From Phyllobates terribilis (lineage: Eukaryota), in NCBI RefSeq assembly GCF_046119375.1, contig NW_027362771.1:155434001-155498000 (forward strand): a stretch of DNA of 64,000 bases, given 5' to 3'. Of this stretch, positions 1-64,000 are shown piece after piece; positions within the stretch are counted from its first letter, which is position 1; every line of letters starts with the position of its first letter. The notes below the pieces were generated by a model. It did no database searches. It was not told the origin of the DNA and was given only the letters and a program-made list of their open reading frames with translations. The position numbers were made by a program, and so were the translations under genes.

Positions 1-931
1 AATCTAAATGTCCTATCAGTATGTCTTTGGAGTGTGGGAGGAAACCGGAGAACCCGGTATATCTTAATTGGGACACCCTGTGATCAGCTTAATGTCAATG
101 GACCCTTCTAATAAAGCATTGTCCAAAGTAGACAACCCATTTAGCTGGACTTGCAGACAAAAGCCTCTGGCAAACACTTATTCACTTGAAAGTTATGTAA
201 CCCAACCTCCTTATGAACATGTACACTCAGCCATTAAGTCAATAGCAGAGAGTGACTAGCAGCAGCTTATCTACCAGCAGGACAAAGGAGTATATTGTGA
301 GCCAACACGTCAAATGTGTGTTTCCACCAACATTTACAACAAGCAGACTTCGGGGGAGCCCCCATAAAAATTAGATTGTAGTCAGGACCTGACAACACTA
401 AGTGTATGGGCCGTTTTAGTCGGGAAAGAACATGGGTATAACAAACTGCACTTTATAGACAGAAGGCAATGAAATCTAGGCACCATCTGGAATATCTGAA
501 GACAGATCCACAAAGTAAAACAAAATGCAGCTGTCCATTGAAGGAAGGTGCCCTATTCATTTTAGACATACATTATACATAGAGCATTACTATTGGCAGG
601 GTAAAATACTATTCACACACACTATACATTTTCATGTCTTTTTATAGTAGTACGTGTTAAGAGTGGTTAACCAGCAGCAGTATGCCAAGATAGAGCTCAC
701 CTGTCAATCACAGCAGCATCCCAGCTATGCAAGTCATCTACAAAAGTGGCCATTGTGGTATAATAAAGCATTTTCTCACCTCAGAAATGTACAGAATGTC
801 TTACTTTTTTTAAAATGCATTTTTTAGGATGCATCAGAAATAATGTGCTATGAGCAAATTTCTAGAACACTACACTAGTGGAAACATCAGGATTTATGGA
901 TTTACACATAAAATAAGAAAATCATCCTCAC

Positions 932-1014
932 CTATATATGCGTTGGGCTAATGCTTCAGCACAGACCTGCCATGCGTCTTGTGAGACTTTTAACTGTTCA
1001 AAGTAAGCCAATGC
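932..1014 (-). CDS. XPOT: Exportin-T, second coding exon (ALAYFEQLKVSQDAWQVCAEALAQRIYS)
   Basis: 83-bp exon flanked by tttcAG (1015-1016) and GTgagg (931-930); the translation matches the vertebrate XPOT N-terminus as recalled, and the phase continues from the previous exon. Confidence 0.95.
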
Positions 1015-1285
1015 CTGAAATGAAAGCAGACAGTCATCGGTCAATTTACATTGAAATACAAATATATGATTATTAATAACACCCCACAATTAAAAAAAAT
1101 TATCTTAGGCAGATAAACATTCTAATGCCAAAGATAAATACTGGGGTGAAATAAGAATATGTGGTCACCAAGTCATAGGGTACAGAAGCTAAAAGGTCAG
1201 TGTTGGAAAAGTCACCAGGTTTCACATTCTACTGAACAGCAAATAAATAAAACGGAACACATTAGCAGTGAGTGGTGGGACGTAC

Positions 1286-1345
1286 TCGCTCTCGGAAGTC
1301 AGCATTGGCATTTGGGTTTAGTCCAAGCAGTGCTTGTTCATCCAT
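1286..1345 (-). CDS. XPOT: Exportin-T, first coding segment (MDEQALLGLNPNANADFRER); the whole exon is 1286-1422 including 5'UTR
   Basis: ATG at 1345, 20 codons, donor GTACGT at 1285-1280, acceptor ttctttggcAG ending at 1423; near-identical to the human XPOT start MDEQALLGLNPNADSDFRQR. Confidence 0.95.
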
Positions 1346-1353
1346 GTCGGCTG

Positions 1354-1422
1354 CTATACGCCAAGCTCCCTATTACGCACAATAGGTTTGCCCCTTTCTG
1401 GCACAGCAGAGTCAACCAACAT
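1354..1422 (-). other. Upstream ORF 2 in the XPOT 5'UTR (22 codons, MLVDSAVPERGKPIVRNRELGV*)
   Basis: ATG is the first 3 nt of exon 2; TAG ends 8 nt before the XPOT ATG. Confidence 0.6.
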
Positions 1423-4400
1423 CTGCCAAAGAATGAAAAAAAGCAAAGTTAGGAGAAACACGGCATTCACAAACACAATAGTGCCCCTAGTCTCAGCAAA
1501 ACAAGGCCGATTACGACATCCTGTACCATGGGAATCACTGCAAGTGTGCGAAGTCTACACAGATACATTACAGATGCACGCAGAGGACAAAAGTCACAAG
1601 AAACAAACATGGGGGATTCTATTAAATATTTTATAGTTTTCTGAACAATCAGGATGCGAGTGACAGACAACAGGGCAGCTTATTTACAAAGCTATTTCCT
1701 CCTACTACATAAGAAAATATGTAGAGGTAGCTTACAATCCCATATCCATGTGTGCATCTGCGAATTTCATTCTGCTCTTAAAGAGTAAGGGTATGTGCCC
1801 ACGGTCAGGAGCCGCTGGGGACTTATGCAGAGTCAAACCCGCAGCGTCCATGTTACAGCATAGTAGATGAGATCTCTAGAAATCCCATGTCCACTGTGCG
1901 TCTCCGTGCACCTGCGGAAGTCGCGCGACTGTTCAGCAGCGTTGGGGCCGTAGGTGGCTCCTAACCTTCATTTTCATTTTTTTATGAATCAATACTCCAT
2001 GTGAAAATGAGAAGCTTTGTAATATATCTTATCAGAGAAATCCGTTTCTTTCTCCTCCTGGAGATAATTCGTTACTAAAAGCATCAATTCATAAGTAAAA
2101 TCTATCAGCAGGAATATAGATTTTCCCATTGCTGAGATAGATTGTGCTCATAAAGTTCTATAAAGAACGGCAAGTGTCATTTCATGTGAAGTTTCAGTAG
2201 AATGTCTGTCTACCTCTAGCTGCTCCCTCCTTCCCTCTCCATAGAACTTTAGCAGCACCAATTGTCATCTCCTCAGTATTAGAAGTTTTTACTCATGTAC
2301 TGAGAGTGAAACATCAATCTAGGAAGAGAAAAAAAAAGCTAATTTCTCTGATAAATCAATAGTACATTGGTAATATCTTATGAAAAAAAAAAATGAAAAC
2401 CACAGTTACTCTTTAAAATCAGCTGACGGGTATGTCTCCAGCTGTGCTTGGACAGTTACCAGTGCAGTTATTAAAACTTTCCCCACACAGGATAACCCCC
2501 CCCCCCCCCCACCTTTATTAGGCTGCTTTCACATTGTGCTTTTCTCCAAGTTCGAGGGTCCCATAGGGGCTTTCTTACGAACCACCTAGCATAGTGGAAT
2601 TCGGATGTATGTGCAGACGGGGCCATAGATTGTAATGGTGCCGACGTAGTGAACGTGCGCTCTGCCGTGCATGCCTACTGGAAGAGGATACCAAGACATA
2701 GTAGACTGCATCTGAGTGTCTGACTCCAGTAGGCATATACGCCCAAAAATGATGCACGACACGTTGACGGTCGGCACCATTATAGTCTATGGACCCATCA
2801 GCGGATAGGTCCAGACAAACCCTGACGGAACCCACGAACGTGGAGAAAAGGGCAATGTCAAAGCACCCTTACCCTTATTATGTGCCATCAGTCAGACTCA
2901 TGGAATCAGCGTTCCACCAGGGGAACTGTCAAGAAAAAAAAAATGGAAATCATCCTAGTTAGCGAGGCAGCTTAATTATTAATGTGCTAGTACTGCAGAC
3001 ATTGCCGCTTTCTGTACACTGCGCATTACCAATGTCCATAGCTCAGTGATGACAATACACAAGACACTACAGTTCCATGTATCTTATTTTGTCACCAAGT
3101 GAAATTAAACACTACTTCAATCCTAAATATCCACATATGGGAAAGATAAGCTGGGTTCAAATGGTCATTGTAAAAATGGGGATAATCAAGTTTGCAAATT
3201 CTGGATGTGACTGGCTCAGTGTGCTCGTCCACATAGCAGCTATCCTGCTGTTACATGCAATATTCGGGCCACGAAAAAACAACCCAGTAAAGTGCATGAT
3301 GCTATTTTTTTTTTTTATGTTCCATGTGGAAAATCACTCATGTGCACCATCGGCACACCAACTAACAATAGACGGTGTGCTATCCAATAAGCACACCGAC
3401 TGAAAATATGGGTGTCTGAAGGCAGCCAGTTATTCTCCATATAATCCTCACTGAAAGTGGACCACATGGCAGTGTAAACTATTAGGCTCAGTTCACACAG
3501 CTTGTGCCAGAAAAGCTGATAGAGCATGTAGAGGAATGTAGGGAAATCAGGCAGGAGAGGTGGCAAATTTGTACTTATAAAGGTACATCGAGGACAGCAC
3601 CATCAACTCTCCACAACAATGTCTAACATGTGACCCCTGGCAGTCACATTTGCCTCTTGATTCGCCATAGAAGACCTGTGCTCTGACCAGAAGTGCCTGT
3701 TACACTGTGACATCCATATTCTGGCCAGCAGGGCTGATCTGACTGGGGCAATACCAATATCACATTTATAACAACTTTATTTGCCATTTGTAATTTCATG
3801 TATACAAGTTTCTCAACCTTTGATGTTAACATTTTAATGAGGGCAAACCGCTAATGCTAATTATTGAGATGATCACCTCACCAGCCTATGACAGTGGACA
3901 GGTGGTATGTGTATGTGAGTATTATGTAGCCTCTGAGCTAACAGGCTGTACAGCACATGATGCAATCAGCTGTAAGTGACCCATCATATGAGTTAGTCAT
4001 CTAACACAGCATAGTAAGCAGCCAAACATAGCATACTGGCACAGGGACCGCATGCAGTACTATCACAACACAGTATAACGGACTATCATACAGAGAGACA
4101 GTATAAAGGCAAATATTCTGTACATAGCACAGAGCAGAAAGTATACGGCACTATATACAGCAGACTATACATATCACACATCAGAGGAGAACGCACGCAG
4201 GGCTGTAGTGACTAAGCCAAACTTCCGACTCCACAGCCCGGCCTCACTACTCAGCATGTACATAAAGTGCAGCACAGATTCATCTACACTAAAAGCAGAG
4301 ATCCTTAGATCAGGAACAGAACAGACATTTATAGGACATTTCATAACTTTCCCAAATTCGTATGAAAACATTTACAGCACATCCTGCATTGTACCACTTA

Positions 4401-4465
4401 ACCAATTTATTATATATTTTAGGCTACGGCGCAGTGCAGAAACCATACGCAGGACTACAGCGCAG

Positions 4466-5279
4466 AGCAGACGGTATACAGACACAGTAAACAGGACTAC
4501 GGCGCAGAGCAGACTGTATACAGGCACAGTATACAGGACTATGGCGCAGAGCAGACGGTATACAGGCACAGTATACAGGACTATGGCGCAGAGCAGACGG
4601 TATACAGACACAGTATACAGGACTATGGCGCAGAGCAGACGGTATACAGACACAGTATACAGGACTATGGCGCAGAGCAGACGGTATACAGACACAGTAT
4701 ACAGGGCTATGGCGCAGAGCAGACGGTATACAGACAGTATACAGGACTATGGCGCAGAGCAGACGGTATACAGACAGTATACAGGACTATGGCGCAGAGC
4801 AGACGGTATACAGACACAGTATACAGGACTATGGCGCAGAGCAGACGGTATACAGACACAGTATACAGGACTATGGCGCAGAGCAGACGGTATACAGACA
4901 CAGTATACAGGACTATGGCGCAGAGCAGACGGTATACAGGCACAGTATACAGGACTATGGCACAGAGCAGACGGTATACAGGCACAGTATACAGGACTAT
5001 GGCGCAGAGCAGACGGTATACAGACACAGTATACAGGACTATGGCGCAGAGCAGACGGTATACAGACACAGTATACAGGGCTATGGCGCAGAGCAGACGG
5101 TATACAGACAGTATACAGGACTATGGCGCAGAGCAGACGGTATACAGACAGTATACAGGACTATGGCGCAGAGCAGACGGTATACAGACACAGTATACAG
5201 GACTATGGCGCAGAGCAGACGGTATACAGACACAGTATACAGGGCTATGGCGTAGAGCAGACAGTATACAGACACAGTA
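4466..5279. repeat. 42-bp minisatellite, left array (ACAGGACTATGGCGCAGAGCAGACGGTATACAGACACAGTAT, with 40-bp variants)
   Basis: About 19-20 tandem units read directly; degenerate copies extend left to ~4420. Confidence 0.97.
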
Positions 5280-6359
5280 CACTGTGTTCCAAATTATTAT
5301 GCAAATAATATTTTCTCAGATTTTCCCAAATTACCTATATGAATTGCAGTCATTGTAATTTTCCAGTCAAATAACTATTAGAGTACAATTGAAAGGTTTT
5401 TGTACAAACTGCCTATGATAACAGTATATTTTTAAAAAAATAAAAACTCAAAATGCATGTTCCAAATTATTATGCACAGCAGAGTTTTCAACCTTTTCAT
5501 TTTAATAAAGAACAAAAAAATGGTCATTTTTGAAATTATAAGCATTAGCAGGTTATTACAAACTGAAATCAAACAGTTTTCAACTCAAAACTTTATTCTA
5601 GGTGATGTTACATTTGCACATAGGACCCCTTGTTCGAAAGGAGCTTCTGAACTCTCTCGTCCATTCAATTTGTCAGGTTTTGGATGGTTTCTGCTTCAAT
5701 TGTTTTGCATGAGGACAGAATACCCTCCAGAGCTGTTGCTTAGATGTGAACTGCCTCCCGCCATCATAGACACTCCTTTTGATGATGCTCCAGAGGTTCT
5801 CAATGGGGTTGAGGTCAGGGGAGCATGGGTGCCACACCATAAGTTTGTCCCCTTTTATGCCCACAGCAGCCAGAGATGCAGATGTGTTATGTGCAGCATG
5901 AGACGGGGCATTATCATGCATGAAAATGATCTTGCTGCGGAATGCACGGTTCTTCTTCTTGAACCATGGAAGGAAGTGCTGTTTGAGAAACTCAACATAC
6001 ATTATGGAGTTCATCTTTACCCCTTCAGGGATCCTAAAAGGGCCGACAATCTCTCTCCCCATGATTCCAGCCCAAAACATTACTCCACCTCCTCCTTGTT
6101 AGCGCCGTAGCCGTGTTTGCATGGGGTGTCCATCAACCAGCCATCCTCCACTCCATCCATCTGGACCATCAAGATCATTTCATGCATGATAATGCCCCGT
6201 CTCATGCTGCACATAACACATCTGCATCTCTGGCTGCTATGGGCATAAAAGGGGACAAACTTATGGTGTGGCACCCATGCTCCCCTGACCTCAACCCCAT
6301 TGAGAACCTCTGGAGCATCATCAAAAGGAGTGTCTTTGATGGCGGGAGGCAGTTCACAT
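5280..6359 (-). mobile_element. Truncated Tc1/mariner (IR/DR type) element inserted at a TA of the minisatellite, with an internal inverted duplication
   Basis: TA then TIR CACTGTGTTCCAAATTATTATGCAA (inner repeat at ~5457); minus-strand transposase remnants ([25 protein letters not shown]); the other end is missing. Confidence 0.9.
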
Positions 6360-8807
6360 ACAGACAGTATACAGCACTATGGCACAGTGCAGACGGTATA
6401 CAGAGTATACAGGACTATGGCGCAGAGCAGACGGTATACAGGCACAGTATACAGGACTATGGCGCAGAGCAGACGGTATACAGGCACAGTATACAGGACT
6501 ATGGCACAGAGCAGACGGTATACAGGCACAGTATACAGGACTATGGCACAGAGCAGACGGTATACAGGCACAGTATACAGGACTATGGCACAGAGCAGAC
6601 GGTATACAGGGCTATGGCACAGTACAGACGGTATACAGGCACAGTATACAGGACTATGGCGCAGAGCAGACGGTATACAGGCACAGTATACAGGACTATG
6701 GCGCAGAGCAGACGGTATACAGGCACAGTATACAGGACTATGGCACAGAGCAGACGGTATACAGGCACAGTATACAGGACTATGGCACAGAGCAGACGGT
6801 ATACAGGCACAGTATACAGGACTATGGCACAGAGCAGACGGTATACAGGCACAGTATACAGGACTATGGCGCAGAGCAGACGGTATACAGGACTATGGCA
6901 CAGAGCAGACGGTATACAGGCACAGTATACAGGACTATGGCACAGAGCAGACGGTAAACAGGCACAGTATACAGGACTATGGCACAGAGCAGATGGTATA
7001 CAGGCACAGTATACAGGACTATGGCACAGAGCAGACGGTATACAGGACTATGGCACAGAGCAGACGGTATACAGGCACAGTATACAGGACTATGGCGCAG
7101 AGCAGACGGTATACAGGCACAGTATACAGGACTATGGCACAGAGCAGACGGTATACAGGCACAGTATACAGGACTATGGCACAGAGCAGACGGTATACAG
7201 GCACAGTATACAGGACTATGGCGCAGAGCAGACGGTATACAGGCACAGTATACAGGACTATGGCGCAGAGCAGACGGTATACAGGACTATGGCACAGAGC
7301 AGACGGTATACAGACACAGTATACAGGACTATGGCACAGAGCAGATGGTATACAGGCACAGTATACAGGACTATGGCACAGAGCAGACTGTATACAGGAC
7401 TATGGCACAGAGCAGACGGTATACAGGCACAGTATACAGGACTATGGCACAGAGCAGACGGTATACAGGCACAGTATACAGGACTATGGCACAGAGCAGA
7501 CGGTATACAGGCACAGTATACAGGACTATGGCACAGAGCAGACGGTATACAGGACTATGGCACAGAGCAGACGGTATACAGGACTATGGCGCAGAGCAGA
7601 CGGTATACAGGCACAGTATACAGGACTATGGCGCAGAGCAGACGGTATACAGGCACAGTATACAGGACTATGGCCCAGAGCAGACGGTATACAGGCACAG
7701 TATACAGGACTATGGCACAGAGCAGACGGTATACAGGCACAGTATACAGGACTATGGCACAGAGCAGACGGTATACAGGCACAGTATACAGGACTATGGC
7801 ACAGAGCAGACGGTATACAGGCACAGTATACAGGACTATGGCACAGAGCAGACGGTATACAGGCACAGTATACAGGACTATGGCACAGAGCAGACGGTAT
7901 ACAGGCACAGAGCAGACGGTATACAGGCACAGTATACAGGACTATGGCACAGAGCAGACGGTATACAGGCACAGTATACAGGACTATGGCACAGAGCAGA
8001 CGGTATACAGGCACAGTATACAGGACTATGGCACAGAGCAGACGGTATACAGGCACAGTATACAGGACTATGGCACAGGGCAGACGGTATACAGGCACAG
8101 TATACAGGACTATGGCACAGAGCAGACGGTATACAGGACTATGGCACAGAGCAGACGGTATACAGGCACAGTATACAGGACTATGGCACAGAGCAGACGG
8201 TATACAGGCACAGTATACAGGACTATGGCACAGAGCAGACGGTATACAGGCACAGTATACAGGACTATGGCACAAAGCAGACGGTATACAGGCACAGTAT
8301 ACAGGACTATGGCACAGAGCAGACGGTATACAGGCACAGTATACAGGACTATGGCGCAGAGCAGACGGTATACAGGACTATGGCACAGAGCAGACGGTAT
8401 ACAGGACTATGGCACAGAGCAGACGGTATACAGGCACAGTATACAGGGCTATGGCGCAGAGCAGACGGTATACAGGCACAGTATACAGGACTATGGCGCA
8501 GAGCAGACGGTATACAGGACTATGGCACAGAGCAGACGGTATACAGGCACAGTATACAGGGCTATGGCGCAGAGCAGACGGTATACAGGCACAGTATACA
8601 GGACTATGGCACAGAGCAGACGGTATACAGGTACAGTATACAGGACTATGGCACAGAGCAGACGGTATACAGGACTATGGCACAGAGCAGACGGTATACA
8701 GGCACAGTATACAGGGCTATGGCACAGAGCAGATGGTATACAGGCACAGTATACAGGACTATGGCACAGAGCAGACGGTATACAGGCACAGTATACAGGA
8801 CTATGGC
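6360..8807. repeat. 42-bp minisatellite, right array (ACAGGACTATGGCACAGAGCAGACGGTATACAGGCACAGTAT, with 29-bp short units)
   Basis: About 60 tandem units; explains the spurious 640-920 aa ORFs in three plus-strand frames. Confidence 0.97.
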
Positions 8808-8809
8808 TC

Positions 8810-9340
8810 AGCACGTCAGCAGTAAAGTGCGGGCCGGGCAGGACACGTGTGGACATGACAGGCGCATGCTGGCGCTCCGTACACTGACACGTTGCTGGCG
8901 CACTATGTGACACGTAGCCCCTTCATGTAGAACTCAAAAGTGGAGCTCGTAGCCCCCAGAGCCAGGTGCGGTCTCCGGTCAGCGGACGCCTTTCATATCG
9001 TATAGAAAACCACATGGTGTAAAGATGCTGAACCTGTTGAGCCCTCTCCTACAGTCCTGCCCCGCACTCCTCACCTTCCCCGCCGATTACTGCTCCATAA
9101 GGCGGCTACACCTCCCAGCCGCCGCCGTTGTGCCAAACCGGCCTATCGTACGTGATCTCCGCTGCACCGCGTATGACGTCACAGCGTCGGTTGATCTGCA
9201 CGCCAGGACAGAGGAAACGCACTAGCGAACTACACGTTCAGCAAGTCGGCGCGTTCCAGGGCGTGTCCTCATGACGTAGAGACGCCTGCGACGCCTACAG
9301 GAGTGCTCCGTGGTTGTAGCAGGTTAGGACTAGGCGTGTC
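8810..9340 (-). promoter_or_regulatory. CpG-island promoter of XPOT with a full CRE (TGACGTCA, 9174-9181) and a CRE-like TGACGTAG (9272-9279)
   Basis: Local CpG enrichment against a CpG-poor background; motifs read directly; position matches the exon 1 donor. Confidence 0.7.
9075..9160 (-). other. XPOT: Probable non-coding first exon of XPOT, containing the 3-codon uORF ATG GAG CAG TAA (9098-9087)
   Basis: Strong donor AAG|GTGAG at 9075/9074 inside a CpG-rich island upstream of XPOT exon 2; the 5' boundary (TSS) is approximate. Confidence 0.7.
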
Positions 9341-9630
9341 AGTGACATCTATCGGTGAAGAGCAGATAGTGCAGGCGCTTGCAGGTTCTCATTTCAGGGC
9401 ACTGCAGTGTTGTACAGGGCTGTGGTAAGCATGGGTGGGAAGAGCCGAGAGGAGCCGTAGCTCCAATTACGGTGCAATCCATAGTATGCGCGGTTATATT
9501 GGATGGATTGCTCCTTTGCATATTATTCTCCTTCAGATACACTGGTGCTGGGCTTGTAAACTTAAACACAGCAGCCAATCTAAACCGAGGAGCTGCAGTC
9601 TAAAGGATGAAGGACAACACTACAGCCTAA

Positions 9631-9827
9631 GGCCACGGCCTCAGTATTCGGTCAGTATTTTTTCTCAGAAGTGGGAGCCAAAACCAGGAGTGGGTGATAA
9701 ATGCAGAATTGGTGATTTGTTTCTATTATACCTTTTCTCTAATTGTTCCTCACCTGGTTTTGGCTCCCACTCCTGAGAGAAAATACTGACCAAATACTGA
9801 TCAAATACTGATAGTGGGGCCGTGGCC
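9631..9827. mobile_element. Palindromic MITE (PIF/Harbinger-like); related copies at ~9831-9980 and ~15340-15500
   Basis: Termini GGCCACGGCC/GGCCGTGGCC flanked by TAA/TTA; long internal inverted arms. Confidence 0.7.
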
Positions 9828-9980
9828 TTAGGCTAGGTTTCACACGTTCAGTATTTGGTCAGTATTTCACATCGGCATTTGTAAGCGGAAACCAGAAGTG
9901 GGTGATTAATACAGAAGTGGTGACGTGTTTCTATTATACATCTCCTCTGATTGTTCCACTCCTGATTTTGGCTTACAAAT

Positions 9981-10750
9981 AGGGATGAGCAGACCTATAG
10001 AAGTTCGGGTTCAGGAACTCAGACATGACCCCATAAAAGCCAATGGGGAACTTGGTGCTGTAAAATGGGGGCAGTAAGGGGTAGGGGGCTGCAAAAGAGC
10101 ATAAAAGCAGGACAGTAGCCCTGCAAACAAATGGCGCTAGGGAAATGATGGATAGATAGAATATATGGGATAGATGTCCTGTAGATATTTAATGTCACAA
10201 GCCCCCTACATAATAAACTATCATCCTTTAGTGTCTATCTTGTAGCACTAAAGGGTGTTTTTAGCATTATTTGACCTATAAAATAAAAAAACAACGTGGG
10301 GTCCCCCTTATTTCTAATAACCAGCTAAGGGAAAGCAGACAGCTGCAGGCTGGTATTTTTAAGCTGGGAAGAGCCAGATAACCATGGACCTTCCCAGCCT
10401 ATTAATATCAGCCCGCAGCTGTCGGCTTTGCCTTAGCTGGTTTTTAAAAATATGTGGGACCAGAAGTTATTTTTTTAGGGTCCTAGATGCAGACATAAAC
10501 CCCAAAACCATTGCCCCAATTGTCAACACACCAGGTCAATCGTGAAGAGCCTAGACTAAGATCCAGAATTGGTGCATCTAATGGATGCGCTATTTCTGGG
10601 GTGGCTGAGAGCTGGTCTTATTAGGCTGGGAAGGTGCCAATAGCCAATATTCATGGACCTTCCCAGCCTATTAAGATCAGCCCGCAGCTGTCTGCTTTGC
10701 CTTTGCTGGTTATTAAAAATAGGACGGACCCCACATCATTTTGTTTGGTG
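9981..10750. mobile_element. Non-autonomous DNA transposon fragment with palindromic internal modules; related segment at ~17030-17340
   Basis: Begins AGGGATGAGC; the module ccttcccagcctattaa...cccgcagctgtc occurs twice here and a similar one occurs at ~17100. Confidence 0.5.
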
Positions 10751-10789
10751 CCCCCCTACATTCCACACATAATCCTGCGAGTAGAAGCT

Positions 10790-11460
10790 GTTTGGCATTC
10801 CCTGATGAAGGCCTCTTCATGGCGTTACCCATGTGATCTCGTCAAATTAAAAGAATGGCGCATAGTGATCCTTTCTGTACTGCAAGTGAAATTAGATATC
10901 ACATTTCTAAACCTAAGGTGTCTAAACAAACCATCAGAAGGCGTTTGCATGACACTGGGCTACAAGCCAGAATTCCAGGCACAGGTATACCATTGACCTC
11001 ATGCCGTCACCGTTCTCAAAGACTATCATGGTGTAGAGCAAAATGGAAATGGAGGCTGAAATGGAGGTCTGTCCTCTTCAGCGATTATTCTTGCTTTTGT
11101 GTTAGATGCAATGAGAGCTGGGAGATTGGTTTGGAGACTACGTGAGCAACGCCATGAAAAGGCCTTCATGAGGGAAGTGTCCCAGGAGCTGTTTTTCAAC
11201 ACAACGCCAAGCCGCATGTTGGTTGTGCTACTGTGAGCGCCCTGCATGGTCTAAACATGTTACCAGCTTCTCTGGACTTGTCTCTCATTGAACACACATC
11301 TGGGACATTATTGGTTGGGAATTGCAAAGGAAGCTGCCAGCAGTGGATCTTGAGGATTTGCGTGACTAAGTGCATTCAGCATGTCAGAACATTCCTCCAA
11401 CCATTAATAACATCACTGACAACATACCATAGAGCGTAAGTGGAGGTCACGCTCAATACT
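10790..11460 (+). mobile_element. Decayed Tc1-like transposase remnant
   Basis: VSKQTIRRRLHDTGLQAR...RLSWC...WRSVLFSD resembles the Tc1 HTH/first-Asp region; frameshifted; boundaries approximate. Confidence 0.7.
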
Positions 11461-12459
11461 GAATAAATGATATTTTGAAAATGTTGTTTCCATTTGTTCA
11501 TCATTTGCATATCATTAACATGTCTATCCATTCCGTGATTTCTATTAACTCCTTACTTTTTATTTCTTTGTGTTCCAATTTCAGTGTTGAGTGTATTTAT
11601 AAGGTATGTTCTGTACATCCAAGTGTGCTTAAAAAGTTAAGGCGTGCTCCTCTATGTTCATCACCGCAATACAAGAGGTGTAATATAGCCTGTATAGTCC
11701 GCTATTCAAACAAATGGGATCTGAGCTGCAGAACACAGTATATAGAGCTAAGCTATTCTGACTCCAGAGCAGAGTACAGCTGATTGGTGGGGGTGCAGAT
11801 GACCTATGTTACCTCGATAACTCATCCAACGTTGCCTCTCCTCTCTGCCACGGGTCTCTATTGACTAGCATGACTACAGCTGCCAATTGCACTGCCCAGA
11901 GTTCTTGGGCCATCAACATTGGCGTGACCACTGTGCCCAGTGACTGGCTTCAACAGTCACACGCACTGTAGTTGTGACATCTCTGCTGAAGCATGCTGGG
12001 GCAGCGCAGGAGAGCCAGAGCTAAACTAATCCGTGAATTAAAGGGTAGATGTTTTTACAATTCCTTTCCTTTACTAATGTAGGCATATATATTATTTGCT
12101 TATATTAATAATTCTGTCCCAGTCGGATATGCATGCTGCTTGCCTACTGGTGCAGTGGAGGAGAGCCAGAGATTAACTAAACGGTGAATTAAAGGGAATA
12201 TGCAATATATGTTTGTTTTTACAAGGCTTTCCTTTAGCTCGGTATGTAGACACATATGTTATAGGGTTATATTAATAATTCTGTCCCTGTCGAATGTCAT
12301 ACATGCTGCTCATATAGACTGTGACATCACTCTGGTGACATTTCCATGGTTTTCAGCTGAATTGCACTGTCCAGTATACATAAAATCACTTCTTATATCA
12401 GTATATGGGCATTGCTGAAGTTCTAAAATTGCAAAAATGTAAATGCATACGCCACAGGA

Positions 12460-12900
12460 CTGCCAATCAAGGTTATCACCTCTATATGGATAACTTCTAT
12501 ACCAGAATCCCACTCTTCATGCCCCTCTCTGCTAGTGCTAATAAAGCATGCTGTACTGTGAGCAAAAATAAGAAAGGCCTTAAGTCGCTAATTGCACAAT
12601 TCCTAAGAAGGGGTAAAAGCCGATCCAAGAAAGATGTCCTTATTTTGACCACAATTCATGGAAATGGCAGCACCCCCACTGCTGTATAAGGTACCACTAC
12701 ACAGACCCCACACCAGACACTGTCCTGGGGTACAACAAGAACATGGAAAGGGGTGGTAGTTGATCTCTGATCAAGTCCTCCAGCTGTACCGTGCCATGAG
12801 AAAAGCCAAAAAATACAAAAATCTGGCTGTGCACATCATATAGATGTTAATGTTTAATGCTTCCGTGCCATCACCTTGTGCAGACCAGACTGGTGCATTC
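12460..12900 (+). pseudogene. piggyBac (PGBD4-like) transposase remnant
   Basis: GYHLYMDNFYT..PLF...AC.TV.KNKKGL and DVLILTTIH match piggyBac DDD-domain motifs; stops and frameshifts present. Confidence 0.75.
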
Positions 12901-13239
12901 CTTCAGTTTCAGGAGATAGTGATCAAGGCCCTAATCTTTGGCAATCAGGAAGGAGAGGACCCCAGCACTTCTGGAACTTAATGTTCTTGTATTGTACTAA
13001 ATTAATTTCTGATTTACTCCACTACTTTATTATACCAGGATATACTCTGCACAACTTACATATGCCACCACATCATAAATTCACATACCAGCAGAGCTAT
13101 TAAAAAATATATCTCAATTCACCCCTAGATCACTATTACTGTTTCAGTACCTCAAAAGCTCTGTAGCATGGTACGGGCAAACCATCAAGTCTGCACCTCC
13201 AAATGTCACTCATTCCTTTCGGAGCTCGGTGGTGTGCTC

Positions 13240-14400
13240 GAAAAGTAGTTTACAACAAATTGAGAGGTCCATTTTCTCATGTTACCCTTGTGAAAATGAA
13301 AAATTTGAGGCTAAAGCAACATTTGTGGCAAAAAAATAATTTTAGATTTTTTTCCACTTTGCTTTAATTCATGTGAAGCACCTAAAGCTTAATACACTGT
13401 TTGAATGCAGTTTTGATTACTTTGAGGAGTGAAGTTTGAAACCCAATAAGGATCAGGCAATTTTTTTTTGCCTTTTTTTCTCCTCTTCGAAGAGCCATAA
13501 CTTTTTATTTTTCCACCCACTTAGCCTTATAAGAGCTTGTTTCTCGCATGACTAATTGTACTTTTGAATGAGACCATTCATTTTACCATAAAATGTACTG
13601 GAAAATGGTAAAACAAAATTCCAAGTGAGGTGAAATTGCAAAAAAAAGAAATGTAATGCCGTATTTGTTTTCTGGATTTTGTTTTTATGACATTCATTGT
13701 TCTGTAAAAATAACCTAGAAATAAGATTCTCTACATGTTAGTACAACTACAGCAATAAAAAAAAAAACAAAAAAAAACATGCAAGTTTGTAAGTAGTGAA
13801 AAAAATTTTGAAATTCCTTAAAAAATGCTTTTGTCGCCATTTTCCGAGACCCTTAATGTTTTAGTTTTATCTGTGTAAGGGCTTGTTTTTCAGTGTGACC
13901 TATCATTTTTATCGATCCCATTTTGGTATGGATATGACGTTTTGATTGCTTATTGCATTTTTTTTGTAGTTTTAGCAACCAAAAATATACGCAGTTCTGG
14001 TGTTTGTTTTTCTCTTTTTTATCAATCGGGTTAATATTTTGATGGATTGGACTTTTAGGGACGCAGCGATACCATGTTTTGTTTTTTTTTAAGATCTTTA
14101 TTATTAATCGGGGAAAGGGTGATTCAACTGTTTATATATATATATAAATTTTTATTTTTTTTAAAACATTTTTATTCAAATTTGTTAGTTCCCTTAGGGG
14201 ACTTGAACCTGCAATCGTCTGATTGCTTGTACTATAACCAGCAATGCTACAGTACTGCTGTATATAGCACAAATCACAGTCTTGGAAGCACTGGGAAATG
14301 TTGAAATGTTCCAGAGTTATTACCACATAAAGTGGCACGTCAGAATTGAAAAATTTGGTCTGGTCAGGAAGGTGAAAACAGGCTTTGGCGGTAAGTGATT
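13240..14400. mobile_element. Fragment of a long piggyBac-like non-autonomous repeat family
   Basis: 14280-14400 is the reverse complement of the terminus at 26393-26540; the internal part resembles 29800-30120 and 38200-38560. Confidence 0.6.
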
Positions 14401-14561
14401 AAAATTTGAAGTGGATCTTGGAAAACCCCTTTAAACTCATTTTGATATTTTTAACCTTGTTAAATGAATGTTAGGTAAGAGGATATCTCGCATATGGACC
14501 GCATTATCATTTCATATACTCACATCAGCAAGATTACTCATTGCCAAACATTAGTCTAAGG

Positions 14562-15332
14562 CAGGGGTCTCAAACTCGGCTAAGTATATGGGCCACACAT
14601 AGAAAAAATGTGAATTTGAAGGGCTGCATTCTTTGCAGGATGATGTGAAATTTTTAATGATACCATATTGTTTTTTTCTATACACCTTTTGGATAATTAT
14701 TTGAACATTTTTGGCTTTTTTATTTTATTCTTTTACATGGCATTTATTTTATGGGTTATGGTACAGTTTTACAGTTTTTACAAGTTTACAGTTTTTACAA
14801 TTTGCATTTCCTTTTTGTGTCCCCTAATTGGCCACATACAGTGATTTTTTTTCTTACAATTTTCACCATGTAGTAATTCTGACCAACTTCTTATAGTAAT
14901 GTCCCCATCTTGTAGTAGTTTCCCCATCTCGTGGTAATGTCCCCATCCTTGTCCGCATCTTGTAGTAATGCCCCCCATCCTGGTCCCCATCTTTTAGTAA
15001 TGTGCCCATCCTGGTCCCCATCTTGTAGAAATGTGCCATCCTGGTCCCCATCTTGTAGTAATGTGCCCATCCCGGTCCCCATCTTGTAGAAATGTGCCAT
15101 CCTGGTCCCCATCTTGTAGTAATGTGCCCATCCCGGTCCCCATCTTGTAATAATGTGCCCATCCTGGTCCCCATCTTGTAGTAATGGCCCATGCTGGTCA
15201 CTAACTTGTAGAACATTCAACTTAAAAGAATTACGGACATCGGCGGCCCTCAGGACCAGGCCGCAATCATTACGGGGTCTCTGGTGCCTGCGGGCCGCAT
15301 GCGGCCCTCGGGCCACGTGTTTGAGACCCCTG
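14562..15332. mobile_element. Non-autonomous hAT (Buster-type) element carrying an internal ~31-33 bp minisatellite (14895-15190)
   Basis: TIR CAGGGGTCTCAAAC at both ends; perfect 8-bp TSD GTCTAAGG (14554-14561 and 15333-15340) fitting NNNTANNN. Confidence 0.92.
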
Positions 15333-15899
15333 GTCTAAGGCCACATGCACACGTTCAGTATTTTACCTCAGTATTTGTAAGCCAAAACCAGGAGAGGAAC
15401 AGTCAGAGGAAAAGTATAATAGAAACACGTCACCACTTCTGTATTTATCACCCACTCCTGGTTTTGGCTTACAAATACTGAGGTAACATACTGAAGGTGT
15501 GAATTGGGTCTAACAAGCTCTATGCAAGCTACGATTTTATAATGGAAGGGTTGAAAGTACTTTATCGAGGTACTCTTCATGCTTGGTTAGGAGGACACTT
15601 TGGAATTAGAAATTCCCTAATATTAGTGATATGACTGTAACTATTAGGTAAGTTTCACATGTACTGTGTTTGGCTCAGAAGACTAGATGAGGCCATATGG
15701 TTTCCTGCCCTGTGCTGTTCCATATCGGTCTACTCCGCAGTGAGTTCAGATCTGGAGACCCAGCAGTCGGTCTCCATTTCATAGATGTGTGAAACGTACC
15801 TGAGTTAGTATAAGGCCACGGCTAAACTAGCAGTATTCGGTCATTATTTTTTTTCCTGTCGATATTTTTTCTTAAGTCAATATGATTTGTGTCTATTTA

Positions 15900-18800
15900 T
15901 GAAAAATCTAAAATTTGACAAAAATTTTGAAAGATTACCTTCTTCGAACTTTGACATTTTATTCCCTTAAGGCCTCATTCAGACAGCCGTGTTGCACGTA
16001 CCTGTTCTATCTGTGATTTCACAAATACAACACGACCCTTAAAATGTATGCTGCTATTCACATGTCCATGTCTTTTTGCAAACTGTGCCTATACAAGTCT
16101 GTGAGATTCACAAACATCACACGGATTTCATGTGTGTGCAATCCATGTGCTGTCTGTGAATAACACTGCAATAAACAAGAGAAGCTTTGTAATTTATTTT
16201 ATTGATCCATACGTGAATATCACTGCTGACACTTGTCCCATTTTTTTTTGCAAACATGAAAAACGTCTAAATGAGGCATAAAAGTCATACCACACAAAAT
16301 TGTTAATAAATAAGATTTAGCACATGTCTACTTTACATCAGCATATTTTTTTTAGACGTTTTGTTAGGACGTTAGAAGTGTTAAGTTTTCCAGCAATATT
16401 TCAATAAAATTTACAAAATCTACATTTTTAGGGACATCACTTTTGAAGTGAATTTGACGACCCTTTGTCAGAAAACGTAAAAACAATACAATTTAAAATC
16501 TGCACCCCTCAACTTATTGAAAACCCCATACAGTAAGTTTGTTAAGGTGCGTCGCATAAATTAATCAATGCAAATTGGAAAAAAAGAACATTTTTAATGT
16601 TCCCCAGGGTAAAAGACAATTTGTTGTGAAATTTCTCCTAATTATACAAATAACTCACATAGTCAGAAACTACTGTTTGGGCACACTGCAGGGGCTTGGC
16701 AGGGAAGGAGCACTAATTGATTTTTGGAACACAAATAGATTGCAGACGCCATGTCGCATTTACAGAGAACCCAAGTTGCCAAAACAACAGATACCACACA
16801 CAATTGACCCCATTTTGGAAACTATGCCCCTTCATAGAATTCAAGGAGGGGGTGTTATGAACACCTTAAAAGGGAACTAGCCAGCAGGATTTTGCTACAT
16901 AAACTACAGGCAGTGTCATATAGTGTTAAAGATGTGCAAAGATATAGATAGCTAGATAGATACCTGTGAGATATATAATTAGTGCTTTGTGTGTGTAGTT
17001 TATTATACATATATTAAGCTAATAAATGAAAATAACGATGTTTGGTCCCCTTCATTTTTGATAACCAGCAAAGGTAAAGCAGACAACTGTGAGCTTATAT
17101 TATCAGGCTTGGAAGGTCTCTGGTTATCGGGCCCTTTCCAGCCTAAAAATACCAGCCCTGAGCTGCCCCAGAAGTGGCGCATCAAATTAGATGCTGGTGC
17201 TTTGCCTCGCTCTTTCCAACTGCCCTGGTGCGTTGGCAATCGGGGTAATGGTAATTGGGGTTGATAATATCAGCTGTGATTTGTCATAAATGATAGCTGG
17301 CATCAAACCCTGATGTTAGTAATGGAGAGGTGTGTATCAGACACCCCAATTACTGACTCAGTAATGGAGAGAAAAAAAAAACACAGCACCATTTGATTTT
17401 TGGAGCACAAATGGAATTCACCTACCGTTGTGATGAACATCTTGAGCCCACAGTTGCTGCACAAAATTTTATAACATTGGGGATGTGAAAATTAAATATT
17501 ACATTTTTTCCATGAAAATGTTGATTTAGCCCTCAATTTTTCATTGTCACAAAAGGTATCAGGTGAAAATGAACCGTACAAATTTTTGGCCAATTTCTCC
17601 TGTGTACGCAGATACCCCATATATGGTTAGAAACTACAATTTAGGTAAACAGCAGGGCTTGGAGAAGATAAAGTGCCACTTGACTTTTGGAGGGCCATTT
17701 TTGCTACAAATACATTGCAAATTCCATGTCACATTAGCAAAGCCACTGAGTTGCCAAACAGCAGAACCCCCAAGTGACCCCATTTTGGAAACTACACTTG
17801 TTGAGGAATTCATCTAGGGGTGTAGTGAGCATTTTAAACCCACAGATGATTCACAGACTTGTATAACACTGGGCTGTGGAAATTAAAAAAAAAAAAATTT
17901 CCACTAAAATGTTGTTTTAGCCCTAAGTTCTTAATTTTTAAAATAGATAAGATAAAATGGATCTCATAATAGTCACGAAATTTCTCCTGAGGTCATGGTG
18001 ACCCATATGTGATCAGAAACTACGGTACTTGTCAGGCACAGTGCGTCGCTTAGAAGAGAAGGATCGCCATAATAGAGTGCAGATTTTGCTGGAATGATTT
18101 GCGGGTGCCATGTCACACTGGCCAAAACAGCAGAACCCTCTAAGTGATGCAGTGAATTCATCTAGGGGTGCAGTGGTCATATTGACATCACAGGTGTTTC
18201 ACAGAATTATATACAATTGGGCAGTGAAGAAAAAATAATTACATTTTTAACACTTTTAGCCCCACATTTTCTATTTTCACAAGGGCAAATAGATAAAATG
18301 GCCCCATTACTTTGTTACACAATTTCACTTGACCAATACTCTCAAACAATTTCTCTTGGCAATACTTCATATATGACTGTATAGCACTGTTTGGCCACAC
18401 GGCAAACCTGGGTAGGGAAGAAGGGCTATTTAACTTTTGGAGCTCAGATTTTCCTAGAATAGTTGGCAGACTCCATTTGCAGAGCCCCCAAGTATAAGAA
18501 CAGTAGAAACCCCACTCAAGTAACCGCATTTTAGAAATTACACCCTTCTATGAATTTATCTACAGGTGTAGTGGTGATTTTGACTCCATGTGTGTTTTCC
18601 AGAAACAAGCAGAAGTGGATCTTGCCGGAAGAAAATGCAAATATGCTAATGCTTCTGGAGACAACCGCCCTGTAAATTAAGTGGGCTCTGCTTGCTACAG
18701 TAATGGCAAACATGTGCCCGCTATAGGCAGTGTTGGGCTTAGGGAGTGTGGCATTTGGGTTTGAGAGCACATAATTTACTAGGATTTCTTTTGGGAGTAA

Positions 18801-19760
18801 GCCATGAGATTTTTCCAGAGCCTTTATAATACCAATAACGTGGACACTGCCTATATTTCCGTTAATAGATGATAGACCCGAGTTGAAGCTTTTATCGGTA
18901 ACATTTTGGATCACTTTCAAGGCTCAGTTCACATTTATCCTGTGCTCTACGCTGTGCACTTACATTGGGTTCCCATCAAAACGCATCACGGGTTTTGTCT
19001 GAATCACATTTTTCAGAGATTTACATGGAAACCCCGATGTAATTGTCAGCATAGAGCCCAAGATACATTTGAACCGAGCCCTACTGCGACATTTGGAAGA
19101 CAGAAAGAACAAATCAACAGCAGTACAAGAATTGCTTTTATTTATTTTTTACGTTCACTGTGCAGTGTAGGTAATCAGACGGCTTCATTCTTTGGGACAG
19201 TGCGATTACAGTAATACCAGATTTAGATAACTTGTTTTGTTAAAAAAACAACTTTTTGGATCACTATATTTTTGAGAGCTGTAATTTATTTATTTTTTTT
19301 TCTGTGGACAGTTGTGTGTGTGTGGGGGGGGTCTTGTCTTTTGCGGGATAAGTTGAAGTTTTTATTTGTACTATTTTGGAGTACATAATTTTTTTGGGTC
19401 AGTTTTTTATTCCGATTTTTTGAAGTCAGCATGAACAAAAAATTATAATTTAGAAATTGTTTTTTGTTTTACGCCATTCATAATTATCTATTCACTGGGT
19501 CAATAAGATTACATCACTACCATATTTCGATAGTTTTTCCATGTTTTGCTGCATTTACACAATAAAAACTTTTTTTATGGGAAAAACATGTTTTTACATT
19601 ACCATATTCCAATATCAAATGTGTACTTTGATTTTTTTTATTCTACCTGAAAACAAAAATAATTACTCTAATATTGATATTTATTTGGTCTTTTTTGTAA
19701 CTTTTTTTTTTTTTTACCTGGTCCCTCTATGGGACTTATTTATCTGATCCCTGATCTAAA
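15900..19760. mobile_element. Long piggyBac-like non-autonomous repeat copy (paralogous to 26393-30130)
   Basis: Collinear shared blocks (catgtctactttacatcag at ~16323/26708; gccatgtcgc at ~16749/27211; repeated gaccccattttggaaact subrepeats); boundaries approximate. Confidence 0.65.
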
Positions 19761-21899
19761 GCATTGCAATCCTTAACTCAGGAACACATCTTCGGAATAA
19801 AAAATAAACTAGGAGATTCAGATCAGCAGGATTTACACCAAGTAAAAACTTAACTCGTTTAAGGCAAGCGCCAGGTCCTCTAAGTATACGTTATAGGCAT
19901 TTGTTCTAGATGTGAATGTCCAGGAGTCATCTTATCATTTCCTACATATTAAAAGCAATGTATTCTTGACCTTCAGAATGTCATTTTTTTGGACTGTTAT
20001 TACCTGGTTTTTGTAAAGCCTCAAAGCTTAGCTCTTTTTTTTATTCATCGAGTTGTATGTTGAATGTTAATTACTGCTTTTAATTTCGCTTAAATTTCTA
20101 AATCTTATTTCTTTGCTAATAGAATATTCCTAGAAAATCAATCCCATTCCCTTCAGAAACAGGACCAGAACTTTCCATAGGATTGTAGTTCATATCCAGT
20201 TAAGTGAATGGTGGCTGAGCTGCAATGCCACAAACAAACTGTTGCAGACTGACCCTGTCGATGCTTTGGAGTGCTGGTTCCTTCAATTGACAAGTGTTGT
20301 GATGCAATTATCATTAGAAAGCAAATTGTAGGGGCTGGTACTTGCACTCCAAAGCATCATCGGAGGACAGAATTCGCTGTCCTCCTCTGGACTGACAGTT
20401 TGCTTTATTAGAAGCACCAGCCCCTTTAGACGACAAGATTTACACTGTGATGTCTAATAACAATAACATCACTTGTCAGTTAAAGGGACTGGTGCACCAA
20501 AGCATCAGCAAGGGTCAGTACAGGACAGTGAAGAACGTGATGTGATCTGAGCATATGTGCTCTGACACACTAACAATCATTTTATGGAAACTCCTCCCCC
20601 ATCAGGCGCACAGTGAAATGCTCCTCTCATTCTGTCAAAATCAGATATACAGATAAGTGGTGGATCTGACTCAGAGCAAGTAGTGCCTACATGTCAAAGG
20701 TTCATGCAAGTCATCCCACTTCACAGTGACCCTAATTGAGACCAGATTAAGGTTATCGTGATGTGGTGGGATGGCTTTTGCATTTTTTTTTTTTTAATCA
20801 AAATTATGTTAACTAGGTACCCTATATTATTTTCTTGCAATATTGCTGCTTATTTACTGCAGCGTATTTGCGTACTATGTTTCTATCTTTGTTCTTTTTA
20901 TCAACAGAAGGTAGCACGTGAGTAAAGCACAGCCCTGCAGGGGCAGGACTTAGCCAGGAACTCTAAGAGCAGTGTGCTCTGACTGGTGATCGATATGGGG
21001 GCATGACCTGGGATCCTCGGCAAGTTGTGAGTGACTGGGGATGTGTACAGAGAGGATAAAATGAAGGCATAGGGACAGTACAGGTTCCAAAGCAACATTT
21101 TATCCATCTTGAGACTGTACATGTGTCTCAGGACTATGCTTTGTAAGTGGAGTGGGTGGGCACAGAAGGAGGGAATGTGTGAGTTGTGGGTCAGGTACAG
21201 ACCAAGCACTTGACATATGAAGGCACAGAGAAAGAGCTGGCAGGAAGTAAATAATAACGAACAGAAAAAAAAAGGGGGGGGGGTGCAGTGGAGCTGCATA
21301 AGATTTCTTTATGAGGACATGCTGAAGATTTCTATTAGCAGGAATGTTTGAACAGTAAGAGAAAAGTAGTAAACCTGAAAGTTGTTTCTGCACATTTCTA
21401 GAGTCTTTATTGGTATAATACATTTCCATTAAAGGGTTTTCTTCCTTTATGCTCTTACATGGGTAAAATTAAAAAGTGAAATTTACTTGATAAAAATCAT
21501 GTCCTCAAAAACAGAGGGATTTTTATTGTTTGTGGCTCATCGCCTAAAAGACCAACCACTGCTGCCGTCTAGCAGCACTGGCCATACACGCAAAGTATAG
21601 CGCTTATAAGCACTACATTGAAGGAGGCCGTGATTGCAGGAATGTGCCCTAGTTGCTTATCCCAGCCAGCTTCAGTGCCACTGTGGTCCTTCAATGCGGC
21701 AGAGGCAAGGAAGTCTCTTATAGCATCATTTGAGAGCGCACCCCTCGGCACAATGTTGCTGGCTGAACTCTCAGGCAGAACCAAACAGGAAGAAGAGAGT
21801 TTGGGGGATTGGAACGCTTCTGCTGCAGATCGAGACAACCTCTTTAAATAAACCTTATCTAATGTAAAGCACTGAAACTGCCCCAGATCACCTCACTAA

Positions 21900-22524
21900 A
21901 GCCCCCGTCTCACATAGCGAGATTGCTAGCGAGATCGCTGCTGTGTCACGGTTTTGGTGACGCAACAGCGACCTCACCAGCGACGTCGCTATGTGTGACA
22001 CTTTGCAGCGATCAGGCCCCTGCTGTGAGGTCGCTGATTGCAGCAAAGTGTCCTGGACCATTTTTTGGTCGTTGCCCTCCCGCTGGTCAGCACACATCGC
22101 TGTGTGTGACCAGCGGGAGCAGCGATCAGGCTGGTAACCATGATAAACATCGGGTTACTAGGGGCACACGCGCACCTAGTAACCCGTTGTTTATCATGGT
22201 TACGAGCCTGCTAAAGTGAGCGGTAACCTCCCGCTCACCGTAGCAGAGTGGTAACCATGATAAACAACGGGTTACTAGGTGCGCGTGTGCCCCTAGTAAC
22301 CCGATGTTTAACATAGTTACCAGCCTGCTCCTGCTTCAGCAGGCTGGTAACTAGGAGCAGGACATCGTGGAAAGATTCTTTCCACGATGTCACTGCTCCC
22401 CTGATCGCTGGTGAGCCTGCCTGTTTGACAGCTCACCAGCGACCACATAGCGACGCAGCAACGATCCCTGACAGGTCGTATCGTTGTCGGGATCGTTGCA
22501 GCATCGCTTAGTGTGACGGGGCCT
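21900..22524. mobile_element. PIF/Harbinger-like MITE with multiple internal hairpins
   Basis: Termini ~GGCCCCGTCACAC inverted at both ends; two internal stems at 22127-22210 and 22250-22327. Confidence 0.75.
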
Positions 22525-23210
22525 TAAGAGGACCACATTTGTCAAACATTAGATCTCTTCTTGCAGTGCTTTGTCTCATAATATTAAATGCAACATGGCA
22601 CAGCGAAACCTAGTAGAGGACAGAAGGGAGCCAAAAGGAGAGGAGGCAGCCACTGAGCTTAGAATGTCTCATTCTCACCATCACCGCGATTGATGAATCC
22701 CGATTGAATGCTGCCCGGAGGAGTAATATACTACTGACAAGATGGAGCCAGAGGATAGCTGCCAAACGCTATGCATAACCAATATCACACTGCATGTGAA
22801 CCGAAAACTGCCTGCGCAAAAAGCAGCACAACTGCCTGATGAAGAAGGAGACAAATTCAGAAGAAACCCATGTTCAGGTATGAGGAGAAGAAAGCCATGC
22901 TGGTGTTGTAGACAGTTCAACCGTTTGTATGGAAATCTGACAAAGTCACAGGTAAGAAGAACACTGCTGTATACTATCAGGATATCTGGATTGACATGTT
23001 ATCTAACCTCTAACTTGTTTTTTTCTGGTTAGTCATGTACTGTATATGATTGCTGACTGCATTAAATACTTTATCCAGCATTTTGTATACATTTTCTTTA
23101 AGAGGACACCCCTCATAAATTAGCATATTTTTTGAATGAAGCTGTTCTGCAAAATCCTGGGAAAAACAAATAGCCATCTATGGAGTATTATAACACTAGA
23201 ATAGTGTGAT

Positions 23211-23417
23211 TTACTTCTTGTTAAGAGCCTCTAGCAGACGGAGAAGATGTAAGAAGAGATTAATCATATCAAGATAGAGGTTGATAGCAGCTAGGATATG
23301 CTCCTCAGGAGACAGTTTGTGCATTAGCAGATGTGTATCATAGATGATGAAGCCACAGAAGAGTAATGCTCCACCCGCAGCCATGACTAGTTCAATAGTC
23401 TCGCTATAAAAGAAGAG
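23211..23417 (-). CDS. TMBIM4: TMBIM4 exon 7 ([28 protein letters not shown]...[22 protein letters not shown])
   Basis: Acceptor ctccacAG at 23419-23418; TAA at 23213-23211; carries the conserved TMBIM IIYDT and LYLD..NLF motifs. Confidence 0.97.
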
Positions 23418-23727
23418 CTGTGGAGACAAAATTCAGAGATTGTTAACATTCTTCCCAGAAGGATCTTTGTAACACATATCTATATTCCCATTACAAACAG
23501 GGGGGCGGGGGGGTGAGAAGCTGCCGGGGACGCGCCTGTCCCCCTTGCGGCTCGATTCTTGGTGGCTATGAACTTATGTTTTTCACTGAAACGCAGCTGC
23601 ATTTCAGAGTCAAAAATAACTGGCTGACAGCATATAACCAGTGACTGATACATACTGCTCGTGGATCGGGCCGCATGTATCAGCTCTCAGGTTCCTTTAA
23701 CTTTGTCCTAGGGACAACTGTTTTAAA

Positions 23728-24049
23728 AGGGAATCTGTCCGGAGGATTTCACCCCCCATCTGATACTCCGTTACTGAGAAACCAGCTTTTGAATTGTCAC
23801 TCCAGCTCTATTTCCCGCCCAGTGCTGCCTGCTTGACCGACAGCCACTGAGCTGTGTGACTTCAGACAAAGGAGCCCTCAGTCAAGCAGGAGGAGCTCTT
23901 TGGCTTCATTTGCATATGACAATCAATCACTGATTTTTCAGTAACTGAGGAATGGACTGGCCACGTAAAGGTATTGCTGGATTTGTCTTTGAAACAGCTA
24001 TATACTCATATAAACAGTTTTGGGGTGAAATCCTGGTGACCGATTCCCT
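23728..24049. mobile_element. T2/Kolobok-type MITE
   Basis: TIR AGGGAATCTGTC / GACCGATTCCCT flanked by TTAA. Confidence 0.7.
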
Positions 24050-24362
24050 TTAAGCTATACCTGCAAAGATGAATGTCAATGTTGATTTTCTTTAACAAAC
24101 AAATGACTAACATTCCTGCCAAAAATTAAAAACTCTTTAAATCATTGACCCTTAACTACCTTTTTTCAGTTAGCTAGATTTTTTTTTTTAATCTTTCCCC
24201 ATGTTACAAGAAGGAACAGCTCTCCAACGTAAAAGATGCCACAAAACAACGCTTATCTGCTTTCTTTCAACAACAGCGCCACACCTGTCTAAAGGTTGTT
24301 TTTCGAAGTGTCACTAAGCTCCATTGAAATGAATAGGACTGCAATGTGACCCCTTCACTTAC

Positions 24363-24408
24363 CCTTAAAAATCCAGCTATGATTAAAATCCACAAACCAG
24401 CAAAGAGC
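24363..24408 (-). CDS. TMBIM4: TMBIM4 exon 6 (LFAGLWILIIAGFLR)
   Basis: 46 bp, tgcAG/GTaag boundaries, phases 2 and 0 consistent with neighbouring exons; too short for the ORF track. Confidence 0.95.
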
Positions 24409-24448
24409 CTGCAACAATAAATTGCATTTATTTATTTTGGATGGTTGG

Positions 24449-24483
<35 letters not shown>

Positions 24484-25640
24484 TCGATACTTTAAGATTA
24501 TCTTTTAATAGAAAATCATGGACATTTGACAAACATACAGACTATACAAACGCCAAACAAAGAAAATTCCTCATCCTAAATGAAGTATAATTACAAACTA
24601 AAAAATTACATAATGTAGATAAGAGTAATATTGCCTCAAAATTGACACAAAACATTCTGCATCACAACAATCCCTCCAAGAGTGGGAAGTGTATGCACTC
24701 TATAGATTCACATCCTAATACTGCCCATAAAATATGATTAGCATTTATTATCAACCAATTCAAAGCACCATCTATATCAGAGGTCCCCTACAGTGGCTCA
24801 GTAGTACCCTTTAAAACCAGGGAGTGACCGCAGCACAAATAAAACATATGGCACTATGGGCCCCATTCATCATTTGTGATTTAGTGAAGCCACTTTTCTT
24901 TTGTCTTGTGGTACTTGCTAATGCAGTTCATAAGTTTGGTGCAAAATCAAAAACACTCTCTCTTTAACCAGTTTTGTGACTTTTTATCACCAAAAGTTGA
25001 TAATTCTTTATAAAGTCTCAAAAATGTGCCACATTGAAAACTCCTTTAGAAACCTTACTTCAGGGGGGGGATGGAGGGAGATGTGGCCAAAAGAAACGCG
25101 ATATTTGGTAAAAGTTGCATTTCACAAGTGTGTCAAAAACATCTGGATCAGGACAGTTATTGAGAGAAGAAAAAAGGAAAAATAAAAAAAGGCACAAATT
25201 CTAAACTCACTAAAAAGGAGCAAAGTACTTTAGAAAATTGGAGAAACAACAATAATGATCCAGGGCCAATTTGTTTATACAAGTTCAACATAATGCAATT
25301 TCCAGTCTAAGACCATGTTCACATGCAGTTTTTTTCTGCAGTCAAAACACAATGTTCAAAAAACAGATTGTTTTTTTGCAGCTTTTTTTTCTGTGTGCAG
25401 ATGGCATGTAGATTTTATCCACAGTACGTTTAATTTAATCACCAAAAACGTGGCAAAACTGGTTTGCTGTGTTGTTTTGCACACTCACTTCCAAGTCACA
25501 ACAGGAAGTTTCATTACATGTGTAGACGGAGAACCAGTTTACCCTGCCTTCCTGTGACTCCTCTGATCACAGACACCAATATTTACATACACATTATTAT
25601 AGTAGGCATGTATTTCAGTAATGTGGGAAAACAAACGTAC

Positions 25641-25758
25641 CCAGCTCCAAACTTGCTAAAGTCCCTCTTTGACTGGAATGTATATGCCGTGAGACCAAGG
25701 AAAACAGCGGTCGTCAATATAAACGCCTGAAGAACCACCGCCACATCATAGAAAGTCA
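25641..25758 (-). CDS. TMBIM4: TMBIM4 exon 5 ([40 protein letters not shown])
   Basis: 118 bp, tttAG/GTacgt boundaries; conserved QSKRDFS motif. Confidence 0.97.
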
Positions 25759-25856
25759 CTAAAGATGGGGGAAAAAAAGAAATAAATGATTGAAGACATA
25801 AGAAAAACAAAGTAACGGTCACTGACAATGACTGTAAGAAATAACAATGCGTTTAC

Positions 25857-25890
25857 CTGCAATACCAACTGTTATGGCTTCTAAAAGGGT
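25857..25890 (-). CDS. TMBIM4: TMBIM4 exon 4 (TLLEAITVGIA)
   Basis: 34 bp, tgcAG/GTaaac boundaries, phases consistent. Confidence 0.93.
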
Positions 25891-26392
25891 CTGCAAATAA
25901 AAGGACAAAGCAGTTTATTAAACCCGGTGTGCAAAATCAATTACACAGCAATTTTACAATATGTACTCGTTTTTACACTGCTCCGGATATAATTTCTCAT
26001 AAATAGGCTAGTCCGGTAAAAAAAAGTTATCACCTGTTCACGGGATAGCTGATAACTATTGATCAGAGGAGGACCAATCGCTGTGACCCGCACTGATTGG
26101 CAGAATGGGGAGCTATTATTCCTGTTAGAATGGATTGGCAGTGCGCATGCCTGACCGCCGCTCCACTCTCTATGGGGCTGCCGAGCTCGGCTTTTTCTGG
26201 CAGCCCCATAAAGAATGAATGGAGTGGCGCTCAGACGTCCGAACTGACGCTCTATTTGTATCAGGGCTAAGATTTCCCTGTTCTATCGATCGGTCCGAGT
26301 CCAAGCGCTTGGATAACCCACTGAACAGTTAGTTATCACCTTTCCTGTGGATAGGCAATAACTTGTTTTCATTGGACAACCACTATAAATAT

Positions 26393-29300
26393 TAACCCCT
26401 TCACCACCACCACCAAAACCACCACCCCCTCAGCCTGTTTTCACCTCCCTTACCAGGCCGAAATTTTACAATTCTGACCACTGTCACTTTATGAGGTAAT
26501 TACTCTGGAACGATTCAACTGATCCCACTGATTCTGAGACTGTTTTTTTTGGGACACACTGTACTTAATTTAATCCGACATTTTTTGCATTAATGTGTGA
26601 AAAGATCGGAATTTTGGCGAATATTTTGCAGTTTTCAAACTTAATTTTTATGCCCTTAAATCAGAGAGATATGTCACAGAAAATAATTAATAAACAACAT
26701 TTCCCACATGTCTACTTTACATCAGAACAAATTTTGAAACAATTTTTTTTGTTAGGAAGTTAGAAGGGTGAAAAGTTGACCAGCGATTTCTCATTTTTCT
26801 GACAAAATTTACAAAACCATGTGACCACATCACATATCAAGGGACTTTGTGGGGTCTATAGGACAGAAAATACCCAAAAGTGACACCATTCTGAAAACTG
26901 CACCCCTGAAGGTGCTCAAAATCACATTCAAGAAGTTTATTAACCCTTCAAGTGCGTCACAGGAATTAAAGCAATGTAGAAGGAAAAAGAAATAAAATTT
27001 AAATTATTCCCATAAAAATGTTGATTTAGCCCCAAATTTAACATTTTCACAAGAGTAAACAGGAGAAAATGCACAGTACAATTTGTTGTGCAATTTCTGC
27101 TGACTACATATGTACTGGAAAACAACTGTTTGGGCACACCGCAGGGCTTAGAAGGGAAGGAGCGCCATTTCATCTTTGGAGTACAAAATTGGCTGGAATA
27201 GAAAGCGGACGCCATGTCGCGTTTGCAGAGCATCTAATATGCCTAAACACTGGAAAGCCCCAAGCGACCCCATTTTGGAATCTACACCCTCAAGGAATTT
27301 ACCTAGATGTGTGGTAAGCACCTTGAACCCTCAGGTGCTTCACAGAATTTTATACCGTTGAGTGATGAAAATACGTTTTTCCCACAAAAGTTAGTTTTGC
27401 CCCAAATTTTTAATTTTCACAATGGTATGGAGAAAACGGTCCATACAATTTGTTGTGCAATCTCTCCTCAATACACAGATACCCCATTGGTGGTGGAAAA
27501 CTACAGGGCTCGGAAGGGAAGGAGCGCCAACTGGATTCTGGAGCTCAAATTTTGCTGAAATAGATTGCAGACGCCATTGTCACATTTGAAGAGCCCCTGA
27601 CATGTCAAAAACAGCAGAAACTCGCACAAGTGACCCCATTTTGGGAACTACACCTCTTGAGGAATTCATCTAGGGCTGTAGTGAGCATTTTTAACCTTCA
27701 TGCGATTTACAGAATTGTATAACATTAGGATGAGTCAATGGAAAATTACCATTCTTTCCACTAAAATGTTGCTTTGGCTCCAAGTTTTTCATTTACAAAA
27801 GGGATAATAGGAGAAAATGAACAATACAATTTGTTACACAATTTCTCCTGAGTGCACCAATACCCTACATGTAATCGGGAACTACTTTTCAGGCACAGTG
27901 GAAAGCTCAGATGGGAAGGAGCGCCATACTGGAGTTCAGATATTACTGCTATTGTTTGCGGGTGCCATGACCCACTGGAAGAGCCCATGAGTGACCCCAT
28001 TTTACAAACTACACCCCTCAGTGAATTCATCTAAGGGTGCAGTGATCATATTAACACCACGGGTGTGTCACAGAATTTTATACCATTGGCAGTGAAAAAA
28101 ATATAATTACATTTTTACCACAAAAATTTTGTTTTAGCCCCAAACTTTACATTTCCACATGGGGACATGAATAAAAATGGCCCCAAAATGTGTCACACAA
28201 TTTCTGCTGAACATGTAATTACCACATATGTGGCTGTGTTTATCCACACGCCGAAACTCGGGAGGGAAGGAGTGCTATTTAACTCTTGTAGAACAAATTA
28301 TCATAGAATAGTTTGCGGACTCCATATACAGAGCCCTCAAGTGCCAGAAGAGCAGAATCGCCCTCAAGTGACCTCATTTTGGAAATTATACCCCTTTGTG
28401 AATTTATGTAAAGATGTAGTAACGATTTTGACTCCATGTGTGTCTTCCAGAAACAAGCAGTAGTGGAAGTTGCCGAAAGAAAATTTCAAATCTGCCACTG
28501 TAGTGCCCAGTACATTATGCCCAGCTTCTGCTCCTGGAGACATGCACCCGTAAATTAGGCGGGCTCTCATCACTACAGAAATGCCAAACGTGTGGACGCT
28601 AAAAGTGGTTTAAACAAAAGGGGTGGGGTGGAAACGCGCAATACTTGTGTGAACCTGTATAAAGATAGAGTGCGCGTGCAGATACAGTGGTCTGCTCACC
28701 TCGATGGGTTGTGCAGACCACACAACCCGAGTTAAACAGCAACTGGCGCTGATAGCGCTGCCACGATGTCTTCAGCGTCTCCTCTGGGTTAGCAGGCGGA
28801 ACTTCCAATCACGTGGCTCCAAATGTGGATCACGCGGGTGGTGACATCATGCAGGTCCTGCAGCTAGAGATGTATCCAGATCTCCACAGCCCCGAGCCAC
28901 AACTCCCAACGGGAAAGGTGAACAGTAGGCAAAATGAAGTGGTCAGTGGGGCGCTAGAAACTGAATAAGGCGCTGGGGGAGATTAAATAAAAACAAACCT
29001 CTTTATTGATATTCTTATGCCCACTTATGGGCATAAGAATATCAATAAAGAGGTTTGTTTTTATTTCATCTCCCCCCCAGCGCCTTATTCAGTTTCTAGC
29101 GCCCCACTGACCACTTCATTTTGCCTACTAAAAGTGGTTTAGGCACATTGTGGGGCTCAGAAGCGCAGAATTCGCTGATTAATTTTGGCGGGCGAGGAGA
29201 GATAGTGCTTTTCCAGAGCCTTTGTGCTACCAGTAAGGTGGAAGCCACTATATTTCCATTAACAGATGACGGACCCGAGTGGGGACTTGCTTTTTTTTGT

Positions 29301-30130
29301 GGAAGGAGTTGAAGCTTTCATTGGGAACAATTTTACATAACATTTGGGATCACATTTATCCTGTGCTCTATGCTGAGCACTTACATTGGGGTTTCCATCT
29401 AAATCTCCGAATGCCGTGATTCAGATGAAACCCCCAACTATAATGAGACAGCAGAGCTACCCTGGACTCAGTCTGGCCTCTGTTTGGCATTGTCCTTCTT
29501 TTCAGAGGTTCACAAAACTGTGGCCGACCGCGCTTTTATACACGCAAAAAAAAAACAAAAAAAGACGACACCACCAGATCATAGGCCAGCTGGTGTCCAC
29601 AGTGACTCCATCGGCCTCATTATAGGGAATCTTCCGCCGGGGGTTCCGTCTGAAACATGTATTTCAGAGATTTACACGGAAACCCCGGTGTAAGCGCTCA
29701 GCGCAGGATAAATGTGAGTAGAGCCTTACTGCGATCCCTGGGAGGCAGAAAGAGCAAATCAGCAGCAGGTGAAGAATTGGTTTTATTTGTTTTTTAAGCT
29801 GTTCCTCGTGCAGTATAAAAGTGATTAGACAACTTCATTCTTCGGGTCTGTGCGATTACAGCGATATCAGATTTATATAATTTTTATTGTTTGGCTGCTA
29901 TCACACATTAAAAGACGATTTTTTTTTTTTTGCAAAAAAAAAAAAAATTTGTTGCCATATTTTGAGATAATTTTTCCATATTTCGTCTGACAGTCAAATG
30001 AGGGTTTGATTTTTGAGGGACGACTTGTCGGGCACATAACATTTTTTGATCGCTTTCTATTCCGGTTTTTGGGAGGCAGAATGAACAAAATCCAGCAGTT
30101 TTTATTTTATTTTATTTTTTTAACAAATGG
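26393..30130. mobile_element. Long piggyBac-like non-autonomous repeat in TMBIM4 intron 3
   Basis: Starts TTAACCCCTTC (TTAA then CCC, piggyBac-style terminus); collinear with 15900-19760; interrupted by an insertion at 28613-29127; right boundary approximate. Confidence 0.65.
28613..29127. mobile_element. 515-bp insertion with a 14-bp target duplication and a terminal ~100-bp fold-back; possibly a Penelope-like retroelement fragment
   Basis: CTAAAAGTGGTTTA at 28599-28612 and 29128-29141; inverted arms 28924-29023 and 29028-29129. The family call is inference. Confidence 0.55.
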
Positions 30131-30181
30131 TAAAAGTGATAAGATAAATCAGCAGTTTCCACTAACAAATAAGGTAAAGTA

Positions 30182-30779
30182 ACGTATTTTTCGGACCATA
30201 AGACGCACTTTTTCCCCCCCAAAATTAGGAGGAAAATGGGGGGTGCGTCTTATGGTCCGAACCTTACCACATATTTGCGGTGGTGGGTGCGGCAGCGGCA
30301 GGGCCGATGCAGCAGAGCAGCGGTGGGTGCGGCGGCGAGGCAGAGCGGTGGCGAGGCAGAGTGTATGTGCAGCGCTGCGGCAGAGCGGCGGTGGGTGCAC
30401 AGTGATCTACAGGAAAATGGCCGCCCGAGCCGGTGCATGCGCCGTCTGGGAGCTCGGGCGGCCATTTTTCTGTGGCTCACAGCTTCATGAAAACGGCCGC
30501 GGCCGCTGGAAAGCCGCACCGCAGAACCCACCACCGCTTTGCCGCACCGCTGCAGCCACCGGACAGCAGCGCACGCCACACCACAGGCCCCAGGCCACAC
30601 TTCCGCCGGCTTCCTGAAGGACGCTGCCTCCTGTGACCCTCACGCCCCCCAGGTAAGATACCTAATCAGACTATAAGATGGACCCCCATCTTATAAAAAA
30701 TATTTTTTTTCCTATTTTACACCCCAAAATTTGGGGTGCGCCTTATGGTCCGGTGCGTCTTATAGTCCGAAAAATACGG
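30182..30779. mobile_element. Tc2/pogo-type MITE with a GC-rich core
   Basis: Termini (C)CGTATTTTTCGGAC.ATAAGACGCAC inverted at both ends, TA flanks. Confidence 0.8.
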
Positions 30780-32126
30780 TAAATGGCGGTGAATTCAAAC
30801 AAAATGTTTATCTGCAAGTTACAATGGTTAATCATTAAAAGGGGTTTTCTCAAGAACAAAGTACAACTTAATCAATAGATCTTGGAATAATAATAATTTC
30901 CACAATTGGATGTGTTCAAATAAAATGTCCCTGTGCTGAGATAATCTTATAAATGTTCCCCTGCTGTGTACTGTGTAATGGCTGCGTCTGACCGTACAGG
31001 AACATGGTCTGATCATACCACATCTCCTGGACGGGGGAGGATGCAAAAGAGTATACAGACATTACAGCAGGGGATCACAGCTGCCGCTTTCTGTGAGGTA
31101 AAACAAGAGTCATACATCAGCTGAGAAAAGCTCAGGAAAAAAAAAAAAGTTAAATTTTTTTCCCGTAAGATTGTCAGAACGAGCTCACTGATTCTCATAT
31201 AAAGTAGTCAGCAACTTTCTCTTGTTGGTCAGTTTGTGAAGAAAAACTACACTAGCACTTCTGTCCATAATATGGCTGCTGGTGGAGGAGCAGGTGACCA
31301 GACCTGTCTGTCAGCCTCCTGAAAGCAGCTTTCCCATGTGAGGTGCTTTACAACTGGAGGAGACTGATGGATAGGTCTGGTCACATGCTCCTCCTCCAGC
31401 AGCCATTTTATGGACAGAAATGGTCAGTTTGGGAGGAAACTTGTACTGACAATAGAAAATGGCTGAGAATCCGTCATTGAGCTCGTTCTGTCAGTCTAAC
31501 AGGAAAGTGTGTAACCCTTACCTGTCTTTTTCAACGCTTCTCCAAGCAGAATTATGGCCACAGGCTACATTAAAGTCAGGGGCGTACTGCCCATTACAGC
31601 ACACCATGCAGCCGCTATGGGGCCCGTGAGTTAAAGGAGCCCGATGCTGTTCAATAGTATCTGTAACCTTAAAAAAGGTTTCAACTATTGCGTCTGTGTC
31701 TCAGTGCAGCTGGTGCAATGAGGTCACTACATCACACCTACCGCATAGTGCTCCGACTGAAGCACTGCATCAGAGAACTGGGGCGAGTGGGGGACATCCT
31801 ACTGTATGGGGAGCTGTGGGAACATCATACTGTGTAGGGGTCACTGGGATCTCAATGTGTGTTGGCATAATACTGTGGAGTGGAGGTCACTGTGGGGATT
31901 GCGTACTGTGTGTGGGGGAACGGAACACATCATACTGTGTTGAGGACATCATGTTTTGCCAGGGCCTTTGTGGAGTCATCATACGGTACTGTGCAAATTG
32001 GGGGTACTGAGGGGGAATCATAGTTTGTTGGATGCATTTTATGTTGGCAACATACTCTATGGGGGGGTCGTAAAAGGACTAGGTGAGGACAGTAAAGGTA
32101 TTCAATAGAGACACAATTACTATGTA

Positions 32127-33705
32127 CAGTGAAGGAAATAATTATTTGATCACTTGCTGTTTTTGTAAGTTTGCCCACTGAAACACATGAACAGTCTATA
32201 ATTTTAAGGGTAGGTTAATTTTAACATTGAGAGATAGAAAATCCAAAAAAAAACAAGAAAATCACATTGTATAAATTAGATAAAATTATTTGCATTTTAC
32301 AGTGAGAAATAAGTATTTGATACATCTGGCAAACAACACTTAATACTTGGTGGCAAAACCCTTGTTGGCAAGCACAGCAGTCAGACGTTTTTTGTAGTTG
32401 ATGATGAGGGTTGCGCACATGTCAGGAGGACTTTTGGTCCACTCCTCTTTGTAGATCATCTCTAAATCATTAAGATTTTGAGGCCGTTGCTTGGCAACTC
32501 AGAGCTTCAACTCCCTCCATAAGTTTTCTATGGGATTAAGGTCTGGAGACTGGCTAGGCCACTCCATGACCTTAATGTGCTTCTTTTTGAGCCACTCCTA
32601 TGTTGCCTTGGCTTTATGTTTTGGGTCATTGTCTTGCTGGAAGACCCAGCCACGACCCATTTTTAATGCCCTGGCGGAGGGAAGGAGGTTGTCACTCAGG
32701 ATTTTACGGTACATGACTTCATCCATTCTCCCATTGATGCGGTGAAGTAGTCCTGTGCCCTTAGCAGAGAAACACCCCAAAAACAATGTTTCCACCTCCA
32801 TGCTTGACAGCGGGGATGGTGTTCTTTGGGTCATAGGCAGCATTTCTCTTCCTCCAAACACGGCGAGTTGAGTTAATGCCAAAGAGCTCAATTTTTGTCT
32901 CATCTGACCACAGCACCTTCTCCCAATAACTCACAGAATCATCTAGGTGTTCATTGGCAAACTTCAGATGGGCCTGCACATGTGCCTTCTTGAGCAGGGG
33001 GACCTTGCGGGTACTGCAGGATTTTAAGCCTTTAAGGCGTAATGTGTTACCAATGGTTTTCTTGGTGACTGTGGTCCCAGCTGCCTTGAGATCATTAACA
33101 AGTTCCCCCCCGTGTAGTTTTAGGCTGATCGCTCACTTTCCTCATTATTAAGGATACCCCACGAGGTGAGATTTTGCATGGTGCCCCAGATCGATGTCGA
33201 TTGACAGTCATTTTGTATTTCTTCCATTTTCTTACTATTGCACCAACAGTTGTCTCTTTCTCACCCAGCATCATACTTATGGTTTTGTAGCCCATTCCAG
33301 CTTTGTGCAGGTCTATGATCTTGTCCCTGACATCCTTAGAAAGCGCTTCGTTCTTGCCCATGTTGTAGAGGTTAGAGTCTGACTGATTAATTGAGCCTGT
33401 GGACAGGAGTCTTTTATACAGGTCACTATGTAAGACAGCTGTCTTTAATACAGGTAACGAGTTGATTAGGAGCATCTAACTGGTCTGTAGGAGCGATAAT
33501 GGTTTGTAGGGGGATCAAATACTTATTTCTCACTGCAAAATGCAAATACATTTATCTAATTTATACAATGTGATTTTCTTGATTTTTTTGGGATATTCTA
33601 TCTCTCAATGTTAAAGTTAATCTTAAAATTATAGACTGTTCATGTCTTTGTCAGTGGGCAAACTTACAAAAATAGTAAGGGATCAAATAATTATTTCTTC
33701 CACTG
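32127..33705 (-). mobile_element. Full-length but decayed Tc1 transposon (transposase ATG at 33361, [16 protein letters not shown]...)
   Basis: TA flanks; long TIRs CAGTG.A.GAAATAATTATTTGATC; [11 protein letters not shown] and QQDNDPKH motifs split by frameshifts. Confidence 0.92.
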
Positions 33706-35296
33706 TAAATGTCACAATGCATGTCCCTCTCCCCGTCTTTAAGGGTGCGTGCCCATGATCAGGAATAGCAGAGTTTTGGATGCAGCTCACCTGCAATCTC
33801 ATGCCCACTGTGCTTCTATTTGACAACGCATGAACTCACCCGTGGCGCGGCTTTACAGGCAGCAGCATGTCAATTTCTGTTGCAGAGAAGCTAGTTTCCG
33901 CAACAGAAATTTACACAATAGAATGTATAGAATGCGGTAAATCAACAAATACATGCGGATTTACCTGTGTGATCGGACGCAGCGAAAATTCACTGCGTCC
34001 AAAGCGCGGCTATAGGCTGATCGTGGTCATATAGCCTTAAAGTTGGGAGGTATGCCCTTCTGAGATCGCGGATATGCCTACTTTTTTTTTTTGTAGGTGG
34101 GAGGAGAGTTTAATTAGGACGTTTGCAATGATTTTTTCTGTATGCCTCTGATTAAAGTTGAATCTACAGGGAAACAAAGCCTATAAAAGCCAAAAAGTGT
34201 AACATTTGTAATTAAACCCAACTGCAAAAATTATTTTAGCCATGATGAATGCATTTAAAAAATAAAAAAAAAGAAGAGAAATGAACATTCCCTCTTCTAT
34301 GGATTTGCGACCTGCAACTGTGACATAAGAGTTACAAATGTATCCAAATGCGTAGGATTTATTTATCTGTCACTGGTTGAAAGTTGCATGTGACTTACTT
34401 GCTATAGATTTCAATGTAAGTCATATGCAACTGAAATTTGTATGCGTCGTCTCCCCCATCCACCCACACCCCTTTAGCAAAATCACAGTTGGAGGAACGC
34501 AAGACTGAGGCTCACAAGAAAAGTGTGAGCACAGATTAAGCTTCAAACTTCACACTTTCTGTCTGTACAGTTAACTCCTTGGCGTGAATGGATGTACAAG
34601 TACATCCACGCTGGGGTCCACATGTGTGGAGGGGGCTTAGTAGCTGAGCCCTCCATACACAGCAGACACTAACAGTAGCTTGCTCTGATCACTGCTATTT
34701 AACCATTTAGATGCTGATATCAATCTCTGACTGCAACATTTCAATGAAACAGTTGTGGGGTGATGATGGGTTTTCGTGGCATTTGGGGGCTGGTGAAGGA
34801 AAAAAAAAAAAAGTTTTGGCTCTTAGAAAAAAGGGGAGAAAAAAAATTAATTGCTCAGTCCTCAAGGGGTATTAACAGTCATTCTTAATGTTTAAGAAAG
34901 TATCCTGAAACAAAGAATAAGTGTCATAATTCATTACTTACATTGTCTAATTCTGCACGGTAGAAACAGCAGGCTTTAGGTTGTCGGAATCTGACATTTA
35001 AGTTCCTGCTTGTGTAACAGAATATCGTTTGTGGTTCAGGGTCGTCTACCGGGCATTAGCAATGGTAGTGCCACGTGGCACTATGAGCTTTAAATGGCTG
35101 CACTCTGCATGTAGAACTGGAGCAGAAATAGTAGCTTCTCTCCAGACAGCTTTGTCATGGAAGCCATATGAACCTGGTAATGACACCCCCCAAACATACT
35201 GACGCTACACCCGCCTCGTGTGCTTCATCTGACGAGGAATACACACTACACACATGATTTACAAGACAATCGTATAGAAGAAGAAACCATGCTCAC

Positions 35297-35402
35297 AAAT
35301 CCAAACAGCAGGTACAGGTTCACAGGGTGCTGATGTCTGTAAATTGTCAGAGCGATGATTGTACCCAAGGATCCAAGAGCAGAGATCAAAAGCAAGGCCG
35401 GG
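35297..35402 (-). CDS. TMBIM4: TMBIM4 exon 3 (SPALLLISALGSLGTIIALTIYRHQHPVNLYLLFGF)
   Basis: 106 bp, tgcAG/GTgagc boundaries; conserved P.NLYLL motif. Confidence 0.97.
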
Positions 35403-36181
35403 CTGCATATGAAAGAAAACAGGAGCTTATGTGACAGTGCCACCTATGTATGGCAGATGATCAATGCAGAATGTTTACGTACTTATTCTTAAGGGCACCT
35501 GTCAGTAGGATCAACCCTCCTATGCCAGTGTGAGACATGTAGATCAGCAAAACAGACCGTCAGTCATTACATGTCTCACACAGGTAACTCCCCCTTTGAT
35601 GTAATATGAGCTCTGGAGGCAAATTCTCTTAACAGCTCATTTACATATTAAGAAAAACGTGGATTTCTCTGGAATAAGACATCAGATCGCAGATAACAAG
35701 AAGTCATTTTATTCAACTTCCTAAGACCTACATGCCATTCTGTGCAGCCCCCGACCTTCCCTGAATCCTCTGCGTTCAGTAACTCTCAAACTATGAGGAC
35801 AAATGTGCTTATTGTATGGTCATCTTGGCTCTATTTCTGGAATTCTAAATAGGGGGACAGAGGACCCTTTGTCGACAATACAGGAAATTTCAGAAATGGG
35901 ACCCCCACACATTAGATTATGGTAACCTCGATAAATACTTCAGATTAGAATATCCTTTCAAATTCTATGCAGCCCTTAGGAGTGGAACAATCACAAAACT
36001 TGACACTCGGACCGAAAAGGGTTGTGTGTCTCTCGTCTAAAGTGTATGGGGGGGGCTTTATAAACGATTATTGAATAAACCATTAATTTCATTCATTACA
36101 TATGGCATATACATAAAGCAACCACAGACTTTACAGGATGACATTAGCCCAATAAGTACCCCCCTTCCCCACATAAATTAA

Positions 36182-36574
36182 AGGGAATAGGTCAACAGGT
36201 CTGTGCTAATCTGAAGACAGCAGGAAATAGAGGCTGAAACACAGATTTCAGGGATGTGTCACTTGTCAAAGTGCATGCTGTAGTTTACTAACCATGAAGG
36301 ATTTATCACTAAGAGATTAACATTGCTGGACTAGTCCACCAACACCCCCTTTTCCCTGTTATACGCAGCTCACTGTATATTGACTTTAAACATAGAGAGC
36401 CTGGTGGGGGCGGGATTAGCTTTCTCAGCTTTGCTTCATTCTAAATCTAAAAGCTCAGATTATGTCAACAGCTGCAACCAGTAAACTATGTGACACATCC
36501 TTGGATTCAGGATCTCTTTGCCTACATCACGCTGCTCTCAGATGAGGTAGCCAAAACCTACCGACAGATTCCCT
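36182..36574. mobile_element. T2/Kolobok-type MITE in TMBIM4 intron 2
   Basis: TTAA|AGGGAATAGGTC...GACAGATTCCCT|TTAA. Confidence 0.75.
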
Positions 36575-36699
36575 TTAAGTTGGTATATGGCAGTATAGCT
36601 TTATTTCAACTACACTAAAATGTGTAATCTGCAGAAACAGAAGTCAGATATAGTGTCCACCGCCCACAGTATCTCAAGAGCAAATATAAACCAACCCAC

Positions 36700-36808
36700 C
36701 TTTCATGAACAAACGAACGGACAGCATCAAAATACAGGAATATTCCCGCTGTGATGGTGGTCAGGAGAACTTGTACTGTCAGTATAGTATAGACCTTCCG
36801 GAGGAAAT
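36700..36808 (-). CDS. TMBIM4: TMBIM4 exon 2 ([36 protein letters not shown])
   Basis: 109 bp, cacAG/GTgggt boundaries; FLRKVY..L..Q motif of TMBIM proteins. Confidence 0.97.
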
Positions 36809-37228
36809 CTGTGCCATAGGACAGAAGGCAAGGAGACAGACAGGAGAGAGAGCACGTCATTCACAGAGGAACTGCTACACAGGCGTCCTGCATCACAAAT
36901 GGGCAACTTACATATCAAATAGTGGCGACCCCGACACCCAAAATCCCAAGATCAGGGCATTATGGTGACACCCAGCAGTGCTAGGTCATTGCCAATATTA
37001 GACTAAATGACAATGTGACGGCCAATATATAACAATGGTGGAGATGTGATTGCGATCTAGTATGAATAGTGTCACAAGCGCTGTGGAGTCAGGGACAAAA
37101 AGGACATTTATATTAAAGGGGCGCTCCACTACTGCCCCCAATGTGCTGAGCAGTAAAGTACCCCCTTTATATATGACCCCAGGAGTTGGGAGGATTACAC
37201 AGCCTGGGAAACACGGATACGTTCTCAC

Positions 37229-37322
37229 CCATACGGATCTGCAGACTGGCCGAAGCCACGTTGGTCCCATAATTAAAGTCATCCTCGATGGAGGAGCGGG
37301 GATAGCGATCTGCAGCCGCCAT
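37229..37322 (-). CDS. TMBIM4: TMBIM4 exon 1 coding part ([31 protein letters not shown])
   Basis: ATG at 37322, donor GTGAGA at 37228; the seven exons sum to 714 nt (237 aa plus stop) in one frame; [13 protein letters not shown] is diagnostic of TMBIM4/GAAP. Confidence 0.97.
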
Positions 37323-37329
37323 TATCAGC

Positions 37330-37760
37330 AGAGCGTCACTGTAGTCTGTCACATCCGGGACACTTCCTGGTCACTGTGCTCAGCCTACGCAGCTGGCCGT
37401 CGTCCTCCTGAGAGCGGCTCTGACACGTGACCTCGGTGGAAAGCTCAGCTGACTATGAGCCAAGTCTGTAGCAGAGGAGATGAGATGACGTTACGGACCC
37501 GCGGACCCGCACACCCGCTGGTAAACGTGCACGAGCGGCTGGTTTACCTGCTGATGCGGGTCATAAGGTCATTGGCCGGTGCAGGCAGTGAGCAACTCTG
37601 GTTGTTGCCAGATGGCATTCATGAATCACGTGATGTCTTCTGAAATTTTTACTGCGCAGTTTGGATAGACTCCAGGAAAATGGCGGCGGTTCAGTTTTGT
37701 AGAAGACACTGATTTTTTACAGTTTTGCCTCTAGTGTCCGTTGAGAGCGCACCTTTCCCT
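37330..37760. promoter_or_regulatory. CpG-rich bidirectional promoter between TMBIM4 and (probably) LLPH
   Basis: ETS-like CACTTCCTGG (~37360), E-boxes CACGTG (~37425 and ~37628), ATTGG (~37572), TGCGCA (~37653), YY1-like AAAATGGCGGC (~37677). Confidence 0.7.
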
Positions 37761-37844
37761 AGTGTGGAGCGTAGCCGGGGCCGTCCACTCTACAGCGTGG
37801 GACCTGCGTGTCGTGCTGAGGCCGTGGAGAAGTTCGCTGTGCTG
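37753..37844 (+). other. LLPH: Candidate non-coding exon 1 of LLPH
   Basis: Pyrimidine initiator-like CCTTTCCCT at ~37753 and donor CTG|GTATGT at 37844/37845; the LLPH coding exon at 58769 has an acceptor just 5' of its ATG, so an upstream exon is required. Confidence 0.5.
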
Positions 37845-38649
37845 GTATGTCACATGTATTATCAGGATATATACCTGCTATATGTATATATGAGACATGC
37901 TGGGTAGGCTGCTCATGTTACTGCTAAGGTCGCCATTGGTTTCATGAAGGCATATGGTCGGCTTATATTCCAAATGCCTTTATCTACAAAATCTATACAG
38001 AAAACTAGTCAGTGGCCTAAATCACACGAGTCCTGTTTATGCCTCCTAAGGATAGATCACGCGCTGCTGATGGTTTATGGGGCTGTTCACATGTCTGGGT
38101 TTTCTTGCGAATTGAGTTCTGGAAAAAAAAAAAAAAAAGCCATCTTCCGAGACCTGTAGTGTCTCCATTTTTTGGCATCTGGGGCCGGGTGAGGACTTAT
38201 GATTTTTGCGCGCCAAGCTGCCGTTTTTATTGATAAAATTTTGGATTAGATAAGATTTTTTGATCGCATTTTATTGCAGTGTCGCGGTGACCAAAAAAAC
38301 ATTCAGGTATTATGTTTTTTTCTCTCGTTACGCCGTTAACCGATTTGATTGTTTTTATATTTTGATCGGGCGTTTCTGAACATTGATACCAAATCCCATG
38401 TAATTTTTTTTTCATTATTATTTTGAATAGGGCAAAAGGGGGTTGATTTGAACATTTATAATTTTTTAAAACACTTTTTTTTTCTACATTTTACTTGCTT
38501 CAATAGTCCCCTTAGGAGACTTGAAGCTGCGATCGTCTGATTGCTTGTGCTACATATAGCAGGACTTCAGCAATGGATAGCATAAGGGGGTGCAGTATGT
38601 CCAGGGTGATGTGAGGGGAGGGGGTGCGGTCAGTCTGGACTATCTGCAC

Positions 38650-38878
38650 CCCTTCTCCCCGCATCGCCCTTGACTGAGTGTGCCCTTCTCCCCGCATCGC
38701 CCTTGACTGAGTGTGCCCTTCTCCCCGCATCGCCCTTGACTGAGTGTGCCCTTCTCCCCGCATCGCCCTTGACTGAGTGTGCCCTTCTCCCCGCATCGCC
38801 CTTGACTGAGTGGGCCCCTCTCCCCGCATCGCCCTTGACTGAGTGTGCCCCTCTCCCCACATCGCCCTTGACTGACTG
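38650..38878. repeat. 33-bp minisatellite, 7 units (CCCTTCTCCCCGCATCGCCCTTGACTGAGTGTG)
   Basis: Read directly; explains the repetitive ORFs at 38512-38906. Confidence 0.95.
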
Positions 38879-40321
38879 ACTGAGCCCCTGTCCCCTGGCA
38901 CTTCATAAAAGTTATGGCCTCATAGGTTGCAGAGAGATTTCCGTAAAAATTGTATGGTGGGACGTGAGGGAAAGCTCTTTCGATATCACTCCAATGTCAT
39001 CCATAAGTGATTTAGGGCTCCCACCACTATTAATGGGTACATTCACATAATGTATTTGCATTATTTCACAGTGGCAATCCCACGGCAAATTAACAGCGGT
39101 AATATCCACACAGATATTGTGCAGATGTTGAATCACTTACTACTACACAAATGATGCACCTTTACCACTGACTTGATCCTTTGTATTACAAAGGATGAAA
39201 TCGCTGGTGAATATCCGCAGCATAAATTGACACATTGGAATAGACAGCAAAGGGTCTTCACATTGCCAGTGAGATTCAAATTAAAATACTTCATGGCTGA
39301 AGGGAGAGAGACAAAATACATGTGACATGCATTGTCAGCAGGTAGAGTCTTCTGTGTGGCAACTAAGCCTCACCACATTTATTAGCTAGACAAAAACGGA
39401 ACTGCAATTCTTACATACAACTGAACAGGAAGCCGAAATAGACAATCAGTGATGACACACTTCCCTTGGCCCAACGTAAAACCTTCTTGTCAGGGAATTT
39501 ACAGGAAACCAACATCTCAGTCAGACATTCCATAATGCAAGTCTTAAGCAGAGGCTTCATAGAATAGATTGTTTTCCTAAATAAATAATGAAGCTAGATA
39601 TAAAATATTAACCATGACCATGTCAAATCCGCAGCCCCAGTCAATTCACGCCGTGGATTTTCTCAGCGTATGGATGAAATGTCATAAAATCTCATCCACT
39701 ACGCTGGTGCTATAAGACATTGGTTAAGTGATTATTACACATCAGGGGACATTTATCATTGTGTTTTAGGCACCAGCTCTTCCTATAACACTAAGAAGTG
39801 TACTACCTTATATTATACCCTGATATTAGCATGTTTTGTCACACAATTGGTGGTCTTGCATTTATTTCTATGTAGCTACATAGTGGGCGCCAAGAATGTT
39901 TTTCTCTGGTGGGCCCAAGGTACTCCAGTCCAATGGTGAATAAGGGTATGTTCATACAAAGTCTTTTTTCAGGCAGGTTTGGAGTGACTCTGTTTTGTGA
40001 ACCGCCTGAAATTTAACAAAGAGATCAAAAGAATGAGCATATACCGTACATTTTTATGTATGTTCAGTCTTTAGAGCATCATTTGACCGGTTCATGTTTC
40101 CAAAGATGCCAAGCGGTTAAAAGTGAGCAGGGAATTCTTCAGGCGTCTTCCGCTCTTAAGATGCTCTATACCAGTGATTTTCAACCTTTTTTGAGCCGCG
40201 GCACACTTTTTATACTTAGAAAATCCTGGGGCACACCACCAACCAAAATAGCACAAAATGACACTAAAAGTCATATTATACATATAGTTAATAATATAGA
40301 TTCTAAATTTATTTTACTCAC

Positions 40322-42199
40322 TCAGTGTGAAACCTGGGCCTGTTTCGATAAACTCAAAAGGGATATCCTGGCAGGAATGGTGGAAAGACACACACGAAGC
40401 TCTTCCTCAACAGTTCTCAGTTTCTCCCTGTTTTTAGTTTTTATCACAGTCAAGCTTGAGAAGCCCAGCTCACATAGATATGTGGTTGAAAATGGGAGCA
40501 ATGTCAAAATAGCTTTGTTGGCCAGAATGGGGAACTCCTTGGCAACAGATAACCAAAAACTGTCCAAAGGAAGATCAGCAAACTTTAGCTTTAAACCGCG
40601 ATCTTGCTTCAGTTCAACGAGTTCCTCTTGCTCCTTTAAAGTCATGTCCTTTCCAGCAACGGATAATGAGCTGTATGGGTCCCTAACCCAGTCAAGGCAT
40701 TCTGTGAAGGCTGAAGAGAAATAGAACGATAACTTCTCCTCAAGAGTTTTCAAATGTCTGCCAATCGCTTCGCACATTGCAGTAGTATTGTCATCATGCA
40801 GTTTCTCGGTGAGTGGGAACATCTGAAGGTTGCCACCCTACACATGTTGTTGCCAGAGCTGCACCTTTAAACGGAATCCGTTCATTTTATCAGTGCTTGT
40901 AAGCAGGTTTTCATTTCGACCTTGCATCCGTGTGTTTAGTTCATTCAGATATTGAAATATATCAGCCAGGTATGCCAGCTTTGCACACCACTCATCACTT
41001 GCAAGCAGCTTTGAATAATCGGACCTCTCGTTTGTAAGAAATATTTTAAGTTCCTCTCGCAACTCATACACACGGGCCAGCACTTTGCCGCGTGACAGCC
41101 ACCTGACCTCCGTGTGGAGCAATAAGATTTTATGTTCCGCTCCCATTTCTGTACACAAAGACGCAAATAAGCAACATCTCAAAGGTCGCGTCTTCACAAA
41201 GTTCACTATGCGCACAACATCATCCAACACAGGAGCTAGATCTGCTGGTAAGGTCTTTGCAACGAGGGCCTCACGGTGCAAGAAACAGTGGGTAGCAAGA
41301 ACATCTGGGTTTCTTTCTTTAACCCTACTTACAAAGCCTTTGATGCGCCCGACCATGGCTGCGGCTCCATCAGTGCAGACACCTGTGCAGATTTCCCATG
41401 TAAGTCCACTTTTATCAAGATATTCCGATGTGACTTGGAATATTGCCTCTCCTGTTGATTTTTCTGTCAGTGCCTTGCAAAATAGGAAGTTTTCTCTAAT
41501 GGCTTCACCATCCACATAACGCACATAGGCCAACAACTGACAATGTCCACTGATATCCGTCGACTCATCAAGTTGCAAGGCAAATTTCTTACTGATGCGC
41601 ACCTTTTCCAAAACAACTGTTTCAATGTCCGCAGACAAGTCATCAATCCGTCTGGCAATTGTGTTATCAGAGAGAGGCACTTTAGCTATCTCTTTAGCTG
41701 CTTCAGGGCCAAGCATCTCATTTACAATAGCTTTACAAGCTGGGAGTATTAATGTTTCTGCCACAGTGTGGGACTTTTTTGATTTAGCTATGAGTTCAGC
41801 AACAAGGTAGCTAGCTTTGAGGGCTCTCTCATTTACCTTTGTGCTTTTTCTCAAAAAAGTTGCCCCTTTCTCATTGTTTGTACGTAAGCGTACAAAATAC
41901 TCCATCGGTTTATTTTGAACGGAAGGGTGTTTCGTTTGGAGATGGCGTTTAAGTTTGCTTGGCACCATAGCGCTATTGGAAAGCTTCTCACCACACACCA
42001 AGCACAGTGGTGTTGGTGCTGTCGCATCCCCAGTGGAAGTAAATCCAAATGAAAGATAGCTTTCACTGTATTGCCTTGAGCTCACCGTCTTGTCTTTTTT
42101 CTTTTGTCGAACTCTCATACTAGGGCCTTCATTTGGGTTAGAATTGTGTCCAGGGTCCTGTTCGGCATTTGCCTTTTCCATTCTCAAATACTTCTCCAT
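40322..42199 (-). pseudogene. hAT transposase (~625 codons) with a single in-frame TAG at 40840-40838
   Basis: BED finger (CLVC...LKRHLQTKH), [25 protein letters not shown] and CELGFS motifs; the 462-aa and 166-aa ORFs are the same frame. Confidence 0.93.
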
Positions 42200-42267
42200 C
42201 ACTGCTGAGATAGTGTGCGCAGCCACACACTAAAATAGAAGAGTATTACATTATCTGCCACACTTAA

Positions 42268-42665
42268 AGGACCTCTGCTAGGCATATTTCATTCCTGAGA
42301 GCTTAAAAAGCAGCTCTCGTGGTGACAAGAAGCTGATTTAAACCCCCCAAGAGTGAACTTCGCGAGAGCTGTATGTGTGTGATAATAACTTATATTACTA
42401 CGGTCTGCATTTCCTGCTTGAATTGACACTAGTGACGTAGCACTCAGCTTTCTCTATAAGTAGAATAGAGCCGGCTGCCAAGTGCTATGCCACTAGAGTC
42501 AATTCAAGCAGGACATGACTGCTGAAGAACGGTACTAATATCATTTATTATTCCATACATACAACTCTCACGGAGTTCACTCTTGGGGGTTTTAAATCAG
42601 TTTCGTACCACCACAAGAGCTACTTTTTTAGCCCTCAAGAGTGAAATATGCCTGGCAGAGGTCCT
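42268..42665. mobile_element. Diverged T2/Kolobok-like fold-back MITE nested in the hAT 5' region
   Basis: TTAA|AGGACCTCTGC...GCAGAGGTCCT|TTCA; ~190-bp imperfect inverted arms. Confidence 0.65.
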
Positions 42666-44729
42666 TTCAATAAATAATTTATTTTAAAAAAGTGAAATAA
42701 AAAAGGATAACAGTCCCACGTATATGAGCACATGATTATCAGCATCATATACTGTGGTGATGTTCACTGTACAGCGCCACAGTATATGGTGCTGATTATT
42801 ATGTGGCTCATATACTGCAATATAAAGGGGTACAATGAGAAGTACTATGGCCATGAGGCCAGAGTACAAGTGCCAGCTCATATACTCAGCATATGAGCTG
42901 GTACTTGTAGTACTCCAGCCTCATGACTATAGTATTTCTCATTTTACATTTCTCATTGTTATATGCAGTATACTGCTGGAGTACTAAAAGTACCAGCTCA
43001 TATGCTGAGTATTCTGCCAACAGTTCATATACTCAGGCAAAAGCTCATATAGTCAGCATTATTGGCGGGCATTACCTTGGCGGCGGGCAAATGCGAGAGT
43101 CTCTCCGCTCTCAGGATGACGCGCCGGCCTCGGTGACGTCATTAAGTCGCGCGAGGTTCAAAGCTTGCGCATGTGTTATTGTACACGTCTCCTACATTTT
43201 AAGAAGGCGTGACTGCGTATCAAGCGCATTGCCGGGAAACAAAACACAGGGGGCACCATAGTTTGGGGAACTTTCCCCGCGGCACACCCGACCATGTGTC
43301 TGCCGCGGAACACTGGTTGAAAATCACTGCTCTATACTGTACAATACAAGTCAGAGGGAAGGCTCAGAAGATGTCTGGGTGTCTTTTATGAGTTAATTGC
43401 TAGCGTTTTTGCTTTAGAAATGATTAGTGGCTTCTTCATTGTTGAATGGAATTAAAAAATTGTCTGGAAAATGACAGTACAAAAGATGCCACAGAAACCT
43501 AAAAAAACACCAGTTGTCAAAAACATTGAAAAAGCACCTGGGAAATTACCCAAAAACACTAAATAACGACACATCCAATTTACAAGAAGCCAGAGAAAAG
43601 GAGTTACCTGAAGCGTCTTGAAACAGTCATTTTTGGCCTCTAAAAAAAGCACAACTTTGTGTGAACATACCCCAAAAGTTCAGCCAGTCTACCCCGTCCA
43701 TTTAAAAATGGATGAGAAAAAAAATTTGATGCAATACAGATGACACAGAATTGAAAAATGGACCTTTTTACATGGATGTAAAAAGACATGGATGTGTGAA
43801 TGTCGCCTAAAATTGGTATTATCCTGCAGCAGGCAGCTATGAATCCATTAATGGATCTGTCTGGCTGCATCCACATGGGATGGAATTTTTCCGCTTTGCT
43901 GCAGTTCCACAATGAAATGTGTATGTACACTGTGTGCAGAATTATTAGGCAAATGAGTATTTTGATCACATGATACTTTTTATACATGTCCTACTCCAAG
44001 CTGCATAGGCTTGAGAGCCAACTACCAATTAAGTAAATCTGGTGATGTGCATCTCTGTAATGAGGAGGGGTGTTGACTAATGACATCAACACCCTATATA
44101 AGGTGTGCTTAATTATTAGGCAACTTCCTTTCCTTTGGCAAAATGGGTCAGAAGAGAGATTTGACGGGCTCTGAAAAGTCCAAAATTGTGAGATGTCTTG
44201 CAGAGGGATGCAGCAGTCTTGAAAATTTCCAAACTTTTGAAGCGTGATCACCAAACAATCAAGCGTTTCATGGCAAATAGCCAACAGGGTCGCAAGAAGC
44301 GTGTTGGCCAAAAATAGCGCAAAATAACTGCCCATGAATTGAGGAAAATCAAGCGTGAAGCTGCCAAGATGCCATTCGCCACCAGTTTTGCCATATTTCA
44401 GAGCTGCAACGTTACTGGAGTATCAAGCACAAGGTGTGCGATACTCAGGGACATGGCCAAGGTAAAGAAGGCTGAAAAACGACCACCTTTGAACAAGAAA
44501 CACAAATTGTCAAGAATGGGCTAAGAAATATCTTAAGACTGATTTTTTCAAAGGTTCTATGGACTGATGAAATGAGTGACTCTTGATGGGCCAGAGGCTG
44601 GATCAGTGAAGGGCAGAGAGCTCCACTCCAACTCAGACGCCAGCAAAGTGGAGGTGGGGTACTGGTATGGGCTGGTATCCTCAAAGATGAACTTGTGGGA
44701 CCTTTTCGGGTTGAGGATGGAGTGAAGCT

Positions 44730-45141
44730 TGTTAGGATCATTCAGCCATGGAGGGTCCTTGTTGGAGTCGGGGTATCCCCGTAACAAGAAATACACAGAC
44801 ACGTAGTGTATAATCAAGTACTGGGAAGCCCCTGAGCGCGTCTGCCTCTATAGGTGCAGTCCCTTTATTTATACTAATATTCATAATTTGTTGTCAGACA
44901 TGCGCAGTAAAATGTCTTTGTTTCACAAGCGGCGAAGTGATGATTCATAACAGTGGAATTTTGATAAGAAAGTTTCATAAAAAGTGTTAATTCATAGCAG
45001 TAGAAGGTTACTGAGACAGCTAAAAACAAGTTACAATCTAGTTTCTGGGCGTCAGTCCAAATGTCCAGATAAGGGAAGAATAACTTCATCTGTGTCTTAC
45101 ATCGTAGTCTTGCGTGAAGTATCACTCCCATCATCCTCTCA
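44730..45141 (-). repeat. ERV 3' LTR (412 bp)
   Basis: TGAGAGG...CCTAACA on minus; preceded by the PPT AAAGGGGGAC; no difference found from the 5' LTR. Confidence 0.97.
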
Positions 45142-45151
45142 GTCCCCCCTT
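45142..45151 (-). promoter_or_regulatory. Polypurine tract
   Basis: AAAGGGGGAC directly abuts the 3' LTR start. Confidence 0.85.
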
Positions 45152-45205
45152 TGATTCTTCCTTATGGACTTTTGGTAGAAGACCTGGTCCGGGAGTTCTT
45201 TTCTT

Positions 45206-46528
45206 TCATATTCTTGAGTCCGTGTTACAAAGCTTATTTATGCATATTAAAATAATTTTTAATCCTATTTTAAACACTACATATATGACTACTATAATTA
45301 GCACAATCTGTAATATACCTTGCAGAATTCCAGCCACCCAACCTCCAATACCCTTAAACCAGTTCTTTGGGTTGAGAAAGGAGAAGGTGTCTGACCACCA
45401 GCTATCTTTATTTTGATCATTGTGTCTGTCATATTCGTCCCACATCTGCATCAACATTGGATACACAAAGAAAGTGCTGAATATTTTATTAGGAATTCCC
45501 ATTTGGACCACATGTGGCCTACCTGAAGGTCTAGGCGAGTTGTCGGCTGCTCTTTTGTATAGTGTGTGTTTAGGTACTGCTTGCATATCTACCTGCTGAT
45601 TCTGAACTATAAATGTGGCCGGTGTTAAGCGTCCTAGAGTACATGCACCTTTTATTCCTACTGGGAGCCATTTGTATGCTCCATTTCCACAAATCCAGAA
45701 GGTTCCTTCAGGCAGATCCCATATTGCAGAGTGTTGGAGCACCAACCTATGTACCAAATCTAAAAATTTAGATACATTCTGAAGTATACACCAAGGGGGT
45801 TTTTGACCTAATGGACTACAGTATCCTGCATCTGGATTTTCACAAGTCGGTGTACCTGGGTCATATGCACTTGACTCATTACATAATATATTACCTGGTA
45901 TCTTTGAACATGTATCATTGTTTCCATCGGGGAATAATTGTGAATATTTCCAACCATTATTGTGTATGTATTTTTCTACTATATCAGGTTTAAAAGGTTG
46001 AGAAGAAGATACTGTGCTACTAAAACTGAGTTGTATATTTTCTGTAGGAATTAACCCTAAGTCTGTTAGTCCCGTCTTATTTCTAGGAACCCATACACCT
46101 CCTTTAAACGCTAAATATTGTAAGTTGTTTATTTTTCCGGTCATATTACCTTGCCACCAGGGAAATCCCACCCACCCCACAACTGGGATGGCAACAGTGG
46201 TGTTCCATAATCTAGAATTAACGGTTTGGTTATTTGCTAATTTGTCTGAGCAATTAGTCCATGTAAACACTTCCTCAGGGGTCATGGGTACGGCCAGGAA
46301 GGGTATGCTCGTGGCTGATATTGGAGAATGCGTACAAATCCAACAGTCTGCTATTTTCTGTCCGCCATCGAGCAGCCCGTTTACCAATGTCTCATGATGT
46401 TTTATAAATTTATTATCTGTAGGTTTTGGGGAACTTAGTTTATCCCACAGGTCTCCCTGATCTATCGTTATAGCTAACACAAGTACAATCACCACTATTT
46501 CTTTTTGCAATGGCTTGCATGTACCCAT
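45206..46528 (-). CDS. env: Retroviral envelope ORF (440 aa), gamma-type, lacking most of the TM ectodomain
   Basis: Hydrophobic signal peptide, CWIC motif, LYKR cleavage site, W-rich membrane-proximal segment and TM anchor; no immunosuppressive domain or CX6CC. Confidence 0.85.
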   Translation of the reverse strand: MGTCKPLQKEIVVIVLVLAITIDQGDLWDKLSSPKPTDNKFIKHHETLVNGLLDGGQKIADCWICTHSPISATSIPFLAVPMTPEEVFTWTNCSDKLANNQTVNSRLWNTTVAIPVVGWVGFPWWQGNMTGKINNLQYLAFKGGVWVPRNKTGLTDLGLIPTENIQLSFSSTVSSSQPFKPDIVEKYIHNNGWKYSQLFPDGNNDTCSKIPGNILCNESSAYDPGTPTCENPDAGYCSPLGQKPPWCILQNVSKFLDLVHRLVLQHSAIWDLPEGTFWICGNGAYKWLPVGIKGACTLGRLTPATFIVQNQQVDMQAVPKHTLYKRAADNSPRPSGRPHVVQMGIPNKIFSTFFVYPMLMQMWDEYDRHNDQNKDSWWSDTFSFLNPKNWFKGIGGWVAGILQGILQIVLIIVVIYVVFKIGLKIILICINKLCNTDSRI

Positions 46529-47820
46529 GCTGATTTTCCTTCCAATTTTACTGCAGTTGGAGTTGTCAATAACACCTGATATGGACCCTCAAATCTGGGT
46601 TCTAGCGTTCTTCTGTTATGTCTTTTTACGTAGACTTCGTCTCCTGGTTGCAGCTTGTGCGTTCCCTCAATGGAATCTGGATCTGGAATGGAAGAGAACA
46701 CTAAAGAGTGTATTTTAGACACATGCTTACATAAATTTTGTACATAAGCAGTTAAGCTTTCAGTTTCTAACATTAAAGTCTGTGGGAAATACAATCCTGT
46801 ATTGGCAACTCTACCAAACAATATTTCATGGGGGGTGAGTTTGCTCTTTCCCTGGGGGGTGTTTCTGACTGAATACAATGCTATTGGGAGACACTCAGTC
46901 CATGGTTTCTGTGTTTCTGCCATGGCTTTCTGTATTTTTAACTTAAGTGTTCCATTCATTCTCTCAACCTTACCAGAACTCTGTGGGTGGTAAGGGGTGT
47001 GTAGTTCACTTTTTATACACATTTTCATTACATTCTGAAAGATCTCTCCAGTAAAATGTGTACCTCTATCTGACTCGATCACTTCTGGGATACCATAACG
47101 GGGTACCAGTTCATGTGCTATTTTTACTGCAGTGACTTTAGCCGTGGCTGTATGAACTGGATAAGCCTCTGGCCACCCCGAAAACATGTCCACACATACC
47201 AGTACATACTCATAGTGTCCATGCTTAGGCATCTGGATGTAATCGATCTGAAGTCTCTGGAACGGATATAGTGGTCTTACATGGTGCTTCTGGGGGGTCT
47301 TAACAGTCTGTCCTGGATTGTGGGCTAAACAGATTTCACAAGAACCACATTTTGCTCGAGCTACCTGGCCGAACCCTGGGGCTAACCACTTCTGTCTGAC
47401 CCTCTGTATCATACCGTTTGCAGACACATGTGTAGGTCCGTGGGCTTCACTGACCACAACAGGGTACCATGCTCGGGGGAGACAAAGCTCATCTCCTTTT
47501 CTCCATAGTCCTTCTTTTTCTTCTGCCCCCTGTTTCTGCCACTCTTCTTTTTCTTCTCTACTCACCTGCTGGTGGGCTTCTTTGAGCCGTGTAATTAAGT
47601 CAAATTCTGATACTGCACTAATAGTGTGGTCAGTTGTCAGAGGTTTTACTGCAGCTCGCTTAGCAGCCTTGTCGGCTCGGTCATTACCCCTAGCTATCTC
47701 GGTGTCGAGTCTTACATGTGCAGGTACTTTTATTACTGCTACTTGTTTGGTTGAGGCAGCTGATTCTAGGATTTGTCTAATCATTTGTCCATGTTTTACT
47801 GGTTGACCTGAAGCTGTCAT
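46495..47820 (-). CDS. pol: pol 3' part: RNase H C-terminus plus integrase
   Basis: HHCC finger (HGPTH...CGSC), QIDY / ESDRG / VERMNG D-D-E triad, GPY module; separated from RT by a frameshift. Confidence 0.93.
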   Translation of the reverse strand: MTASGQPVKHGQMIRQILESAASTKQVAVIKVPAHVRLDTEIARGNDRADKAAKRAAVKPLTTDHTISAVSEFDLITRLKEAHQQVSREEKEEWQKQGAEEKEGLWRKGDELCLPRAWYPVVVSEAHGPTHVSANGMIQRVRQKWLAPGFGQVARAKCGSCEICLAHNPGQTVKTPQKHHVRPLYPFQRLQIDYIQMPKHGHYEYVLVCVDMFSGWPEAYPVHTATAKVTAVKIAHELVPRYGIPEVIESDRGTHFTGEIFQNVMKMCIKSELHTPYHPQSSGKVERMNGTLKLKIQKAMAETQKPWTECLPIALYSVRNTPQGKSKLTPHEILFGRVANTGLYFPQTLMLETESLTAYVQNLCKHVSKIHSLVFSSIPDPDSIEGTHKLQPGDEVYVKRHNRRTLEPRFEGPYQVLLTTPTAVKLEGKSAWVHASHCKKK

Positions 47821-49700
47821 GTAACCTCTAGCTCTCCATATACATCCAAAATCATGTACAATACCATATGCATATCAGTAAAAATATTAGCGGTTTTTTC
47901 TTTTGCTAACTGTAATGCTCGTATTAGAGCTAATAGTTCAGCTTCCTGGGCTGAACAGCTGGCCTGCATTGGCTCAGCTTCAATAACATCATAATCTGAT
48001 ACAATGGCATAACCTGTATGAAAGTTACCAGTTTCATCTGCATACCTACTACCATCTATATACATATGTAGGTCTGGATTGTCAAGAGGGGTGTCCTGTA
48101 CATTAGGTAGCCCTTGTGTTTCTTGTTCTATACACTGTAAGCAATCATGTATTATATTGTCTTGTTCGTGGTATTGTAAAAAATTTTCATCTTCGTCTTC
48201 CTGACCTCCTTCCACTCCCCCCTTTGTCTCTAGTGGTAACAGAGTGGCTAAATTTAGAGACAATATGCGGCGAAAAGTGAGGTTTGGTGGCATTAGTAAG
48301 GAGCATTGTAATCTAAGATGTCTAGCCATTGAAATGTGTTTTGGCAATACCTGATTCAGTATGCCATGTACATCATGTGTAGTTTGTACTATTAAGGCAT
48401 GGTCTAGTACTATTTCTGAGGCTTTTTCTACCAAAAGAGAGACAGCTGCTACTACTCTGACACATGATGGTGCAGCTTTGGTAACATTATCTAATTGAGC
48501 AGAATAGTAATGGACAGGTCTTTGTTTATTTTCATGTTTCTGTGTTAGTACTCCTGTAGCATGATTAGACATTTCCGCAGCCATTAATTGGAATGGTTTG
48601 GCGTAGTCTGGGATTCCCAAGGCCGGGGCTGACATGAGACCTTTCTTGAGGTCTTGAAAGGCTATGAGCGCTGATTCAGTTAACTGAAAAGGCTCGATTT
48701 TTAAACAATCATATAGAGGTTGCATAAGCTGACTAGCATGTATAACCCATTGTCTGCAGTGTGATACTATTCCCAAAAATGCTCTTAATGTTTTGTAGTT
48801 CTTGGGAGGAACAAGATCTCTAATGATTTTTAGTCTGTCGGCGGTGAGGTGCCGAATACCTTGTGAAATGCAGTGTCCTAGAAATACTACCGTAGTCATA
48901 CAAAGTTGTACTTTTTTCTTGTTAACTTTACAGCCCATGTCTGCTAGAAATATTAACAATCTTATTGTGTTGCTGTTTGCGGACTCTTGAGCAGGGGCAC
49001 ATAACAATAGGTCATCAACATATTGGAGAATTACAACCTCATCCGTAGGTTTGAAATTTTGAAGAACTGATCTCATAGCTTCTGAGTACAAGGTAGGTGA
49101 ATGTATCATACCCTGTGGTAATCTTGTCCATGCTAATTGTCTATTCTTAAATGTAAATGCAAACAGTTTGTAACAGTCTGGGTGTAATGGTACTGAAAAA
49201 AATGCATTTGATAAGTCTATGACAGAAAATACTCGTGCTGTTGCTGGGATCTGTGATAGCAACGTGTGTGGATTTGGCACAACAGGAGTAATAGGTTCCA
49301 AAATTTTATTTATCTCTCTTAGATCATGTACCATCCGGTACCTAGCAGCTGACCCCTCAGTAGATTTCTTTTTTACGGGGTACAACGGTGTATTGGCTGG
49401 TGACTTTACTTCTATCAGTACTCCAGTTTTTAGATAATCTTTTATCTGTTCTCCTATGGCGTGTTCTTGTTGGGCACTAATAGGATACTGTCTCAATTGG
49501 GGTAGTGTCACACCTGGAACAGGAGTGACTTTTACAGGAGCTATTGGCATTAGTCCTACATCGGTGTCATGTTGTGCCCATAATTTTTCTGGTACCTCAG
49601 AAAGATCTAAAATAATTTGGGTAGGGGCAGGATCTTTCTCATCCTCTAAGGCTTGGACTTTTACAATGTTTTCTAGAGACTCTTGGTCATCAGGCACCAA
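47817..49700 (-). CDS. pol: pol 5' part: reverse transcriptase, tether and RNase H N-terminus (protease absent)
   Basis: TPLYPVKK, DLREIN, DLSNAFF, LPQG, YVDD, FLG and IDGS...AQEAEL...TD motifs. Confidence 0.95.
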   Translation of the reverse strand: MVPDDQESLENIVKVQALEDEKDPAPTQIILDLSEVPEKLWAQHDTDVGLMPIAPVKVTPVPGVTLPQLRQYPISAQQEHAIGEQIKDYLKTGVLIEVKSPANTPLYPVKKKSTEGSAARYRMVHDLREINKILEPITPVVPNPHTLLSQIPATARVFSVIDLSNAFFSVPLHPDCYKLFAFTFKNRQLAWTRLPQGMIHSPTLYSEAMRSVLQNFKPTDEVVILQYVDDLLLCAPAQESANSNTIRLLIFLADMGCKVNKKKVQLCMTTVVFLGHCISQGIRHLTADRLKIIRDLVPPKNYKTLRAFLGIVSHCRQWVIHASQLMQPLYDCLKIEPFQLTESALIAFQDLKKGLMSAPALGIPDYAKPFQLMAAEMSNHATGVLTQKHENKQRPVHYYSAQLDNVTKAAPSCVRVVAAVSLLVEKASEIVLDHALIVQTTHDVHGILNQVLPKHISMARHLRLQCSLLMPPNLTFRRILSLNLATLLPLETKGGVEGGQEDEDENFLQYHEQDNIIHDCLQCIEQETQGLPNVQDTPLDNPDLHMYIDGSRYADETGNFHTGYAIVSDYDVIEAEPMQASCSAQEAELLALIRALQLAKEKTANIFTDMHMVLYMILDVYGELEVT

Positions 49701-49710
49701 AATTTGGACT

Positions 49711-49914
49711 CTACCATCCTTTGTCTCTTACCACTCCTGCTTTTCTAGCCCGAATGTCCTCCCATAGTTTCCTGTTAAACCTGTCATGCCTTGCTACCTG
49801 AAAAGTTTTGCAAACTTTCCCTAAATTCTTAGTTGCTTCTACACCACACCTTTCTTTCACGATTGTATAGACATCTTGTTCATCATTTGTGGTCTTAGTC
49901 TGTTTGTTGCCCAT
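49711..49914 (-). pseudogene. gag: gag N-terminal (matrix) remnant, 67 aa
   Basis: MGNKQT myristoylation-type start; ends in TAG immediately after the junction to protease-distal pol sequence. Confidence 0.75.
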
Positions 49915-50132
49915 TTTTCCTGACTATTCTTACCTTAGGAGGCTTTTTGGGTTAGATAAAATATATTCTATATTTTACCTTTCCTCGTTACCTATTCTGT
50001 CCTAAGGAGCCAGTATCTTGTTGCCCATTTTTCCTGACTATTCCTACCTTAGGAGGCTTTTTGGGTTAGATAAAATATATTCTATATTCTACCTTTCCTC
50101 GTTACCTATTCTGTCCTAAGGAGCCAGTATCT
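49905..50132 (-). repeat. 114-bp tandem duplication spanning the ERV splice donor and gag ATG
   Basis: Copies at 49905-50018 and 50019-50132, differing at only a few positions. Confidence 0.92.
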
Positions 50133-50732
50133 GAAACGGTTTCTCTGGACCGTTTTGTCTGAAGTGTAGAGTAATTCTAACACACATATATATGGCAACA
50201 AGGGCAAGACCAACAATACATAAAATGAACCATACAGTCTCCATTATATATCGTGTCCCTGGAGTATTATCATTACTTCCATGGGCTCATTCTGTCAATC
50301 TCTTATCCGTCAAAAAGGAGGACAAAGGTTCGGGAGTTAAGCGTGAGCGAAGGTTTCCCCGAAAGGACACAACCTTATGACTCAGTTAGGCAATCTCCGT
50401 AATACTTATGTCATCTACCTTAGTGCGGCTTATGAGGCTATTCCCGACATCCACATCTCTTTCATACCATCCGTTTCATAACCTTCTCTGACCTCTCCTT
50501 CGGCAGATCCTACAGTATATACATGAATGACCCGAGCTATAGGTATCCTTCTCTACTAGTTCCTCAATCCCAACACAAGATATGCATGAAATTTACGGAC
50601 TATCGCAGAGCAGATGTAAGAGAACTAACAGTGTCTCTTACCTGGCCAGGTTTGTCATCTGCTGTTCCGATGTCCCAATCTCAGCGGTTACTCGTGCCGG
50701 TCGATGAACTTGAAGGAATACGCAGACCTCGG

Positions 50733-50750
50733 GTCCCTGTTCGGGCGCCA
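50733..50750 (-). promoter_or_regulatory. Primer-binding site complementary to tRNA-Lys3
   Basis: TGGCGCCCGAACAGGGAC, the same 18-mer as the HIV-1 PBS, 5 nt downstream of the 5' LTR. Confidence 0.92.
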
Positions 50751-50755
50751 GGAAA

Positions 50756-51167
50756 TGTTAGGATCATTCAGCCATGGAGGGTCCTTGTTGGAGTCGGGGT
50801 ATCCCCGTAACAAGAAATACACAGACACGTAGTGTATAATCAAGTACTGGGAAGCCCCTGAGCGCGTCTGCCTCTATAGGTGCAGTCCCTTTATTTATAC
50901 TAATATTCATAATTTGTTGTCAGACATGCGCAGTAAAATGTCTTTGTTTCACAAGCGGCGAAGTGATGATTCATAACAGTGGAATTTTGATAAGAAAGTT
51001 TCATAAAAAGTGTTAATTCATAGCAGTAGAAGGTTACTGAGACAGCTAAAAACAAGTTACAATCTAGTTTCTGGGCGTCAGTCCAAATGTCCAGATAAGG
51101 GAAGAATAACTTCATCTGTGTCTTACATCGTAGTCTTGCGTGAAGTATCACTCCCATCATCCTCTCA
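50756..51167 (-). repeat. ERV 5' LTR (412 bp)
   Basis: Reads identical to 44730-45141; followed by the PBS; TSD AGCT at 51168-51171. Confidence 0.97.
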
Positions 51168-52021
51168 AGCTCAACTCCCAGACCTAATGCCAGTTTCTGG
51201 AAGACATCTTCTTCAAGCAGTGGTACAGGAAGAAGTCTGTATCGTTCAAGAAAAACGTGATTTTCATGCAGGACAATGCTCCATCACATGCATCCAAATA
51301 CTCCACAGCGTGGCTGGCCAGTAAAGGTCTAAAAGAAGAAAAAATAATGACATGCCCCATAGAGAACCTGTGGTCCATCATAAAATGTGAGCTCTACAGG
51401 GAGGGAAAACAGTGTCTGGGAGGCTGTGGTGGCTGCTGCACGCAATATTGATCGAAAACAGATCAAGCAACTGACAGAATCTATGGATGGAAGGCTGCTG
51501 AGTGTCATCATAATGAAAGGTGGCTATATTGATCACTAATTTTTTTTGATTTTTGTTTTTGAATGTCAGAAATGTTTATTTCTAAATTTTGTGCACTGAT
51601 ATTGGTTTAGCTGGTGAAAATAAACAAGTGAGATGGGATTATATTTGGTTTTTATTAAGTTGCCTAATAATTCTGCACAGTAATAGTTACCTGCACAAAC
51701 AGATATCCTCCTAAGATAGTCAAATCTAAAAAAAAAAAAAAAAAAAACACTCCAGCTTTCAAAAATATTAAGCTTGGATATTTGAGTCTTTTGGGTTGAT
51801 TGAGAACATAGTTGTTGATCAATAATAAAAATAATCCTCTAAAATACAACTTGCCTAATAATTCTGCACACAGTGTATATAGGGATGTCGCCTCCTAAGC
51901 ACTGTATGGTAGTAGCATGGCATAACCACCGTATAGCAACGTGCCCTTATACAGCAGGTGTGAAATCTAAACATGTTGTATCCTTCCGGATTGATTCTGT
52001 GGCATTATGATGCAGAAAGGT

Positions 52022-55000
52022 TGAGGAGGAAGTGAGGGATAGAAGCTTAGAGGCAGCTGAGACGGAAGAGTCAATGGGGATGTTAAAGTTTCCCATGAGG
52101 ATAGTGGGGATGTTAACGGAGAGGAAATGAAGTAGCTAAGTGGTGAAGTGGTCAACGAAAGTGGTAGTTGATCCTGAGGGGCAGTAAATGACAGCCGGTT
52201 GGAGGGGGAGTAGATGCGCACACAGTGCACTTCAAAAGAGGGCAGAGTAATTGAGAGCGGCAGTGGGATATGGGTGAAGGAGCAGATATCTGAGAGGAGG
52301 AAACCTATTCCTCCATCGTGCTTGCCGGTGGGGCGGGGGGTATTTGAGACGTGGAATCCGCTGTACGAAAGTGCAGCAGGAGAGGCCGTGTCGGAGGGGG
52401 TGAGCCAGGTTTCAGTGATGCCGAGGAAGGAAAGCTTGTTAGTGAGGAAGAGGTCGTGAATGTAGGAAAGTTTGTTGCAGACGGAGCGAGCGTTCCATAG
52501 AGCTCCTGTTAGAAGGACTGGGGAAGTGGGGGCTGGGCGGATAGGTATAAGGTTAGAAGGGTTACGAGAGTTTGGGATAGATCGTGGGTAGGAGGTGGAA
52601 GTAATTGTAGGGATGTGGAGAGATGTCGCCGGCAGTGAGGAGGAGCAGAGAAAGCGTTAGTAGGTGGGAGCAGGAGAGGGCATGAGGTGGCTGTCTTACT
52701 CAGTGGTCTTCCACACCCACCCACAAAGACGGCCACACACTGGACTTCTCTAACTCACCTCTCCCTCTCTCTGACCACAACCTACTTACATTCTACCCTC
52801 TCCTCTCCAGGGCAACAATCCCCACTCCACAAACTTGCATACCCTTGCAGAAATCTCAAACACCTTGACTTACACTCACTCTCTGAATCCCTCCTCCCTC
52901 TTACAGACATTAGTTCCTTACATGATGCAGATGTTGCTGCCACTTTATACAACACAACAGCTGCAGCTCTCGATTCGGTCGCCCCCCTCACACATACCAA
53001 AGCTCGCTCAATCAACAGACAACCCTGGCACACCAGCCTAACTAAAGAACTGTGACGGGCCTCCAGGGTTGCTGAGCGTAGATGGAAAAGGTCCCACTCC
53101 ATTGAGCACTTCATCGCATTCAAACAGTCCCTCACTACCTTCAAATCCACACTCACTGCAGCAAAACAAACATACTTCGCATCTCTCATATCCTCCCTGT
53201 CTCACAACCCCAAACAGCTATTCAACGCCTTCAATTCTCTCCTTCGTCCCCCAGCACCTCCTCCCTCTCCTGTTATTTCAGCCGAAGACTTTGCCTCATT
53301 CTTCAAGCTGAAGATTGACACCATCAGACAAAGCGTTTGCCTAAAGCCCCCACAGCCCTTCCCCACACCTACTCAACCCTCCTCCTCCAAAACCACCACC
53401 TCCACTATTACGAAAGGTCAACTTTCCCCTTTACTCTCCAAATCACACCTCACCACCTGTAAACTTGACCCAATCCCGTCTCACCTCATCCCAAACCTTA
53501 CCACTATCTTCATCCTACCTCTTCAACCTGTCACTAACAACTGGTGTCTTCCCCTCATGCTTCAAACATGCCTCAATCACACCCATTCTCAAAAAGCCCT
53601 CCCGTGACCCATCCTCTCTGACTAGCTATCGCCCCATATCACTTCTCCCCTATGCCTCAAAACTACTGGAACAACACGTCCATTCTGAGCTGTCCTCCCA
53701 CATCTCCTCCTGCTCCTTCTTCGACCGCCTACAATTTGTTTTCCGACCGCACCATTCTACTGAAACTGCACTGACTAAAGTCACCAACGACCTACTAACT
53801 GCCAAATCTAAGCGACACTACTCTGTCCTCTTCCTCCTAAACCTGTCATCTGCCTTCGACACAGTGGACCATTCCCTCTTACTATAAACTCTCTCATCTC
53901 TCGGCATCACAGACTTGGCCCTATCCTGGATCTCCTCATACCTAACAGAGAGGACATTCAGTGTCTCCCACTCACACACCACCTCCTCATCTCGCCCACT
54001 ATCTGTCTGTGTCCCCCAAGGTTCAGTTCTAGGACGTCTGCTCTTCTCCATCTACACCTTAGGCCCGGGACAGCTCATAGAGTCTCACGGCTTTCAGTAT
54101 CACCTCTATGCTGATGACACACAGATCTACCTCTCTGGACCCGATATCACCTCCTTACTAACCAAAATCCCACAATGTCTGCTATTTCATCCTTCCTTCC
54201 TCTCGGCTAGATTTCTAAAACTTAACATAGACCAAACAGAATTCATCATCTTTCCGCCATCTCATTCACCCCCCCCCCAACTGACCTATCTATCAACGTC
54301 AATGGCTGTCCACTCTCCCCAGTCCCTCAAGCTTGCTGCCTTGGGGTAACCCTGGACTCTGAACTCTCCTTCAAACCACATATCCAAGCCCTTTCCACTT
54401 CCTGCCGACTCCAACTCAAAAATATCTCCCGGATCCGCATGTTCCTCAACCATGAATCTGCAAAAACACTAGTGCACGCCCTCATCATCTCCCGCCTTGA
54501 CTACTGCAACCTCCTGCTCTGTGGCCTCCCTTCCAACACTCTCGTACCCCTCCAATCCATCCAAAACTCTGCTGCCCGACTAATCCACCTGTCCCCCCCC
54601 CGCCCCCCGCTATTCCCTGGGCCTCTCCTCTCTGTCAATCTCTTCACTGGCTCCCCATTGCTCAGAGACTCCAGTTCAAAACCCTAACCATGGCATATAA
54701 AGCCATTCACAACTTGTCTCCTCCATATATCTCTGACCTAGTCTCCCGTTACATACCCGCGCGCAACCTCCGATCCTCACGATCTCCCCTCTTATCTCCT
54801 CCTCCCACAATCGCATACAAGATTTCTCCTGTGCTTCCCCCCTACTCTGGAACTCTCTACCCCAACACATCAGACTCTCGCCTACCGTGGAAACCTTCAA
54901 AAGGAACCTGAAGACCCACCTCTTCCGACAAGCCTACAACCTGCAGTAACCACCGCTCCACCATACCGCTGCACGGCCAGCTCTGACCTCACCTACTGTA

Positions 55001-55174
55001 TCCTCACCCATCCCTTGTAGATTGTGAGCCCTCGCGGGCAGGGTCCTCGCTTCTCCTGTACCAGACGCTGTCACATTGTGTTCAAGATTATTGTAATTGT
55101 TCTTGTATGTGTGCCCCTTTTTCACATGTAAAGCGCCATGGAATAAATGGCGCTATAATAATAAATAATAATAA
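52022..55174 (+). mobile_element. Decayed L2-clade LINE; 5' part (52022-52686) inverted
   Basis: Minus strand: APE endonuclease (WNARSVCNK, GITETWL). Plus strand: RT motifs [35 protein letters not shown]. 3' stem AAAGCGCCAT...ATGGCGCT and (AAT)n tail ending 55174. Confidence 0.9.
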
Positions 55175-56263
55175 GGATTCTCCTTACCAGTTTTTAATCT
55201 GCGGTAACAATCCCCCGACCCCCCCACCCACCCCCAAGTTCCCTGGGTGAGTACAATCTACCTTTTCTAGGTCTAGTACTATCCATCAGAGGGAGCATTA
55301 CAGAAGATTCTGATCCAGTAATAAATTCATGGCATTAACCTCAACAATGAATGCTACATAGTTTCTAATTGTTTAAAAAAACAGTTCACATTAAAATACA
55401 CATTTATACACTGCACCCTCGTTAAACATGGGACCTGTTTCCACTGCTGCTAGTCTTGATTTGTTTCCCAGAAGTTCTGTAGTCCTTTGTCACCTCAAAT
55501 TGTCAGAAACTGCTTTCCCACTTCTGTGTGTGAAGACGTCCTGAGATCAGATGACTAAAGGGTTGTGAATGACGAGATGGGAGCCTGAGGTCTAGAAGTT
55601 AGAAGACCCCTTTAAAGTATACAACCTTTTTAAATTTGCTACCTCTGTGGTGTTCTTGAAACAATATAAAAGAAGTTCAACTATTTTTTTTTCTGTATCT
55701 AGTCATATTTTTTACTTTGTACATTTTTTTCACACACTGATATAATTATTATTTTTCACTTTCCCATGCACTGTCACTTTAATCTATTGGAAAAAAAATG
55801 TATTCCCTATAATGCTCTTACACTGTTGCTTTAATTATGCTTTCCACAGGTGTGGTACATGTATTTATAGTCCCTTATATGCTTTTCACTGCCACTTTAT
55901 GCTCAGTCTATGCATCCTATAGGTGTTATCTAGGTGACACATGTATTTTTAATCCTGGGTCCCTCCCACATGTCAGATATCCTGTATTGCATTGTTTTCA
56001 ATTGCACTCACCAGCAATGCATATGTGCACTCACCCCCCTCACTTCCATCATCGCCTGTTGACACGCTGTTCACCTGATCCAGCGCCCGGTCACGTGGTC
56101 GTGGTTCTGGGTCTCGTGTCCTTCTGACGATGGGCCTGATGGGCAGGTGTGTGTTTTCACATGCGCCAATGGGTTCTGGGGTTTCCCTCCCAATTACCAT
56201 GCATTAATGCATCACCGCCTCCTATTGGTCTGAGATACATACGTGTGTGTGTGTATGTGTATA

Positions 56264-57907
56264 CAGTTAGGTCCATATATATTTGGACAGAGACAACATT
56301 TTTCTAATTTTGGTTCTAGAAATTACCACACTGAATTTTAAACAAAACAATGCAGATGCAGTTGAAGTTCAGACTTTCAGCTTTCATTTGAGGGTATCCA
56401 CATTAAAATTGGATGAAGGGTTTAGGAGTTTCAGCTCCTTAACATGTGCCACCCTGTTTTTAAAGGGACCAAAAGTAATTGGACAATTGACTCCAAGGCT
56501 ATTTCATGGACAGGTGTGGGCAATCCCTTCGTTATGTCATTCTCAATTAAGCAGATAAAAGGCCTGGAGTTGATTTGAGGTGTGGTGCTTGCATTTGGAA
56601 GGTTTTGCTGTGAAGTAAACATGCGGTCAAAGGAGGTCTCCATGCAGGTGAAACAAGCCATCCTTAAGCTGCAAAAACAGAAAATACCCATCCGAGAAAT
56701 TACTACAATATTAGGAGTGGCAAAATCTACAGTTTGGTACATCCTAAGAAAGAAAGCACTGGTGAACTCATCAATGCAAAAAGGCCTGGCCGCCCACGGA
56801 AGACAACAGTGGTGGATGATCGCAGAATAATATCCATGGTGAAGAGAAACCCCTTCACAACAGCCAACCAAGTGAACAACACTCTCCAGGAGGTAGGCGT
56901 ATCAATATCTAAATCTACCATAAAGAGAAGACTGCATGAAAGTAAATGCAGAGGGTTCACTGCACGCTGCAAGCCACTCATAAGCACCAAGAATAAAAAG
57001 GCTAGACTGGACTTTGCTAAAAAAACATCTAAAAAAGCCAGCACAGTTCTGGAAGAACATTCTTTGGACAGATGAAACCAAGATCAACCTCTACCAGAAT
57101 GATGGAAAGAGAAAAGTATGGCGAAGGCGTGGTACAGCTCATGATCCAAAGTATACCACATCATCTGTAAAACACGGCGGAGGCAGTGTGATGGCTTGGG
57201 CATGCATGGCTGTCAGTGGCACTGGGTCACTAGTGTTTATTGATGATGTGACACAGGACAGAAGCAGCCGAATGAATTCTGATGTATTCAGAGCCATACT
57301 GTGTGCTCAGATCCAGCCAAATGAAGCCAAACTGATTGGTCGTCGTTTCATACTACAGATGGACAATGACCCAAAACATAAAGCCAAAGCAACCCAGGAG
57401 TTTATTAAAGCTAAGAAGTGGAATATTCTTGAATGGCCAAGTCAGTCACCTGATCTCAACCCAATTGAGCATGCATTTCACTTGTTAAAGACTAAACTTC
57501 AGACAGAAAGGCCCACAAACAAACAGCAACTGAAAACCACCGCAGTGAAGGCCTGGCAGAGCATCAAAAAGGAGGAAACACAGTGTCTGGTGATGTCCAT
57601 GAGTTCAAGACTTCAGGCAGTCATTGCCAACAAAGGGTTTTCAACCAAGTACTAGAAATGAACATTTTATTTACAATTATTTAATTTGTCCAATTACTTT
57701 TGGTCCCTTTAAAAACAGGGTGGCACATGCTAAGGAGCTGAAACTCCTAAACCCTTCATCCAATTTTAATGTGGATACCCTCAAATGAAAGCTGAAAGTC
57801 TGAACTTCAACTGCACCTGAATTGTTTTGTTTAAAATTCATTGTGGTAATGTCTAGAACCAAAATTAGAAAAATGTTGTCTCTGTCCATATATATTTGGA
57901 CAAACTG
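56264..57907 (+). mobile_element. Full-length Tc1 transposon with frameshifted transposase (ATG 56621 to stop 57655)
   Basis: TA flanks, ~230-bp TIRs, WTDETK / MDNDPKH / [11 protein letters not shown]34E motifs spread over three frames. Confidence 0.93.
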
Positions 57908-58768
57908 TATATGTATGTGTATAGTTGGGGACCACATTCTGGTCAGGGTAATCTAGTATTTTGATTGACCTTGATTTAACTTTCTTGTCCAAGTTAGTGA
58001 TGGATTCCTGCTGTACAAGTCATTTCATGCACTTTCACATATGCATTAATGGATAACATTGCTTATTGTATGGGACACCATATGTACCATACTCCTGCAC
58101 ATAATTTCTCAGAATACGTTACACTTTACTTCTTTATGGGATACTATATGTGATTTTACACATGTCTTATTAGGTAGTAGGTAATTGTTACATAGGACAT
58201 TTTATGTGTTTCTACATATGCTTTATTAGGCAGTACGTGATTGGTGCATGAGTCCTCATATGTGCTTTAAGGATTATTAGTTATGTAGAACAGTATATGT
58301 GTTTCTACATATGCCTCATTGGCACTATGTGATTGCTGCATGATCTAGTATATGTGCTTTCAGGATTATTAGTTACTGATGTTTCTTCCCTAAATGCTGC
58401 TATTTGGTGCCATCTATTGGCTAACTTGTATAATTGCATGTTTTCTTCAATTTTCAATAAAACTGTATTTTTTTATATTAAAAATTCTGTGTCTTACTTT
58501 GGTTAGTTTGCACTAATTTTTATTTGATTTAGAAGTTCCACAATGTCCAGAAAAGTGTAGTTTCATCCTTGCTCTCCAGACAAGACAGATTGACAAAGGA
58601 GGATTTTACCCTCATGCCTCTGAACTGTGTACAGTTATGATGCCTGTTCTATACATTGGGGCTGTTGGGGGTTTTGATTATACTGCTAATTTTCACTACT
58701 TACCACTTTAAAATGAGAATGTTCAATACAGTAACAATGCATGTTTTATTATTGCCAGCAGAGGTAAA

Positions 58769-58976
58769 ATGGCTAAAAGTTTAAGAAGCAAATGGAAGAG
58801 GAAGATGCGGGCCGAGAAGAGGAAGAAAAATGCCCCAAAAGAACTTGCCCGCTTAAAAACTGTGTTGGCAAAAGCAAATGTAGACGTGTTGATGGAGGAT
58901 GTGAAAGACATAACAACTGTTGTGACAGCTGAGAAAGTTAAGGAGAAGGCTGCTGTGGAAGTGGATGCTGCAGAAG
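58769..58976 (+). CDS. LLPH: LLP homolog, first coding exon ([30 protein letters not shown]...)
   Basis: N-terminus matches the invariant LLPH/LAPS18 motif; donor AAG|GTGAGG at 58976/58977 (phase 1); the final exon was not found in the window. Confidence 0.95.
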
Positions 58977-61089
58977 GTGAGGGTTCTCCTTTACTTTCCT
59001 TCCTTTTGGCTGCATGAATTGGTACATTGCATAAAATATGTCCGTGTTCTAACCGTGAAAAGCATGGATAGAACACGTATGTGAAAGACAGATGTCTGGC
59101 CTAGAGACCTAGAGTGGTAAAGGGTCTCTTGTTAAATGATTGTCCAGGACTCCTATTGATGAACTATGATTAGGCTAGGACATCAGATCGTTTGTCGTAC
59201 ACCCCAATAATCATCTGTTAGCTTAAAATCCGGGACTTCCCCTTTAAGACTCCATGCATATAGAACATGCTTCCATGATCTCAGCAGTGAGGTGGCGTGT
59301 GACATCACTGGCTGCCTGGTATGGAGTCCTGCTGGAGCCAAAAACCTTTGCTTTTCAAAGGACACAGTTCATCAGGGTATATATATTTTAGGCTTAATAT
59401 TTGTGCTTGGCAGTGTGCTTTGTTTGATCTTCTTCATTCTCACTGGTTTAGGATTTCACACAGAGCTGGTCACCCTGCCAGCAGCTAGTTGATTCTATTT
59501 TTAACCTTCTATTGGGCGCTAGTTATTCATTTTTAATCTACAAAGTGTATTTACATTTTCAGCAACAGTTAACAATTGAAACCTAAATATAAAACATTTA
59601 CAAGCAATTCAATGTAACAGGTAATCTTTTGCTCTGATTAGTGAAATGTCCCCCATACGCCCTTGTTCTAGTAGTGTTTCTTCTTTTGACAGCCTCATCA
59701 TTGCTGCCTGCCTCCTCCTGTATGTCTTGAACAGCTTTGCTTTCTTACAGTGGTTTCCACTTCTGGGTCCCCTCAGGCACCAGAGTTATCAGCTAAATTA
59801 ACAACACCATTCTGTTCTCCTATGTTATTCAATGCTGGAAGCCACAAAATGGGGAAAAGCTTTATGTAAAATGTTCCTTTCTTTCTCATGTTTCCCATTC
59901 ACAGCATATTACAAACCGCTTCTTTCAAGATGCTGCTTGGTTACATATAGAAGTGATCTTCCTTACCTGTCCTGTGTCATAACAGGTTGCCATATAACTT
60001 AATGTATAGTCAAAGAAGAAAGAGGATCGACTGCACTCACACATAAAGCAGCAAGTAAACTTTATTGCGTCTTCTCTGAGCAGTTACATGAACGGGGGAC
60101 AAATCTAAAACCAGCGTCACATGGCGGTTTTTGCGTCCTTCTTGAGAAAGTATTAGAGCATGTGAATTATTGGGGATTTGATTTCTGGTCATGTACCTGC
60201 ATATCATGGTAAAGTTTATCTATTGTTTTATTAGTGAGTGCTGTGGATTGTCTTTCTTAATGGACTACATATCTATATTACTTTGCCTTCTGAGCTAGAT
60301 TATTTAATGCAGCTGTGCATCACAGAAGCTCTCACTCCAAAATTACTTGGGATATGTAATAGAGGACGCTGGAGCTAGAACATACACACCTCATAGGGAG
60401 AAGCTGGGGCTGGAGCATATACATCTTATGAGACGCTGGAGCATATTCATTAGCTAGAAGATTCTGGAGCTTATACATCACATAGGACAGGGATGTCAAA
60501 TTCCAAATACACAGAGGGAGAAAATTAAAAGCTTGGACAAAGTCGTGGGCCAGCCATCATATTTATTTTAAAAAGTCTACAATTGAGGAAGTTTTTTCCT
60601 TGTCATATATACCAATGAACTTTTTCATATGGAAACAAACTTAAAGGGGTTGTTCCACAAATAGAATTTAATTAGATCTTAAAATAATATATTGTATTAT
60701 TCCAATATTTTATGTACGAGCAGTATAAAGCATATGACCCAATTGCCTAATTTAAATATGTAATAAAGGATAAAAAAGCTTGAATAATACAGTTAAAGTA
60801 TGATGCCAAATATAATTGGGAGACCCGTCTGGCATTGTGGGCCAAATATACTCATCCTACATGCCAGAGTTTGACTTATGTGACATAGGACACGCTGGGG
60901 CTTTTGCATATACATCACATTGGAGATGCTGGGGCTGCTGTTTCCTTTGTTGGGACGGGAGCACAGTTTGCTGACTCTGCCCACAAAGTATGTCCTAACG
61001 CTGGTACTTGGCCAGTGTCAGGACGCAGTCCTTCATTGCAAGCGCTGTAATAGTACACCATTAACTTTTTTTTTGTTTGTTTGTTTCAT

Positions 61090-61330
61090 CAGAATTGTCA
61101 TATGTATTTTAAATATACTTTGCTCCACACCATCACTGACCCACCACCAAACCAGTGATGTTGGGTGATGGCCATGCAGCATAATGTTCACTATAGCTCC
61201 TCCAGACTCTTGTGTCTGTCACATGCTCCGTGTGAACCACCTCTCATCAAGGAAGAGAACAGGGCACTAATGGCAGACCTGCCAATTCTGGTGTTCTCTG
61301 GTGATTGCCAATTGAGGTTTGATCAGAGAA
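61090..61330 (-). mobile_element. Small Tc1 transposase fragment
   Basis: Contains ccaccaccaaaccagtgatgttgggtgatggccatgcagc...ccagactct, typical Tc1 coding sequence in antisense; boundaries approximate. Confidence 0.5.
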
Positions 61331-61513
61331 GAATTATTCAGGAAGTATAAGGAGAGTCTAATTGTCTGGCAACCACCTGTAAAACCATTCCCTATTTTGG
61401 GGCTGCCTTGCTGTTGTCTCTACAGTGCACTTGTTGTCACTTCCATTTGCTCCAAAAGAGGAAATACATTCATTCTTATGCATCCAAAAAGAACAGATTA
61501 ATATCCCTTAAGT

Positions 61514-61700
61514 CAGAGTTCCCCCAACTCCCGTCCTCAAGGCCCACCAACAGGTCATGTTTTCAGGATTTCCTTAGTATTGTTCAGGTGATGGAATTAT
61601 TGCCTGTGCAGGTGATGCAAGTACCACCTGGGCAATACTAAGGAAATCCTGAAAGCATGACTTGTTGGTGGGCCTTGAGAACGGGAGTTGGGGAACCCTG
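61514..61700. mobile_element. Palindromic hAT MITE (187 bp)
   Basis: Termini CAG.GTTCCCCAACTCC inverted; TSD CCTTAAGT/CCTTAATT (7 of 8 match). Confidence 0.85.
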
Positions 61701-64000
61701 CCTTAATTAATTGACCTACGGGTTCTACTGTGAAGTCCAAGTGTCCCATTAATTTTTCAGCAAAGTACTTGTTCAAGGGATGTTCCCAGAATTGAACTCA
61801 ATGTTTGCTCCATTCAAAGTCTGCGGGGCTGCCGAAATAGAAATGCACTGTACTCCGTTTCTCCCATAGACCATGAATGGAGCGGAGGTTGAGCATGTGC
61901 ACCTCTTGTCCATTCATGATCGAGGTCTACAGAGTGCCGTTCTTGAGATCTTCTTCTCAGGATAACCAGGTCGAGTCCCCAGAGATCAGTAAGTTATCCC
62001 ATGAATTAGGGATATCTTTTAAAGAGAATCTGTTGTCTGTTTTTTCTATCTCATCTGAGAGCAGCATGATGTAGGGACAGAGACCCAGCTTCGAGCGATG
62101 TATCAGTTACTGGGCTGCTTGCTGCAGTTTTGATAAGTTTTGACTGCTGCAGATCCAGCAGTTTCTGAATGCTGATCTCTGTATAATCCTGCTTATACCA
62201 GTGATTGACAGCTTTCTGTCCATACTGTGTATAGACAGAAAGCTGCCAATCAGTGGTGGGAGTGTGACTGGACTATGGCAATATAGTATAGTACAAGTGA
62301 AGATGAAAAACTTTGTCAGGTGTTGTCATATTTGAGAATATTGTGCAGCGGTTCAGGGCAAGGAGCATCACCGCTTATAGCAGGGTGACACAGGTACGTG
62401 CATTTGGACATCATTGGGTTGGAAGCTGTACTGTATTTTTGTTTCTGTTTCTGTACTGTGAAGAAGAAATGCGTAGAACAGTCATCCACAAGATGGCGCC
62501 GTGCTACAAAAACATCAGAAATGAAGCTAGAAGGTATTTTGAAAAGATACCGTCAGCTGCTAAAATCCGCATCCAAATAAAATTCTATAAAATTTGACAC
62601 TTGTGTTTATCTGATATGTAATCCCTGATGATGGATCCTCTTTAAGCCAAGTACCTGAATTTAGTATCCAAGTATCTGCAATGTGTAGAGGGGGTTAAAA
62701 ACTGCAAGCCATGATGTGAATATTGGCACAGTTGTAAAAGCATTTTAATGGTCTGGGTCAGCTAGTGCGATCAGATTTTAAAGGTATGGTACCAGATCTG
62801 TAATACATTTCCTTTTCAGCGAGGAATCTTTTGTTTTGAACTGAATCCACATGATTGTGTACAGACGGGAGGCGGTGGGGGATCCTGGCACACACTCCAT
62901 TGTGTCTACTTGAAGACTTTTGTTTTTATGGTATCAGTTTTCATCTCCACCGAAGACAGATTTATTTTCCTGTGTGGGTCCCGGGCATGCTGTGCGTGCA
63001 TGGATTCTGCTGCCCCTCTGGAGAATTTCATCTGACATTTTCTGGGCATTGTACTGGGTTGTAAATTGCAAAACTAACACTGCATCATCTTTAGTCATGT
63101 CTTTTCTAGTTAGGGAAGTACCACAAAGCATGTTATAATATGGAATACCAATTAGCTTTTATGGGGCTTTTACAAAAGAAAAACTGATTTGCTTCTTACC
63201 ACAAAAGGCAAGATGTTTTGATTACAATGTAAGGCTACGTTCACATCTGCTTCAGAGGCCCCATCAGCCTCAGAGATTCTGTCATATCTGACGGGAAAAA
63301 TAACACCGCATGCAGCGCATTTCTTTCCATCAAAACTACTAAGCTAAGTCTCTCTTCTCCTAATTAAACCACCATACCAGGCTGCCATGATGTCCTCAAC
63401 ACCACTACTACCAGTTTGTTGCTCAGATGCATGGCTGTTGCTTTGATCTATAAGGATGTCCTTCCTTCCCCCACAAAAAGAAATCTAAACTTAGATTTCC
63501 AAGACTACATCGCTATGATAATTTTCTGTCTATACAAGAATAGTATAGTCACAAAATAATACTGGTTACTTGTATACAGGTGTTATCACCATACCTTTAC
63601 TGAACAGAATGCAGCATGCCAAGACCGCTATCGCCAGTGATACTGCTATAGAAGGTACAGATACCACCACATGGAGACCAAATACCACCATACTGATCAT
63701 TAACAAAAGCCAATGTACTAAGACCAATGTTACATAAACAGCAAATACTGCCATACCATGACCACATATTAAAATCCTATATAGTGGTGACTGAATAATA
63801 CAACCATACAGTGACTATATAATGGTAGATACAAGTGCTCCATAGGGCGCTTTGTAGGGCTTATATGCTTATATAGCATTGATAAAACCAGTGGCTGACA
63901 GGTGCCATTTTCTCTGACAATAGTTAACATTCCCTCCACACCATGTCAATAATGCCCCTTTCATAATGGTACCCCTCTTTGTGCCCCAAATAGTAATATT

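Follow-up and report, generated by a model that had tools for sequence, protein, structure and literature searches.

A young class I endogenous retrovirus of Phyllobates terribilis, probably moved in trans as an already defective genome

Trans-complementation of defective endogenous retroviruses (ERVs) has been documented mainly in mammals. The mouse IAP I-delta-1 element has lost 1.9 kb of gag-pol and depends on complementation in trans (PMC1331978). The D-type of the cattle ERVK[2-1-LTR] is about 6.8 kb long, has identical LTRs and no functional genes, and was moved in trans (PMC10924933, where mouse ETn/MusD and koala recKoRV are also named). The canid CfERV-Fc1(a) is a young class I element with identical LTRs, whose shared env deletion and frameshifts were credited to trans complementation; inherited disabling lesions are an accepted signature of that process (PMC6407205). 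The provirus described here, from the poison frog Phyllobates terribilis, resembles each of these in the features listed, and each also differs from it. The canid element belongs to a gammaretrovirus lineage of mammals; many of its loci were compared, and intact pol and env donors are known. In the cattle element the central segment is swapped and not deleted, and the helper and de novo insertions were demonstrated. IAP I-delta-1 is a class II element, and for IAP I-delta-1, ETn/MusD and recKoRV the helper is known and activity was shown.

Frog class I ERVs with an epsilon-like Pol, a gamma-type Env and LTRs of 400-500 bp, which the provirus appears to resemble in these features, have been described as the RMERV/Xen1 clade, ERV-Epsilon-Dti and ERV-Epsilon-Lpi (PMC12690878) and as AnERV1-10 (bioRxiv 10.1101/2024.07.05.601823). 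ERV-Epsilon-Lpi shares the 100% identity of its LTRs with the provirus (PMC12690878). Unlike the provirus, these anuran representatives, compared here by description only, have intact ORFs. Phyllobates is absent from the main texts of both sources and from one supplement, and a search that was thin on subscription journals found no published account of this family or of an amphibian helper/defective pair. The provirus is probably a new amphibian example of something already well documented for IAP I-delta-1, the cattle ERVK D-type and canid ERV-Fc. To a specialist it is plausible and not surprising, because earlier work has established the mechanism and has already described identical LTRs in frog ERVs.

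The provirus is 6,438 bp long and lies on the minus strand at 44730-51167 of the window, the whole stretch of 64,000 nucleotides that was analysed; no further pieces of this ERV were found elsewhere in those 64 kb. It has paired LTRs with TG..CA sense ends, a target-site duplication (TSD), a primer-binding site (PBS), a polypurine tract (PPT) and the gene order gag-pol-env (Table 1). A preliminary description of the sequence had seen no difference between the LTRs by eye, and their alignment bears this out: 412/412 positions match, and the identity goes no further on either side. The TSD, PBS and PPT are intact, as had also been described, and the PBS sequence is the one labelled Lys,3 in PMC1084362. 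Full LTRs, a 4-bp TSD and no poly(A) tail rule out L1-mediated retroposition. The insertion host, a Tc1-like transposon of about 1.5 kb without the provirus, has a DDE_3 match below the cut-off (E 0.01), and its transposase stays in frame across the insertion with exactly one of the two TSD copies included. The transposase sequence is a very abundant repeat in P. terribilis. The empty-site marker proposed earlier is part of this multicopy sequence and therefore cannot genotype the locus on its own.

Table 1. Features of the provirus and its insertion host, in window coordinates
Feature	Position	Strand	Details
Decayed Tc1-like DNA transposon, insertion host	43929..51875	+	Terminal inverted repeats flanked by TA
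TSD, 4 bp	left copy 44726..44729, right copy 51168-51171	.	Flanks both LTRs
5' LTR, TG..CA	50756..51167	-	412 bp, 412/412 identical to 3' LTR
PBS, tRNA-Lys3 type	50733..50750	-	18 nt, 5 nt inside LTR end
Leader	49915..50732	-	Splice-donor-like site near 50643; short hydrophobic ORF near 50119-50244
114-bp tandem duplication over gag start	49904..50131	-	2 mismatches between units
gag stub, 67 residues, N-terminal Met-Gly, then stop	49711..49914	-	Only N-terminal part left
pol frame 1: RT (LPQG, YVDD), connection, first part of RNase H	47820..49727	-	
RNase H short out-of-frame deletion	47860..47880	-	Two frames split at about 47874
pol frame 2: rest of RNase H and integrase (zinc finger, core, C-terminal domain)	46495..47874	-	
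env, open frame, 440 residues	45206..46528	-	Signal peptide, CWIC, dibasic cleavage site, membrane anchor, tail
PPT	about 45144..45161	-	
3' LTR	44730..45141	-	Poly(A) signal at LTR position 273

Three lesions had been reported in this genome, namely the loss of gag capsid/nucleocapsid and protease, a frameshift in RNase H and the loss of the Env TM core. All three are real, but the count is not: a one-codon gap in the integrase core (near 47017-47019) and the 114-bp duplication bring it to five. The gag stub ends at a stop (49711-49713) that is not in the pol frame. The protease and what followed in gag have been lost, with a junction at about 49714-49721, and the pol similarity begins at 49718-49724, at a point that in relatives lies downstream of the protease domain. 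Pol frame 1 has no route to translation from gag, and the RNase H domain is spread over two frames. The provirus has intact cis signals and true integrase-type ends but cannot make Gag, Pro or Pol.

The stub is 31% identical to the N-terminus of a Ranitomeya protein (E 7e-11). The stub had 0 matches among 1.84 billion representatives, a search of low power with so short a query, and its placement in an F-box cluster of the ESM Atlas (129/256 shared features) was taken as chance. The gag/pol junction overlaps residues that are conserved on both sides in a relative, and this suggests a short microhomology, as may arise in RT template switching. The leader, in which the packaging signal is presumed to lie, has no Pfam match above the cut-off, and the duplication places a short upstream ORF before the gag ATG.

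The Env protein (P0002, with the Env family PF00429) has an in-frame deletion of 83 residues at about 45436/45437, and 24/28 aligned relatives keep these residues. Its CWIC motif and anchor are gamma-type features; the ISD/CX6CC region is deleted here and present in 24/28 aligned relatives. The dibasic cleavage site lacks the canonical upstream Arg, which is not a lesion because it is family-wide.

The RT groups within a class I clade that contains frog elements only (11 rows, 100/99), outside the gammaretroviruses and separate from the PERV clade, and has the YVDD motif. Its best PDB matches, at E about 1e-107 to 1e-109, are what we take to be MLV-type RTs; for what is presumably a foamy-type RT the value is 1e-41. 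The cattle ERVK elements are class II. An epsilon-like anuran placement is suggested by way of PMC12690878, with RMERV, Xen1, XTERV1 and WDSV compared by description only. The strict genus Epsilonretrovirus (WDSV, WEHV) is characterised in bioRxiv 10.1101/2021.11.23.469661 by accessory genes and a non-gamma-type Env. That genus is ruled out here: the Env family is gamma-type, and no intact accessory ORF was found in the leader or after env. In both the Env and RT trees the nearest relatives are Ranitomeya ERV proteins, among them the XP_069599234.1 Env, the LOC143766999 Gag-Pol model and XP_077125510.1, with a gag N-terminus like that of the provirus. They differ from it in amino-acid sequence (65-74% identity), in their intact Env TM core and in their host genus.

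Four annotated P. terribilis Env proteins (XP_073518477.1, XP_073518775.1, XP_073518776.1 and XP_073523558.1) are 98.6-99.4% identical to the Env of the provirus. The family comparison covers this one locus and these four records, with lesion sharing scored for env alone. The 83-residue gap is present in 3/3 sister records that span the junction, on two scaffolds, and in 0/24 more distant relatives. Since all three informative near-identical records carry the same deletion, it was inherited, and it therefore supports the copying of an already defective genome. The copies are distinct sequences, as they differ by 1-7 residues, and the provirus's own Env branch has a single private change. An excess of A/G changes among the copies (6/10 sites) was considered as a trace of RNA-phase editing, and the sample is too small to show it.

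Altogether this suggests that the provirus is probably a non-autonomous class I ERV copy that moved in trans. A source copy would have been transcribed into a defective RNA already bearing the env deletion and probably most of the other lesions. This RNA would then have been packaged and reverse-transcribed with the Gag, protease, RT and integrase of a related element, and would have integrated into the old Tc1 transposon no more than 0.7-3.5 My ago. The other four lesions would thus be older than the integration, the sister copies presumably separate insertions, and a helper should exist.

The preliminary description had argued that three lesions are improbable before a single LTR substitution. 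With indel rates that are assumptions, this stands for large events: three events of at least 100 bp that all precede the first LTR change have P below 1e-3 throughout the ranges tried. It falls as a pure count, as three indels with identical LTRs are weak evidence (P 0.02-0.21). The argument is carried by the sizes of the lesions and by the shared env junction, not by the number of indels. The 1,535 surviving codons are free of premature stops, which is uninformative as a discriminator (P0 0.10-0.79). From identical LTRs the age can be limited only to about 0.7-3.5 My, and present-day activity does not follow from this.

The proposal that the genome was packaged as it stands is supported by the env deletion common to three near-identical copies, but the replication-competent helper that went with it is not supported. 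Among 166 fetched proteins no other reached 80% identity. The RT query (proteins of 349-1113 aa, best 120 of 225) gave a top identity of 65%, the RNase H-integrase query for longer proteins (4 of 645 candidates) gave 68%, and the best intact Env among annotated proteins is 68-69% identical. An exact look-up of three window proteins found 0/3 in the collection. Such negatives among annotated proteins are weak because ERVs are poorly annotated. The element had also been called satellite-like. A satellite virus or satellite RNA is unrelated in sequence to its helper; the provirus derives by deletion from an ordinary ERV family, so this label was rejected.

An unlikely alternative is that a single provirus decayed where it stands and segmental or tandem duplication of the DNA then gave rise to further copies, or that the sister records are alleles or haplotigs, with the LTR identity due to chance or gene conversion. 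All four sister records sit on scaffolds of 1.4-7.2 Mb, whereas for 12/13 other P. terribilis ERV-like records the scaffold exceeds 100 Mb (Fisher P 0.007, post hoc), a pattern that duplication or haplotigs would produce. Two sisters with consecutive accessions also lie on one scaffold, differ by one residue and have a common truncation, and at the env divergence seen between copies zero LTR differences have a P of about 0.10. Against this, all lesions, three of them large, would have had to arise before the duplication with neither an LTR change nor a premature stop, and two haplotypes of a single locus would not account for the three scaffolds on which the family is found.

It is also unlikely that the env deletion alone is family-wide, that an env-defective, Gag-Pol-competent source moved itself within cells, and that the provirus was damaged during its last round or later, with no helper in trans. 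Env is indeed the sole lesion shown to be shared, and the microhomology suggested at the gag/pol junction would fit damage during reverse transcription. This would need four more private indels in one round or on the provirus's short branch, with its single Env change (P 0.004-0.07 for DNA-level decay), and the 114-bp units already differ at 2 sites, with the LTRs at 0/412 (conditional P 0.047). Intracellular movers often lose membrane targeting, but the Gag stub retains its Met-Gly start. That assembly or polishing created the LTR identity or the lesions is highly improbable: dendrobatid genomes are hard to assemble and their repeats collapse (PMC12208295), but three other annotated records share the env junction, near-identical units 114 bp apart escaped homogenisation, the window is free of N, and the TSD exactly fits the host Tc1 frame.

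Movement in trans of an already defective genome would extend trans-complementation to a frog. The provirus points to a young ERV family in a genome that is very large and rich in repeats, and if its insertions are polymorphic they could serve as population markers. A bolder reading, which we consider quite improbable, is that a defective/helper pair is still mobile, with polymorphic insertions, and that a putative shed or displayed Env surface subunit acts as a receptor-blocking decoy against the helper. If true, this would be a defective-interfering provirus in an amphibian, with Env left open and its fusion core removed. Env is open through at least residue 308 in all five known sequences.

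The provirus, a minus-strand class I ERV, is probably an already defective genome that was mobilised in trans by the proteins of a related element. A source copy carrying the defects would have been transcribed into RNA primed with tRNA-Lys3, and this RNA would then have been packaged, reverse-transcribed and integrated using the related element's proteins. The env loss alone does not call for an infectious helper; a sibling that is itself env-defective but has functional Gag-Pol would be enough. The strongest evidence is an env deletion junction common to several copies, a type of signature that served the same purpose for canid ERV-Fc (PMC6407205).

The ends of the provirus are intact, as the preliminary description had read them by eye: the aligned LTRs are identical at 412 of 412 bases with TG..CA termini, and the 4-bp flanking duplication, PBS and PPT were all located, the PPT just ahead of the 3' LTR. 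The gap between the 5' LTR end and the PBS is five bases, compared with two at the PPT end; a spacing of two is usual. The PBS is identical to an 18-mer that PMC1084362 labels Lys,3. The host site is a decayed Tc1-like transposon, whose transposase frame runs through the insertion site if a single copy of the duplication is counted (flanks translated separately), and the provirus boundaries are thus fixed independently. No host gene is evident among window ORFs of at least 150 codons.

Positions of the provirus and other features in the window
Feature	Position	Strand	Remark
Provirus	44730-51167	minus	6,438 bp
5' LTR end to PBS	50751-50755		
Leader ORF	50119-50244	minus	42 codons, hydrophobic; nothing above Pfam cut-off
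RNase H frame break	near 47874		
Env region compared between copies	45209-46528		
Decayed Tc1-like transposon	~43929-51875		host site
Transposase in two long frames	40322-42229	minus	presumably hAT/Buster-like, from motifs
Palindromic-element cluster	42266-43012		follows the preceding transposase
42-bp minisatellite arrays	4450-5279, 6364-8811		13-, 29- and 71-bp variants; adjoin Tc1-like sequence
Presumed broken CR1/L2-type LINE and further Tc1 transposase fragment	51967-54687, 56984-57655		

The three lesions first described (gag and protease deleted, RNase H frameshifted, env TM core deleted) are all real, and an integrase gap and a duplication bring the total to five. Only 67 residues of Gag are left, a stub whose homologue is the N-terminal part of a Ranitomeya gene model (E 7e-11) and whose terminal stop is out of frame with pol, and the pol match starts beyond the position of the relatives' protease domain. 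The provirus probably lacks roughly 2 kb, since gag start to env stop spans 4,709 nt here and averages 7,129 nt across amphibian retroviruses (PMC12690878). RNase H is divided between two frames, and one codon is missing from the integrase core relative to all three relatives compared. A 114-bp tandem duplication with two mismatches spans the gag start and creates an extra short upstream ORF. To judge from its sequence, the provirus is unable to make Gag, protease or Pol. The env frame is open for 440 residues, without 83 TM-core residues that include the CX6CC region; among 28 aligned Envs (of 46 fetched), 24 keep this segment entire, three have the same gap and one ends earlier. Given what the TM core is known to do (bioRxiv 10.1101/2021.11.23.469661), the Env is predicted to be non-fusogenic. 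The leader ORF may be what is left of an accessory or glyco-Gag-like frame. The Ranitomeya variabilis model P0044 (LOC143766999) also skips from the gag N-terminus to the protease end, near the start of the window deletion; this could reflect either a predicted intron or a deletion that arose in parallel.

With no mismatch in 412 bp, LTR divergence is at most 0.73% (95%), and the age bound is 0.7 My at a rate of 5e-9 (assumed) and 3.5 My at 1.03e-9 (PMC12690878). It had been argued that three lesions were unlikely to precede one LTR change. With assumed indel-to-substitution ratios of 0.05-0.15, the lesion count alone is weak evidence, because P is 0.02-0.21 for three indels of any size (0.001-0.07 for five); the argument holds for three events of at least 100 bp (P <1e-3, same ratios). 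The duplication's units differ at 2/114 sites while the LTRs differ at 0/412 (P 0.047), which suggests that the duplication predates the insertion.

An Env search returned 24 matches among 3,262 candidates, one at 99% identity, whose cluster holds four named P. terribilis RefSeq proteins on three scaffolds; the window's own Env is missing from the collection by exact look-up. These sister Envs are 98.6-99.4% identical to the window Env; one is full length, two are cut off at residue 419 and a fourth ends at 308, and all three that reach the deletion junction carry it. Such close identity points to P. terribilis, or a near relative, as the host. Between the window and the sister copies (P0001, P0025, P0026, P0027) there are 10 variable sites, all single-base, with nine transitions, six of them A/G, and two neighbouring codons altered together in P0027. 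RNA editing was considered as their source; 10 sites are too few to call.

It is unlikely, though retained because zero LTR differences still has P ~0.10 under it, that a single decayed provirus was multiplied at the DNA level, or that the copies are haplotigs. The sister records are confined to scaffolds of 1.4-7.2 Mb, two adjoining each other on one scaffold. Scaffolds >100 Mb, by contrast, carry 12 of the 13 other ERV-like records from P. terribilis; a post hoc Fisher test on these non-independent records gives P 0.007. An env-defective but self-mobile parent, with the remaining lesions private to the window copy, is also improbable; the comparison between copies rests on Env records and so covers one of the five lesions. 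An artefact is very improbable.

The shared junction supports mobilisation in trans; the helper first proposed was not found among annotated proteins. The best identities were 65% for RT (among the best 120 of 225 matches), 68% for RNase H-integrase and 68-69% for intact Env; only the four sister Envs reached at least 80% among 166 fetched proteins, and the gag stub had no matches. Since most ERVs go unannotated, these negative results carry little weight.

The provirus is a fresh example of an established phenomenon, the trans-complemented defective ERV. It works like mouse IAP I-delta-1, whose own 1.9-kb gag-pol deletion needs complementation (PMC1331978), the D-type of cattle ERVK[2-1-LTR] (PMC10924933) and canid ERV-Fc (PMC6407205), yet belongs to none of these. 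The earlier term "satellite-like" was too strong, since it derives by deletion from an ordinary ERV family. Literature-search listings contained no amphibian helper/defective pair. A published frog ERV, ERV-Epsilon-Lpi, also has 100% identical LTRs (PMC12690878). Phyllobates is not named in the main texts of PMC12690878 or the AnERV preprint or in the one supplement searched, and "retrovir" occurs nowhere in the draft-genome paper PMC12208295.

An RT tree built from the window and 45 named proteins (from 120 listed matches, unnamed and redundant records excluded) makes the provirus sister to a Ranitomeya element within an 11-row frog-only clade (support 100/99), separate from the PERV-containing clade. 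In the Env tree it also lies beside Ranitomeya elements, and intact P. terribilis Envs are distant (57-61% identity). It presumably belongs to the RMERV/Xen1 group of PMC12690878. Thirteen annotated Dendrobates tinctorius Envs (the P0003 cluster, 497-543 residues, mutually within 90%) suggest a related family that is young and intact, which may be ERV-Epsilon-Dti. The Env model of Anomaloglossus baeobatrachus (P0004) contains the SU-end/TM segment three times, either a tandem duplication or a gene-model artefact.
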